Assembly: GCF_963921235.1 (NCBI RefSeq)
Contig: NC_086108.1
Coordinates: 52,020,001 to 52,084,000, forward strand
DNA from: Mobula hypostoma
Taxonomy: Eukaryota
Reading direction: 5' to 3'
DNA: 64,000 bases
Shown here: in pieces, positions 1 to 64,000 of the stretch
Numbering within the stretch: position 1 is the first letter of the stretch
Layout of the letters: every line of letters starts with the position of its first letter
Notes under the pieces: generated by a model
What the model was told of the DNA's origin: nothing
The model's database searches: none
Seen by the model: only the letters and a program-made list of their open reading frames with translations
Translations under genes and position numbers: made by a program

Positions 1-454
1 CTATATAATAAAATAAGGGAAACTTGATGCCATTTCCTGAAAATATTAAAATCTTTGCGATGTCAGCTGAAAAACTATTTTTGTTTTTACTGTTCTGGTA
101 CTTGTGTATGCTTCTAAGGTGGGAGGTCTTCCTGTGGTCTCTGCTGATTTTCCAAAGCAAAAAAGTGCAAATGCTAGAAATCTGAAATACAGTGGATTCC
201 AGTTAATTAGGACACATCGGGACTAGTACATTTTAGCCCGATTAGGTGGTTGTCCCATTTATTCAAAGATTCATGGAAATAGTTAAAAAGATATAAAAAG
301 GACAAACTACCATTTAACTGAGTGACAAATTATGCATTTAAATGAAATACAAAACTAATTCGAACACTACCAATGCTACTATAGTACTGTAAAACTGTGT
401 ATTAGTCCCGGTTAGTTATCGATGGAGAAATTCATCCCTTGTAAGCTGCTATGT

Positions 455-953
455 ATGGGGTGTCCAGGGAAGGGTAGCATCTTTGGTGAAAGGGCTTGTT
501 GTGCCCATTCTGGGGGCAGTTCACTCACCTTTGGTTTCCACTGGAGACACAGCCCTCAACTGTGGCCTCAATTAGCTGTTTACATGTGACAACGGCCACA
601 CCCCAGTATACTGCTTCAACAGGTGGGCTGAACCAGATGAGGATAGCTGGCAGGACTCATACCCCGATGAAGTAGGGCCATGCCTGTCGTAGCATGTGAA
701 GTCAGCTCCGGCAGACTGGCAGATGAGATCATCAGTAAAATCCAGTGGCCAAGAAAGCGGTTCTACAACCCTTCGAGGAAAGCAAAGTCATAATAAGGCA
801 CAGAAATCATGGGTTATCCACTGTAACTAAGGAAGATCCCAGTTTGTGATGACTACGCATGTCACTGGAACCAGATTTTCTGAGGTCGAGAGAGTAGAAT
901 CTCTCAGTGCTACGGCTCTTCCATTTTAAAAGTCTCCTGCACAGGTTTCACTC
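455..953 (+). mobile_element. Non-coding retroposon, probably derived from an RTE-type LINE 5' UTR, nested in the MITE
   Basis: GC-richer block interrupting the AT-rich MITE (gctgctatgt|...|tcttttgatg). Starts at a predicted HDV-like ribozyme. The RTE assignment is inferred. Confidence 0.55.
457..642 (+). ncRNA. Predicted HDV-like (nested double pseudoknot) ribozyme, degenerate copy
   Basis: P1 ggggtgt(457-463)/acacccc(598-604); P2 cctcaactg(554-562)/cagatgagg(634-642); P3 ggc(564-566)/gcc(595-597); candidate P4 region 607-627; J4/2 ctgaac(628-633). Segments are in canonical order. Confidence 0.6.
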
Positions 954-3900
954 TCTTTTGATGGTAAATGTTCAAAATCAGTTCAAAATTACCTACTGCG
1001 GATAATGGATTGCCTTCATATTGTGCTCTCAATGATTGCATCCTCCAAAACTTCATTTTTATTGTTACGTACAATATGATTGTCAACACCTTCAAATTCT
1101 TTGTAGTTTCTAACTTGTTGAAGTAGTGAAATTGTTTTATTTACACACTGTTTCTAGCATCTCCAAGCTTGAATGCTTGAAACTGCAGTGAGCAAAACAA
1201 TTCTAAATAGTCTTAGTGCTTATTTCTCACCAACTATCAGTGACAAAAATCACTGTTATTTTGAACGCAATCACTTGCAAATGATACTATTTAAAAATTA
1301 TTCTCTGTAAGCATGGTGTTTTGTATAATGACCACACAGGTTTACACAACAGACACTAGTTGGAAACTATTCAACAACAGTCTCCTGGCATAGTGTCCCA
1401 AATTAATTAAGGGAATCACAGCTATTTTCTCAAACAGCTTTTGTTCTTTAAGAGTTGTCCCAAATAAGTGGCTGCCCTGAATAACTGATGGACCAATTAA
1501 CTAGAATCCACTGTATTCTGAATGGGAGTCTTGTTCTTGTTTTGTCTTGGAGGAGAGGTACCGAGAGCAATGGTTTGGGAAATAGAGATATTGTGACTGA
1601 CTGCCCTGTCAACCATAATTCAGGGGAATCCGTTAAGTATTTTGATAAAATAAATAAATACGAAGTGTCTCTCATGGCAGATTGGTCAGTAGCCAAAAGA
1701 TTTTATTTAAAGCAATTGACGAAGGAAACACAAGGCAAAGATAATTCCTTTCATTCAGTTGATAGGGTGGTGCAAGTAAATTTAATATGAACTGTCCAAA
1801 GGGAATCAGATAAATGAAGGAGAAGTAATTGAGTGGCTAGGGAGGAAGTACAAGGGATTAGGAGTAAATGATCAGAGACTCCACAGTTAACTGTCACCCT
1901 GTGTTGTTCTATTCCATGAACCTGACATTCTCTGACCACTTAAAAATGATTCTTTGAAGCTTTGTGCTTCCTGGACCATGCAGTTTGCTCTTTTTTATAT
2001 TGATCAATGGAGTCCATTGATAAAAGGAATAAAACTGCAAGAATGTTTCCATATATCTGCAGTGTGAACTCTTCCACCAATCTGTTGGAGCTTCCTGAGC
2101 TTGTTAAGGTTACAGAGAGTCAAAGGAAAAGTTAATCACGCCTGTGCCCACCTCTAGAAGTAGAAAGTTAACCCTTTCTTTAGTGACAATGCTATCATTT
2201 GCTGCATACTATCCTTGGAGCGGCCCTCACAGTCACTTTTGTATTACATACCTGTTTGTCACGTGGGAGGTTTTGTTTGTAAATGTTGGTACTTTGGGGT
2301 AATGAATCTTGAGTAAAGCATAGGTGAAGTGTTTATTCCTTCTCTAATAATTGTGTAATATGATCTTTCAGATTTATAAGGGAAAAGGTTAGACTCATTG
2401 GTCAGTCCGACTTCTTTCCTCAGCTATTCACTGTGGCCTGACAGCAGCTCAAATATTTTCAAGGGAAAGTCTAATGAACAAGTGATAGAAACAGAATTAA
2501 CTCAGGAATGAAAGAAAAGCAGATTTTTAAAAAAGAGGCAAGAGATTGATATAAATAGGCTGCAGACTGGAAACACAATCTCAAAATGATATGAACCATA
2601 CTGAAATACCATAAATTAATTAATCCTGAAGGCAAGGATATATGTTGTGTCATTAAGAAAGTGCGATGATTAGTTCAGAAATCAAGGTTTTAGAAATGCT
2701 AAATTAGCATTTTACAGCCAATGGTTAATGAGCCAAAGAAGCAGATATCCTGACATGCTAGTGCGTTATATAGCCAATATTACTTTCGTATTGCAATGAA
2801 CAGCTAGCCTGGTTCAGAAGTATACATGTATATTCAAGACGTATCAGCTGTGCTTTGTAGAGTTTCTTCTGGCAAAGAAATATTAATAAAGCTTCCATCT
2901 GAAAAAGACAGGACACAAAATACAGGAATGCACATAAAATAGTTTGGTGATTTAGAATTGGTTCTCTCAATTTAGTTAAATTGAGTGAATACTTTTATCA
3001 AATACTTCCTTCTACAAGTGGTGTTTATTCCATATTAATCTGACCAGAATTTCAAAGTCTAAATCATAAATCTGTTTTAATTTAAAATCAAATGAGTAGT
3101 AAACCACAGATTTAAAATAGTCACTGATTTTTCCCTTTTGAAATTTGACCCATATTCAGTGAACCTAAGAATGGCAAAGCTGCATCATTCATAAAGGAAA
3201 AATGCTTTATGGTGACAGTAAATTGATGAACTACTTTTACTGAGTCAAGTTGGGACCAAATTTTTGGCACAGCTTTTTGCTTCATCTTCATTTAGGAAAG
3301 ACTGAAAGTCTGGAATTCTTGTATTCACATCTAATGTCCAATTTATCTGTTAATGAAATGGTCGTATGCAATCCACTGTGAAACAGGAAAGAAACTTTGG
3401 ATTTGGTAAGGCACATGTCATTTGGGACTGAACTCATCTGGGAAATCAACTCATTTGGTAACTCATTTCAGCTCTGGTGACCCATGCATAATCAGCAGCC
3501 TGGTATTAATGTCACCATGCATTTTGATAGCTTTGATGAATATTATTTTCAGTTAACTTCTGCTCACTAGGCTTAAAATCCTTGAAGCAGCACAATCAGG
3601 CAGTGTTTTAGAGCATAATTTTTAAATGACGTTTTGTTTGTTTTTGTAGCAGAAAAAGACCCTATTTCACAGTGATTATATATGACTGCTGAATATTCCC
3701 AATGACATATTGACATTTTGTGCCTTCCAAGTTTTCCAGTCATCCAAGTTTATGTTGGACAGTTGCAATAATATCTGAAACTTGACTTCATATGTCCACT
3801 TTATGTTGCAAGGATCCTAAAGCACATTGTTATATTTTTTCACCAAATATCAAAACCAGAGAAGATGATACAGGTGCAGGTAACCAAAAGCAGGGTCATA

Positions 3901-6678
3901 GAGGTTCAAAAGGGAGTTTTCGGAAAGGAAAAGTAAAATGATTTAGAAAAGAACCAGCAGGTTAAACCTGATCAGCTGAAGGCTCAACCCGGGGAATATC
4001 AAATGGAATGTACAAAGTTTGCACAAAAATCTCAGAAGGTTCTGGGACATGGGCGGGCTGAAGTGATATAAAGTGGAAAGGCTGTAGTGCTTTTGAACTC
4101 AGTCGTGAGAATTATGCTGATGCCGAGGCATCCAGATGGAGAACCAATATAGTAAGAAACAATGGTGAGTAAACTTAGTTCAACTTAAAATGCCAAATTA
4201 CGTTTGTATTATGCCATTATGACCCTTCATAAAATATTGTTAACACTTGCAACTCTGTCAGATTTTAAAGGGAATACTTCAGAATAATAAATAAATATTG
4301 TGTTTATTTTGCTACTTGATTTGAGGAGTGACCTCACTGCTCCAGAGAACTGTGATTAACCCTTTTCCTTTCAACCTTTCTCACCTCTGGCATCAGCCAT
4401 GGGCAATAAAGCAAACAGCCCCTCGTGAAGCATCATGCCTGTGAAGGTGTTTGCTTAAATTATTAGCAAAGGCCAATTTCTGAAGTTCCCATGTGCCCAC
4501 CATCAGCTGTGTTCCAGAAACTAGGCCATAGTGAACTTAAATTATGTAATTCTGCCCAGCTGAGTCATGCTTCAGGGAATTTTTAAATAATAATGAATTA
4601 GAATAGTGACACATTTGATTTATAACTCATGATGTAATTTTGTTTTATCCTGCAATATAACTCTACTGTATTTAGAAACATGGGGAAAAGTTCACAAGGC
4701 TCTTACCTATATGTTGTTCCAAAAATGAACAGGATCCATAGAATTCAAAGAGTAGTACTGAAAACAAAATTAACAAGTTGCAGTTTATATTTTTGTAAAA
4801 GTAAGGATCTGCTTATATTTGCCTCACAAAAGCTGGGAGAGGAGGGAGGAATTTCACACTCATTTACAGTTATGAAGAGACCTTCTGCCCTAGCTGTCAG
4901 TCACAGCTAATGAGGTATGGCATTTCATAACACATCTGACACAGTCAGAGCAATAATGTCGACCTGGCTAAATTATCATTGACAGAGATCATACTTAAGA
5001 ATTGTATGGCAAGGAGAAACAAAATATCACTGGAAAGTAAAATTCTAAGTTTTGGCAAAGAATTTTATGCATGTTAATATGCATTACTGATATTTCAAGT
5101 TGGTTATGTTAGGAATGATATAACTTGGATTTTTTTTGTTTATTTAGCTTTGATTGTAAAAATGTAACTTGAATGGTGTAATAATTTTAGTTATTCATTT
5201 AGGAAATATAGGGGTGTGCTATTTCATGGAGTGAATCTGGTCCAAGTTCAAAGCCTTGAAATGCAACTCTGAATCCTCATCCATGGGCTGCACTTCATTC
5301 ACTGTTCTTGGTGAATACATAATAGCCATTGAACTCCCTTTGGTTAACAGAGGTGATCTGATTTGGAGAGATGCATTTGAAATGTTGGAAATTGACACAG
5401 CTGTAGGATCTCAGCTCTATATTTGGGAAGGAATGAGAAACCTATTGTATATGGTGTCTGGTTTTAATAAGCACAAGTTATGCTGTGATCATTGGGGTGT
5501 ATGTTTAAGTGGGAGTTTGTAACCAAGAATTTTGTTTAACTTGTCTTTTGCACAGTTGCATTAAAAATTGTTCCAAAATGAACTGTACTTTAAGAAGAGA
5601 AAGGACCATATACTATTGATACTATGTTGTACCGGACACTCCTGTTTAGTTAAGAGTTGCTATATTCAATACAGGATGTTCGATTTATGGCTGTAGGTTG
5701 GTTTATTTGCCTATGGAAGCAGTCACTTACAAGCTGTACATTAATAAAAGGATATAATTAGTTGGAATAGATTACAGTCATCTTTTCTGAAGAAAAGAGA
5801 GAATTATGCTGCCAAAGCAAAGCAGCAGCAATGGCAGGCATTGGGTCTTTCAAGCATGTTGGAGAAATTCAGAGATACAAGCAGACCCAACCTTTCAGCC
5901 TATTTAGAGATGTAGTGGAAATTTCTCTGAGGATGAACATTGTTTTTGAGGTCCCAGGGAGGGCACAGAACAGAGAATTACAGCAGTACGTGAGAATACG
6001 AAGGCAATTTTGATGCTGGTGGTAGGATGAGATGCAAATAAAATGCTACATATGTTTAATCAAATTCACTGGCACCAGTTTACCCACCATCAAGTTCGTT
6101 CGGTATATAGAGAAAAGTGCCAGATGAAGGCCAACAATATCATGAAGGATCCCATCACTCTATTTATGAGCTGTCTGTTCCCTTTCCATCAGGGAAGAGG
6201 CTACGCAGCATCCATGCCAGGACCACTAGACTCAAAAACTGGCACTTCCCCCAAGTCATCAGGCTGAATCACAGAAGGGTGCTTGATAGCTGTGACAGGG
6301 CTTAAATGCTGTCATCTCTTACACAGTGAAACTGAGTGACATAGGTGACAACGATGCTTCATTCCTAGATGGGCTCAGTTTGAACAAGAAAACATGGAGG
6401 CACCATCACAAACACCCAGAACCCCCAACAACCTTGTGATTTCAGTCTCTAAGGCCAATGTGAGAGAACCCTTAAAAGAAGAGTGAACCCATGGGAAGCA
6501 TCTGGCACAGATGGGATACCTGGCTGAGCACTGAAGAGCTGTGTTATACAACTAGCTGGATTGTTCACTGATATTTTTAAATGTTCGCTTTGGCAGTATG
6601 CACTACCCACCTGTTTCAAGCAGGCCTCAATTAAATCGGTGCCCAAAAAATGTGACAACTTTCAATGACGATCATCCA

Positions 6679-6908
6679 TGTTGTGTATTTAATATTTGAG
6701 TAATCTGGTATATATACATTGTTTTATCAAGTGTTCTTTGTTTAAGTAATTAATTATGGGTTATAGGTATAAATATGTGAATTACATATGTCGTCATGCT
6801 ACAACATGATACGTGCATGCCTCACTTAAAGTAAACACGAAGTTAGACCCTCATTTCGGACTCCCGTGTCTTCTTGTGTTTAATGTTTTGAAGTTAGAAA
6901 ACACAACA
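6679..6908 (+). repeat. 5' LTR
   Basis: Direct repeat of 9069-9318; begins tgttgtg and ends cacaaca. Confidence 0.9.
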
Positions 6909-7127
6909 TTGGTGATGAGGTATTTTTACAACAAACCCAATACAGATATTGACCTGTTAAATCACAGCAAGATATTTGAACTTAAAAAAAAATGCAGCAA
7001 GGAACGTCAAGTAAAAAACACAGCTCAGCGTGTGCAAAGACTGTTGAGTTTAAAAAAAGGCAGAAATGGAAGAATTCATGGGTTTCATAAGGAGTGAGTA
7101 CCAGATGATAATCATAAAAAAGCAGAA

Positions 7128-8350
7128 ATGGCTGGCTACATCAAAAAGATAAACACATTTGATTACAGAAAATATAACTGGATTTTTATATACAGAGCAA
7201 ATCGAAAAGTATTTTGAAGCAAATTAAATAGCCAATGAGAAATGAGTACCAACTTTGCTGAGCCAATTGGGTTTAAAGACAGACAGTTTTCTTCGAAGTT
7301 TGACTGTTCCAACCAAACCAGCAGAAATGAACTTTGCGGATATATTCAAAGTAATGGAGGAACATTTAGAACTGAACCCATTGTTGATTGGAGAATGTTT
7401 TAGGTTTCATTAGCAGAAACAAAAGGAAAGAGAATCCATTTCAGCGTACACAGGTGAAATTAAGTGATTGAGTACTGTCACTTTGGTAATGGGCTTAATG
7501 AAACACTAAAGGATTGTTTAGTTTGCGGACTCTTATAAGAAAGCATTCAACAATGGCTCCTAACTGAAGCATAACTTACATTTAAAACAGCAGTTGAAAT
7601 TGCTGTTTCAATGGAACTCAATGCAATTGAGTTTCAGTCAGGAGATAAAAAAAAAGGATCAGCCGTGATTGAATGGTAGAGCAGACTCGATGGGCCAGAT
7701 GGCCTAATTCTGCTCCTATGGTCTTATGGAATGAAAATGAGCGTGAGCAAAATTGCAGTGTCTAAACAGAAACCGGCCTAGCCAAACACACAGTGTCACT
7801 GTTGTGGCAGGGGCTGACTCACAGCAGAACAATACAGGTTTAAGTGCAAAATTTGCAGAAAATTCGACGAAGTAGGACACATACAAAGAGCATGCCAGGC
7901 AGACAAAAATAAATGGACTGCACATAGATGAGAAAAAGATTAAAAAGTTGCAATTTCAAAAAGAGCACTAACCTGCATGCTATGGATGAAAAATCTGATA
8001 ATGAGAAAATAATGGAATTAGACACTGTTTCAACTGTTTCAGTCATTCCACAAAATGAGTTTGAGAGGCATTTCAAAGGTACTAAACGGAAGCCTGCAGA
8101 TATCCAACTGAGAACTTGTACTGGAGAAAGATAACTTCTGTGAGAATGACATCCATAACAGTTAAGTACAACAATTCAGCAGTATTGAGGTTGTATGTGG
8201 TAAAAACAGAAGCACCAGCATTTTGGGACATGATTGGCTGAGACAACTACAACTTAATTTGACATCCATCCACCATTTGCATGCCACAGCCCCTGCAATG
8301 AAGCCAAATGAAAGTGAATTAAGAAGGGTACTGGATGATGCCACAACTGT
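7128..8350 (+). pseudogene. Degenerate Gypsy gag-protease
   Basis: MAGYIKKINTFDY...WIFYTEQIEKYFEAN; zinc-knuckle remnant CKICRK...GHIQRAC; protease-like MELDTVSTVSVI and GHDWLRQLQL. Many stops and frameshifts. Confidence 0.8.
7645..7730 (+). mobile_element. Short CR1 LINE 3' tail inserted in gag
   Basis: gatcagccgtgattgaatggtagagcagactcgatgggccagatggcctaattctgctcctatggtcttatgg closely matches the CR1 tail at ~50930-51010. Confidence 0.8.
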
Positions 8351-8356
8351 CTCCAG

Positions 8357-8770
8357 TTCATCAGGCAGTTACTTGCGAACTGTGGCTTGGTTTTACGCTG
8401 GAAGAGAATTCAAGGAGTTTCTGGAAAGTTGCAAGCATTTGGCTTTTGTGAGTATATAAAACCAGAATCTATTCGGCATACAGTAAGGTTATTGCATGAA
8501 CTTCAAGTGAGAGACAAAAAGCTGCTTGTAAATGTAGATACAAAGATCAAAGCCCAGCTGGATGAATGGAAGACCAAAAAGAAAGGAGTCAATGGAGATA
8601 CGAAAACAGAGGATTTGTCAGATGATGTTGTGGATGAGGAAACCAAGAAGAGAGATCAGATTGTAAAGAGAGCAATAGAAGGATTAATAAAAGAATACTC
8701 CAGAGAACTAAATGCACCTTCCCAAGATCAGGATGCACAAACTAGAAGAAGAAAAAGGAAGATGAAGGAA
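8357..8770 (+). pseudogene. RBM25: Processed (retro-captured) fragment of RNA-binding protein 25: C-terminal part of the RRM plus downstream helical region
   Basis: Frame reads FIRQLLANCGLVLRWKRIQGVSGKLQAFGFCEY...LLHELQVRDKKLLVNVDTKIKAQLDEWKTKKK...DEETKKRDQIVKRAIEGLIKEYSRELNAPSQ. This matches recalled vertebrate RBM25 (LIRQLLAKCGLVLSWKRVQGASGKLQAFGFCEY...DEETKRRDQMIKGAIEVLIREYSSELNAPSQ). Confidence 0.92.
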
Positions 8771-9068
8771 GCTGGCTGAGACTATCAGAATCAACTCCGA
8801 TAACCACCAAGAAGGCGGCCCCAGAACCTGAGATTATTTTCACAGCCGCATGTCTCACCTGCCAACTGGAGTGACCTCCCTTGTCAAGAAAAACGTTATC
8901 CTACAGGAGTAAGTAATCCTCCATAGCGACTAAATCCTTAGACCTGAACGGAACAATTTAAAATTTACTATGCTGTGTATGCCTGTGTATAATAATTGCT
9001 TTATATAGTGTACTGTGTATATGGTTGAGATGCTTTATTTATTGAGTTGCTAGCTAAACAGGGAGGAG

Positions 9069-9318
9069 TGTTGTGTATTTAATATTTCAGTAATATTTGA
9101 GTAATCTTGTGTATATATATTGTTTGATTAAACATTTGTGTTCATTTAAATAATTCATTACAGGTTATATGTATAAATACATGAATTACATATGTGATCA
9201 TGCTATGATGCGATACATGCGTGCCTCGCTTAAAGTAAACAGGAAGTTAGACCTACATTTCAGACTCCTGTGTCTTTGTTTGAATTATTTTAATATTTTG
9301 AAGTTACAAAACATATGA
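9069..9318 (+). repeat. 3' LTR
   Basis: Follows the PPT; diverged direct repeat of 6679-6908; terminal CA mutated to GA. Confidence 0.88.
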
Positions 9319-10521
9319 ATCCAGTAACACTTACATCCGCAGTGATGAAGTGTATTGAGAGGTTGCTGATGAAGCACATAAACTCCTGCCTGCGGAGCAA
9401 CTTGGATCTGCTTCAATTTGCCTACTGTCACAAGAGGTCAACAGCAGATGCTATTTCATTGGCTCTTCAATCAAAGCTAGAACATCTGGGCAGTGGAGAT
9501 GCATAAGTCTGGATGCTCTTCATTGACTACAATTCTGCATTCAATACCATCATCTCCTCAAAAAACTAACCAATAAGCTCCAAGACTCAGGCCTCAATAT
9601 CTCCTTGTGGAACTGGATCTTTGATTTCTTCACCTGAAGACCCCAGTCAGTTTGGATTTGTAACAACATCTCTTCCACAATCTCCATCAGCACAGGCTGT
9701 GTTCTTAGCCCTCTGTTCTACTCACTTTATACTTATGACTGTGAGGCTCATCACAGCTCCAATGCCATATTTAAGTTGTTGATGACACCAGTGCTGTGGG
9801 CCGAATCAAAGATGGTGATGAATCAGCATATAAGAGGGAGATTGAAAATCTGGCTGAATGGCGCCTCAACAGCAAACTCTCACAGTGTCAACAAGACCAA
9901 AAGAGCTGATTATTGGCTGTAGGAGTAGGAAACCAGAGGTCCATGAGCCAGACCTCATCAGGGTATCAGGTGGAGAGGGTCAACTTTAAATTCCTTTAAT
10001 TTATTTCAGAGGAACTGTCCTGTGTCCAGCATGCAAGTGCATTTCAAAGAATGCACAACAGCGCCTCTGCTTTCTGAGAAGTTTGCGCCAGTTCAGCATG
10101 TCATCTGAAATTTTGACTGACTTCTTTAGATGCGCAGTGGAGAGTATCCTGATGTTGCATCATGGCCTGGTATGGGAACACCAATGCCCTTGAGTGCAAT
10201 AACGTACAAAAAGTTGTGGATCCAGCCCAGTCCATCACAGGTAAAGCCACTACTATCCAAGCCATGCTCTCTTCTCACTGCTGCCATCAGGAAGGAGGTA
10301 CAGAAGCTTCAAACCCTACACCATCAGGGTCAGGATCAGTTATTAACCCTCAACCATTAGGCTCTTGAAATAGAGGGAATAACTGCACTCATCCAACACA
10401 AAAACTGATTCAACAACCTACGGAAACAACAGGAATTCTGCAGATGCTGGAAATTCAAGCCACACACATCAAAGTTGCTGGTGAACGCAGCAGGCCAGGC
10501 AGCATCTCTAGGAAGAGGTAC

Positions 10522-10557
10522 AGTCGACGTTTCAGGCCGAGACCCTTCGTCAGGACT
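10522..10557 (-). ncRNA. Minimal type I hammerhead ribozyme motif
   Basis: Reverse complement: AGUC-CUGACGA-AGGGUCUCGGCCU-GAAA-CGUC-GACU. Confidence 0.8.
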
Positions 10558-11310
10558 AACTGAAGGAAGAGTTAGTAAGAGATTTGAGAGGGGGAAGGGG
10601 AGATCCAAAATGATAGGAGAAGATAGGAGGGGGAGGGATGGAGCTAGGAGCTGGACAGGTGATTGGCAAAGGGGATATGAGAGGATCATGGGACAGGAGA
10701 CCCAGGGAGAAAGACAAGGAGGGGGGAAACCCAGAGGATGGGCAAGGGGTATATTCAGAGGTACAGAGGGAGAAAAAGGAGAGTGAGAGAAAGAATGTGT
10801 GTATAAGAATAAATAACGGATGGGGTACGAGGGGGACTTGGGGCATTAGCGGAAGTTAGAGAAGTCAATGTTCGTGCCATCAGATTGGAGGCTACCCAGA
10901 CGGAATATAAGGTGTTGTTTCCTCCAACCTGAGTGTGGCTTCATCTTTACAGTGGAGGAGGCCGTGGATAGACATGTCAGAATGGGAATGGGATGTGGAA
11001 TTAAAATGTGTGGTCACTGGGAGATCCTGCTTTGTACCCCATCCGTTATTTATTTTTATACACACATTCTTTCTCTCACTCTCCTTTTTCTCCCTCTGTC
11101 CCTCTGACTATACCTCTTGCCCATCCTCTGGTTTCCCCCCCCCCCCGTCTTTCTCCCTGGGCCTCCTGTCCCATGATCCTCTCATATCCCCTTTGCCAAT
11201 CACCTGTCCAGCTCTTGGCTCCATCCCTCTCCCTCCAGTCTTCTCCTATCATTTTGGATCTCTCCCTCCCCCTTCCACTTTCAAATCTCTTACTAACTCT
11301 TCCTTCAGTT

Positions 11311-11346
11311 AGTCCTGATGAAGGGTCTCAGCCCGAAACGTCGACT
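11311..11346 (+). ncRNA. Minimal type I hammerhead ribozyme motif
   Basis: AGUC-CUGAUGA-AGGGUCUCAGCCC-GAAA-CGUC-GACU. Stem I AGUC/GACU, stem II GGG/CCC, GUC cleavage triplet ending at 11342. Confidence 0.85.
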
Positions 11347-14300
11347 GTACCTCTTCCTAGAGATGCTGCCTGGCCTGCTGCGTTCACCAGCAACTTTGGT
11401 GCGTGTGGCCTCAACAACCTACGGATTCACTTTTAAGGACTCGACAACTTGTGTTCTTGATATTTATTGCTTATTTATTTGTTATGATGTTTTTTCTTTT
11501 GTTGTTTTGTATTTGCACAGATCGTTGGTTGTTTTTCTATCTTTGTCGTGTGAGGTTTTTCCATTGATTCTATTGTGTTACTTTGTATTTACTGTGAATG
11601 CCTACAAGAAAATGAAACCGAGGGTCGTATATGGTGACATGTAAGTTCTTTGGCAATAAATTTCCTTTGAATTATGAACTTTGATCAATACCTCTATTCA
11701 CTAAACCACCCCACCACAACTACACACACATCACCTAGTATCACTTTATGTACGGACAATCAGTCCATATATACACACACACACCAGTTACTTGCACATT
11801 GTGTTCTATATGATTGCTTTTATATTTATTGCATTTTTCTGAATGTGTTCTTTATGTTTTTATGCTGTATCAGATCTGGAGTAGCAATCATTTTGTTCTC
11901 CTTTACACTCATGTACTAAAGAATGACAATAAACAGTCTTGAATCTTAAAATTAGCAGAAGTAGGCCTCATTGCCCTTGTGGCTGCTCAGCCATTCAATA
12001 GTCATGTTGATCAGACAGTTATATCATTTCTGCATTCCTGCTTAACCCCAGTAAGATCTCACCCCTTGTTTACTATAACTGACTTTACCCCAGCCCTAAA
12101 AATGTTCAAATACTGTACTTCTCCCTCCCTTTGAGTAAGAGTGCTCCAACTATTCACAGCGCTGAGAGAAAACATTTTACCTTCTCTCCATCATAAATGG
12201 AGTACCTATTATTTCTAAACATTATCATTTGTTCTAGTTTCTCTGACAAGGGGAGATATTCTCTCCACCATCACTGTCATAAATCCTCAGGAACTAAGAT
12301 GTTTCATTCAAGTCCTCTGTCCCTCTTGTAAACTTCAACAGGTATATCTATTCCACCCAACTGTCATAAAACAACCTGACCATATAGAAAATCTATTTTG
12401 CGGTATAAGCAGAGAACCAGCTAACAAAGATGCTAGTGGCAGTTTTGTTTTCCTTGTGGATGAGTTGTGTGAATTCAGCAGAAAACCAGTCTCATAATTT
12501 CAAAACACTGCAGTCCTTAAGGTATTACGGAAATAAAAGGCAAGGGGCTTTGCCATGGTTGTTATAAGAGATATCCAGCCTGAGGACACTCTTTTAAGAT
12601 GGCATCATGCTGTATTTTTTTTAATGATTCATTTTTTTTTAAGAGTCTGAGTGTTGTTGCCCAGGCCAGAATTCAGTTTCCATTCCTAATCACTGTTGTG
12701 AAGATTTTTACCACTGTCATGAACCATTGCAGCTCTTCTGGTGAAGCTATACACAGTGCTGTTGATAGGAAATTTCAGTACTAGACCTAGCTACAATGAA
12801 GGACAAGCAGTACGTTTCCCAATCAGGAATGGGGTGCGGCTTAAAGGGGTATTCCAAAGTGGCAGCTGCCCTTGTCCATCTTTGTGGTAGATTGCAGGTT
12901 GAGAGGTACTGTTGGAGTAACTAGTGACAAGTCCTGCAAGGCTTTTTGCAAAGTGGTGGTTGAACTGCCAATGAGCTGCTTTTTCCTCTGATGTCAAACT
13001 TCTTGAGAGTTGTTGCAGATGGACTTCTCCAGTGAAGTGGAGAATATTCCATGACGGACAGCCAAAAATATCAATGTAATTAGAAAGAGTCAATATAGAT
13101 TTATGAAAAAAAAATGTGATTTGAAAATAAATGCTCTCAATACTGTACTCTCATTGGTAAACAGACTTAGCAAGAAAGGTACTTAATCACCTTTTGCATT
13201 GAGCAACTCTCATTAGGATCACATTATAGAACGACAGAATCCAATAGATTTCCTTTCATTATATTGTCTGAGTGCACCGAGTGCGTCAGAATTATTCATA
13301 TCTTGGAAGAAATTCAGAAAATATAGACATTTTCAGCTGGTCTGGCAAGAGTTTGTGGAGAGAGAAACAGACCTTGTCAGATCTATGACCTCTAATAAAA
13401 AAAATAGAAAAACAGTTCAGTAAGATTTAAAGCAAGGAAGAAAGGAAGAATAAAAGGGAAAAGCCAATGATAGGATATAATGTATGAGACATGGACTGAC
13501 AGAAGTGGTGGTGGGGCCAGGTAACGCAGATTGGTAAAGGCATTAGTGAATGAAAAAAGATCTAGAGAAGGAGTAAATAAGGAGATGATAAATAAAATCT
13601 TAAATTTCTGGGAGTCTTTTGCCAGTTGTGTATTTCCATTTTATATTTTTAATCTGGAATCCCAGAACACCCATTGTGTTTTGCTTTTAGATATTCTGCA
13701 TGGGAATCTTTACATTAGACATGTGAAAAAAATTGTTCAAAGTGCAAGTAGGCTAAACCCTGAAAACAGATTTAAAAACATGATAGAGGGCTAAGTACTT
13801 AACCTTCAGAACATTGCCCAATTCAATATTACTGAGACAAATTTGATTTATTTTCATTCTGGCCACATGATTGTCGTTTTGTTCCGTTTTATACAATTTC
13901 CACTCACTTCAGACCCACTCTGGTGATTTTTCTTTTTCATTTCACAGTCCTGTGCAGAATTTAATTGAACTCAAGATAAATCCTGGTAAACATCTAATTT
14001 GCTTCCAAGTAACAACATTCTTCAATTAACTTTGCTAAAAATCATGGGTTTAGAATTTCCATTTCAGTCACAGCATGAATGGGGAGGTCACTTCACATAA
14101 TCTACTTGCTGTGGTTCCTTATTTATCCATGCAATAGCTCAGATAAGGCCTCAGCAATAAAAAGTAGCAATAACATAAACCACCATTTCAGAGCAACAAT
14201 TAGCCTTGCGTCATGCTCCTCTAGTTGATTTGAGGCAATGAATTGGTTCTGTTTAGAATTTTTAATAATGTAAGCGATAATTTGAAATACTTAAAGTAAT

Positions 14301-14361
14301 AACTGTATCTTGTTTCTGTGCAAAACACTTGATATGGAAATTTGGTCAAGCAGAACAGTGA

Positions 14362-15323
14362 TCAGACAGAGTGATCAGCAGCACTGGGGCTCCACAGGGG
14401 ACTGTCTTGTCTTCCTTTCGCTTCACCATTTACACCTTGGACTTCAATTACTGCACAGAGTCTTGTCATCTTCAGAAGTTTTTGGATGACTCTGTCATAG
14501 TTGGATGCATCAGCAAGGGAGATGAGGCTGAGTACAGGGCTACGGTAGGAAACTTTGTCACATGGTGTGAGCAGAATTATCTGCAGCTTAATGTGAAAAA
14601 GACTAAGGAGCTGGTGGTAGACCTGAGGAGAGCTAAGGTACCGGTGACCCCTGTTTCCTTCCAGGGGGTCAGTGTGGACATGGTGGAGGATTACAAATAC
14701 CTGGGGATATGAATTGACAATAAACTGGACTGGTTAAAGAACACTGAGGCTGTCTACAAGAAGGGTCAGAGCCGTCTCTATTTCCTGAGGAGACTGAGGT
14801 CCTTTAACATCTGCCGGACGATGCTGAGGATGTTCTACGAGTCTGTGGTGGCCAGTGCTATCATGTTTGCTGTTGTGTGCTGGGGCAGCAGGCTGAGGGT
14901 AGCAGACACCAACAGAATCAACAAACTCATTCGTAAGGCCAGTGATGTTGTGGGGATGGAACTGGACTCTCTCACAGTGGTGTCTGAAAAGAGGATGCTG
15001 TCTAAATTGCATGCCATCTTGGTCAATGTCTCCCATCCACTACATAATGTACTGGGTGGGCACAGGGAGTACATTCAGCCAGAGACTCATTTCACCGAGA
15101 TGTAGCACAGAGCGTCATAGGAAGTCATTCCTGCCTGAGGACTTTACAACTCCTCCCTTGGAGGGTCAGGCACCCTGAGCCAACAGGCTGGTCCTGGACT
15201 TATTTCATAATTTACTGGCATAATTTACATATTACTATTTAACTATTTATGGTTCTATTATTATTTATGGTGCAACTGTAACGAAAACCAATTTCCCCCG
15301 GGATCAATAAAGTATGACTATGA
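14362..15323 (+). mobile_element. 5'-truncated Rex1-type LINE
   Basis: SSTGAPQGTVLS...CHLQKFLDDSVIVGCI...LNVKKTKELVVD; MFYESVVASAI; 3' end caataaagtatgactatga. Confidence 0.88.
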
Positions 15324-15427
15324 TTGGATCAAGATTTGACCTGTACTAGATTATAAGTTTGATTTCCATCCCCCTCCCCCCCATAATATATGGTTACTAC
15401 AAAAAAAATCTGTCCATTTCCAAGAGA

Positions 15428-15620
15428 GATTACAGATGCTGGAAAACTGAAGAACTAAGTGCTGGAGCAATTTAGCAAGTCAGATGGTGTCTATGGAGGG
15501 AAATGGGCAGTTAATGTTTCAGTTGAGACCCTTCATCAGGACTGGGATAAAAGATCTTGACCCAAAATGTTGATTGTCCACTTCTCTCCAAAGATGGTGG
15601 CTGGCCCACTGAGTTATTCC
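15428..15620. mobile_element. Short palindromic Penelope-end-derived repeat with a minus-strand hammerhead core
   Basis: cagatgctggaa...atgtttcagttgagacccttcatcaggactg (reverse complement CUGAUGA...GAAAC), followed by a degenerate inverted half. Confidence 0.65.
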
Positions 15621-16942
15621 ATGTGCACTGGATCATGTTTACAGAATAAATTAATGCATAGTGATTCAGTATTGGCATTTATAGTGATATTCATGCCATG
15701 ACTGAAATGGAAATATTTGTGTTTCAACATTAACTTAAACATTATGTGCTGCCTACTGAAGCTACCAATGTGGGGATTGCAACCCTTATCTATAACTTTG
15801 CTGAGTTCCTTTTTCCATCTCATCAAAACCAATTTCTTTTTCTGAGCCAATGTGCATAAACTTGATTTTTTTTAACTGCATCTGTATTGCATGACAGGAC
15901 AGGGATGCAGTTAAACAAATTTCAAGATTTAACATTAGACAGACTCCTCCTGGAAATCAAGAGGGAGCTCATAGGAAGTGTACTGTTACCTTTCTCTAGA
16001 GGAAACTTCATATTGATAGCATTACGCAGAATTGATTAAGGACATTTTTGTGGTAGAGAGAAATTAAAACTGCCTGTTCATGTTTAATCAAGGCATAATG
16101 CTATGTTGTGTTTAAAGAATTCCCCCACGTTGATTACGATTTAATCCAGAAAAGTATCAGATTAAAGAATGTAAGTCCGCCAGTGTTTTTGTCAATTCCC
16201 CAAGAGCTTCATTCATGGTTTTGATTTAATTTCTCTCAATAGGAAACAGGTTGAGGAAATGCCTGTCTTCATAATGTTCATGTTTTTGACGTTTAGTTTG
16301 CACTAATCGGCATGCAGTTTTAATGTGTGCTTGTGTTATTTGATGAGCTCAACTGTGCACTGTTCTGCCCAAAGTGGCCACAAAAACAAGTGCCTTCGTT
16401 AGCTTCATTTACTGTACTTGGCTAAATTCTTCCAAATGAATATACAAGTAGTTTAATTTTGATTGGTTTCCACCCATATACAAGTGAGCTATTTCAACTT
16501 CATTTACATTTTAAGAAAAATCAGATATTTGAATCTTCCTTGAAGTGACCAAAAGCATGGGCCAGATTCTTTAATTCTGATGAAATACAGAGCTTGAACT
16601 TAAAACAAAATCAATTTTCTAATTGTTGTTGTTACTGCTTTCTTCCTGAAGTTACTTCATCATAATAACTGATAGGTCAAGTGTCTGCACTATGTTAGAT
16701 TACCAAAATTTTAATTGACATTTCCCCAAGATTTGAAACTAAATGCAATAATTGTAAAATCAAAGTTCCTGGTTTTCCAAAGCTTGGCAGCAAAATGAAA
16801 CAAAATTGGAAAATGACTCTTTAAGCAATACAATACATAAACCATGTGGATGAGAGTCTGCTTCACACTTAGCTGTTGATAAATCAATATCAGTGCCTCA
16901 TCGCTGACTCAAATCTATGTATTGTATGATTAAAATTTTAAG

Positions 16943-17900
16943 TTGGTCAGCACATGGAACTATGATGTTGTAGCCATTACTGAAAATTGGTTGAGAGAGG
17001 GACAGGAATGGGTGATTAATGTACCAGGTTTTCGAAGATTTAGAGAAGATAAGGAGGGAGTAAAATGTGGTGGTGGGGAGTGGGGGGTAGTTTCACTACT
17101 AACCAGGGTCAATCGCACAGCCGCACTCAGAGGAGACTAATGGAGGGGTCAGACACTGAATACATTTGGGTGAAACTCAGCAATCACACTGATGGAATTG
17201 TACTACAGACCCTCTAATAACCACCGGAACATAGAGGAACAGTATATAATCAGATTATGGAAATGTGTAAAAATAATTGGGTTTTTGTCACGGGGGATTT
17301 CAACTTCCCTAATATAAACTGGGACCTTAATATAAAGGGTTTAGATGGGGCAGAATTTGTTAAGTGTTTCCAGGAAGTTTTTTGAAATCAATATGTGGAC
17401 GGTCCAATGAAAGGAGGAGCCATACTGGACCTTGTGTTGGGTAAGGAGCCTTGCCAGGGGACTGACCTTTCAGTGGGAGACCCTTCCATATGCTATCACA
17501 AGAGGCTGGATAAACTTGGGTTGTTTTCTGTGGAGTACCGGAGGCTGAGCGATCTGATGGAGGTTTACAAGATTATGAGAGGCAGAGATAGAGTGGACAG
17601 ACGGTATCCGACTCCAGGGTTGAAATATCTTATACCAGAGGGCATGCACTGAAGCTGAGAGGGGGTAGGTTCAAGGGGGATGTGAGGGTTAAGTTTTTTT
17701 TTTACTCGTGGATTCGTGGATGCCTGGAATGTGCTGCCTAGTTTGGTGATAAAGGCAAATGTATTAGAGGTTTTAAGAGATGTTTGGATAGGCATATGGA
17801 TGTAAGGAAGATGGAGGGATATGGACATGGTGTAGGTAGGAGGGATAAGTGTTTGGGTGTTTTTGATTGGATGCTGTACTCTACTATGTTCTATGTTCTA
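16943..17900 (+). mobile_element. CR1 LINE remnant (AP endonuclease part joined to the 3' end)
   Basis: YDVVAITENWL, GDFNFP-like and AILDLVL motifs; LGLFSVEYRRL; tail ctatgttctatgttcta. Confidence 0.8.
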
Positions 17901-19697
17901 ATTACTAAGTTATTATGTTATAGAATACTGAGACTTTAAAATGTAATATCTTCATTCTCAGATGTTGTCAGTACCAGAACTCCAGAATGTTGTTCGATTT
18001 GAGAATGGTCACTCAGCACAGAAGTAGGCTCTTCAACACAACATGATCATGCCAACCATCGCATACCCGTCTAAACTCAAGACATTTTATCAGCATTTGG
18101 TCCATTGCTTCCATGTTTTAGGTGATTCAAGTGCTTATCTCAATGGTTCTTAAATTTTGTGAGAATTCCTGCCTTCACTGCCTTCTCAGGCAGTGCTTTC
18201 CAGATTCCTGCCAAACTCTGGGTGAAAAAGTTCTTCCTCAGGTTCCTCCAAACATCTTACCCTCATCCTAAGCTTATACTTTCTAATCTTAGATACCATA
18301 CCACTACCACAGAAGAAAGCCTATCTTCTCGATCTATGTCTGTCATAATTTTATCTTCCACCACCAGGTCCATCTGTGCCTCCTTTGCTGCAAGGTAAAC
18401 AAACTCAACCAATATTGCCTCTCCTCATAATTGAAGCAGTCCTTCTCAGGCAGGACCCAATTTTAATCCTCTGTCAAGGTCGGAGTATCGTCCATTCTCT
18501 TGGCTGGTAGATTTTTCAACCAAGTTTGTCTCATTCAAAACTTCCACCAATGAGAAGTGACAAAGCATTTGTTCATGACAGCAACTCACTACCACCTTCC
18601 TCAAAGGAGTTGAAAATGGGTAAAAATTGCTGGGCTTCCCAGTGATTTCAGTATCCCAGAAATGAATGAAAAGATGAAAAACAAGGAGACTCTTCTTTAA
18701 AGCCTCATCTTAGCTTGAGGACAGTTTTTGCTTAATGCAAGGTTTGAAAACTATGTTATGGATACACAATAAATCTGTAGGAGTATGCAGACAATATTGT
18801 GCAGTGATCCATTTGCAAAACTATGGGTGGAAGAAGTTGGAGAGAAGGTCGGGGGGGGGTTAGTCAGAGATATGCTTGGTAGATGTGTTGGGCAATTGAA
18901 GGGGACTGCTACATTGGATTAGGCAATTATCGGACTTTTGGTGATTAAAATATAAACACAAACTGGTAGCTGATAAATCTGGAAGTGGGTTCACATTGAA
19001 GGAACGTTTGGAAGCCTCTATTCCAGTGCCTTCTTGGATTGAATAACTGGAATCTATACAGTCTGGAAACTTGTGCATTACCACTAGTTCATTGCGTCTG
19101 TATCCTCTCTCTGTGTTTATGTGCCTGTGTGTTTATTTGTGTATGCACCATTTAGTTTCTTATTGTCATGGTTACTACTTTTTTCCATTCACTTTTTCCA
19201 TACGTATAATGGGAAAAACCCTCATAAATCTCATTAAAAATAATCTGAGAATTACATTTCAGAAATACCATTTGTACCATTTTCTGGAAATGCTTACTCT
19301 GTGCAAAGTAAGTGGGTATGTTCCATATCACAATAACATGACTACATGTATCAGTGGAATGTGTTGTAATGATATTGCTAATACAGCTAAACGAAGACCT
19401 TCCTGTCTCGTCAAATCTTGGCCTTAAGCATGGATTTTTGTGACCAGAATGATGACGCTACGGGAAATAAGTGTCAAAGTGGAGGGGGAGCATTGTCTCT
19501 CTTTGGAAGCCGAAGATCCATATAATGCACTTATAGGCACTGTAGCTCTACAGATAGGTACGTGTTTATACACAACATGTAAGAGACTGTTTAAATCACA
19601 TCCTGTGCCATATTCTGAGATCAATTGCAATCTTGAAGTACAAGTGGGGAGAGTTGGCAGTGAAGCCATGAATAGCAAGAAATGAATGGCTTATCTC

Positions 19698-20410
19698 AAA
19701 GTTCAAAATAAATATATTATTGAAGTACATATATATCACTAAGTACTACCCTGACATTCATAGCCTTAGAGGCATTCACAATAGAACAGAGAAATACAAT
19801 AGAATCGATGAAAATTTACACACAAAGACTGGAAAGCAGCCAATGTGCAAAAGAAGATTAACTGTGCAAACGCAAAAAGAAAACAAATAACAATAATAAT
19901 AAATTAATAAGTAAAGAAATAATACCGAGAACATGGGTTGCAGAATCCCTGAAAGTGAATTTAGAAGTCGTGGAATCAGTTCAGTGTTGAGGTGAGTGAA
20001 GTTATCCACAATGATTCAAGAGCCTGATGGTTGAAGGGTAATAACTGGTCCCAGACCTGGTGGTGTGGGACCTAAGGCTCCTGTACCTCCTTCCCGATGG
20101 CAGTGGCAAGAGAACATGGCCTGGGTGATGAGGGTGCATGATGATGGATACTGCTTTCCTGTGGCAGTGTTCTTCATGTGTCGATGGTAGAGAGGGCTTT
20201 TCCTGTGATGGACTGGGCTGCAGCCTCCACTTTTTGTAGGCTTTTCTGTTCTTGGGCATTGGTGTTTCCCTACCAGGCTGTGATGCAACCAGACAGGATA
20301 CTCTGCATGGTGTCTCTATAGAAGTCTGTCAGAGTTTTAGATGATGTGCTGAATCCACAAACTTCTAAGTAGAGGCACTGATGTGCCTTCTTTGAAATGG
20401 CACTTCTGGG
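19698..20410 (-). mobile_element. Rex1/Babar-like LINE 3' fragment
   Basis: Minus-strand HHPGHVLLPLPSGRRYRSLRSHTTR; tail reads aaagttcaaaataaatatattatt on +. Confidence 0.75.
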
Positions 20411-23400
20411 CTGTGAGCCACCTTTGATAGACAAATGGTTAAGCTATTCACTGGCTATTGAAAACATCTGGCTTTCTGGAGTCAGCAGCAGCAGCATTAA
20501 TATGATGTAGGAAAAAGAATGAGAAATGAATAGTCAGTAAAGCAGAAGAGGGAGAAGAGTCAGAAACTGATTAGATTATGAGGTTCTTCACCACAAGCTA
20601 GAACTGGCATGGAAGCTAATATCTAACATGAAAGGAAAGGGTTTAAGCAGTTGTAAAATAAAATTATCTGAGCGTTATAGCAGAGACCACCGGTATTTGG
20701 CAGCAAAAGCCTTTTATGCTGCACTTTCTCAGTATCTCTGCTCTACTTGCTCAGGGTTGGCCTCTTGATTCTGGGGATATTTTGTACAGCAGAATATTTT
20801 TGCTACTGAGGAGAATTCCAGACTGGCAAGAAAATGGGAAACCTAACAAACAGAAATAGAGGGAAAGCAGATAATGCTGGAAATACTTACTAGGTCAACA
20901 GAAAATAAAACTGAAATCATATTTCCCAGCTCCAGTATTTGGCATTATACAAGGTGAGAGAGAAATTAAATGCTGTGGAAAGTATAGGCACTCCTGAGAT
21001 AGTTGGCCCAACTGATTGACTGTACATTCCATGATCACTGTGCAAACAAACACATTAGTGAATAAAGAGCACCTGAAACAAGTCACTCAGATGTCCTGAA
21101 TTCACGTTTCAATTTCTAACTATATTGCTGCCCATTAGTTCAGAAGTGATAACAGAATAAATAATGATAGCTGTAAGACATGGTTTTAGCCCTTTAATAT
21201 AGACTTTGATGCTAATACTCACAAGCCCCTCAAACCTTGCTCTCACAGAGCTCAGCTTCATCAAAGCCGATTATTTGAAACAACATTTTAGAGCTTTACC
21301 CAAAATATATATTAATTTAATTATCATCACAGGATTCCACCAGAGGTCGTGTTATAACATTAATATTTTTTTAAATTTCAGAGCTTTAGGATGAAAGGAA
21401 AATGGAATAGCTAATGTTTGTGGGTGGTATTGTCAACAACCTCTAAAGCAAAATATCGGATTCTGTATGAGGAAACGATAAATACTACTTGTTCCTCTGA
21501 GTATGGATAATCCAGTAACTCAAAGGAAAATTAGAAATTTATCTTCGCAAGTGATAATATAAACCATATTTCCTGATTATCCATGAAATATGCTTTTTGC
21601 ACCACATATGAAAATATAAACTTGTAAGGAATGCCTCGAAATTCAACTTCGCAGTTAGGATTTAATTGTAAAAATCTTCAAAGTTAAATTCTGGAGAAGC
21701 TAAATGATACTTTCATAATCTGAGCTGATCATCCATACATAGCACTCTTTGGAATTCTGTATCCCAGAGACGTGTGAAAGTGAGACCATTGCACATATGA
21801 CAATAACTGGCAGATATTTAAACTGCAGTAGACTGGGGTGGGGGGGGGGAGAGAAATAGATATAGATTAAGGACAAGACTGCATTAACCTTGATCTTACA
21901 GAATGATGGAGTAGACTCAAGGGGCTGACTAGTATACTCCTGCTCCAATATATTGTGCTCTCTTGTTCAATATGAAACTATTAGTACAACAGCATTTGTT
22001 GTGATTATTACAAAAGAACCCTTCTATGGACACAATAAACCGTATGTTCCAAAAAAATAGTTAAAAATTTACTGGAAGTATGGTGCTGATTAGAGTGCCT
22101 TAGGCTATGGCTGACTGCCATGCAAGAAGATTTGTTAGCCAAAGCCATGGACTCCTAAATGATCCATGCTCTGACAAATCTGCACATTTAAGATACTGAT
22201 GGTTTACTTACATATAATTCAAGTGTTTTACTTAATGGAAAACATTATTCACATGATGTACACACCATGGCAACTAGGCTACAGTCCAATCTTAATCCAC
22301 CCTCTATGGAGAAAAGAAATGCCTTAATATGGAAGAATGGAAAACAGACAGAAAGTAACCACTGAAAAATAAATCCATTGTGAGCAGCAGATCTTTGTAA
22401 GATAAAATCTGGTGAGGATGACAGATATTTAAAAAAAAGATGAAGCATAATTAGTGTGCAGGATAGACCCGAGATTGGCCAGATGAGAAAGAAATTAAAA
22501 ATGAAAAAGAAATTCCAAAAGAAATTGAAGCATTGGAAATATATTTAAATACATAGGTGATCATGGAAAGTATCTGAAGGCTGTAAAAATCATTGAAAAA
22601 TAATTTTATCTGGGAAGAGACATAAAAGCTGAGGAACATAAATTATGAAAATAATTTGATAATGAAGATCATATTTTTGACAGGTGATCTTCCATATTAA
22701 TCAAGTAATAATGGCTACCAAAAATAGTTTCCTCACAATTTTTTTCTAAACTTATAAATATTTAGTAGTTACTTCAAGGCATTCTTAAGTAATGTACTGT
22801 CAGTTTAACTAGTTTATTTCTGAGGTTCCTACTTTTCACAGCTTCAACAGTTAACCCTGAATAAATAACATCAATGTCAATGTCCTTAATCTTCCAAAAC
22901 ATATCGAGACTTTCAAATCGCTGACTCACAATTTTAAAAATAATTGTACGCAATTGCAGGAAACAGAGTATTTTAAAACCGCATACTTAAACAGAGAGTT
23001 CACATTAAAAAATCAATTCTCCAAGTTGTGCTACATTGATAGTTGCACTTCATTTTAATGGTCTTCCAAACCATACTTGGAGTTACTTGCAGAAGAGATC
23101 CAATATTGGATATAACTTCAGTCTGAACCATTTATAGTATTCTTTTAATATGCTTGAGTTCTTTTGTTACTGATTTCATTCTAAACTGTATGTATCAGCT
23201 GGTATATCCCAAGAGATGAGAAACTTGAAAACCTCCATCCTCAAAGCAGATGAACTTGAAACTTGCCAAAAGTATGTATGCTTCTCGGAAAGAGAGGGGA
23301 AAGACAACTAGCACCCAATTATACTCATGGTCTTGATCTTAATAGTGATAGGTCTCACGTCTGGGTTTTCCCAGAACAAACCATTAAATTTGGTGTATTT

Positions 23401-23739
23401 CCACACCTCCTCCTCACTCGCTATCTAGCATTGTTGTGCATGGTCCCAAATTCTGTATCTCTGAGTGAGAAACCACAGCCTAGAGACCATAGCATCCACG
23501 ATTACTTTATTAAACTATTCTGTGATTGAGAAAGTGGCATGCTAGTGTGCTATTTCTGTGCTCTCCGATGGAAGTTTTCCCCAAGGAGTCAAACTTTTAG
23601 AAACAACTTTTTTTTCCTGCATGAAATGCTATAGAGAAGGAAATATATATGTATGTGTATATGTGTGTGTGTGTGTGTGTATGAAGGAAGCTGACAAAAT
23701 GGCACAAAACACTTGCATTCAGGTTTGACAACTTATTCA

Positions 23740-24580
23740 AATGGAATGTTAGCCTTACTTGCAAGGGGTATGGAGTATAAAAGCAGGAAAATTTTGCAGA
23801 ATCTCTGCGAGTCATTTGGAGTCTCCTGTGCAGTTTTGTTCTAGTTAAATAAGGAGATGCTTTTCTTTAGAGGTATTACAGACCTGTTTCTTGTGATGAA
23901 GGGCTTGAGGTATAAAGAAAGATTGAACAGGTTGGGCATAGAAGAGGTGATCTTATTCAAATGTATGAGATTGCAGGGTGGATGCTGAGAGCATGTTTCC
24001 CCAGTCATTCAAGTATGGGTTTTAAGGTGCTTGGAAGTAGGTACAAAGGAGATGTCAGGGGTAGGTTTTTTACACAGAGAGTAGTGAGTGCGTGGAATGG
24101 GCTGCCGGCGGCGGCGGTGGATGTGGAAATGATAGGGTCTTTTAAGAGACTCCTGGATGGCTGCCTGGAGCTTAGAAAAATAGAGGGCTATGGGTAAAGC
24201 CTAGGTAGTTCTAAGGTAGGGACATGTTCCGCACAGCTTTGTGAGCTGAAGGGCCTGTATTGTGATGTATGTTTTCTATGTTTCTAACTTATCAGGAATC
24301 TGGAACAAAAGCATAGTTTCAGGATAAGTGCTCACCCATATAAGATGGAGATGAGGAGGAACAACTTCTCTCAGAGGATCCCGACTCTTTGCAATTGTCT
24401 ACCTCTGAAAGCTTGGAAATAGAGTCATTGAGTACCCTTAAGACAGAAATTGATAGAAATTTAAGCCACAAAGGAATTACGGGATAAGTCATAGTGTGGG
24501 AAAGTGGTGTTGTTGCCAAAATTGGATCTGAATTTAATGACAGAGCAGGCTCAAGGGGCCTACTAGCCAACCCCTGTTTC
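23740..24580 (+). mobile_element. Nested CR1 3' fragments
   Basis: GRFFTQRVVSAWNGLP...SFKRLLD with a ctatgtttcta tail (~24010-24285), inside an older CR1 remnant. Confidence 0.7.
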
Positions 24581-24894
24581 TGGTGCATCATGCGTAAACC
24601 TCTCCCCACCATTGAGCACATCGACACGGGGTGTTGTCACAGGAAAGCAGCATCTATCATCAGGGACCCCCACCACCCAGGTCATGCTCTCTTCTTTGCT
24701 GGTGCCATCCTGAAGAAGCTACAAGAGCCTCAGGACTCACACCACCAGGTTTAGGCACAGTTTTTACCTCTCAGCCATCAGGCCTCTGAAGCAAAGGGGA
24801 TAACTTCATTCAACTTCTCTTACACCATCATTGAAATGTTCCCCCAGCCAATTGACTCACTTATAAAGACTCATCATCTTATGTTCTTGATATT

Positions 24895-25258
24895 TATAAC
24901 CATATAACAATTACAGCACGGAAACAGGCCATCTTGGCCCTTCTAGCCCATGCCGAACTCTTACTCTCACCTAGTCCCACTGACCTGGCTGCACTCAGCC
25001 CATAACCCTCCATTCCTTTCCTGTCCATATAGCTATCCAATTTAGCTTTAAATAACAACATCGAATCTTCCTCAACCACTTCTGCTGGAAGCTCATTCCA
25101 CACAGCTACCACTCTCTGAGTAACGAAGTTCCCCCTCCTGTTACCCCTAAACTTTTTCCCTTTAACTCTCAACTCATGTCCTCTTGTTTGAATCTCCCCC
25201 ACTCTCAAAGGAAAAAACCTATCCACGTCAACTCTATCGATCCCCCTCATAATTTTAT
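24895..25258 (-). mobile_element. CR1 3' fragment
   Basis: MRGIDRVDVDRFFPL...TRGHELRV...TQRVVAVWNELP; tail repeat ataaccatataac on +. Confidence 0.85.
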
Positions 25259-25460
25259 ATACTTGTTATTGCTTATTTATTTATAATTATTATTTTTATT
25301 TCTTTGTATTTGCACAGTTTGTTGTCTTTTGCACAGTGGTTGAACACCCAAGTTGGCATGTGGTCTTTCATTGCTTCTGTTATGATTACTATTCTATTAT
25401 AGATTTATTGAGTATGCTTGTAAGAAAATGAATCACAGGTACATATCTGTACTTTGATAA

Positions 25461-25692
25461 TGTGGTAAACCATATATATGTTGTAACTGGGTTAGCTGTC
25501 TGGACACGCCCCTCTGCTGACTGCCCCTGTGGCTGCTCCCACAGATTCCTGTATAAAGGTGATTCTGCCTTGCCCCTCCCCCTCAGTCCAGGGGCAAACA
25601 CTCAACATGGAGGTCGTATTGTTGTACAGCGAATAAAAGCCTTTCGGTATTTTACCCAACCTCAGTCTTTTGGAGTTATTGAAGGTGCTTCA
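25461..25692 (+). mobile_element. Solo LTR
   Basis: TG...CA termini; perfect 5-bp TSD gataa (25456-25460, 25693-25697); TATA-like gtataaa at ~25551; AATAAA at ~25632. Confidence 0.88.
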
Positions 25693-26215
25693 GATAATAA
25701 ATTTACTTTACTTTGAACTTTGAACTGGGTTAATTAGCCTTGATTTGCTCATTTTTCTAACAAATCAGTGCTGGTGATTTTTGTCAGAGAAGCCAGGCAT
25801 TCCTTCCTACCAACTAAATAATGCTAAACTTAAAGGCAGACTTGAAGGAGAACCCTGTAGATCGAACCTTGAGACTTTCAACGTTGTTAATCTTACTGCA
25901 GCATTTCTGTTGTCTCCGTTGATGCGTACAGCTCTGAAAATGGCAGGTCTGGTTTGCTGGTGATGGGTCTAACGATTATTGGCACCTGTCATGGCATGAT
26001 TGATGTGTGCATCCTTGCAGGTCCTTGTTAGGATGACGACATAGTCTAATTTATCTCATTGACTGGATTAAGAGTGCAGCCTTTAAATCTTGTGCTTGTT
26101 ACTCTAATGAAAGAACGAGCTGGTTATGATAATGCTATAAGGGGAGGACTTCATTGGAGCTAGCTTTCCCTATTCTTTCCTTGCCAATGACACCTGGCTG
26201 GGAGTATGTCCTTAT

Positions 26216-28276
26216 TAGTCCGTGAGCCAGGACCCCAAATTTGGGCCACCGGTACCAGCTGGGGGGAATAATTTTTATAGTGATTTTTGGCAAGGTATAC
26301 ACCCATAGTGCTAGAAAATATGTGATAGCATTGCAGCGGTGGTAGCTAACATGGCAACCTCCATGCTATAAGAATCATGAACCTTGGTCCTTTGCCTATG
26401 ATAAGATGAATTATGCCAGGTACCTGTCCCCTTACTTTGCTCAGATGATGAACCTCCCAGAGAAGAATCCTTCTGTGTATAAGGCCTTCAAGACAGGCCA
26501 ATTCTCAGTGCAGCTGTCAAGTAGCAACCCCCTTGAGCAGATCCCTGTGGACCAGGCTATTGAAGCCACAGTAAACAAAGACACACAGACTCCTGGAGGC
26601 ACATCACAGTTCAGCCTGAATGCTGGAGCTATCAAGTGTTACTACATAACACCTGAGCACCACAGTGCATTCCTGGGACAGTTAAGGGAGATGGTGCAAG
26701 GCAACAAATCAGAGCTTTGTCATGCGGAGCTACAGCGGCCAAGAATCCAGAAAGATGAGGAAGCAGTTTCAGCAGTGGTTAGTCTCATACATGAATGGGT
26801 CAACCCATTTGCAGAGAAGTGGGACCTCATTAGCATCTCTACGGCAAAGGCAGCCCCCAAAGACATTGCCTTCGACCTGATGAAGGCATATGACATTGGT
26901 GAGCAATGCTATGCAACCTTCAAGGATGAGAGACTAGAGGAAGACCCACCAGCAAAGAAATTCCATGACCCAATGAAAACCAACAAGCTGAAAACATTCA
27001 GTGATATGTGTAAGAAGAGAGAAGTGAAATCAAATGGGAGGGCGATCATCTTGAAAGCAGACAGGTCTTTGTTTGGAAGCATCATAGTGACGGCACAAGG
27101 GCGCAGTCTACATATGGAGGATATCCGTTCTCATCCCCTTGGACCATTGCCCTGGGCCCTGTCCATACCAGAAGGATTGCTGAGAAAGACAAATAAAGCT
27201 GCTTTACAGGATGTGACACTGTAAGCGCTCTTGCAGACAAAGGGAAGACAAGCCCTAAAACTTCTGACCAGCAACAGGGAAACTCAGGACACATTCTTAG
27301 AGTTGGGTCAGGAATGGGACCTCTCCCCAGAACTGATGGACAAACTGGAGGCATTTACATGTCTCCTGTATGCCCCAAAAGCATCAGCCACCAAGGTCAG
27401 TGAGCTCAGGTATCACCTTTTCTGTGCCAAAAAAGGTGAAATTGAAAGTCATCAACTCCCACCATGCAAGGACTGCTTAACAAAACATACACAGAGAGCC
27501 AACTACCAGGCTGGTATATGGAGAAGATGTTTGGAGAAGGACCCACAAGTGCCAAGCCCTGTTGGCAGAGGGTGGAAGATGGAGAGAGAAGAGGAAGCTG
27601 AACAGTTGGTGGTGCACTGGATGGAAGGCCAGGCAGCACCCGATGCTGTCCTGGATCTACTGGCCTGTAACTGTCCAAAAAAAGTGTTCACTCACAAGAT
27701 GTACATGTGTTGCAAATGGCCTCAGGTGTATTGACATATGTAGACTGGCAGACTGTGAGAACCAGGCATCCACCTCAGAGAGTGTGGAAAGTTCATATGA
27801 AGATGTGGAAGACGTAGAAGACTTGGAAAATTATTATGATTATTAATAGGTTATGACAGTATGGAAAGCAGTCTTTGATTAAATATATTCATTTTACAAC
27901 TAAATGGGGCCTAGGTTATTGGCCGTGTGGAACCGCTTTGAATTATTGTACTGTAATTCTATATGCTATGACAAAAGCTTAAGGTTGTTTTGATTTGATA
28001 CAACAATATGGAAAATATCATGACATTGATAAAACTCCAAAAATCTCTCCAAATGAGGTTTTTTACCTTTTGGGGGGGTGGGGTAACATTTTCTGCTGTA
28101 CTGATGTTAATATGGAATATATACAAAAAGTGATTACTTATTTGAAGTAATAAAGCTACCACTGGTGCAATGCTATCACATATTTTCTAACTCTAGAGAT
28201 GTATACCTTGCCAAAAATCACTATGAGCATTATCCCCCTCAGACAGTACCGACTAACCCTACTGGCTCACGGACTA
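26216..28276 (+). mobile_element. Academ-superfamily (AcademX-like) DNA transposon, internally deleted
   Basis: TAG...CTA termini; ~125-130 bp imperfect TIRs (26216-26347 and 28154-28276); 3-bp TSD tat; transposase, XPG-like and Cys-rich coding remnants. Confidence 0.85.
26406..27846 (+). pseudogene. Academ transposase/XPG/Cys-rich zinc finger remnant
   Basis: NYARY...DQAIEATVNK...GG; FTGCDTVSALADKGK (XPG H3TH-like, frameshifted); LPPC..CL..H..RANYQA.IW; CNC...C...C.C...GL.C...C...CEN. Confidence 0.8.
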
Positions 28277-28559
28277 TATTGATCCTGGTATTAAAACTGC
28301 CCAGGTAGGTCAATTTTCTCTCCCTGTAATTCAGGTGAGGCATTGTCCAAAATTAACCTTTCATGTAGCTTCCAGGTTTGCAGCATATTCACTGCTTTGT
28401 TTCTGGATTCAGCAAATTGTCAGATCATATGATGTTTTCTTATCCTGGGTTCGAATTGTTGAGATGCCTGACTTGTTCATTTTCTGTAGTGAAACCCACC
28501 ATATCAAGTTGGCATTCCTCTTCCAGAAGAACGAGAAACCTACCCACTTGTTATTCATA

Positions 28560-31050
28560 GCAACACACACAAAATGCTGGAGGAACTCAGCAGGTCAGGA
28601 AGCATTAATGGAAATGATTAAACAGTTGCAATTTTGGGCCGAGTCCCTTGTTCAGTCCTGCCGAAGAGTTTTGGCCCGAAACGTCAACTGTACTTTTTTC
28701 CATAGTGCTGCCTGGCCTGCTGAATTCCTCAAGTATTTTGTATGTCTTACCCTTCTTCAGGATTGGAAAGGAAGGTGGAAGATGGCAGAATAAAAAGGTG
28801 GGGGGAGGGGAAGGACATAGCTCAAATACCATCTATGAATTTGCTGATGATACAACCATTGTTGGTAGAATCTCAGGTGGTGACGAGAGGGCGTACAGGA
28901 GTGAGATATGCCAACTAGTGGAGTGGTGCTGCAGCAACAACCTAGCACTCAACTTCAGTAAGACAAAAGAGCTGATTGTGGACATCAGGAAGGGTAAGAC
29001 GAAGGAACACGTACCAATCCTTGTAGAAGGATCAGAATTGGAGAGAGTGAGCAGCTTCAAGTTCCTGGGTGTCAAGATCTCTGAGAATCTAACCTGGTCC
29101 CAAAATATCAATGTAGTTATAAAGAAGGCAAGACAGCAGCTATACTTTATTAGGAGTTTGAAGAGATATGGCACGTCAACAAATACACTCAAAAACTTCT
29201 ATAGTTGTACCGTGGAGAGCATTCTGCCAGGCTGCATCACTGTCTGGTATGGAGGGACTACTGCACAGGACCGAAAGAAGTTGCAAAAGGTTGCTGTCCA
29301 AGTTACATGCTATCTTGGACAATGTCTCTCATCTACTACATAATGGACTGGTTGGGCACAGGAGTACATTCAGCCAGAGACTCATTCCACCGAGATACAA
29401 CACTGAGCATCGTAGGAAGTCATTCCTGCCCGTGGCCATCAAACTTTACAACTCCTCCCTTGGAGGGTCAGACACCCTGAGCCAATAGGCTGGTCCTGGA
29501 CTTATTTTCTGGCATAATTTACATATTACTATTTAATTATTTATGGTGCAACTGTAACGAAAACCAATTTCCCTTGGGATCAATAAGGTATGACTATGAC
29601 TATAAATCTAGTCAGCTTCATCTTGGGCACTAGCCTACAAAGTATCCAGGTCATCTTTAGGGAGTGGTGTCTCAGAAAGGTAGTGTCCATTATTAAGGAC
29701 CTCCAGCACCCAGAGCCCTTTTCTCACTGTTACCATCAGGTAGGAGGTACCAGAAGCTTGAAGGCACACACTCAGTGATTCAGGAACAACTTCTTCCCCT
29801 CTGTCATCTGATTCCTAAATGGACATTGAATCTTTGGACACTACCTCACTATTTTAATATACAGTATTTCTGTTTTTGCACTTTTTTAACCTATTCAATA
29901 TATGTAATTGATTTACTTGTTTATTACTATTTTTATTTTATTTATTATTATTAATATTTTTTCTTTGCTACATTATGTATTGCATTGAACTGCTGCTGCT
30001 AACTTAACAAATTTCATGCCACATGCTGGTGATAATAAACCTGATTCTGATTCTGATTCTGATAGATGAAGCCAGGTACATATAAAAAGTAATGGGCTGG
30101 AGAGAAAGGAATCTGATAGGAGACGAGAGTGGCCATAGGAAACAGGAAGGGGGGATCTCGGGGAGGTGATAGGCAGATAGAATGCCAAAGTGGGGAATAG
30201 AAGAAGAGTGGAGGGGGAGAGAAATTTTACTCATGGAAATTTTATTCAAGGAGAAATTGATATTCATGCCATCAGGTTGAAGGCTACCTAGGCTTAATTT
30301 AAGGTGTTGCTCCTCCACACAAAGGGTATCCTCATCATGGCACAAGAGGAGGTCATGGACTGACATATGGGAATGGGGACTGGAATTAAAATCTTTAGCA
30401 ACTGTGAATTCCACATTTTGGCGGATGAAGCAGAGGTGCTCAACGGAGCGGTCCCCCAATTTATGACATCTCACCAATGTAGAGGAGGCTGCATTGGGAG
30501 CACAGGAGGTAAAAGACAACTGCAGCAGATTCACAGGTGAAGTGTTGCCTCACCTAGAAGGGCTGAATGTAGGTGAGGGAAGAAATGAATGGGTAGGTAT
30601 GGCACTTTGGTTGCTTGCAGGAATAAGTGCTGGAAGGGAGATGAGTGGCGATGGACAAATAGACAAGGGAATCATGGAGGGAGTGATCCCTGAGGAAGAG
30701 CGGAGAGAGGGAGAAAGTAATGCTTGATGGTAGGATCGCTTTGGAGATGCTGGAAGTTGCAAAGAATGATGTGTTGTATGTAGAGTCTCATATGGTGATA
30801 GGTAAGGACAAGAGGAACTCTATCACTGATAAGGCAGCGGGAAGACGAAGCCAGCGCGGATGTCTGGGAAATGAAGGGAGTGCGGGTGAGGGTGGCATAA
30901 ATAGTGGAGAAAGGAAAGTAAGGTGTTTTGAAGGAGGAGGACATCTCTGACGTCCTGGAGAGGAAAGCCGCATGCTGGGAGCAGATGTGGTGGAGTCAAA
31001 GGAACTGAGAAAAGGGAGTAGCATGTTTACAGGAGACATGGTGGGGAAAG
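28560..31050 (-). mobile_element. Penelope-like element remnant with a palindromic hammerhead-bearing end, split by LINE insertions
   Basis: Inverted end 28560-28745 with cagtcctgccgaagagttttggcccgaaacgtcaactg; minus-strand DRVPLVLTYH and FNSSPHSHMSVH...EEQHLKLSLGSLQPDGMNINFS. Confidence 0.75.
28818..30062 (+). mobile_element. Rex1/Babar-clade LINE 3' part, with a nested Rex1 tail at ~29295-29601
   Basis: SNTIYEFADDTTIVGRIS...LALNFSKTKELIVD...FYSCTVESIL; (ctgatt)n tail; nested fragment ends tatgactatgacta. Confidence 0.88.
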
Positions 31051-31574
31051 TGACCATGGAGATAACCATAAAAATTGTTAGGTTCCCATGGTTATTGAGC
31101 TGGTCAGTTTTGTGCCAACTCTGTCTCACTCAGGGTCGCAATATCAGTGTCAAAGGATCTAAACTTATGTGCTAAGATAGGAGACTAACATTCATCTATC
31201 TCTGTTGGAGACTCCACAAGAATCCTGGCATTCAGTGGATGGTGGCATTTCATTTTTACTGTGAAGAAATAATACACATCTCAGCCATGATAAGAAATAA
31301 AACACTTACACACTGTGCCTCATCACTTGGAGTAAATTATTCTCATAGGTTTAAAAGTTCTACCAAATTTCTACCGGCAGTAATTTAGCAGCAGATTATA
31401 GTGAAAATGAAAAAAGAAAGTCAAATTATTGCCACTCCTATTTATAAATTGAAACTATTTTGAGTCTCAGGTATGTATTCTTTTAAAAGAAATACAATTT
31501 ATAATTTAACAAGTGCAGACAAGAGTTTAAGCATGTATATTTGTTGTAGGGGATGTAAGGGTTTTGTGAAAATC

Positions 31575-31780
31575 AAAAGAACTGCTAATGTTAGAAATCT
31601 TTAAACAGAAAACACTGGAAATACTCAGCAGATTAGGCTGATCTGAGAGAAATAGTCAGGGTCTTCAACCTGAAACGTTTTGTCAGAACTGGTAAGGGGT
31701 CTTTGACTTGCAACATCATCTCTTTTTCTCTTCCCACAAGTGTGGCCTCATTCGCCGTGTTTTTCCAGCATTTTTGTTTT
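31575..31780. mobile_element. Degenerate palindromic Penelope-end-derived repeat
   Basis: aaacactggaaatactcagca...gggtcttcaacctgaaacgtt...gtgtttttccagcattttt. Confidence 0.5.
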
Positions 31781-34700
31781 AGACTTAGGGCCTCTGTGAC
31801 ACCATTTTGTCATTCATTGCTTCTTAGTGTTGCTTGCTACAAAGGGCAATCTTAGCCCCCAAAGAATGTATTAAAATTAATGTGAAATTATAAACACTGT
31901 ACTCTTGTGGAAGATTTTTATAAAGATACTTTTGATATTTTTCAATATGATTGGATGTTTATTTGTAAATTTGTAAAACGTATTTGTAAAATGTAAATAA
32001 TGATAGGTGCATTGATATATCATTCACAATTTATTGCTGATAATATGTTAGGTTAGGAATTTCTAGAATTTTGTATATGTAGTTGATTTTGTTATTCATC
32101 TGCTTCATAACGGTGTGTATATAATTTGCTCTGTAAAATATCGATATTTAAAGTGTAAGGTTCTATTTGCCTGGCCTTTATCTGCTTTTTCCATCTTATT
32201 CTTGGGCACTTTGTTACGGGCCGGGGCTGCCTTGCTTCCACTTCAATTCCAAAAAGTGCTGACTGTGGGAGAATTATAGTGGGGTGAACATTGCACAACA
32301 GTACAATATATGTAACAGAATGAGACCTTGATCCAGTGGCAGGAGGTTCCAAGGCTTAGCTCTGGGATGAAAGGTCATGTCGATGTAATGATGCATAACG
32401 TGGCATACCTGCCTCTTTGCAATACACATTTGAAGATGTGGTCGTAGTAATGATTTCCTTTTAGAGCATTTTCAGATTTTGTGTGCACATTTATCAATAG
32501 GTAAATCTAGAGCTGCGTAAAAACAGCCCAGGTGAAGAAACTTGCTGAACAGACAATATTTCTTTGTGCTCTGAGCTAAATTTAATTACTAAAGTCTGCT
32601 TCATTTTTGGTGGTTAACCACAGCAGAAAACTCAAAAGTAGCTGGGCCATGATTGTCTGCAACTCTACAGCTTTTACAGCATTCAAGGCTTGTGAACACT
32701 GGGCTCCCAGACTCTTGCCAAAAACCATCTCTCTTTACATTACTGTATAAGAAATCCAGATGTCATAATAGTTAAAGAGACCCACACAATAAAAAAAAGT
32801 AATTTCAGAATATTCTGCAGAAATTGATTGCTTTTGTATTTGGTTTTCACCACGTTAGCACTTCAGAAGCTTTGCCTTTGTTTTGTTCACAACTTGTTTT
32901 ATTTGCCAACCCATATTCCCTCTATCTCTAATACACATTTTTCACTTCCATAATATCATCTATACCTTAATCCTTTTCTGCTGAACTTGTCAACTTTACT
33001 CCTTTTGTCTCAAGACTCCACTATTTTACTATTTTCATGGAAGACCTATGACTTCCTCACTTTAGCTGATTCAGATATCTGTTGTTCAAACTCACCCAAG
33101 TTTTCCCCATGTTCACTAAGGTTCTACATAGGATCGAAGTGATTTCATTCTTGTGTTGAAATTTCTGGATGGTTTTATCCTTCTGTCTCTGCAATCTCAG
33201 CTATTTCAGACAACTCTGTGTTTCTCCATTTCTGCCACTTCCCCTAACCCCCTCGCTTCCCCTCCATCTAAAAGGATGGCTGGACCATAAAATTTTTAGG
33301 CATTACCAAACTCTGGAATACCCACCTCTGCAGCTATTGTTTATCCTTTAAGACCCTCAATTAGAACCTTTGTCACCTGTCTTTTCTGCATGATGCCTGA
33401 ACAATAAATAAAATTTATGACTTATAAATCATAAGACTTAAGAGATTTTTTGTGATTGTATGTGCTGTTGTAATGTTATGTGCTATGTGTGACTGTATAT
33501 ACTGTATTTTCCATCGTAGCCTCGAAGGAACGCTGTTTCATTTAGCTGTATACATGTTGTATGGTTGATTGACAATTAAGTTTGAACTTGTAAATCCAAA
33601 GACTCACAGTACATCTGTAAAAGTATTCTGTCTGAAATAGTTCCATTCTACAGAACTGCAGTTGCATGGAAGAGAAGAAATGCTTTGGATTATAGACTTG
33701 ACTGAACAACACAGAAGAAGCACTTGACACTAATAATTATGTACTTCATTTTCATGGGCAGTAGAAACACTCCTGTACCTCCATACATTCTTTACAAGTA
33801 AACCTGAAGACAGACAGTCCAATGATATCAACAAAAGACTTTTAAAGCACTTCCTGTCCAAAAGAACATGCAGCTTGTGGGAAATGGCATTTTAAAAGCT
33901 GCTCAAAGAAACCATTTTATAACTTGTTCTTTTATAAGCCTACTGTTTACTACTAATTTACTGTTTTTTTCCTCTGTTTCTTTCTTTTCATTTTTGGATT
34001 TCAGCTCATATGTAAATGAAATCTTGCTGAAGTTGGCACACCCACATTAGTCTAAAACTAGAAGCAATGAGGCAACACTTCCTATTCAGGACAATCATAT
34101 TAATGGACTTGTAAAAATCAATTACTCATTTGTAAAAGAAGAGTAATGTGCATCACCCTTGAAGAACGTTTTTTTAAAGTTATTCATCTTACATCATGAA
34201 TGCATCCCATTCAATGTGCCGTATTTATTAGCTCATTCACTCATCATGAACTTTTCTAACGCATTCTGTGTGGTGTTACAGATGGTAGTGTAGAAAACTT
34301 TCCTCTACTTTTCTCTGATAAGTTTGATTTGTTGGAATAAAACATGATGTCCTACATTGCTGTGGTTCCATCAAAATTCTCTACCACAAAGTTGTCTAAA
34401 TCTTGTCACCTTGCAAAGGCCAAGTGGCTTATTTCTACTTAATGCAGTGTTAAGTTAGCGTAAATTTCAGATATTCAGATATTTTAATTCCCCTTTCACT
34501 GGAAGTTTTCTAATTGCCTTTCCTAAAGATGTTAACTCCTCTAAACTTCTATTGATGCTTCCTGGCCTCTTCTTCCACCCATATATGTACAAGATGACAG
34601 ATTTTTTTTTAAAGATTTTTTTTGGGGGAGAGTGGTTATGGAAATCCTAGATGTAGAGAATAGTGATATATGAGACCACAGAGGTATTGAAAATATGGAA

Positions 34701-35544
34701 ATTTTAAATTTGTAGCATTAATTAACTACAATCCACTGTAGAACAATAATTTTGGAGCAATGGATGAGGAGGACTAAACATTAATTTGGACAAGGTTGGC
34801 AAAGGCTATTAGAGAGGTTGGCGGCCTAGAGTTCATTAGCATAATGAGGAAACAAGGACATGCATGAGAAGTGAACAGTTAGAAAAAGGCAGGGGCAGTG
34901 GAGGCTGATGTTACAGAAGTGGGAATGGCCAGCTGTTGTAATGTTATAGGTTTGCTTTATCTTGGAGATACCCTGTCATGACAATCTACGTGGGCTTGTT
35001 CCCTTCTTGCACATGAAATTGCGCCTTAGTCCCAATCGCTAGCAACAATCTCACCTTTCTCTTCTCTAATTCACTGCATTTTTCCAACGTTCCCTAAAGC
35101 TCAATGATAAAGTTTGCCTTTCAGGATATTTGCATTTGTCCAGATACAAGTCAAACGACTGAGTCCATGCATTACCTTTCTGACTCCCCAGCACATTCAG
35201 TGTTTCTTCTGGCTGCCATGAACACTACTGTACTGAATCGATGTTTAACTTTTTTCTGTTTTCCCTGTGAATTACTGCACTCCAGCAGGAAACTCAGCCA
35301 AGGTGAAATGTAGGATTATAGTAAGAATGATTGAACAGTGTTGGAATCATCACATTGCCTTGCTTGACACTAGCCTGCACTGAGAATGGACCTGTGTAGA
35401 CCAATTGATTTAGATAAGGCTTGTATGCCATCATTTACTGATATAAGGTTGATACTTTCTGGAAGACTGCTCTTACATCCACAATGGTGACCGTGGGTTC
35501 AGGTGCGTAAGTGTGGGTGGTGGCATTCCTGGCAATGGCTTATA

Positions 35545-35810
35545 CAGGAGGGCATAATTTTAAGGTGATTGGAGGATACTGTAAGGTGTATATCAGAGGT
35601 AGGTGTTTTACACAGAGAGTGGCAAGTGCATGGAATGCACTGCAGAGGGTAATATAGATGTTGATATGTTCAGGACATTTAAGTGATTCTTAGATTGGCA
35701 CGTGGATGAAAGAAAAACCGAGAGCCACGTGAGAGGAAAGAGCTTGACTTGGAGTAGGTTAAAAGGTTAGGACAACATTGCAAGGCGAAAAGCCTGTACA
35801 GTTTAATGCT
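35545..35810 (+). mobile_element. CR1 3' fragment
   Basis: gggcataattttaaggtgattgga...tttacacagagagtggcaagtgcatggaatgcactg, homologous to the other CR1 3' ends here. Confidence 0.65.
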
Positions 35811-38124
35811 CCATTCTCAAGTTCAAAATGTGCTTAGAACGAGACAAACTCATTGGGAAGGAATGCACTATTGTTAGTGACACTGCCCAAATTCTCTTTG
35901 CAGCCTGTTACAGCACATTAGCCCTGTTGCAACTGGCGGCTGGTCTGAGACTTAATTTTGGTCTTGTATTGCCCCTTGGCATCCATGATAGCTTTACAGC
36001 ATCTGATCTTTTTATGCCTTGTATCAGGCATGCTCGAATTCAATACAGATGTTCAATCTTCTTGATAGCTATGATAGTCAATAAGTTTGGGGAGATTTGG
36101 TTCTCAAACCAATTCTGCAGGGTGAGTTCTGCTAGTGATTGGAAGGGTCTGCATTGCAAGGGGCCTTGTCAATCAACTGGCAGTTGGCTTCCTGCAGCAG
36201 CATTGCCCCGTGGATGAGCTTCAAGACAGGCCAGATTTTAAGATCCAAGAGTTGGCTGACAGATTATCTGAGAACTTGCTGGGAAGTGCAAGGTTGGGGT
36301 TGATGAAACAAGATTGAATAACACAAAATTATATTAACTTGTGTTCCAAATTCCTCTGCCATTAAACTTGCTGATGTTCACAATTGTCTTCACATGGTTA
36401 TTTGGGGTCTGGACTAGCTCCAGCTGCTTTCAGCCTTGCTGAAGTTTAAGATCAGGTTCTAGTGAGCCAGTGACCTCACTGGTATATTGTGCAAGTATTT
36501 TATTACTGATTTGTGTTCAGCAGGGAGTGGACTTCAACTTGTTGATTAACAATGACTACCATGAACCAGAACACTCTTTCAGCCATGGTGATCAGCAATG
36601 AGTATCACGTGGGCAAAATGAGAAAAGCTTGACAGGAAGAACAAAAGCTGATATTTGACTTTTCAATATGTTGGTTGCTTTGCACGTATTGTCTGAAGGT
36701 CCAAGAGTCACCATGATTAATTTTTTGACAGCTCCTGCTCTGTTTTGTAGAAGGAATAGAAATGTGCGTGGGTTAAGAATGGAGCTTGCCTGCCCTGAGG
36801 TCAAAGGAAAAATGAGTCGTGATTTCCAGTCACTGAGGATTTAGGGAAAAGAACCAATGAGATATGATGCGGTAAACTTAATGACAGCTAAACCAGTGCA
36901 GAGATTAATGAGTCAGGAGCATGCATTTAGACTTGAATCACAAGGGGTCAACATGCACAACTTACAGCCTGTGATAAACCACTTATATTGCACATTTTTT
37001 TTCTACTTTACTTTTGAGGGAAAACTTAGAGGTCATTAATTGCATTTGTCATTCTCCACACCTAAATTTCCAACATGCAACCTGCTTTTAAAAAGTGGCA
37101 AAAAGGTTATCCCCATATCACAGTATAGTGATTTAACAAAAATTTAATGAGTTAACAGAGCAAACCTTTGGCCTTGGCCCATTGATATAAAAAGCACCAA
37201 AAGTATTCAGAAATAAATCTGTTTACTTTTGAACAGGAAGAGTTATATACTTTTGTTGGAAAGAATGATGGAACAAGTGCTGACCATTGAGTCTCTGTCT
37301 CTAATTATCACGCAAGCTAATTTAAGAATATGCCTCTTGGCTCATGTTCACTGTACTACCACCACTGGATCAAATGATGGGATCAGTATCACGTTGCAAT
37401 AGCTTTGGAAATTCCACTGCGTCTGCAGCAGAGAGAGTGATCTGCAGGGACCAATTTCTGCACACATTTTCCTTTTGGTGCATAACTAGATTGAAGATTC
37501 AAGTACATTTATTATCAAAGATTGTACAAATTATACACCTTAAGATTTGTTTACTTGCAGGCAGCCATAAAGTAAGAAACCCGAAAAACCCAATTAATAA
37601 GAAAACAATAAAAGAGGAAAAAAACACACACACATCATGCGAACAATAGAAGCAAACAACAGCATTCAGAACCAGATTGAGTTCTTAGGTGCTCTCCCTG
37701 GAGCAGCCAGAGTAGGCCCAAGCCTATTCATAGTAGCCATCTCAGTTCATCATACTAGTGGGTCAAAATCTCACGGAGATGATAGCCGCAAGAGAGAGGG
37801 ATGAACATCACAGGAGAACAAGTGAAACCTACCCAACCCTGGATTAGGTGGATGAGCATTGAAACTCTTCCGCATCGTCGCCTCTCCAAATCAGTCACTT
37901 CCACAGCAACAATCATACAAACTCTGTCTGTGACTCCATCTTGAGCACATTGCCCTCGGCTTTGTGATGCACCCACATGATGCATCCTTCAAATCATCTT
38001 CACTCCACTTGCTTTTTCATTGTTTGCAGTGATAGTTGACCACAATTTACTTCAGAAAAGGGGTTATTAGTAATGTTTTAGTTGTATTTCTTGCCATCTA
38101 AACTACCAGTAAGCTGGCATCGTT

Positions 38125-38280
38125 CTCCTTCCTTTTCAATTCTGAAGAAGGGTCTCAGCCTGAAACATCAAATGTTTATTCATTTCCATAGGTGCTGCCT
38201 CACCTGCGGAGTTCCTCCAGCATTTTGTGTGTGTTGCTTTGGATTTCCAGCATCTGCAGACTTTCTTATGTTTTTGATAT
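38125..38280 (+). mobile_element. Penelope-like terminal repeat with a degenerate hammerhead
   Basis: ttctgaagaagggtctcagcctgaaacatcaa followed by the conserved tail gagttcctccagcattttgtgtgtgttgct...atttccagcatctgcag. Confidence 0.7.
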
Positions 38281-38624
38281 CAATCCTTGTGCCTTTTGTA
38301 GAATTAAAATGAAAATGGTTCTTTTTAAAGCTTCAGTTAATGGAGACTTTGAAGAAGTATTTGCATTATATTTAAAGAATGCATGTTTATTAATAATAGT
38401 TTTGACTATTATGTTCCATTTTCCACAGTCAGCATTTGTCAACTTAACTTACCAAATATTCAGTTTGAAATTAAAGTGGAAAGTACTGCTCCACAGTTTA
38501 ATTGCCATTTATACTGCTGGAGTTTTTTTTTTTAACTTTCTCATTATAAATGTAGTCAAATTGTGAAGACTAGATCATGCCCAGTAGCATCAGATTTTAT
38601 GACTTTATGCTCTCTATTTATGTT

Positions 38625-39890
38625 CTCTCTACAACTTCCTCCATCTCCAACAGGATGCCATCACTAGGTGCATCTTCTCTCTGCTCAGCTTCTGCAGGAA
38701 TCACTCTCTTCATGACTCCCTTGTCCATTTGTCTCTTCCCACTAATCTACCTCTAGGCTCTTATCCCTGCAACCATACTAAGTGTCACTCCAGCCTCTAC
38801 GTGTCTTCCCTTACTACCATTCTGGGCCATAAACAGTCCTTCACATGCATTCTAGCATCAACTTGGCAATAAAGGAGGCCCTGGACAGACTGTGTCAATG
38901 TGGTAGTGGTAAGTGGAATTAAAATGGGTGGCTATTTATTACATCCAATGCTTCCAGTATGACCACCTCTACGTGAGTGAGACCCAATGCAGATTGGTCA
39001 TGGAACAGCTTTGCTCTATCTTCCACAATGACCAAGATCTCCCAGTAGCTACCCATTTTAATTTCACTTCCCATTCTCACACTGACACTATCTATCCATG
39101 GCATCCTCTACTGCCAGGTTGAGGCTAGCTGCATATTATAAGAGCAGCCCTTCACATTCCACCTGGGAAGTCTAGAGTCTAATGGCATGAACATCAATTT
39201 CTCTAAATTGATAACCACTGCCATCTGTCCCCTTTGTTTTTCCCTATCCCACTGGCACTAGCACTGTCAACCCTTTCCCCTTCCTATCCTCTCCATATGC
39301 CCATCACCCACACGTTACTTCTTCCAGTTCTTCTCATCTCCTTCCCTTCATTCCATTGTCCACTGTTGTCTTCAATAAATTCCATCTTCTTCAGCCGTTT
39401 ATCATTTCCACCTATCACCTCTCAGCTTTTTACATTCTCACTCTCCCCTCCCCCAGATGTCTATCATCCCCCTCTCACATGGATTCACCTGTCACCTGAC
39501 AGCCTTGCTCCATCTCTCCCCCCCCCCCCCCATTTCTATACTAGCAATTTTCCTGAAATATTATGTGAGAAAGCCAACTCAGATTCCTAGGACACATCAT
39601 GCAGAAAGATGAACTAGAAAAATTCATCTTTCTGGAAAGATCGAGGGGAGCAAGCCTAGAGGAAGACCTCGGCTTATGTACATCAAAAGCCTGGCCAGGT
39701 GGCTACACATGGAGGAAATGGAAGTCATCCCAAGAATGAGGGATAGATCTATATGGAAAACCATGGTCACCAAAGTCCGCATCGGATATGGTACCTGGAC
39801 AGACAGACAGATTATGTGTCCATTTTCCTCCATAGATGTTGCCTGATCTGCTGAGTTTGTCCATCATCTTGTGCATTGCTCCAGATAGGG
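38625..39890 (+). mobile_element. Penelope-like element 3' remnant (GIY-YIG), with nested RTE tail
   Basis: AIYYIQCFQYDHLYVSETQCRL (degenerate GIY-YIG), DLPVATHFNFTSHSH, pyrimidine-rich 3' UTR. Confidence 0.75.
39560..39812 (+). mobile_element. RTE-clade LINE 3' fragment
   Basis: QLRFLGHIMQKDELEK...GKIEGSKPRGRPRLMY; (gaca)n tail. Confidence 0.7.
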
Positions 39891-40052
39891 GCAGGTCTAT
39901 AATTTTCAACATTGTCCAATTGTCATAATAATATTCCATGTAGATGATACACAAAAGAAAGAAATACAAAGAAATTTTATTAGATTGCTTTTCTCTTCCA
40001 GTGATTAGTTATGAAGTGCTACTGTTAACGCTGTATCTGAGATGAACCAGTG

Positions 40053-40793
40053 TATGAGGAATAAACTCTTCTCAGGCTTCCAGCAGGTTCAGGTCTCAGT
40101 TTTAAGCTGATGTTTCAATGACAAACTCAGCCATTTTCATCAGGGATGATGCCTAGGCATGTCTAGTCTGGTGATATGTATACCCCCACTGTCCGTCCCT
40201 CCTGATTGGCTAGTCCTCATCTAATCAGGTTTCTGCTGTCCCACCTTGTTTACAATTGAATTCCAGTTCTTACTTAGAGCGGGTTCTTAGTCTTTGATAA
40301 AATTCTTTTCCTCTATTAATATTTCAATGGCTTCCTTCACCAGGTGGTCCCAAAAGCCATTGGCACAACACAGTAGCTTTGGCGCATTGAAATCAATCCT
40401 ATGGCCATTGCGAATGCAGTGTTCTGCTACCATTGATTTCTCTGGGTAACCCAAATGGATACATCTCCTGTGCTCCTTTGTGTGGGTTTCCACTGTGCTG
40501 ATATACCCTGTGCTGTGCCAATGGCTTTTTGGACTGCCTGGTGAAGAAAGCCAGTGAAATAAAACTAGAGAAAAAGAATTTTAACAAAGATGACAGTCTC
40601 ACTCTAAGTAAGAACTGGAATTTGATTGTAAACAAGGTATACATACCACCAGAATAGACATGCCTAGACATCATCCCTGATGAAGATAGCAGAGTTTGTT
40701 AATGAAATGTCGGTTAAAATCAATGCCTGTACGGCTGGAAGCCCAAGAAGAGTTTTTCGTCATATACACCGAGAAAACACTAGATCCTTTTTC
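40053..40793. mobile_element. Inverted-repeat Penelope-like (Poseidon-type) remnant with two opposed hammerhead cores
   Basis: Arms ~40053-40375 and ~40507-40764 are reverse complements; minus ORF KEHRRCI...EKSMVAEHC...HRIDF...KEAIEI; CUGAUGA...GAAA at 40677-40707 (+) and ~40110-40145 (-). Confidence 0.82.
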
Positions 40794-40989
40794 AACCTTT
40801 TTGGAATATAATTAGCAGATGGAAATAAATTTAAGTTATTTAATTAACTTTTCTGCTTTCTTTGTATTAATTCTCTTCATGACGGTCTGTTTTTTCCTTT
40901 CATACCATTTCTAAGAGAATGTTCAGACAGATCTAGGCAAAAGAGCATTGCATTTCTAGGAAGAATTTCTACTTATATATATAGTACAC

Positions 40990-40993
<4 letters not shown>

Positions 40994-41036
<43 letters not shown>
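40994..41036. repeat. (TG)n microsatellite
   Basis: About 21 perfect TG units. Confidence 0.98.
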
Positions 41037-41039
<3 letters not shown>

Positions 41040-41044
41040 ATGTA

Positions 41045-41397
41045 TGTTGTGACGTTCTGGGTGGGGGTGTAGTTGTCAGCCTGCCCCTGCATTTCTAATG
41101 ACCAGCGCTGTTCACTGTCCTTGTGTTAAAATGCTTTTGTGGGATTATTGTGGGAAGTTCCAGTTCATTTATTGTTACATTTTAGCTTGGGTTATACAGT
41201 TATTTGCTTGTGTATTTGTGGGTCACCCTAACTGTAACCAGGGTGTGTGATGGTCACCTCCCCCCGTTGGTGTGAGACTGGTCGGGTTCACTCACCGGGT
41301 CATGATGCCTGATTTGTTTGTGTCTATCACAATAAAATTTGAGTTGAGTTAAAGAGCTTCCTCGTCTGTCATTATGGACCAAATGCTCGCCACAATA
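41045..41397 (+). mobile_element. Probable solo LTR
   Basis: tgttgtg...cacaata inverted termini; AATAAA at ~41331; GC-richer than flanks; TSD imperfect (tgta/tgtt). Confidence 0.55.
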
Positions 41398-43910
41398 TGT
41401 TATTGTTTTACATCTTTTATGTAAATGTATATGTTATTTAAAACATATAATTTCAAAGTTATAATTCAATTAAATATGTTAAAGTGCTAAGGATAATTGA
41501 AAACATTAAGATCAAAATAATAACAAAACCGCTTACCTGCATGAGCCTTTTCAATCAAGATCAGTAACCCCATTCAAATGGATGGGATTGTCCTAATGCA
41601 TCAGCTTCCCCTGGCATGAAGCAAAGTGCATCAACTCCCTCAGCTCAAGATATTGTTGCACCAGATTCTGATGCCCAGTTGCTGCCTGACCTGCTGAGTT
41701 CCTTCAACATTTTGTGTGTTGCTCTGGTTTTTCAGCATCTGTGGAATCTCTTCTGTTCCTGACATCTGTGTCACAATTCGTGGACCTGGAAAGCAGGAAT
41801 AACCTGACCCATACATTGCGGCAAGCAACAGGTTCTGCATGGAACCCACAGCTAAAGAACAGCAAAATCCAGCTCATACTTCCTGTATTGATCTTTCACA
41901 ATTCACCTTCAGATCTAATTACTCTTTTCTCCATTCTTTGTTTTGCTATACAATACATAATACTCTTTTTGTAGAATAGCAATTGTCTAAAGTGGTTATA
42001 GAATTTGTAGTTAGAGGAAAAGTCTTTGATATAAGAACCATAGTATGGGGAAAGCACAGTAAGACAATTTAGCTTAGCTTGTCTTCTTTCAGGATTCATT
42101 TCTACAGTGTCACCTCCTTTCTGCTTTCTCACCCATGTGGTGTTTGACAAATATCAATGATTGTGTAGCTGAGAACAAACGTAATAGTTTCCTAATTTGC
42201 TGACAATGCTAAACTTTGGAACTCTATACAGGGGGGATATAAAAAGGTTTTAAGGGGATATGGCAAGATGAACATATGTGTAAGAACACTTATTATATGG
42301 AAGATGTAATGTTATTAATTTTGAATCACAGCTCAGAAAAGGTACGAGTTTTTTTTAAATAGTGGAAGAATCACAAGAATTAATATTCAAAACTAGATGT
42401 AGATGTGCTTGTATACAAATTAATGAAGATCAACTTACACTTGGGAAGGAAATGACATGCCAACCTTTTATGAAAGGGGTTGGTTACAGGAGGAATTATT
42501 GCAATTGTTTTGATCCATAGTAAGATTTTATCTGGATCACTGAGAATAGCACTCACACTATAGTAAAAACATATCTTAGAAAGGATTTATTTACCATAGT
42601 TAAAGTAAAGATTTACCAGACTAGTTCCAGAGAGAATTTGAGTCAGACAGCTTCTGCAGAAAAAAAATCTGCTGAGTTCTGACATAGGGTCTGTGACCTA
42701 AAATATTAACTATTTCTCTTTCCACAGGTGCTGCCTGGCCTGTTGAGTGATTACCACATTTTTTTAATTTTTCTTTCAGATGCTCAGCGTCTGCAGTTTT
42801 TTTGATTTTCACGGGCTAGACTAGAACTGCATTCCCCAGTGTGTAGAAGAATGAAAGGAGATTTCAGCAAAACTTTAGAAAATTATTAAAAAGGTTTGAT
42901 AGGTTAGATACAAGGCAGATGTTGCCCTAGCTGGTGGAATCTAATATAAGGAGCACCATTCGACAATGAAAGGTAGCCTGGTCAGGAGTAAGTTGAAGAA
43001 AAATTTCTTTACTCTGCACATTGAACTTTTGGAATTCTTTGTCCTGGAGGGCTTTAGAGATTCAGTTGTTGAAGTCCTTCCAAGCAGAGATTGACAGATT
43101 TCTGGATATCAAGGGATATAACAACAGTGCTGGAAAATGGAACTGATGAAGAAGATCACCCATGATCTTGATGGATGGTGGGGCAGGCTCCAAGGACCAG
43201 ATGACATACTCCTCTAATTTCTTCTATTATGTAATCACAATGGTATTTCCATGTTTGGATTGCATTACAAATACTTGGATAAACCCGGGTAATGAGATGT
43301 TTTTGTACTGTATTAAAAAGTGATATATATTATATCTGCCGAGAATTCCCACAGGGATTCTCCAGCAGCAGAGTGACTTAACTCATGGAGAACCTGCCAA
43401 TTTTTGAAACACCACTTTGGTGTGTGAATAAAAATGGTACTGGCTGACAACAGGTACAAATAGTATGCTTAAGTATCTCTGGGGTATTAAATGGAGTATT
43501 TTACAGCTGGCCCATGTCCTGGTGAATTGTATTTTAGGCTCTTCGGGTGGTATTTTGTTTTGATCTAGTGAGTAGGATCTTGAGCTTCAGTCTCTTGTCA
43601 ATGTAGTTATAGCACATCACAGAAGTAGAAGTTGGAGGCAGAAGACTGATAGAATGTTATGGACAAGATAGAAAACTTAAACCTTTCCAACAGGTATACT
43701 TTGTTTAAATTTTTAAAAACTAAAGTCATTGGGGATCAGAAAACTACCTACAAGTCCTTTCCTTGTGCAGAAGGATTTGATGTCGTCTTGGAAGCCAGTC
43801 ATCTCACTCAGTTCATCTCTGCATGAGCTCTTCAGGGTCCTAATGCGCAAGATCCACGTGAAAATATGTAACTGTCGGACAATAACTCTGACCACCAACA
43901 GAGTCTAAAC

Positions 43911-46900
43911 CAGCATTTCTCAACCTTTTTGCCCTAGAAGAAATCCTTTGAAATTATTTTCAGGACTCAGGGAACCCCTGTGTAAAAATTATTATATCTA
44001 CAGCCCAGGGCACGTTAACGTGATTAGTATGTTATGGGTATAGTAATTCAAAAATAATTGTCAATTGTTCTTTTGAGTAGAGAATGAGTTTTTAGCCAAC
44101 CTTTCTTGAAAAAAGGTAGTTAAGCTTAGCTTACCTTTTTTGAAATTCATCTCTTTCTTTCCCTTTCATAAATTTTAAAAAGCCATACAGTAAACATAAT
44201 AAATATCTGTTAAGTAACTGCCTTAAGCCAAAATAGGATTTAATTTTTCTAAAGGTAGGCTCAGAAGATTTAATTTAAATAAAGGTTGTACATTGATTTT
44301 AATTAATGCTATTTACAACATGAAAATTTATTGACAATGTTGAATAGTAGAGTCACTAAAAACTGTGAGCCAAAGCAATATGAATAGAAATATAGCCTAA
44401 GCTACAATTTTATATAAGACTTTGAAAAAGCATTTTCTTACTAAGTGACATGATCAGGCTCAAATATAGGCTTAACATGTGAAGCCACTGTTTTTTGCAG
44501 CACAAGTACTCAATTCTGGGTCAAACTTGAGATAATCACTCACAGATTTCACCTTCAATTGAAATGGGTTGGTTTCTATCCTTCCCCTTGATACTTGTTA
44601 AACAAGAAAAAGCTTGCTCAGACATGTAAGAAGTTGAAAACTGCAGCAAAATGTTCATTGCTTTCCTACGAATGGCAGGATACTCGTCTTTCACAGAAAT
44701 CTAGAATGTGTCCAGGGGCAAGTCAGTAAATCTTATCTTTATTGCATGATCAGAGAGCAGCTCACTAAGTTTTTCCTCTTCTCTCAAAGTCAAATTCTCA
44801 GGCTGAGCAGTAGATTCAGAGAAAGGGTTCTTCACCCAGTTATACACTTATGTTGAAAGGGAGGAAAAATGCTGTTCAATTTTGTTCTGCAGTTCTTCAA
44901 GGTGGTTTTCAATAAGACTCGAGATTTTCTGACCCTTCCTCACTCTCAAGCACAAGCAGTAGTAGAATCATTTTAAGATTTCCTTTTGCAACATGATTTT
45001 TCTAAAGATTCAGTTTCTTTTTAAATCCAAGAATTTTGTCACTTGAAGTCAGAACATTTTCTCCAAGGCCTTGCAGGGACGTGTTCAACTGGTTTATATG
45101 ATGAAAAATGTCTAGTAGACTAGTAGACTAATGTCTGTAGTAGACTAGTTTCTGCAGTCATGCTTCATCTTCAAAGCACTCAACAAACTCTGGCCTACAA
45201 CTTTCTTGAAAGTATTCCTGCAATTCACCCTTCAGCTCAAACACCCTGTTGAAAACTCTGCAAAGCTACTGGATTTCTGAATGTATCAGGAGACTGGTGT
45301 GCTCTTTGTCCAGGTTTTCACAATCTTTTAAATGTTTTCTAGTGAACTGGTCTTTGTTTAATAAAGTTAACAATTTTTGTAGCATCATCCAGAACTTTTT
45401 TCATTTCAGCTCCAAGAGTTTTTGGCATCAGCACCTCTCTGTGAAGAAAGCAGTGTGTTGTGACAACATCAGGATTTTCTTTTTTTTTTACAAGAGAAAC
45501 AGAACCTCTCATGGAGCCAACCATTGATGAGGCACCATCAGTACAGATGTCAACACAGTTCCTCCAAGACAGGCCTTTTGTTTCCAGATATGAAGACAAA
45601 ACATTAAATATATCTTGGCCTTTGCTTGTCTTGGGCAGCCCTTTGCAACAGAAAAAGTCTTCTTGAATTTCACCATCATTTACAAATCTTACAAATGCTA
45701 CAACATGATATTTATCGGTGAAATCTGTTGACACATCAACCTCGATAGAGAAGTTGTTGTTTTTCAGTTTTATCACACAAAACCTCTTCAGCATCATGTA
45801 ACATGTCATCAATATGTTGACTTATCATACTGTTTGAGAGTGGCCGCCATCTTACCTGAACAAGAACTGTGCACGAGCCCACAACTGTGACCTTCTCACA
45901 CACATAGAGGACACTATACAGGCTGCAGTCACTCAGTTCACCGAGGCTGTTGGGCTCTCGGGTTAATGGTCAGTCTAAAGAAAACAATGATCCTCCATCA
46001 GAAGCCCCCTCATGGCACTTACAACCCACCTTGGTTCACCATTAGTGACCAACCTCTCACCACAGTTGAGCAGTTCACCTATCTGGGCAGCATAATCTGT
46101 AACGATGCTATGGTGGTAAGGGATGTTGACAATAGACCCGCCAGAGCTAGCAGTGCCCTCAACCCCACCCCCCAGAAACGTGTGTGGAAGAACCATCAGC
46201 TGCGTCTGTCCACAAAAATCCAGGTGTACAGAGCTGCTGTCACCACATCACTGCGATATGGCTTTGAAGCCTGGGTCTTGTACCACAAGCAAATCTGATT
46301 ATTCAGATGCTTCCATCAGCACTGCGCCCACTCCTTCATGGGAATCAGCTGGCAGGATTGTGTCTCCAACAGCAAGTCCTGGAGAAGGCTCAGCTTCCAA
46401 GCGTTGAAGCCACTTTGCTGCTCAGGCAGCTCTGTTGGCCAAGCCACGTGTCTCACATGGACAACTCCAGGTTATCGAAAGCAGTACTTTACGGAGAACT
46501 CTCTCAGGGCAAGAGAGATCATGATGCCCCGTGTAAGAGATACAAAGACCAACTTAAGCAGCGGCTCTCTCAGGCAAATATCAAGGTCGACGAGTGACAG
46601 CAGTTGGCTTGTGACAGAGACTGCTGGAGAATGCTGATCCACGGTGCAGCCAAGAATTTTGAGGGATCCAGGAGAGCGACTACTGAAGAGAAGAGGAGAC
46701 ACAGGAAGGATCCTACTACTCAATTGTCCGCATCCCAGCTGCTCCTGTGTCCCTATTGCTCCAGAGTCTACAGATCCAGAATTGGCCTCTACAGTCACCA
46801 ACGATCGTGCCGTCGCTCATGAAGACTCTTCTTCCCTCCTGATCTTCATAAGCAAAGAACCAGCCATCATCATCACTGAGCGTGAAACCTTTTCAATTTC

Positions 46901-47750
46901 TCATGCTGCATCTTGTCTTAGCATTTTACCCAATACAATTTTACATGCTGACATTATTAGGTTCTCACCAACTGTGTGACCTTTCCTTTTCTGGGTAACA
47001 AGTTCTGCTACTAAATAACCTCCTGTAGTTTTTTTACTGACTGTGACTTTATTAACAAAAGCTTTAATGTGTTTGTTTTGAGATTCCAATACCCATTTAA
47101 AATAATCAGCACTTTTATGCATCATATGGCTGTGACTTGTAGTAAGCATCTTTTCAATTTTTCTGGAGCCATTGCTGCAATTGTTTGCCATAGACTAGGC
47201 ACAATGGAATAGGACAAATTAGATCACCAGTCCATGTAAAACTCACTGATAAGTAGCTTTCATTATAAAGACGAACTTTTTTGTGTCTATTATTGCATGA
47301 GTGCAGTGAAGTGACTCTAAAGGTTGTAATTCAAAGATTGCCGCATTGATCCATCAGACTTGTACATAGAATGCAGGGGTTAATAAAATATAAAAATGAT
47401 GTTCGGAAAACGCACCATGCTCCTCATTAGCCTACCGTCCTCCCTTACATATAATACAGTGCTCACCAATTATCAACGGCCTCCCCTATCTCACGTCAAA
47501 AATCGAATAAATACGGTCGTACTGTGCGGTGGGCTGAGAGACCCCTAACGAGCCTGCTCGGGCACTGCCCAATTGAGAAACACATACCTTCTATACTCAG
47601 TAGCATTAACTTTATCAGAGTTCCCTCCACCAAAATCTAGTGATTTAACCATTGCCAGAAGATTAGCTTGACCGGTTATATAATTTATGGATTCCTAAAT
47701 ATATTTCAGAGACTAAGTACCCTAAAGAAATGACTCGCCAATAACTAGGC
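43911..47750 (-). mobile_element. hAT (Charlie/Buster-like) DNA transposon with degenerate transposase
   Basis: Terminus cagcatttctcaacctttt preceded by gtctaaac (NNNTANNN-type target); minus-strand FSIEVDVSTD...VAFVRFV...ICTDGASSMVG...THCFLHRE and ILLQFSTSYMSEQAFS; HTVGENLI. The other terminus was not confidently found. Confidence 0.82.
45843..46876 (+). mobile_element. 5'-truncated RTE-clade LINE inserted in the hAT transposase
   Basis: VEQFTYLGS, TKIQVYRA, VLYGEL..GKR, C-terminal CPYC...RIGLYSHQRSC; (cat)n tail; TSD tgagagtg (45835-45842) and tgagcgtg (46877-46884). Confidence 0.9.
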
Positions 47751-47759
47751 ATATTGGAG

Positions 47760-50700
47760 TCTCCAAGGACTCAGGATAGGATAGATGGTAAAAAAGTAAA
47801 GATAGCATGCAGTCGGACTGTCAGGAAAGGCAGGCAAGTGATGGGACTTAGTTGCAGCCAACAGGGTGAGTATCAAATCATTAGGGACGCAGAATCAGAA
47901 ATGATATCAAATACAGTACTCAAGGTGTTGCATCTAAATGCACGTATTATAAGAAATAAGGTGGATGATCTTGTTGCAATATAACAGATTGCCAGGAATG
48001 ATGTTGTGGCCATCACTGAATCATGGCTGAAGGATGGTTGTAGTTGGGAGCTGAATGTCCAAGGTTACACATTATATCGGTGGGATAGGAAGGTAGGCAG
48101 AGGGGGTGGTGTGGCTTGACTAGTAAAGAATGGCGTCAAATCAGTAGAAAGATGTGACATAGGATCGGAAGATGTTAAATCCTTGATGGTTGAGTTAAGA
48201 AACTGCAAGGGTAAAAGGACGTTGGTGGCACTTATGTACAGGCCTCCCAGTGGCTGGGATGTGGACCACAGGTTACAACAGGAAATAGAAAAGATGAGTC
48301 AAAAGGGCAATGTTATGGTAGTCATGGGAGAATTTAACATGCAGATCAATTAGGAAAATCAGGTTGGTAATGGATCTCAAGAGAGTGAGTTTGTTGAATG
48401 TCTAAGAGATAGCTTTTTAGAGCAGTTTGTTGTTGAGCCAACTGGGGGATCAGCTATACTGGATTGGGTGCTATGTAATGAACTGGAGGTGATTAGGGAG
48501 CTTAAGGTAAAAGAACCCTTAGGAGACAATGATCACGATATGATTGAGTTCAACTTGAAATTTGATAGAGAGAAAGTAAAGTCTGATGTAGCAGTATTTC
48601 ATTGGAGTAAGGGAGAGTATAGTGGTATGAGAGAAGAGTTGGCCAAACTAAATTGGAAGGAGCTGCTGGCAGGGATGTGAGCAGAGCAGCAATGACATGT
48701 ATTTCTGGGAAAAATGAGGAAGGAGCAGGACTCATGTATTCCAAAAATAAAGAAATAATCAAATGATAGAATAGTACAACCATGGCTGACAAGGGAAGTC
48801 AAAGGCATTGTAACAGTGAAAGAAAGGGCATATGACAAAGCAAAAATTAGTGGAAAGATAGAGGATTAGGAAGTTTTTAAACACCTACAGACAGCAACTA
48901 AAAACACCAGTAGAAGGGAAAAGATGAAATACGAAAGCAAGCTAGCAAATAATATCAAAGTGGATAGTAAACATTTTTTCAAGTACGTTAAAAATAAAAG
49001 AGAAATGAGAGTGGATATAGGTCGGTAGAAAATGAGGCAGCAGAAATAATAATGGGGACAAGGAGATGGCTGATGAAATGAATGAGTATTTTGCATCAGT
49101 CTTGACTGTGCAGTATGCCTGATGTTGTAGTGTGTGAAGGAAGAGAAGTGGGTGCAGATACTGTTACAAGTTGCTCAAAAAGCTGAAAGACCTAAAGGTG
49201 CATAAGTTACCCGGACCAGATGAACTGCATCCTATGGTTCTAAAAGAGGTACAGTACTGTTAGAGATTTTGGTGGCATTAGAAATGATCTTTCAAAAATC
49301 ATTGGACTCTGGCGTAGTGCCAGAGGACTGGAAAATTGCAAATGTCACTCCACTCTTTAAGAAAGAAGGAAGGCAGCAGAAAGGAAATTATAGACCAGTT
49401 AGCCTGACCACGGTGGTTGGGAAGATGTTAGAGTCAATTGTTAAGGATGTGGTGATGGAGTACTTGGTGACACAGGACAAGATAGTACAAAGTCAGCATG
49501 GTTTTCTTCAGGGAACATCCTACCTGACAAACCTGTTGAAATTCTTTGAAGGGATTACAAGAAGGATAGCTAAAGGGATGCAGTGAATGTTGTATATTTG
49601 GATTTTCATAAGACCTTTGACAAGGTGCCACACATGAGGCTGCTTACCAAGTTAAGAGCTCATGGTATTACAGGAAAGTTAGAGCATTGGCTGATTGGTA
49701 GGAGGCAGCAAGTGGGAGTAAAAGGATTCTTTTCTGGTTGGCTGCCAGTGACTAGTGGTGTTCCGCAGGGGTCGGTGTTGGGACCGTTTCTTTTTATGCT
49801 GTATATAAATGTTTTAGATGATGGAATAGGTGGCTTTGTTGCCAAGTTTGCAGATGATACGAAGATTGGTGGAGGGGCAGGTAGTGTTGACAAAACAGGT
49901 AGGATGCAGAAGGACTTAGACAGATTAGGAGAATGGGCAAGAAAGTGGCAAATTAAATACAGTGTTGGAAAATGCATGGTTATGCACTTTGGTAGGAGAA
50001 ATAAATGTGTGGACTATTTTCTAAACGGGGAGAAAATCCAGGAATCTGAGATTCAGAGGGACTTGGGAGTGCTTGTGCAGAACACCCTGAAGGTTAACTT
50101 GCAGGTTGAGTCTGTGATGAGGAAGGCAAATGCCATGTTAGCATTCATTTCAAGAGATCCTAGAATACAAGAGCAAGGATGTGATGCTGAGACTCTATAA
50201 GGCACTGGTGAGGCCTCACCTTGAGTATTGTGAACAGTTTTGGGCCCCTCATCTTAGAAAAGATGTGCTGGCATTGTTAAAGGTCCAGAGAAGGTTCACA
50301 AAGATGATTCCAGGAATGAAAGGGTTATCATGCAAGGAACGTTTGATGAATCTGGGTCTGTACTCACTGGAATTCAGAAGGATGAGGGGGGATCTCATTG
50401 AAACTTTTCAAATGTTAAAAGGCCTAGACAGAGTAGATGTGGAAAGGATGTTTTCCATGGTGGGAAAGTCTAGGACAAGAGGGCAGTGCCTCAGGATAGA
50501 GGGGCGTCCTTTCAAAACAGAGAAATTTCTTTAGCCAAAGGGTGGTGAATTTCATAGTCATAGTCATACTTTATTGATCCTGGGGGAAATTGGTTTTCGT
50601 TACAGTTGCACCATAAATAATAAATAGTAATAAAACCATAAATAGTTAAATAGTAATATGTAAATTATGCCAGGAAATAAGTCTAGGACCAGCCTATTGG

Positions 50701-51010
50701 CTCAGGGTGTCTGACCCTCCAAGGGAGGAGTTGTAAAGTTTGATGGCCACAGACAGGAATGACTTCCTATGACGCTCTGTGTTGCATCTCGGTGGAATGA
50801 GTCTCTGGCTGAATGTACTCCTGTGCCCACATTATGTAGTGGATGGGAGACATTGTCCAAGATGGCATGCAACTTGGACAGCATCCTCTTTTCAGACGGG
50901 AACTGGGGTTGAGGAGGAGAGGAAAAAAAAGATCAACCATGATTGAATGGTGGAGCAGACTTGATGGGCCAGATGGCCTAATTCTGCTCCTATGTCTTAT
51001 GGTCTTATGA
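47760..51010 (+). mobile_element. Near full-length CR1 LINE ORF2 (AP endonuclease + RT), degenerate
   Basis: HLNARIIRNK; PEDWKIANVTPLFKK...NYRPVSLT; VYLDF.K.FDKVPH; SGVPQGSVLGP; KFADDTK; tail tatgtcttatggtcttatga. Confidence 0.93.
50552..50897 (-). mobile_element. Rex1-type LINE 3' fragment nested in CR1
   Basis: Reverse complement of the ~14985-15323 tail; (tcatag)n on +. Confidence 0.88.
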
Positions 51011-52736
51011 TTTTCTCCACTTCCTTTTACAGACTAAATAGCAAAGACCTGTTCCTGTTTCTCAAAGCTGAGGTGCTGCCCTACACCAGTTGCTACAACA
51101 CCTTGCTATTTGCACTCTGCTGGCTTTTATATATAGATTGTTGTATGTAAGGAATAACTAAATCATTGAAGCATCCTGTTATCAACTGTATCTTTGTAAA
51201 TATTAATTTATCTCTTTAATAGGTCAGACTCAACAATATCTCCGTGCACATATCAGTAGTATTACCAGAAGATGTGTTCAATGAGCATATGAATTGGGAT
51301 TATGAATAGGGTCTTCAGCCCTTTAAGCCTGTACTGCATTTGAAGAATTGTGGTTGATCTGATTATAATATTCCGGCCTGTTCTGGTAAACCTTAACCAC
51401 TGCTTATCAGTAATCTACCTACTTCTGTCTTAAAATATTCAAGGACTCTGCTTCTATTGCCCTTTGAGAAAGAAGATACTAAGCGTGTTCTGAGGAGAAA
51501 AAATATATTGCTTCATCTTTATTTTAAATGGGTGACTCTCTAGGTCTAGATTCTCCCATGTAACGCATTGTCACATTTACCAAGGATGATTTAATTCTTA
51601 ACGCTAGTATGCAGCATGTCAACAAAATAGAGCATGAAACTGGCAGATAGATATGATACATATGTGAAGTACATTGTCCTGGTGTAATGCAGGAATGTTT
51701 GGAGGAAGAAAGTAACATTAGGAACAGGATTTGTGAACTAAACATTGATTTAATAATAAATGGATGATAGTAAAGGTATCCCAGTGTTGTCATCATTTGT
51801 ATGCAAATTATATAATTTGTGGTTACATTCAGCAGCTTTAATTTCAATCCTATAATTTGGGAATAGTTGCCATTTGTTCCACTTGAATATATTTGAAAAT
51901 TTGTTGTACGTACTGTCTGTTTAAATATATTAATTTTTAAAAAAGCAGTCTAACTGAATTATAATTTTTTAACAATGGATTTGAAGTAAAGCAACCATTT
52001 GTTTATAAATAGGATATGTACTAAATGTTGGACGTGAAGGTAAAGTTCATTAATAAATTATTATTAGGGGTTGCTGCATTCTGTGTTTCACGGGGATGTG
52101 ATTCACTCAAGACACAGTGGATATGGTGGTCCAGCCTGAGGGATTCTCGAACTACTGGATGGATCGATATGCAGAACTTTTGGGAAAGGCAAGAGATGTG
52201 GGTGTGCATTTCATGGTTAACTCTTCATGGTGCTCAGACATAGCAGTCTTGTCACACTCTTGTTCTCCTGACCTGAAACACCTAATGATCAAATGCTGTC
52301 TATTCTACGTGCAAAGAGAGTTCTCCAGGATCCTCACCACAGTTTACATACCGCCAAAAGCCAACATTAAGCAAGCACTCAAGGTATTGAGTGTCATAAT
52401 TGGCAAACATGAAACATCCTACCCCCAGAGTCTTTAAGATCATTGTTGGGGGCTTCAATCAGGCTTGTTTGAAGAAATCTCTGCCCAATTGTGATGGAGA
52501 GCACTCTGTAAGCACAGTCCTTGCACAAGCGCATTCATTCACATACAAACATTTCCTTGTTCTGCTGTCAGTGTATGCACTTCAATGTCTTCCCTGATAT
52601 ATTCTCATAATTAACCCACTGTTTTCTCTCTGCATTGGTACATATATTCAGAGTCAGACACCAAAGTTTAGTTTACTTTTATTCTTTGGACTTAATTGTA
52701 AGTGTGCGATTGTGTTGAGTGTTCTGCTATTTCATA

Positions 52737-55700
52737 TGGATGTGTCTGGTGTAAACCTGAAAATGGAACTGGACACAGGGGCAGCTTTGTCTATAATTTC
52801 AGAGGCTGACTACAACAGAGTTTTCAAAACAACCATTAGAGAAGAGCCCAGTGATGCTAAAGACTTACACAGGCGAAAGAGTATCTCCCAAAGTCAAACC
52901 GAAAGTAAATGTGACATGTGGAGGCCAAACACAGCAGTTAGAGTTTTATTTCCTGAAAAGTGAAGGGCCAGCACTTTTCGGATGTGAATGGTTGAGAAAA
53001 ATCCAACTAGACTGGCACCCAATCAAAGCTCTCAATGTGTCATCAACAGGTATCTGCAACCCAAATGGTAGCATGAACTAGAGACTGTCACAGCTGCTTA
53101 ATGCTAATGAGAAAGTGTTTGATAAGTGTATTGGTAAACTCAAAGGCATAAAAGCCAGAATTGAATTGAATGAAGCAACAATATCAAGATTCCATAAAGC
53201 ACATCAATTGCCTTATGCACTACGTCTTAAAATGGATGCTGAACTTCAGAGCTTGGAGACATCTGGAATTTTCTCCAAGGTTGAGTAGAGCAATTGGGCC
53301 ACACCCATTATTCCGGGGATCAAGAAAGAGAAGGCTGGAGCCGTTTGTATGTGTGGGGATTTCAAAGCATGCATCAACCCAGTGCTGTGTACTATGCAGT
53401 TTCCCCGCCAGGGATAGAAGACATTTTTGCATCCTTGGCAGGCAGGGAGAGATTTTCAAAGATTGACTTGTCACAAGCCGATCTGGAAATGGAGATTGAG
53501 GAGTTAAGCAGGAAGTTACTCACAATCAACGCACACAAGGAACTGTTCCAGGAAAATTGTCTCAGCTTTGGTGTTACATCAGCTCCAGAAATTTAGCAAA
53601 GAGCAATGGACCAAGTGCTCCAAGATAGCCCAGAAACACAATGTTGTCTTGATGACATCATTGTCACTGGCAAGAATGATGAAGAGCACCTCCAGAACCT
53701 TGGTAAAGTGCCTACTAGGCTGTGTGAGTATAATCTGTGCACAAAAAAAGAGAAATTTCATATTGTGGACGTGTCATTGACAAGCATGGCTTACATAAGT
53801 CACGAGAGGTTGAAGCAGTGCTACAGGCACCCAAACTGGAAAATGTGTCATAACTCATGTCATACTTGGGCCTTGTAAACTACTACCACTGGTTCCTCCC
53901 AAACATTGCTACAGTGCTGCATCCATTGAATGCACTGCTGCATACAGGAGCCAAGTGGGAATGCTCAGAAAGATGTGAAAGAGCATTCAAGGAAACAAAG
54001 AGACTAATAACATTCAATGAACTGCTCACCTATCATGACCCATCCCTGCTCATCAGACTGGTGTGCGATACATTCCCTTATGGCATAGGGGCCATTTTGT
54101 CATCCACCATGAAAGATGCATCTGAATGTCCGATTACGCTTGCTTCAAGTTCTCTGACGAGTGCAGAACACATCTCTGCACAGATTGACTAAGATACCCT
54201 AGTCTAGTATGGGGAATAAAGAAGTTCCACCACTAACTCTACGGACACAAGTTTACGCTAGTGACAAATTACCAACCCCTTGTGTCCATTTTCAATCCCA
54301 GGAAGGGAATTCCGGTGATGTCTGCTACCCAGTTACAACGTTGGGCACTATTCTTAGGAGTCCACTCTTATGTCATAGACTTTAAGGGTACCAAAAAACA
54401 CAACATTAATTGCTTGTCACGTCTTCCACTGTTGCCAACTGAAGAAGAAGTCTTCAGACTGTAACCCAGCAGAAGTGTTCCACACAGCATTGGTGGACCA
54501 ATTGCTGGTAACAAATTCAGAAATACAAAGAGAAACAATGAGTGACCCAACATTGTCAAAAGTCTACGAAATCACCATGCAAGGATGGTCAGTTCATGGT
54601 AACCCTATGTTTCCATAGTTCTCAGTAAGATGAGACCAACTGTCGATATGGCAAAGAACACTGATGTGTGGATCTTGTGTTGTGGTTCACTCTAAACTGA
54701 GCACCAGAGTGTTAGAAAATTGGCACGAAGGACATGTGGGTACAGTCAAAATGAAGAGTCTCGCACGGAGCTACGTGTGGTGGCCAGGAAAAGATAAACA
54801 GATTGAAAACTTGCCCAAAAGCTGTTGGGATGCCAAAAAGTTCAAAAGGCACCCCCACAGGCACCATTACACCCATGGGAGTGCCTGTCATCACCTTGGC
54901 AAAGAATACGTATTGACTTTGCTGGGCTATTCATGGACTCCATGTTTCTGATTGCTGTGGATGCTCATTCAAAGTGGCTGGATGTCATACCAATGAAGTC
55001 AATCACATGAACAAAGACTGTCTTCACTCTGAGGACTATCTTCGCCAGAAATGGCTTGCCTGAACAAATTGTGAATGACAATGGACCACAATACACGTCA
55101 GAGGAGTCCAGACTAACCATGAAGAAAAATGGCATCAAACATTTCAAGTCAGCTCTTCATCACCCAGCAACAAATGGGTTAGCTGAGACATTTATCCAAA
55201 CATTCAAGGAGTCTATTAAAGCTATGGACAAGAAGGTCATTCTCTACAGCACCAGATGGACAACTACTTTTTGTGTGTCAGAACTCTGCTCATGCGACAA
55301 GAAATCAAACATCTGCAATGCTGTTCATGAGCAGGAATCTGAGATCTCACATAGACCTCCTGAAACCAGAACTCTGGAGGGAAGTGCAGAATAAACAGTT
55401 CAGCCAGTTGCCAAGTGAATCAGCAAGGAACCTTGAGATTGGACAGGAAGTCCTAGTGCATGATTACTGAGAGGACAAGTCGGCACCCGGTAGGATACCT
55501 ACAAGAACTGGACCACTGATGTACACAGTGGATGTTGAGGATCTGACATGGAAATGCCATGTGGACCAGATACTGGATGCTCGACCAAAGAACACGCCTG
55601 AGTCAATTGCATCCAACAAGATGAACACGTTACAGCCAGTGGACTTGCCTCTCAATGATGATCACGTCACTAACAGCAACGTGACACCAGCAATCGAGAA

Positions 55701-55863
55701 TGTTGCCTTAGACAAGACACCTACCAAAGCTGATCCACAGGTACAGAGGTGCGATGAGAACGTTATTGTTGACAAGACACCTGCCAAACCTGATGCTACT
55801 CCACTGGTCCAGAGGCACTATCCTGAAAGAAACAGACCACCACCCAAAAGACTGAATCCTTAG
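52737..55863 (+). pseudogene. Gypsy pol pseudogene
   Basis: MELDTGAALSII; FSKIDLSQA; FGVTSAP; CLDDIIV; LVCDTFPYGIGAILS; HEGHVG...RSYVWWP; IDFAG...VDAHSKW; DNGPQY; PATNGLAE; ends RHYPERNRPPPKRLNP*. Confidence 0.92.
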
Positions 55864-56215
55864 TATAGTTAAAGTTAGTTATGGGCTATTATTGTGAAAG
55901 CATGATTATTTGAACATGGTTTGTGAAAGGGAAATTGAATGTTTTGTACATATTCAGTTCTATGTTAAATTAATCTAAAGGGGAGGAAGTGTAATGTTTG
56001 GATTATTTATTTCAGAACAATGACTCCCCTTAGCACTAGCTATGGACTGTCTTCCCCCTCCCTCTCTCTCTTTAATTGATATGCAGTTGCAAAGACACAA
56101 CACCAGGAATTCATAATGGACAAGAATAAGCACAGAGCTATCATTGTGTTTTCCAGTAGATATCATTTTGTAAATATTGGCATTTTACTTTTCACTAACT
56201 TTTGTCACTTGTTTT

Positions 56216-57200
56216 TGGTGCTGGGCCCGCAACTGTTCACAATATACATTAACGATCTGAAGAGGGGGGCCGAGTGTAGTGTATCTAAGTTTGCTGATGA
56301 CACTGAATTGAGTGGAAAAGCAAATTGTGCAGAAGATACAGAGAGTCTACAGAGAGACATAGATAGGGTAAGTGAGCGGGCAAGGGTCTGGCAGATAGAG
56401 TACAATGGTGGTAAATATGAGGTCATCCACTTTGGAAGGAAAAATTAAAGAGCAGATTATTATTTAAATGGTAAAAAATTGCAGCATGCTGCTGTGCAGA
56501 CAGACTTGGGAGTGCTTGTGCAGGTGCAGCAGACTATCAAGAAGGCAAATAGAATGTTGGCCTTCATTGCTAGAGGGATTGAATTTAGGAGCAGGGAGGT
56601 TATGCTGTAACTGTACAGGGTACTGGTGAGACCACACCTGGAGTACTGGCATGCAGTTCTGGTCTCCTTACTTGAGGAAGGAAATACTGGCTTTGGAGGC
56701 GGTGTAGTGGAGGTTCACCAGGTTGATTCCAGAGATGAGGGGGTTAGACTATGAGGAGAGATTGAGTCGCCTGGAACTGTACTCACTAGAATTCAGAAGA
56801 ATAAGAGGAGAATCATATAAAATTATGAAAGGGATAGATAAGATAGAGGTAGGAAAGTTGTTTCCACTGGTAATTGAGACTAGAAAAAGGGGACATAGCC
56901 TCAAAATTCGGGGGAGTAGATTTAGGATGGAGATGAGAAGGAACTGCTTTTCCCAGAGAGTGGTGAATCTGTGGAATTCTCTGCCCAGTGAAGCAGTGGA
57001 GGCTACCTCAGTAAGTATACTTAAGACAAGCTTGGATAGATTTTTGCATAGTAGTGGAATTAAGAGTTATGGGAAAAAGGCAAGTAGGTGGAGATGTGTC
57101 CACAGCCAGATCAACCATGATCTTATTGAATGGCGGAGCAGGCTCGATGGGCCAAATGGCCGACTCCTGCTCCTATTTCTTATGTTCTTGTGTTCTTATG
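56216..57200 (+). mobile_element. 5'-truncated CR1 inserted in the Gypsy 3' LTR
   Basis: VLGPQLFTIYINDL...KFADDT; FSQRVVNLWNSLP; tail ttcttatgttcttgtgttcttatg. Confidence 0.9.
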
Positions 57201-58962
57201 TAACTTTGATTTTTGACATACCTAATAAACACCCTTGCAGTAAAGTGCTAAGCGACCCCAGCTGTTTTTTTCTTTGGTCATAACCCACGTATCTAATACC
57301 ATTTATCATCAACATATCACCAGCAGCACCAGGGGTCCCAACACACTTGATTACAGTTGTACTACAATTAGGAATACCTACCATTTGATCCCTAGACCAT
57401 ATTTTGAGAAATCTAGCTGTTCTCCTCCTACCTGCATACACGCAGAGGCTAAAGAACAGGCTCCAAAGGTAAGGACAAAAAAGAGGTGGATGTGGGAGAC
57501 AGAGGAGTGGCTATAGGACTGCTTTGAGTCAGTAGACTAGGCCATGTTCAAAGGTTCATCAGAGGATCTGCACAACTATGCCACGGTTGTCATGGACTTT
57601 ATAAAGAAAGTCATAGATGAGTATGCCCCCACAAAATCATTCAGAGTGTTCCCCAACCAGAAATCCCAGATAAACAAAGAAATCTGTAATCTGCTGAAGG
57701 CTAGGTAAGTGGCATTCAGGTCTGGCGATTAAGCAGAATACAGGAGGTCCAGCTACGATCTCCAGAAAGCCATCTCACTTGTGAAATGGCATTTCCAGAC
57801 CAAATTGAAATCACTTCTCAATAGCTGTGGCAGGGCTTGAATACCATCACCTCCTACAAAGTGACATAGGTGACAATAAGGTTTCACTCTCAGATGAGCT
57901 CAATGCCTTTTATGCCCAATTTGACTGTCAAAACATGCAGGCACCTTCACTAAGGCTCACAGCCTCAGATGATCCTGTGATTTCAGTCTGTGAGACCGAT
58001 GTGAAAGCATCCTTCAGGAGGGCGAACACACTGAAAGCATCTGACCCAGATGAGTACCTGATCAAGTACTGAGAACCTGTGCTATTTAACCGGCTGGATT
58101 GTTCACTGATATCTTTAACATCTCGCTTCGGCAGTCTGAGGTTCCCACCTACTTCAAGTAGACTTCAATTATACCAGTGCCCAAGAAGACCATGGTAACA
58201 TGCCTCAATGACTGTCCTCCAGTAGCGCTTACATCAACAGCGATGAAGTGCTGGTGATGCAACATATCACTCCTGCCTGAGGAGTGACTTGGATCTGCTC
58301 CAATTTGCCGGCCATCACAACAGGTCAATATCAGATGCCATTTCACTTGCTCTTCATTCAGCTCTGGACAGTGAAGATGCATATATCAAGATGCTCTTTA
58401 TCAACTTCAGCTCAGCATTCAATACTATCATACTCTCAAAACAAATCAATAAGCTCCAAGACCTAGTTCTCAATACCTCTTTGTGCAATTGGATCTTTAA
58501 CTTCCTCTCTTGAAGACCCCAGTTAGTTCAGATTGGCAACAACATCTCCTCTACAAACACCATCAGCACAGGTGCACCATAAGGTTGTGTGCTTGTTCCC
58601 CTGCTCTGCTCACTATATATTATTATGGACTTGAGGCCAAGTAAAGTTCCAATGCCATATTTAAATTTGCTGATAACACAACTGTTGTTGGCTGAATCAA
58701 AGGTGGTGATAAATCAGCAAATAGGAGGGAGATTGCATATTTGCTGAATGGTGCCCCAACAAAAGCTCTCACTCAATGTCAGCAAAGAGCTAATTATTGG
58801 CTACAGGAGGAGGAAACCGGAAGTCCATGAGCCAATCTTCATCAGGGGATCAGAGGTGGCGAGAAACTGCAACTTTAAATTCTTCAGTGTGTTGTTATTT
58901 CAGAAGATCTGACCTGGGTCCAGCATGTAACTGCCATTACAAAGAGGGCAGCACCTCTACTT

Positions 58963-60087
58963 TGAGAATCAGAATCAGATTTATTATCACTGGCATGTGT
59001 CATGAAATTTGTTAACTTAGCAGCAGCGGTTCAATGCAATACATAACATAGAAGAAGAGAAAAAGTAATAAAATAATAAGTAAGTAAATCAATTACAGTA
59101 TACGTATATGGAATAGATTAAAATTGTGCAAAAAACAGAAATAATATACATATAAAAAATGTAGTAGTGTTCACGGGTTCAATGTCCATTTAGGAATCAA
59201 TGGCAGAGGGGAAGAAGCTGTACCTGAATCGCTGAGTTTGTGCCTTCAGGCTTCTGTACCTCCTACCTGATGGTAACAGTGAGAAAAGGGCATGCCCTGG
59301 GTGCTGGAGGTCCTTAATAATGGATGCTGCCTTTCTGAGACACCGCTCCTTGAAGATGTCCTGGGTACTTTGTAGGTTAGTACCCAAGATGGAGCCAACT
59401 AAATTTACAACCCTCTGCAGCTTCTTTCGGTCCCGTGCAGTAGCCACCCCCCCCCCATACCAGACAGTGATGCAGCCTGTCAGAATGCTCTCCACAGTAC
59501 AGTTTTCAAAGTTTTTGAGTGTATTTGTTGACATGCCAAACCTCTTTAAACTCCTAATGAAGTATAGTCGTTGTCTTGCCTTCCTTTATAACTGCATTGA
59601 TATGTTGGGACCAGGTTAGATCCTCAGAGATTTTGACACCCAGGAACTTGAAACTGCTCACTCTCCCCTTCTGATCCCTCTATGAGGGTTGGTATGTGTT
59701 CCTTCGTCTTACCCTTCCTGGAGCCCACAATCAGCTTTCAACTTACTGACATTGAGTGCAAGGCTGCGACACCACTCCACTAGTTGGCACATCTCACTCC
59801 TGTACACCCTCTCGTCTCCATCGGAGATTCTACCAGCAATAGTTGTATCATCAGCAAATTTATAGATGTATTTGAGCTATGCCTAGCCACACAGCCATGG
59901 GTATAGAGAGAGTAGAGCAGTGGGCTAAGCACACACCCCTGAGGTACACCAGTTTTGATTGATCGTCAGCGAGGAGGAGATATTATCACCAATCCGCACA
60001 GATTGTGGTCTTCCGGTTAGGAAGTCGAGGATCCAATTGCAGAGGGAGGTACAGAGGCCCAGGTTCTGTAACTTCTCAATCAGGATT
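58963..60087 (-). mobile_element. Rex1/Babar-clade LINE 3' part (same family as 28818-30062)
   Basis: (gaatca)n tail on +; minus ORFs [20 protein letters not shown] and TVESILTGCITVWYG. Confidence 0.9.
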
Positions 60088-61104
60088 TTAAGAAGTTTGT
60101 GTAGATTGAGCATGTTATCTAAAATTTTGACAGACTTTTATAGATGTGCATTGGGGAATATATTGATTGGATGGATCATTGCCTGGTATGGAAACACCAA
60201 TCCCTTGTACAGGAAAGTCTACAAAAAGTAGTAGATATAGCCCAGTCCATCACGGGTAAAGCCCTTCCCACCACTGAGTACATTTATAAGGAGCGTTGTC
60301 ACAGGAAAGCAGAATCCATTATAAGGGATTCCCACCATTCAGGCCATGCGCTCTTCTTGCTGCTGCCATCAGGAAGAAGGTACAGGAGCCTCAGGACCCA
60401 CACCACCAAGTTCAGGAACAGTCAGAACCAGTGGGGATAACTTCAGTCACCCCAACACTGAACTGATTCCACGACCTACGGACTCACTTTAATGGACTCT
60501 ACAACTCGTATTCTCGATATTCATTGTTTATTTATTATTCTTATTATTTTATTTTTGTGTTTGCATTTTGATGTCATTTGCAACTTGGCTGTTTGTCTGT
60601 CCGTCATGTGCGATAGTTCATTGTGTTTCTTTCTGTTCACTATGAGTGCCTGTAAGAAAATTAATCTCAGAGTAACATATAATGACATAATAAATTTACT
60701 TTGAACTTAAAAATTTACTTATTGGAATGGTTTAATCCTAAAATATGCTCAGCAATTGTTGAGGCACATTGCTGAGATTGAAGAAGAACACTAGCAGGCA
60801 CCCACCAATATGTAAGTAATAAGGTGTTGTGAAGCTAGTAGGGTTTCTCACTAGCAATGAGATCAATTTACATCACTTGTGCCACTTGTCATGCAGCATG
60901 CTGGTCTGTTCAAGATTCCTAACATTCCTCTTTGAGATAAAAAAAGACTTTCAGCTTTACCGTACACGAACACGAGCTGTGATGGCACGCTAACTGTGTG
61001 TTAAGTTGGTCTCTACAACTTTGCCGATGATTCAATGGTTTTACCTCTAATAGATGATTTTGAAATGTTACTGCACTGAGTGAGGTGGGGGGGCTTTTGC
61101 CCCC

Positions 61105-61115
61105 TGCTGAGTCAC
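61105..61115 (+). promoter_or_regulatory. AP-1/CNC-sMaf (NFE2/ARE-type) motif just 5' of the PDE4DIP ATG
   Basis: TGCTGAGTCAC, overlapping E-box CACCTG. Motif match only. Confidence 0.35.
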
Positions 61116-61120
61116 CTGCC

Positions 61121-61261
61121 ATGTCTAACGGTTATCGTACTCTTTCCCAGCATCTAAATGACTTGAAGAAAGAAAATTTCAGCCTCAAGCTCCGGATCTA
61201 TTTCCTGGAGGAGAGAATACAGCAAAAATATGATGACAGCAATGAGGATATCTACAAAAGG
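61121..61261 (+). CDS. PDE4DIP: Myomegalin / phosphodiesterase 4D-interacting protein, first coding exon of the CM1 (centrosomin motif 1) isoform
   Basis: cctgccATG Kozak context; MSNGYRTLSQHLNDLKKENFSLKLRIYFLEERIQQKYDDSNEDIYKR matches the recalled human myomegalin N-terminus; phase-0 donor AGG|gtaaga. Confidence 0.95.
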
Positions 61262-62339
61262 GTAAGAGACTTCCCTGCTTATACTGTTTTGACAAAATAT
61301 TGAAAATAAATTCTCTGCAAAATCTCAAAAATACAATATTTCTTACCTAGTATGTTGGAAAATGAACAAGCAGTGCTGGAGAGATAGAAATGTTTATGTT
61401 CACCCTTTTATTAATTTCCCCATATCAACTGCTCTAACACAAAAGCATAAGACACTCCACACCTTTATCCAGGGTCATTTAGTCCTAATTAATGTGCAAT
61501 GTATCGACCAAATACAATGTGAAGATTACAGAGAAATTTATGAAGCTCACCTTCCTAAAGTAGTACATGAAAGTTTAGGAGAGATAAAGCAAAAAATAAA
61601 ATTGTGGATTTAAGAGTCATTGAATTATTAATGCTTAAAGGTATACCCACATCAGGCTATGATACAGTTCAAATTTGACAATAAATTTGCTTTAAATTGT
61701 AATTAGCTCCCCCAGCAAACTGCAATTCCAACCCTACAGTTTGAAGACAATTGTCAAAATACAGTGTATGACCTCAATTATCTGCAATGACCTTTTTATG
61801 AATTAGGGTAAATGTTTGCATAAAGTAACCAGGAATCAATGCAGGGGTTTTAGTTATTTTTTTAACCTCCTCTTGGTCATTAATCAAAAGGAGAGTGTTG
61901 TTACCTGGATGCCTGCACCTGATACAATTTTATATTAGGCTTAATTCACACCTGAAAGAATTTAGGATTTTAATTCCTGACAGATGTTCATTAATTTGCT
62001 GTATTTGAATTCTCAGCACCTTTTAAGAACATCTCAGTTCGGAAAATAAAATAGTCTCTATTTGCACATCTTGACAACTTGATTAGATAATGTTATTAAC
62101 AATCATTAGCATAGAAATACCTTTGGTTAATTATAGTCTTGTCTACAGAAACTGACAGTGAATAGGTGAACAAATAGATATTTACCCAGTCAGAGGCAAA
62201 CTGAAAAGGGAATACGCTAATGCCACAAACACAAGGGGGAACATTCAAAGATCTGGTCAAATAGGTGGACTTTCAGTGGTTGTTTAATGACAAAAGGGCA
62301 TTTTGTAGGGATTTAGGAAGGAACTCTTGATTGGTTCGA

Positions 62340-63015
62340 TCAGAATCACTGATTTTGTCACTGACGTTAATTGTGAAATGTGCTATGTTGTGGCAATAGT
62401 ATAGTGCAGGAAAAACAAATTATTGTAAGTTAAAATATATATTAAGAAGTGCAAAAGAGGAATAGCAAAGTAGTGTTTATGGGTCATGTACAGTTGAGAA
62501 ACCTGATGGTGGAGGGGAAGAAGCTGTTCCTAAAATGTTGAGTGTAGGTGTTCGAACTCCCGTACCTCCTCCCTGATGGTAGTAGTGAGAAGCGGGCATG
62601 TCCCAGATGGTGAGGGTCCTTACTGAGTGATCCTGCCTTGAGGAACCGCCCTTTGAAGATGTCCTTGATGTTGGGGAGGGTTGTGCCCATGATGGAGTTG
62701 ATTGAGTCTGCAATCCTATGAAGCCTCTTACAACCCTGTGCTTTGGTGCCTCCCTACCAGGCGGTGATGAAACCAGTCAGAATGCTCTCCGCCGTCTATC
62801 TGTACATCTAGAAATTTGCTAGAGTCTTTGGTGACATACCAAATCTCCTCAAGCTACTAATGAAGTAAAGCCACTGGTGTGCCTTCATTGTGATACATCA
62901 ATATGATGTGCCTGAAGTGTTTACACCCAGGAATTTGAAATTGCTCGTCCTTTCCACTGCTGACCCCTCAGTGAGGATTGGTGCGTGTTCTTCCGATTTT
63001 CCCCTTCCTGAAGTC
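62340..63015 (-). mobile_element. Rex1/Babar-like LINE 3' fragment
   Basis: Minus-strand GTTLPNIKDIF...DPHHLGHARFSLLPSGRRY...FRNSFFPSTIRFLN. Confidence 0.8.
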
Positions 63016-64000
63016 TGTATTTACCAAATGAGCCAATTCATGGAGGATTGAAGATATCTTTTAAAAGCTGCAGAAATAATGTGTAATAAGAGAGGGTCAA
63101 CAACAGAGACCTGTAACTACTCAAAAAGCATTTTGTCGATCGTCATTAACAAAGTAAAGAAAGCTCTTAATGTGTAAATTTTCAGAAGCATCGTAACTAC
63201 AAGTAAGGGAGAGGTTTAAGGAGTAAATTCCAAGTTCATGTTCTATATATTTTAAGTCATAAAGGATGAAAAGAATTAAGCAGTGAAAACATCAGACTTA
63301 TTCTTCCTTATTTACAGTGTAGCATAGGGAATCTTATTTTTCTGAATGTATTAGACAGAGGCTTATTATAAATATGATGCTTTTCATGGTTATGAGAGAT
63401 TTTTAAACCTAGAATCAATTTTTATGTTGAGTTCAACTATTTCCCAATTTTTAAGTGGTCTGGTGACCAGATTTTCAGCTTATTAGTTTACTGCTGTTGG
63501 TGTAATCATTTATCAGCTAGCTAGTTAACTTTCATGTTTCATATAAGTGGGCAAACATGTAATCACTTGCTAAGATGCAGATTGTACCAAATTCATTACA
63601 ATCTGTGGAAATTTCAGAGGCATTTTGATGTCATTGAGTAGGTGAGCAGTTAAAATGGGCTGCACTAATTAATGTCTGTGGCTACTAACTGTAGGTCTCA
63701 TCATGATTGATTTTAGTCTACTGTAAAAGACTCCCTAGCCTACTGTAAAACCACCCAACTAAAACCAGCAGGATATAACTAGCATGTTCAAATTAGGGAT
63801 TCAATCCATTGCTGTCAATATTTTAACATCCATGAGCAGGCTGAAGCATCTGTGGAAGAGAACCTGATAAAGAGAACCTGGTAAATTATTTGCTTTTCTT
63901 ATAAGGGTAGAACTCTATTCTGCTTTCTGCTTTTCCTGCTATACAATTTCCTGCAAAAAAAATCATTTTTGAGACCCCTCTCTCATACTTCCCCCATCCC

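Follow-up and report, generated by a model that had tools for sequence, protein, structure and literature searches.

A dispersed non-autonomous Gypsy-type family carrying a spliced piece of RBM25 in place of its pol core

How did a piece of RBM25 come to lie between the two LTRs of a retrotransposon, and did the resulting chimera spread? The question arises in a window of 64,000 nucleotides (C50:52,020,001-52,084,000 of a 3.48-Gb genome, judged from RBM25 to be that of a vertebrate), where a first-pass annotation had read a Gypsy element whose RT-RNase H-integrase core was replaced by RBM25 mRNA, and which may have amplified as a non-autonomous family. The stretch 6679-9318 is a decayed Gypsy-type element nested in a LINE (Table 1), the label Gypsy resting on Pfam models and on the order of the domains.

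The outer signals that had been read from the letters (two LTRs, PBS, PPT and a 5-bp TSD) were confirmed by LTR alignment, tRNA-Ser(GCT) matches and the LINE frame at the empty site. The LTRs of the window copy can be aligned end to end and differ by 15.9% (227 sites); the 5′ LTR has the form TG...CA, and the terminal bases of the 3′ LTR are decayed (other copies end in ACA). Joining the flanks with the element and one ATCCA deleted yields a single open LINE reading frame, and ATCCA is therefore a genuine TSD. The LINE RT remnant that the element splits extends over 5900-6678 and 9319-10300, its frame being continuous at the empty site, and a weak RVT_1 Pfam match (E = 0.007) at 9294-9503 overlaps this remnant. 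PBS differences among seven copies are as expected from CpG decay, and the PBS complement ends 14 genomic sites, with all four that were inspected being tRNA-Ser(GCT) genes.

Between the LTRs, the three forward frames of 6909-9068 returned no Pfam match to RT, RNase H or integrase and only a weak match to RRM_1, in agreement with the reported absence of the pol core. What had been called an integrase C-terminal tail 3′ of the insert is the sequence that follows the integrase core in four other loci (L132, L134, L139 and L141). The gag-protease assignment stands as far as homology to pol-bearing relatives carries it; both regions are too decayed for a Pfam match, and 7066-7900 is called gag-like. 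The window copy also has a deletion of roughly 100 nt 5′ of the protease-like region. The repeat inside its gag, presumably SINE-like, is of a type that recurs at 50915-51002 and 57125-57184 of the window and many times across the RBM25 region and its introns. Elsewhere in the window, long ORF remnants (292, 169 and 160 aa) at 26346-27734 (+) and 45339-45821 (-) presumably derive from DNA-transposon genes, and an Rfam scan of the window gave no match.

Table 1. Features of the RBM25-bearing element, in window positions
Feature	Position	Strand	Basis or remark
Left TSD, ATCCA	6674..6678	+	In LINE RT remnant; empty site restores open LINE frame
5′ LTR	6679..6908	+	LTR-LTR alignment
PBS, tRNA-Ser(GCT) type with CpG decay	6910..6920	+	PBS states in 7 copies and genomic tRNA matches
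gag-like region	7066..7900 (borders approximate)	+	Stops and frameshifts; collinear with pol-bearing relatives
Short dispersed repeat inside gag, window copy	7640..7728	+	Other copies have a gap opposite element 965-1050
Protease-like region and linker to 5′ switch point	8010..8345	+	Decayed; same position 5′ of RT in 28/30 pol-type loci
5′ switch	8339..8348	+	TGCCACA common to pol linker and tip of RBM25 exon 3, then ACT
RBM25 cassette exon, first 7 nt of 48	8349..8355	+	~190 nt deleted 3′ of it in window copy
RBM25 end of exon 4, exons 5, 6 and most of 7, spliced	8356..8739	+	RRM and the helix after it
Remnant of RBM25 exons 9 and 10, purine-rich	8740..8771	+	Left by nested deletions; comparison with long and medium copies
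Integrase C-terminal tail to pol stop	8772..8941	+	Same sequence 3′ of integrase core in L132, L134, L139, L141
PPT, AGGGAGGAG	9060..9068	+	Sequence
3′ LTR	9069..9318	+	LTR-LTR alignment
Right TSD, ATCCA	9319..9323	+	LINE RT remnant continues 3′ of it

The RBM25 identity of the insert is clear from protein comparison: with E ≤ 0.001 as the limit, 8357-8770 (414 nt) matches 182 proteins, the best of them at E = 7e-51, and the named proteins among the 120 matches listed are RBM25, the others being unnamed RRM/PWI proteins; a PDB sequence search with the RBM25 piece gave no match. The parental gene lies on the minus strand of contig C1 at ~99.79-99.84 Mb; a search with 112 aa from the C terminus of gar RBM25 located it, and a 140-kb region was compared. 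Two loci returned by a Pfam PWI search for the parent gene are not RBM25. Alignment to the parental locus bears out the earlier reading of an intronless insert drawn from several exons. Exons are numbered here by our own count. The window insert is 86-90% identical to the host exons, its joins are exact at GT-AG borders, and it crosses four host junctions (8348/9, 8377/8, 8435/6 and 8596/7) without the host introns (1.7-5.8 kb), those of 1.7, 2.8 and 4.8 kb among them. Two lone LTRs of the RBM25-bearing family (C1:99876648-99876891 and 99906403-99906635) are situated upstream of RBM25, at 36 and 66 kb from the first of its coding exons to be located.

The extent of ~414 nt given earlier describes the part that matches at the protein level; the RBM25-derived piece starts at 8339 in the window copy, and the original capture was larger. 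Long copies cross e7|e8, e8|e9 and e9|e10 and reach the start of exon 10, so the original capture was ~1.07 kb long and took in nine exons with the eight junctions between them. It ends in the middle of exon 10, far from the mRNA 3′ end. The window copy is a short form: at 8355/6 it alone has lost ~190 nt (most of the cassette exon described below and most of the next exon), and the last ~30 nt of its RBM25 piece represent later exons left after two internal deletions. In a set of 60 copies, from which L116 was omitted as a duplicate of L009, the first five RBM25 junctions are crossed in 50, 57, 58, 57 and 52 copies, respectively. The junction sequences of these 60 copies contain neither poly(A) nor a TSD belonging to the insert at either end, as had been stated for the window copy. 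None of the observations named beforehand as counting against a captured mRNA family (a single-exon source, retained introns, poly(A) or a TSD specific to the insert, a single copy) was made.

The captured mRNA included a 48-nt cassette exon, VSMLYTMNRCPTEGKQ, which lies at C1:99832585-99832632 (- strand) alone within a 9.3-kb host RBM25 intron, with canonical splice sites, in frame and without a stop. Host exon and element copies show zero family-wide differences in the cassette, and the two of the 60 copies that have lost most of it did so through deletions that kept its first bases. Its 16 residues occur in none of 120 fish and amphibian RBM25 proteins (regex check). A ‘poison exon’ is ruled out by its being 48 nt long, in frame and stop-free, and an origin from the element is ruled out by its canonical splice sites and the single-copy intron on its acceptor side.

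Microhomology at the junctions, proposed earlier as something to look for at the parental locus, was found at both ends. TGCCACA (7 nt) is common to the element linker and host exon 3 and lies exactly at the 5′ changeover of the chimera; GAGAAGAAA (9 nt) is common to host exon 10 and the integrase tail and marks the 3′ switch point, being decayed in the window copy (8740-8771). The second word is present in all three readable pol-type loci, once exactly and twice with one change. These shared words are short (7 and 9 nt) for purine-rich sequence, and chance may contribute to them. Because introns are lost at every junction examined and such words lie at the switch points, the evidence supports the proposed capture of mRNA by template switching.

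Pol-bearing relatives were sought with a 20-nt pattern for the post-protease linker that excluded the RBM25 continuation (424 exact matches, control 0). Thirty of the 424 loci were inspected: 28 are of pol type, mostly running on into an RT-like frame, one is a chimera and one is unrelated. L132 and L139 have Pfam matches to RT and/or RNase H, H2C2 and rve in Gypsy order, and they have LTR, gag-like, protease-like and tail sequence in common with the window element. The two switch anchors are 3.1, 3.2, 3.9 and 4.6 kb apart in four pol-type loci; about 3.1-3.2 kb corresponds to the replaced RT-RNase H-integrase core, and distances up to 4.6 kb reflect later insertions. One further locus, L142 (C1:48169700-48178200), has a pol-type 5′ side and an internally deleted pol, and the bases before its integrase tail resemble the 3′ junction of the chimera, by chance or as a recombinant.

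The chimera was amplified as a dispersed non-autonomous family, as the first reading had suggested it might have been. The junction region of the window returned 4,486 candidate matches, and 40 of 40 that were scored match; at all 39 scored loci besides the window, RBM25 runs on into the integrase tail. The RBM25 part alone returned 2,577 candidates (40 of 40 scored match), the exact 24-nt 5′ junction has 136 genomic matches (control 0), and the spliced e6|e7 junction has 714 matches at ≤2 mismatches (control 0). Six of 36 junction-picked copies pass a second test, which gives an estimate of ~4,300 copies (2,200-11,000); an alternative pairing (2 of 29 copies) gives ~2,000 (600-16,000). We thus estimate the family at 2,000-4,500 copies. 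A chimeric 22-mer has 137 matches vs. the 424 of the linker 20-mer, so that, assuming equal age, very approximately between one quarter and one third of the lineage is chimeric.

Copies lie on many contigs and on both strands, share the junctions, and resemble the window element as far as the LTRs and no further. Among 57 loci examined, both outer LTR ends are present in 16, and in six of these 16 the TSDs match at 4-5 of 5 positions (shuffled pairs: 5/240), all six being different; this script count omits the ATCCA of the window copy, which the script missed. L065 has a seventh readable TSD, which the script missed through a border error and alignment recovered. TSDs are unclear at the remaining nine two-LTR loci, which decay, nested LTRs or recombination may explain. 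One small copy of 1.65 kb (L159, 2333-3980) has both LTRs and a 4/5 TSD with most of gag gone; it may represent a still smaller subfamily or an LTR-proximal deletion.

Average divergence is 13% between the copies and the host exons and 17.5% among the copies themselves, and LTR pairs differ by 16-34% (nine copies). Private changes amount to 10.5, 10.1 and 9.6% at codon positions 1, 2 and 3, respectively (60 copies of thousands); since change is equal at all three positions, the copies decay neutrally, and no intact RBM25 ORF under purifying selection was found in these 60. Family-wide differences from the host tell of an earlier phase, with 19 synonymous changes vs. one replacement (130 vs. 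455 sites). Most simply, this would mean that the host gene accumulated synonymous changes after the capture and that spread began soon after it; purifying selection on a fusion in the source element would also produce a ratio of 19:1. In the cassette, two replacements that are linked (P = 5e-5) define a subfamily, and several source elements were therefore active. Long, medium and short forms arose where short repeats in the purine-rich sequence coding for RE/RD had led to deletions: 29 junction-picked copies comprise 10 short, 7 medium, 4 long and 8 unreadable ones, and the BLAST-picked copy set is biased to the short form.

The RBM25 piece is in sense orientation and in frame with the protease, and open frames span the join in seven distinct copies (L030 with 244 aa, the longest, L021 with 236 aa, L129, L101, L104, L009 and L102). 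Spacing on the 3′ side is distributed over all three frames (12, 10 and 3 of 25 copies). Transduced retroviral oncogenes likewise carry host coding sequence in frame behind gag/protease, have lost replication genes and need a helper. The resemblance to them drawn earlier thus holds for the in-frame join; the copies, however, decay neutrally, no public fusion protein was found, and the family differs from such oncogenes in that no env-like gene, no selection on the cargo and no sign of a phenotype was seen. The search for a public fusion protein speaks weakly against one: among 1,154 representatives, the best 150 all leave residues 1-72 of the query uncovered, and eight candidate fusion proteins, judged on lengths alone (134-427), yielded none, again a weak negative.

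A double template switch very probably captured spliced RBM25 mRNA, with the chimera then being amplified by the enzymes of its relatives and decaying neutrally. Spliced RBM25 mRNA including the 48-nt cassette would have been co-packaged with the RNA of a Gypsy-type element. We infer that reverse transcriptase, within the particle, switched at GAGAAGAAA from the integrase tail to RBM25 exon 10, reverse-transcribed ~1.07 kb of the mRNA and then returned to the element at TGCCACA directly behind the protease. The product would be what the copies display, namely, an element with LTRs, PBS, PPT, gag and protease and without RT, RNase H and integrase core. Repeated copying, evident from the amplification, would have been carried out in trans by enzymes of pol-bearing relatives, starting probably soon after the capture, while RE/RD-repeat deletions shortened the source elements stepwise. 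The copies then decayed without selection, the window holding one dead copy of the short form. The RBM25 cargo was most likely a neutral passenger.

The same origin may be combined with a different role of the cargo: a Gag-protease-RBM25(RRM) fusion, or the RBM25 RNA piece itself, may have aided the spread of the element and been selected at the element level. The sense orientation, the frame shared with the protease and the natural open frames over the join fit such a role, as do the persistence of the RRM in every form against the loss of the RE/RD repeats, the share of the chimera in its lineage and the single replacement fixed family-wide. By chance, however, one join in three would be in frame, the two true subfamily markers are replacements, the 3′ spacing falls in all three frames, and the protease side is covered by no public protein among the best 150 representatives. 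The ratio of 19:1 is explained by purifying selection on the host alone, because dS (0.15) is near the neutral 0.10 of the copies, and shortening and loss of pol commonly favor non-autonomous elements according to the accessible part of Tan 2016 (PMC5131818). We consider selection on the cargo unlikely. If it did occur, with a fusion or a splicing-active RNA raising the copying rate, a selfish element would have co-opted a host splicing-factor domain, and this would have driven one of the largest retrocopy expansions of a single gene among vertebrates.

Two further origins have less in their favor. A LINE-made RBM25 processed pseudogene may have inserted in, or recombined with, a Gypsy element at the DNA level, removing the pol core before amplification; the window is rich in LINEs, to which a recent preprint (10.64898/2026.06.26.734816) attributes most non-mammalian retrocopies in its main text, and DNA repair also uses short shared words. 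Such a pseudogene would be expected to bring poly(A), a TSD of its own and anchoring at the mRNA 3′ end; the insert has none of these, stops mid-exon 10, and replaces ~3.1 kb of pol rather than interrupting it, with both ends on shared words, which makes this route very improbable. Segmental or tandem duplication of one insertion, with no retrotransposition, could account for a pair such as L005 and L020 on contig C91, which are 9% apart against a mean of 17.5% and, with 1.25 Mb between them, may reflect later duplication or conversion. The spread over many contigs and both strands, the likeness to the window element that ends at the LTRs and the differing TSDs leave duplication with hardly any probability as the source of the family.

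The preferred reading, capture followed by retrotransposition, can be followed into other organisms. Runs were found with the host 3′ UTR, and contigs of 4 of 22 were compared with copy L007 at 80% likeness; these four runs represent four organisms and four studies, and their contigs carry the RBM25-bearing family. Contigs in X2 (records 9 and 10) bridge the protease-RBM25 join, and those in X6 (record 29), X20 (record 20) and X11 (joints) do so for the join of RBM25 to the tail; record 20 of X20 has ~335 letters between, and its loose end reads exon 9|10. None of the runs listed is on record as RNA; the four are only guessed to be RNA, their contigs giving neither start nor strand. That contigs of four organisms carry the family suggests an origin before their split.

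The mechanism is already published. As described in the accessible part of Tan 2016 (Genome Res 26:1663, PMC5131818), LTR-mediated retrocopies carry partial mRNA in place of internal ORFs, with microsimilarity at the switch points (median 6 bp), secondary retroposition and no LINE hallmarks; the six species described there include no cartilaginous fish, and the amplified cases have few insertion sites. The RBM25 family agrees in that the host sequence lies between the two LTRs of a single element and was integrated together with them, ORFs are replaced by partial spliced mRNA, microsimilarity is present (7 and 9 nt), LINE hallmarks (poly(A), own TSD) are missing, and the switch points are shared at many sites. 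Features of Ty3/Gypsy elements are present as well (TG...CA LTRs, a tRNA PBS, a PPT, a TSD of 4-6 bp and the order RT - RNase H - integrase in relatives). The RBM25 family differs from the Tan 2016 cases described there in scale, with 714 sites counted, thousands estimated and ~10% decay instead of few sites, and in that it carries an alternative exon and went through a series of nested deletions. Its scale is thus unusually large.

Maize Bs1, from what is given in PMC5131818 and PMC5408686, is likewise a non-autonomous LTR element with host exons, all copies of which share their switch points; it has 1-5 copies, three parent genes and a hybrid ORF argued to be functional, whereas the RBM25 family has one parent gene and thousands of dead copies. 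The crocodilian ERV captures of KIT-ligand and nectin3 (Chong et al. 2014, PMC4299795), so far as that text was available, also concern host mRNA in a replicated LTR element of a non-mammalian vertebrate and are common to several species. Those elements, however, are retroviral, with nine and six copies and KIT-ligand ORFs under purifying selection, whereas the RBM25 family is Gypsy-type, has lost pol and decays neutrally. The preprint cited above, which covers 244 genomes, puts the number of retrocopies in cartilaginous fishes at 14,081, links those of non-mammals to LINEs and interprets lineage-specific top parent genes as a sign of selective filtering; its main text has no mention of RBM25 and Gypsy, and its supplements may list RBM25. 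A search for literature on RBM25 with retrotransposons or retrocopies and on chondrichthyan LTR retrocopies, outside which lay most subscription papers and Repbase/Dfam, returned no paper on the family.

In this family every step of an LTR-mediated capture is legible, from the parent gene and the switch words to the helper-type relatives, the deletion series and the descendants, at a copy number that exceeds those of the Tan 2016, Bs1 and crocodilian cases by two to three orders of magnitude, as described in the parts of those sources available. For retrocopy censuses, it means that thousands of copies of one gene can stem from one capture and selfish amplification, without selection on the copies. 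The copies will confuse RBM25 annotation and read mapping. The family is also a fossil transcript, keeping an RBM25 isoform with the 16-residue cassette.
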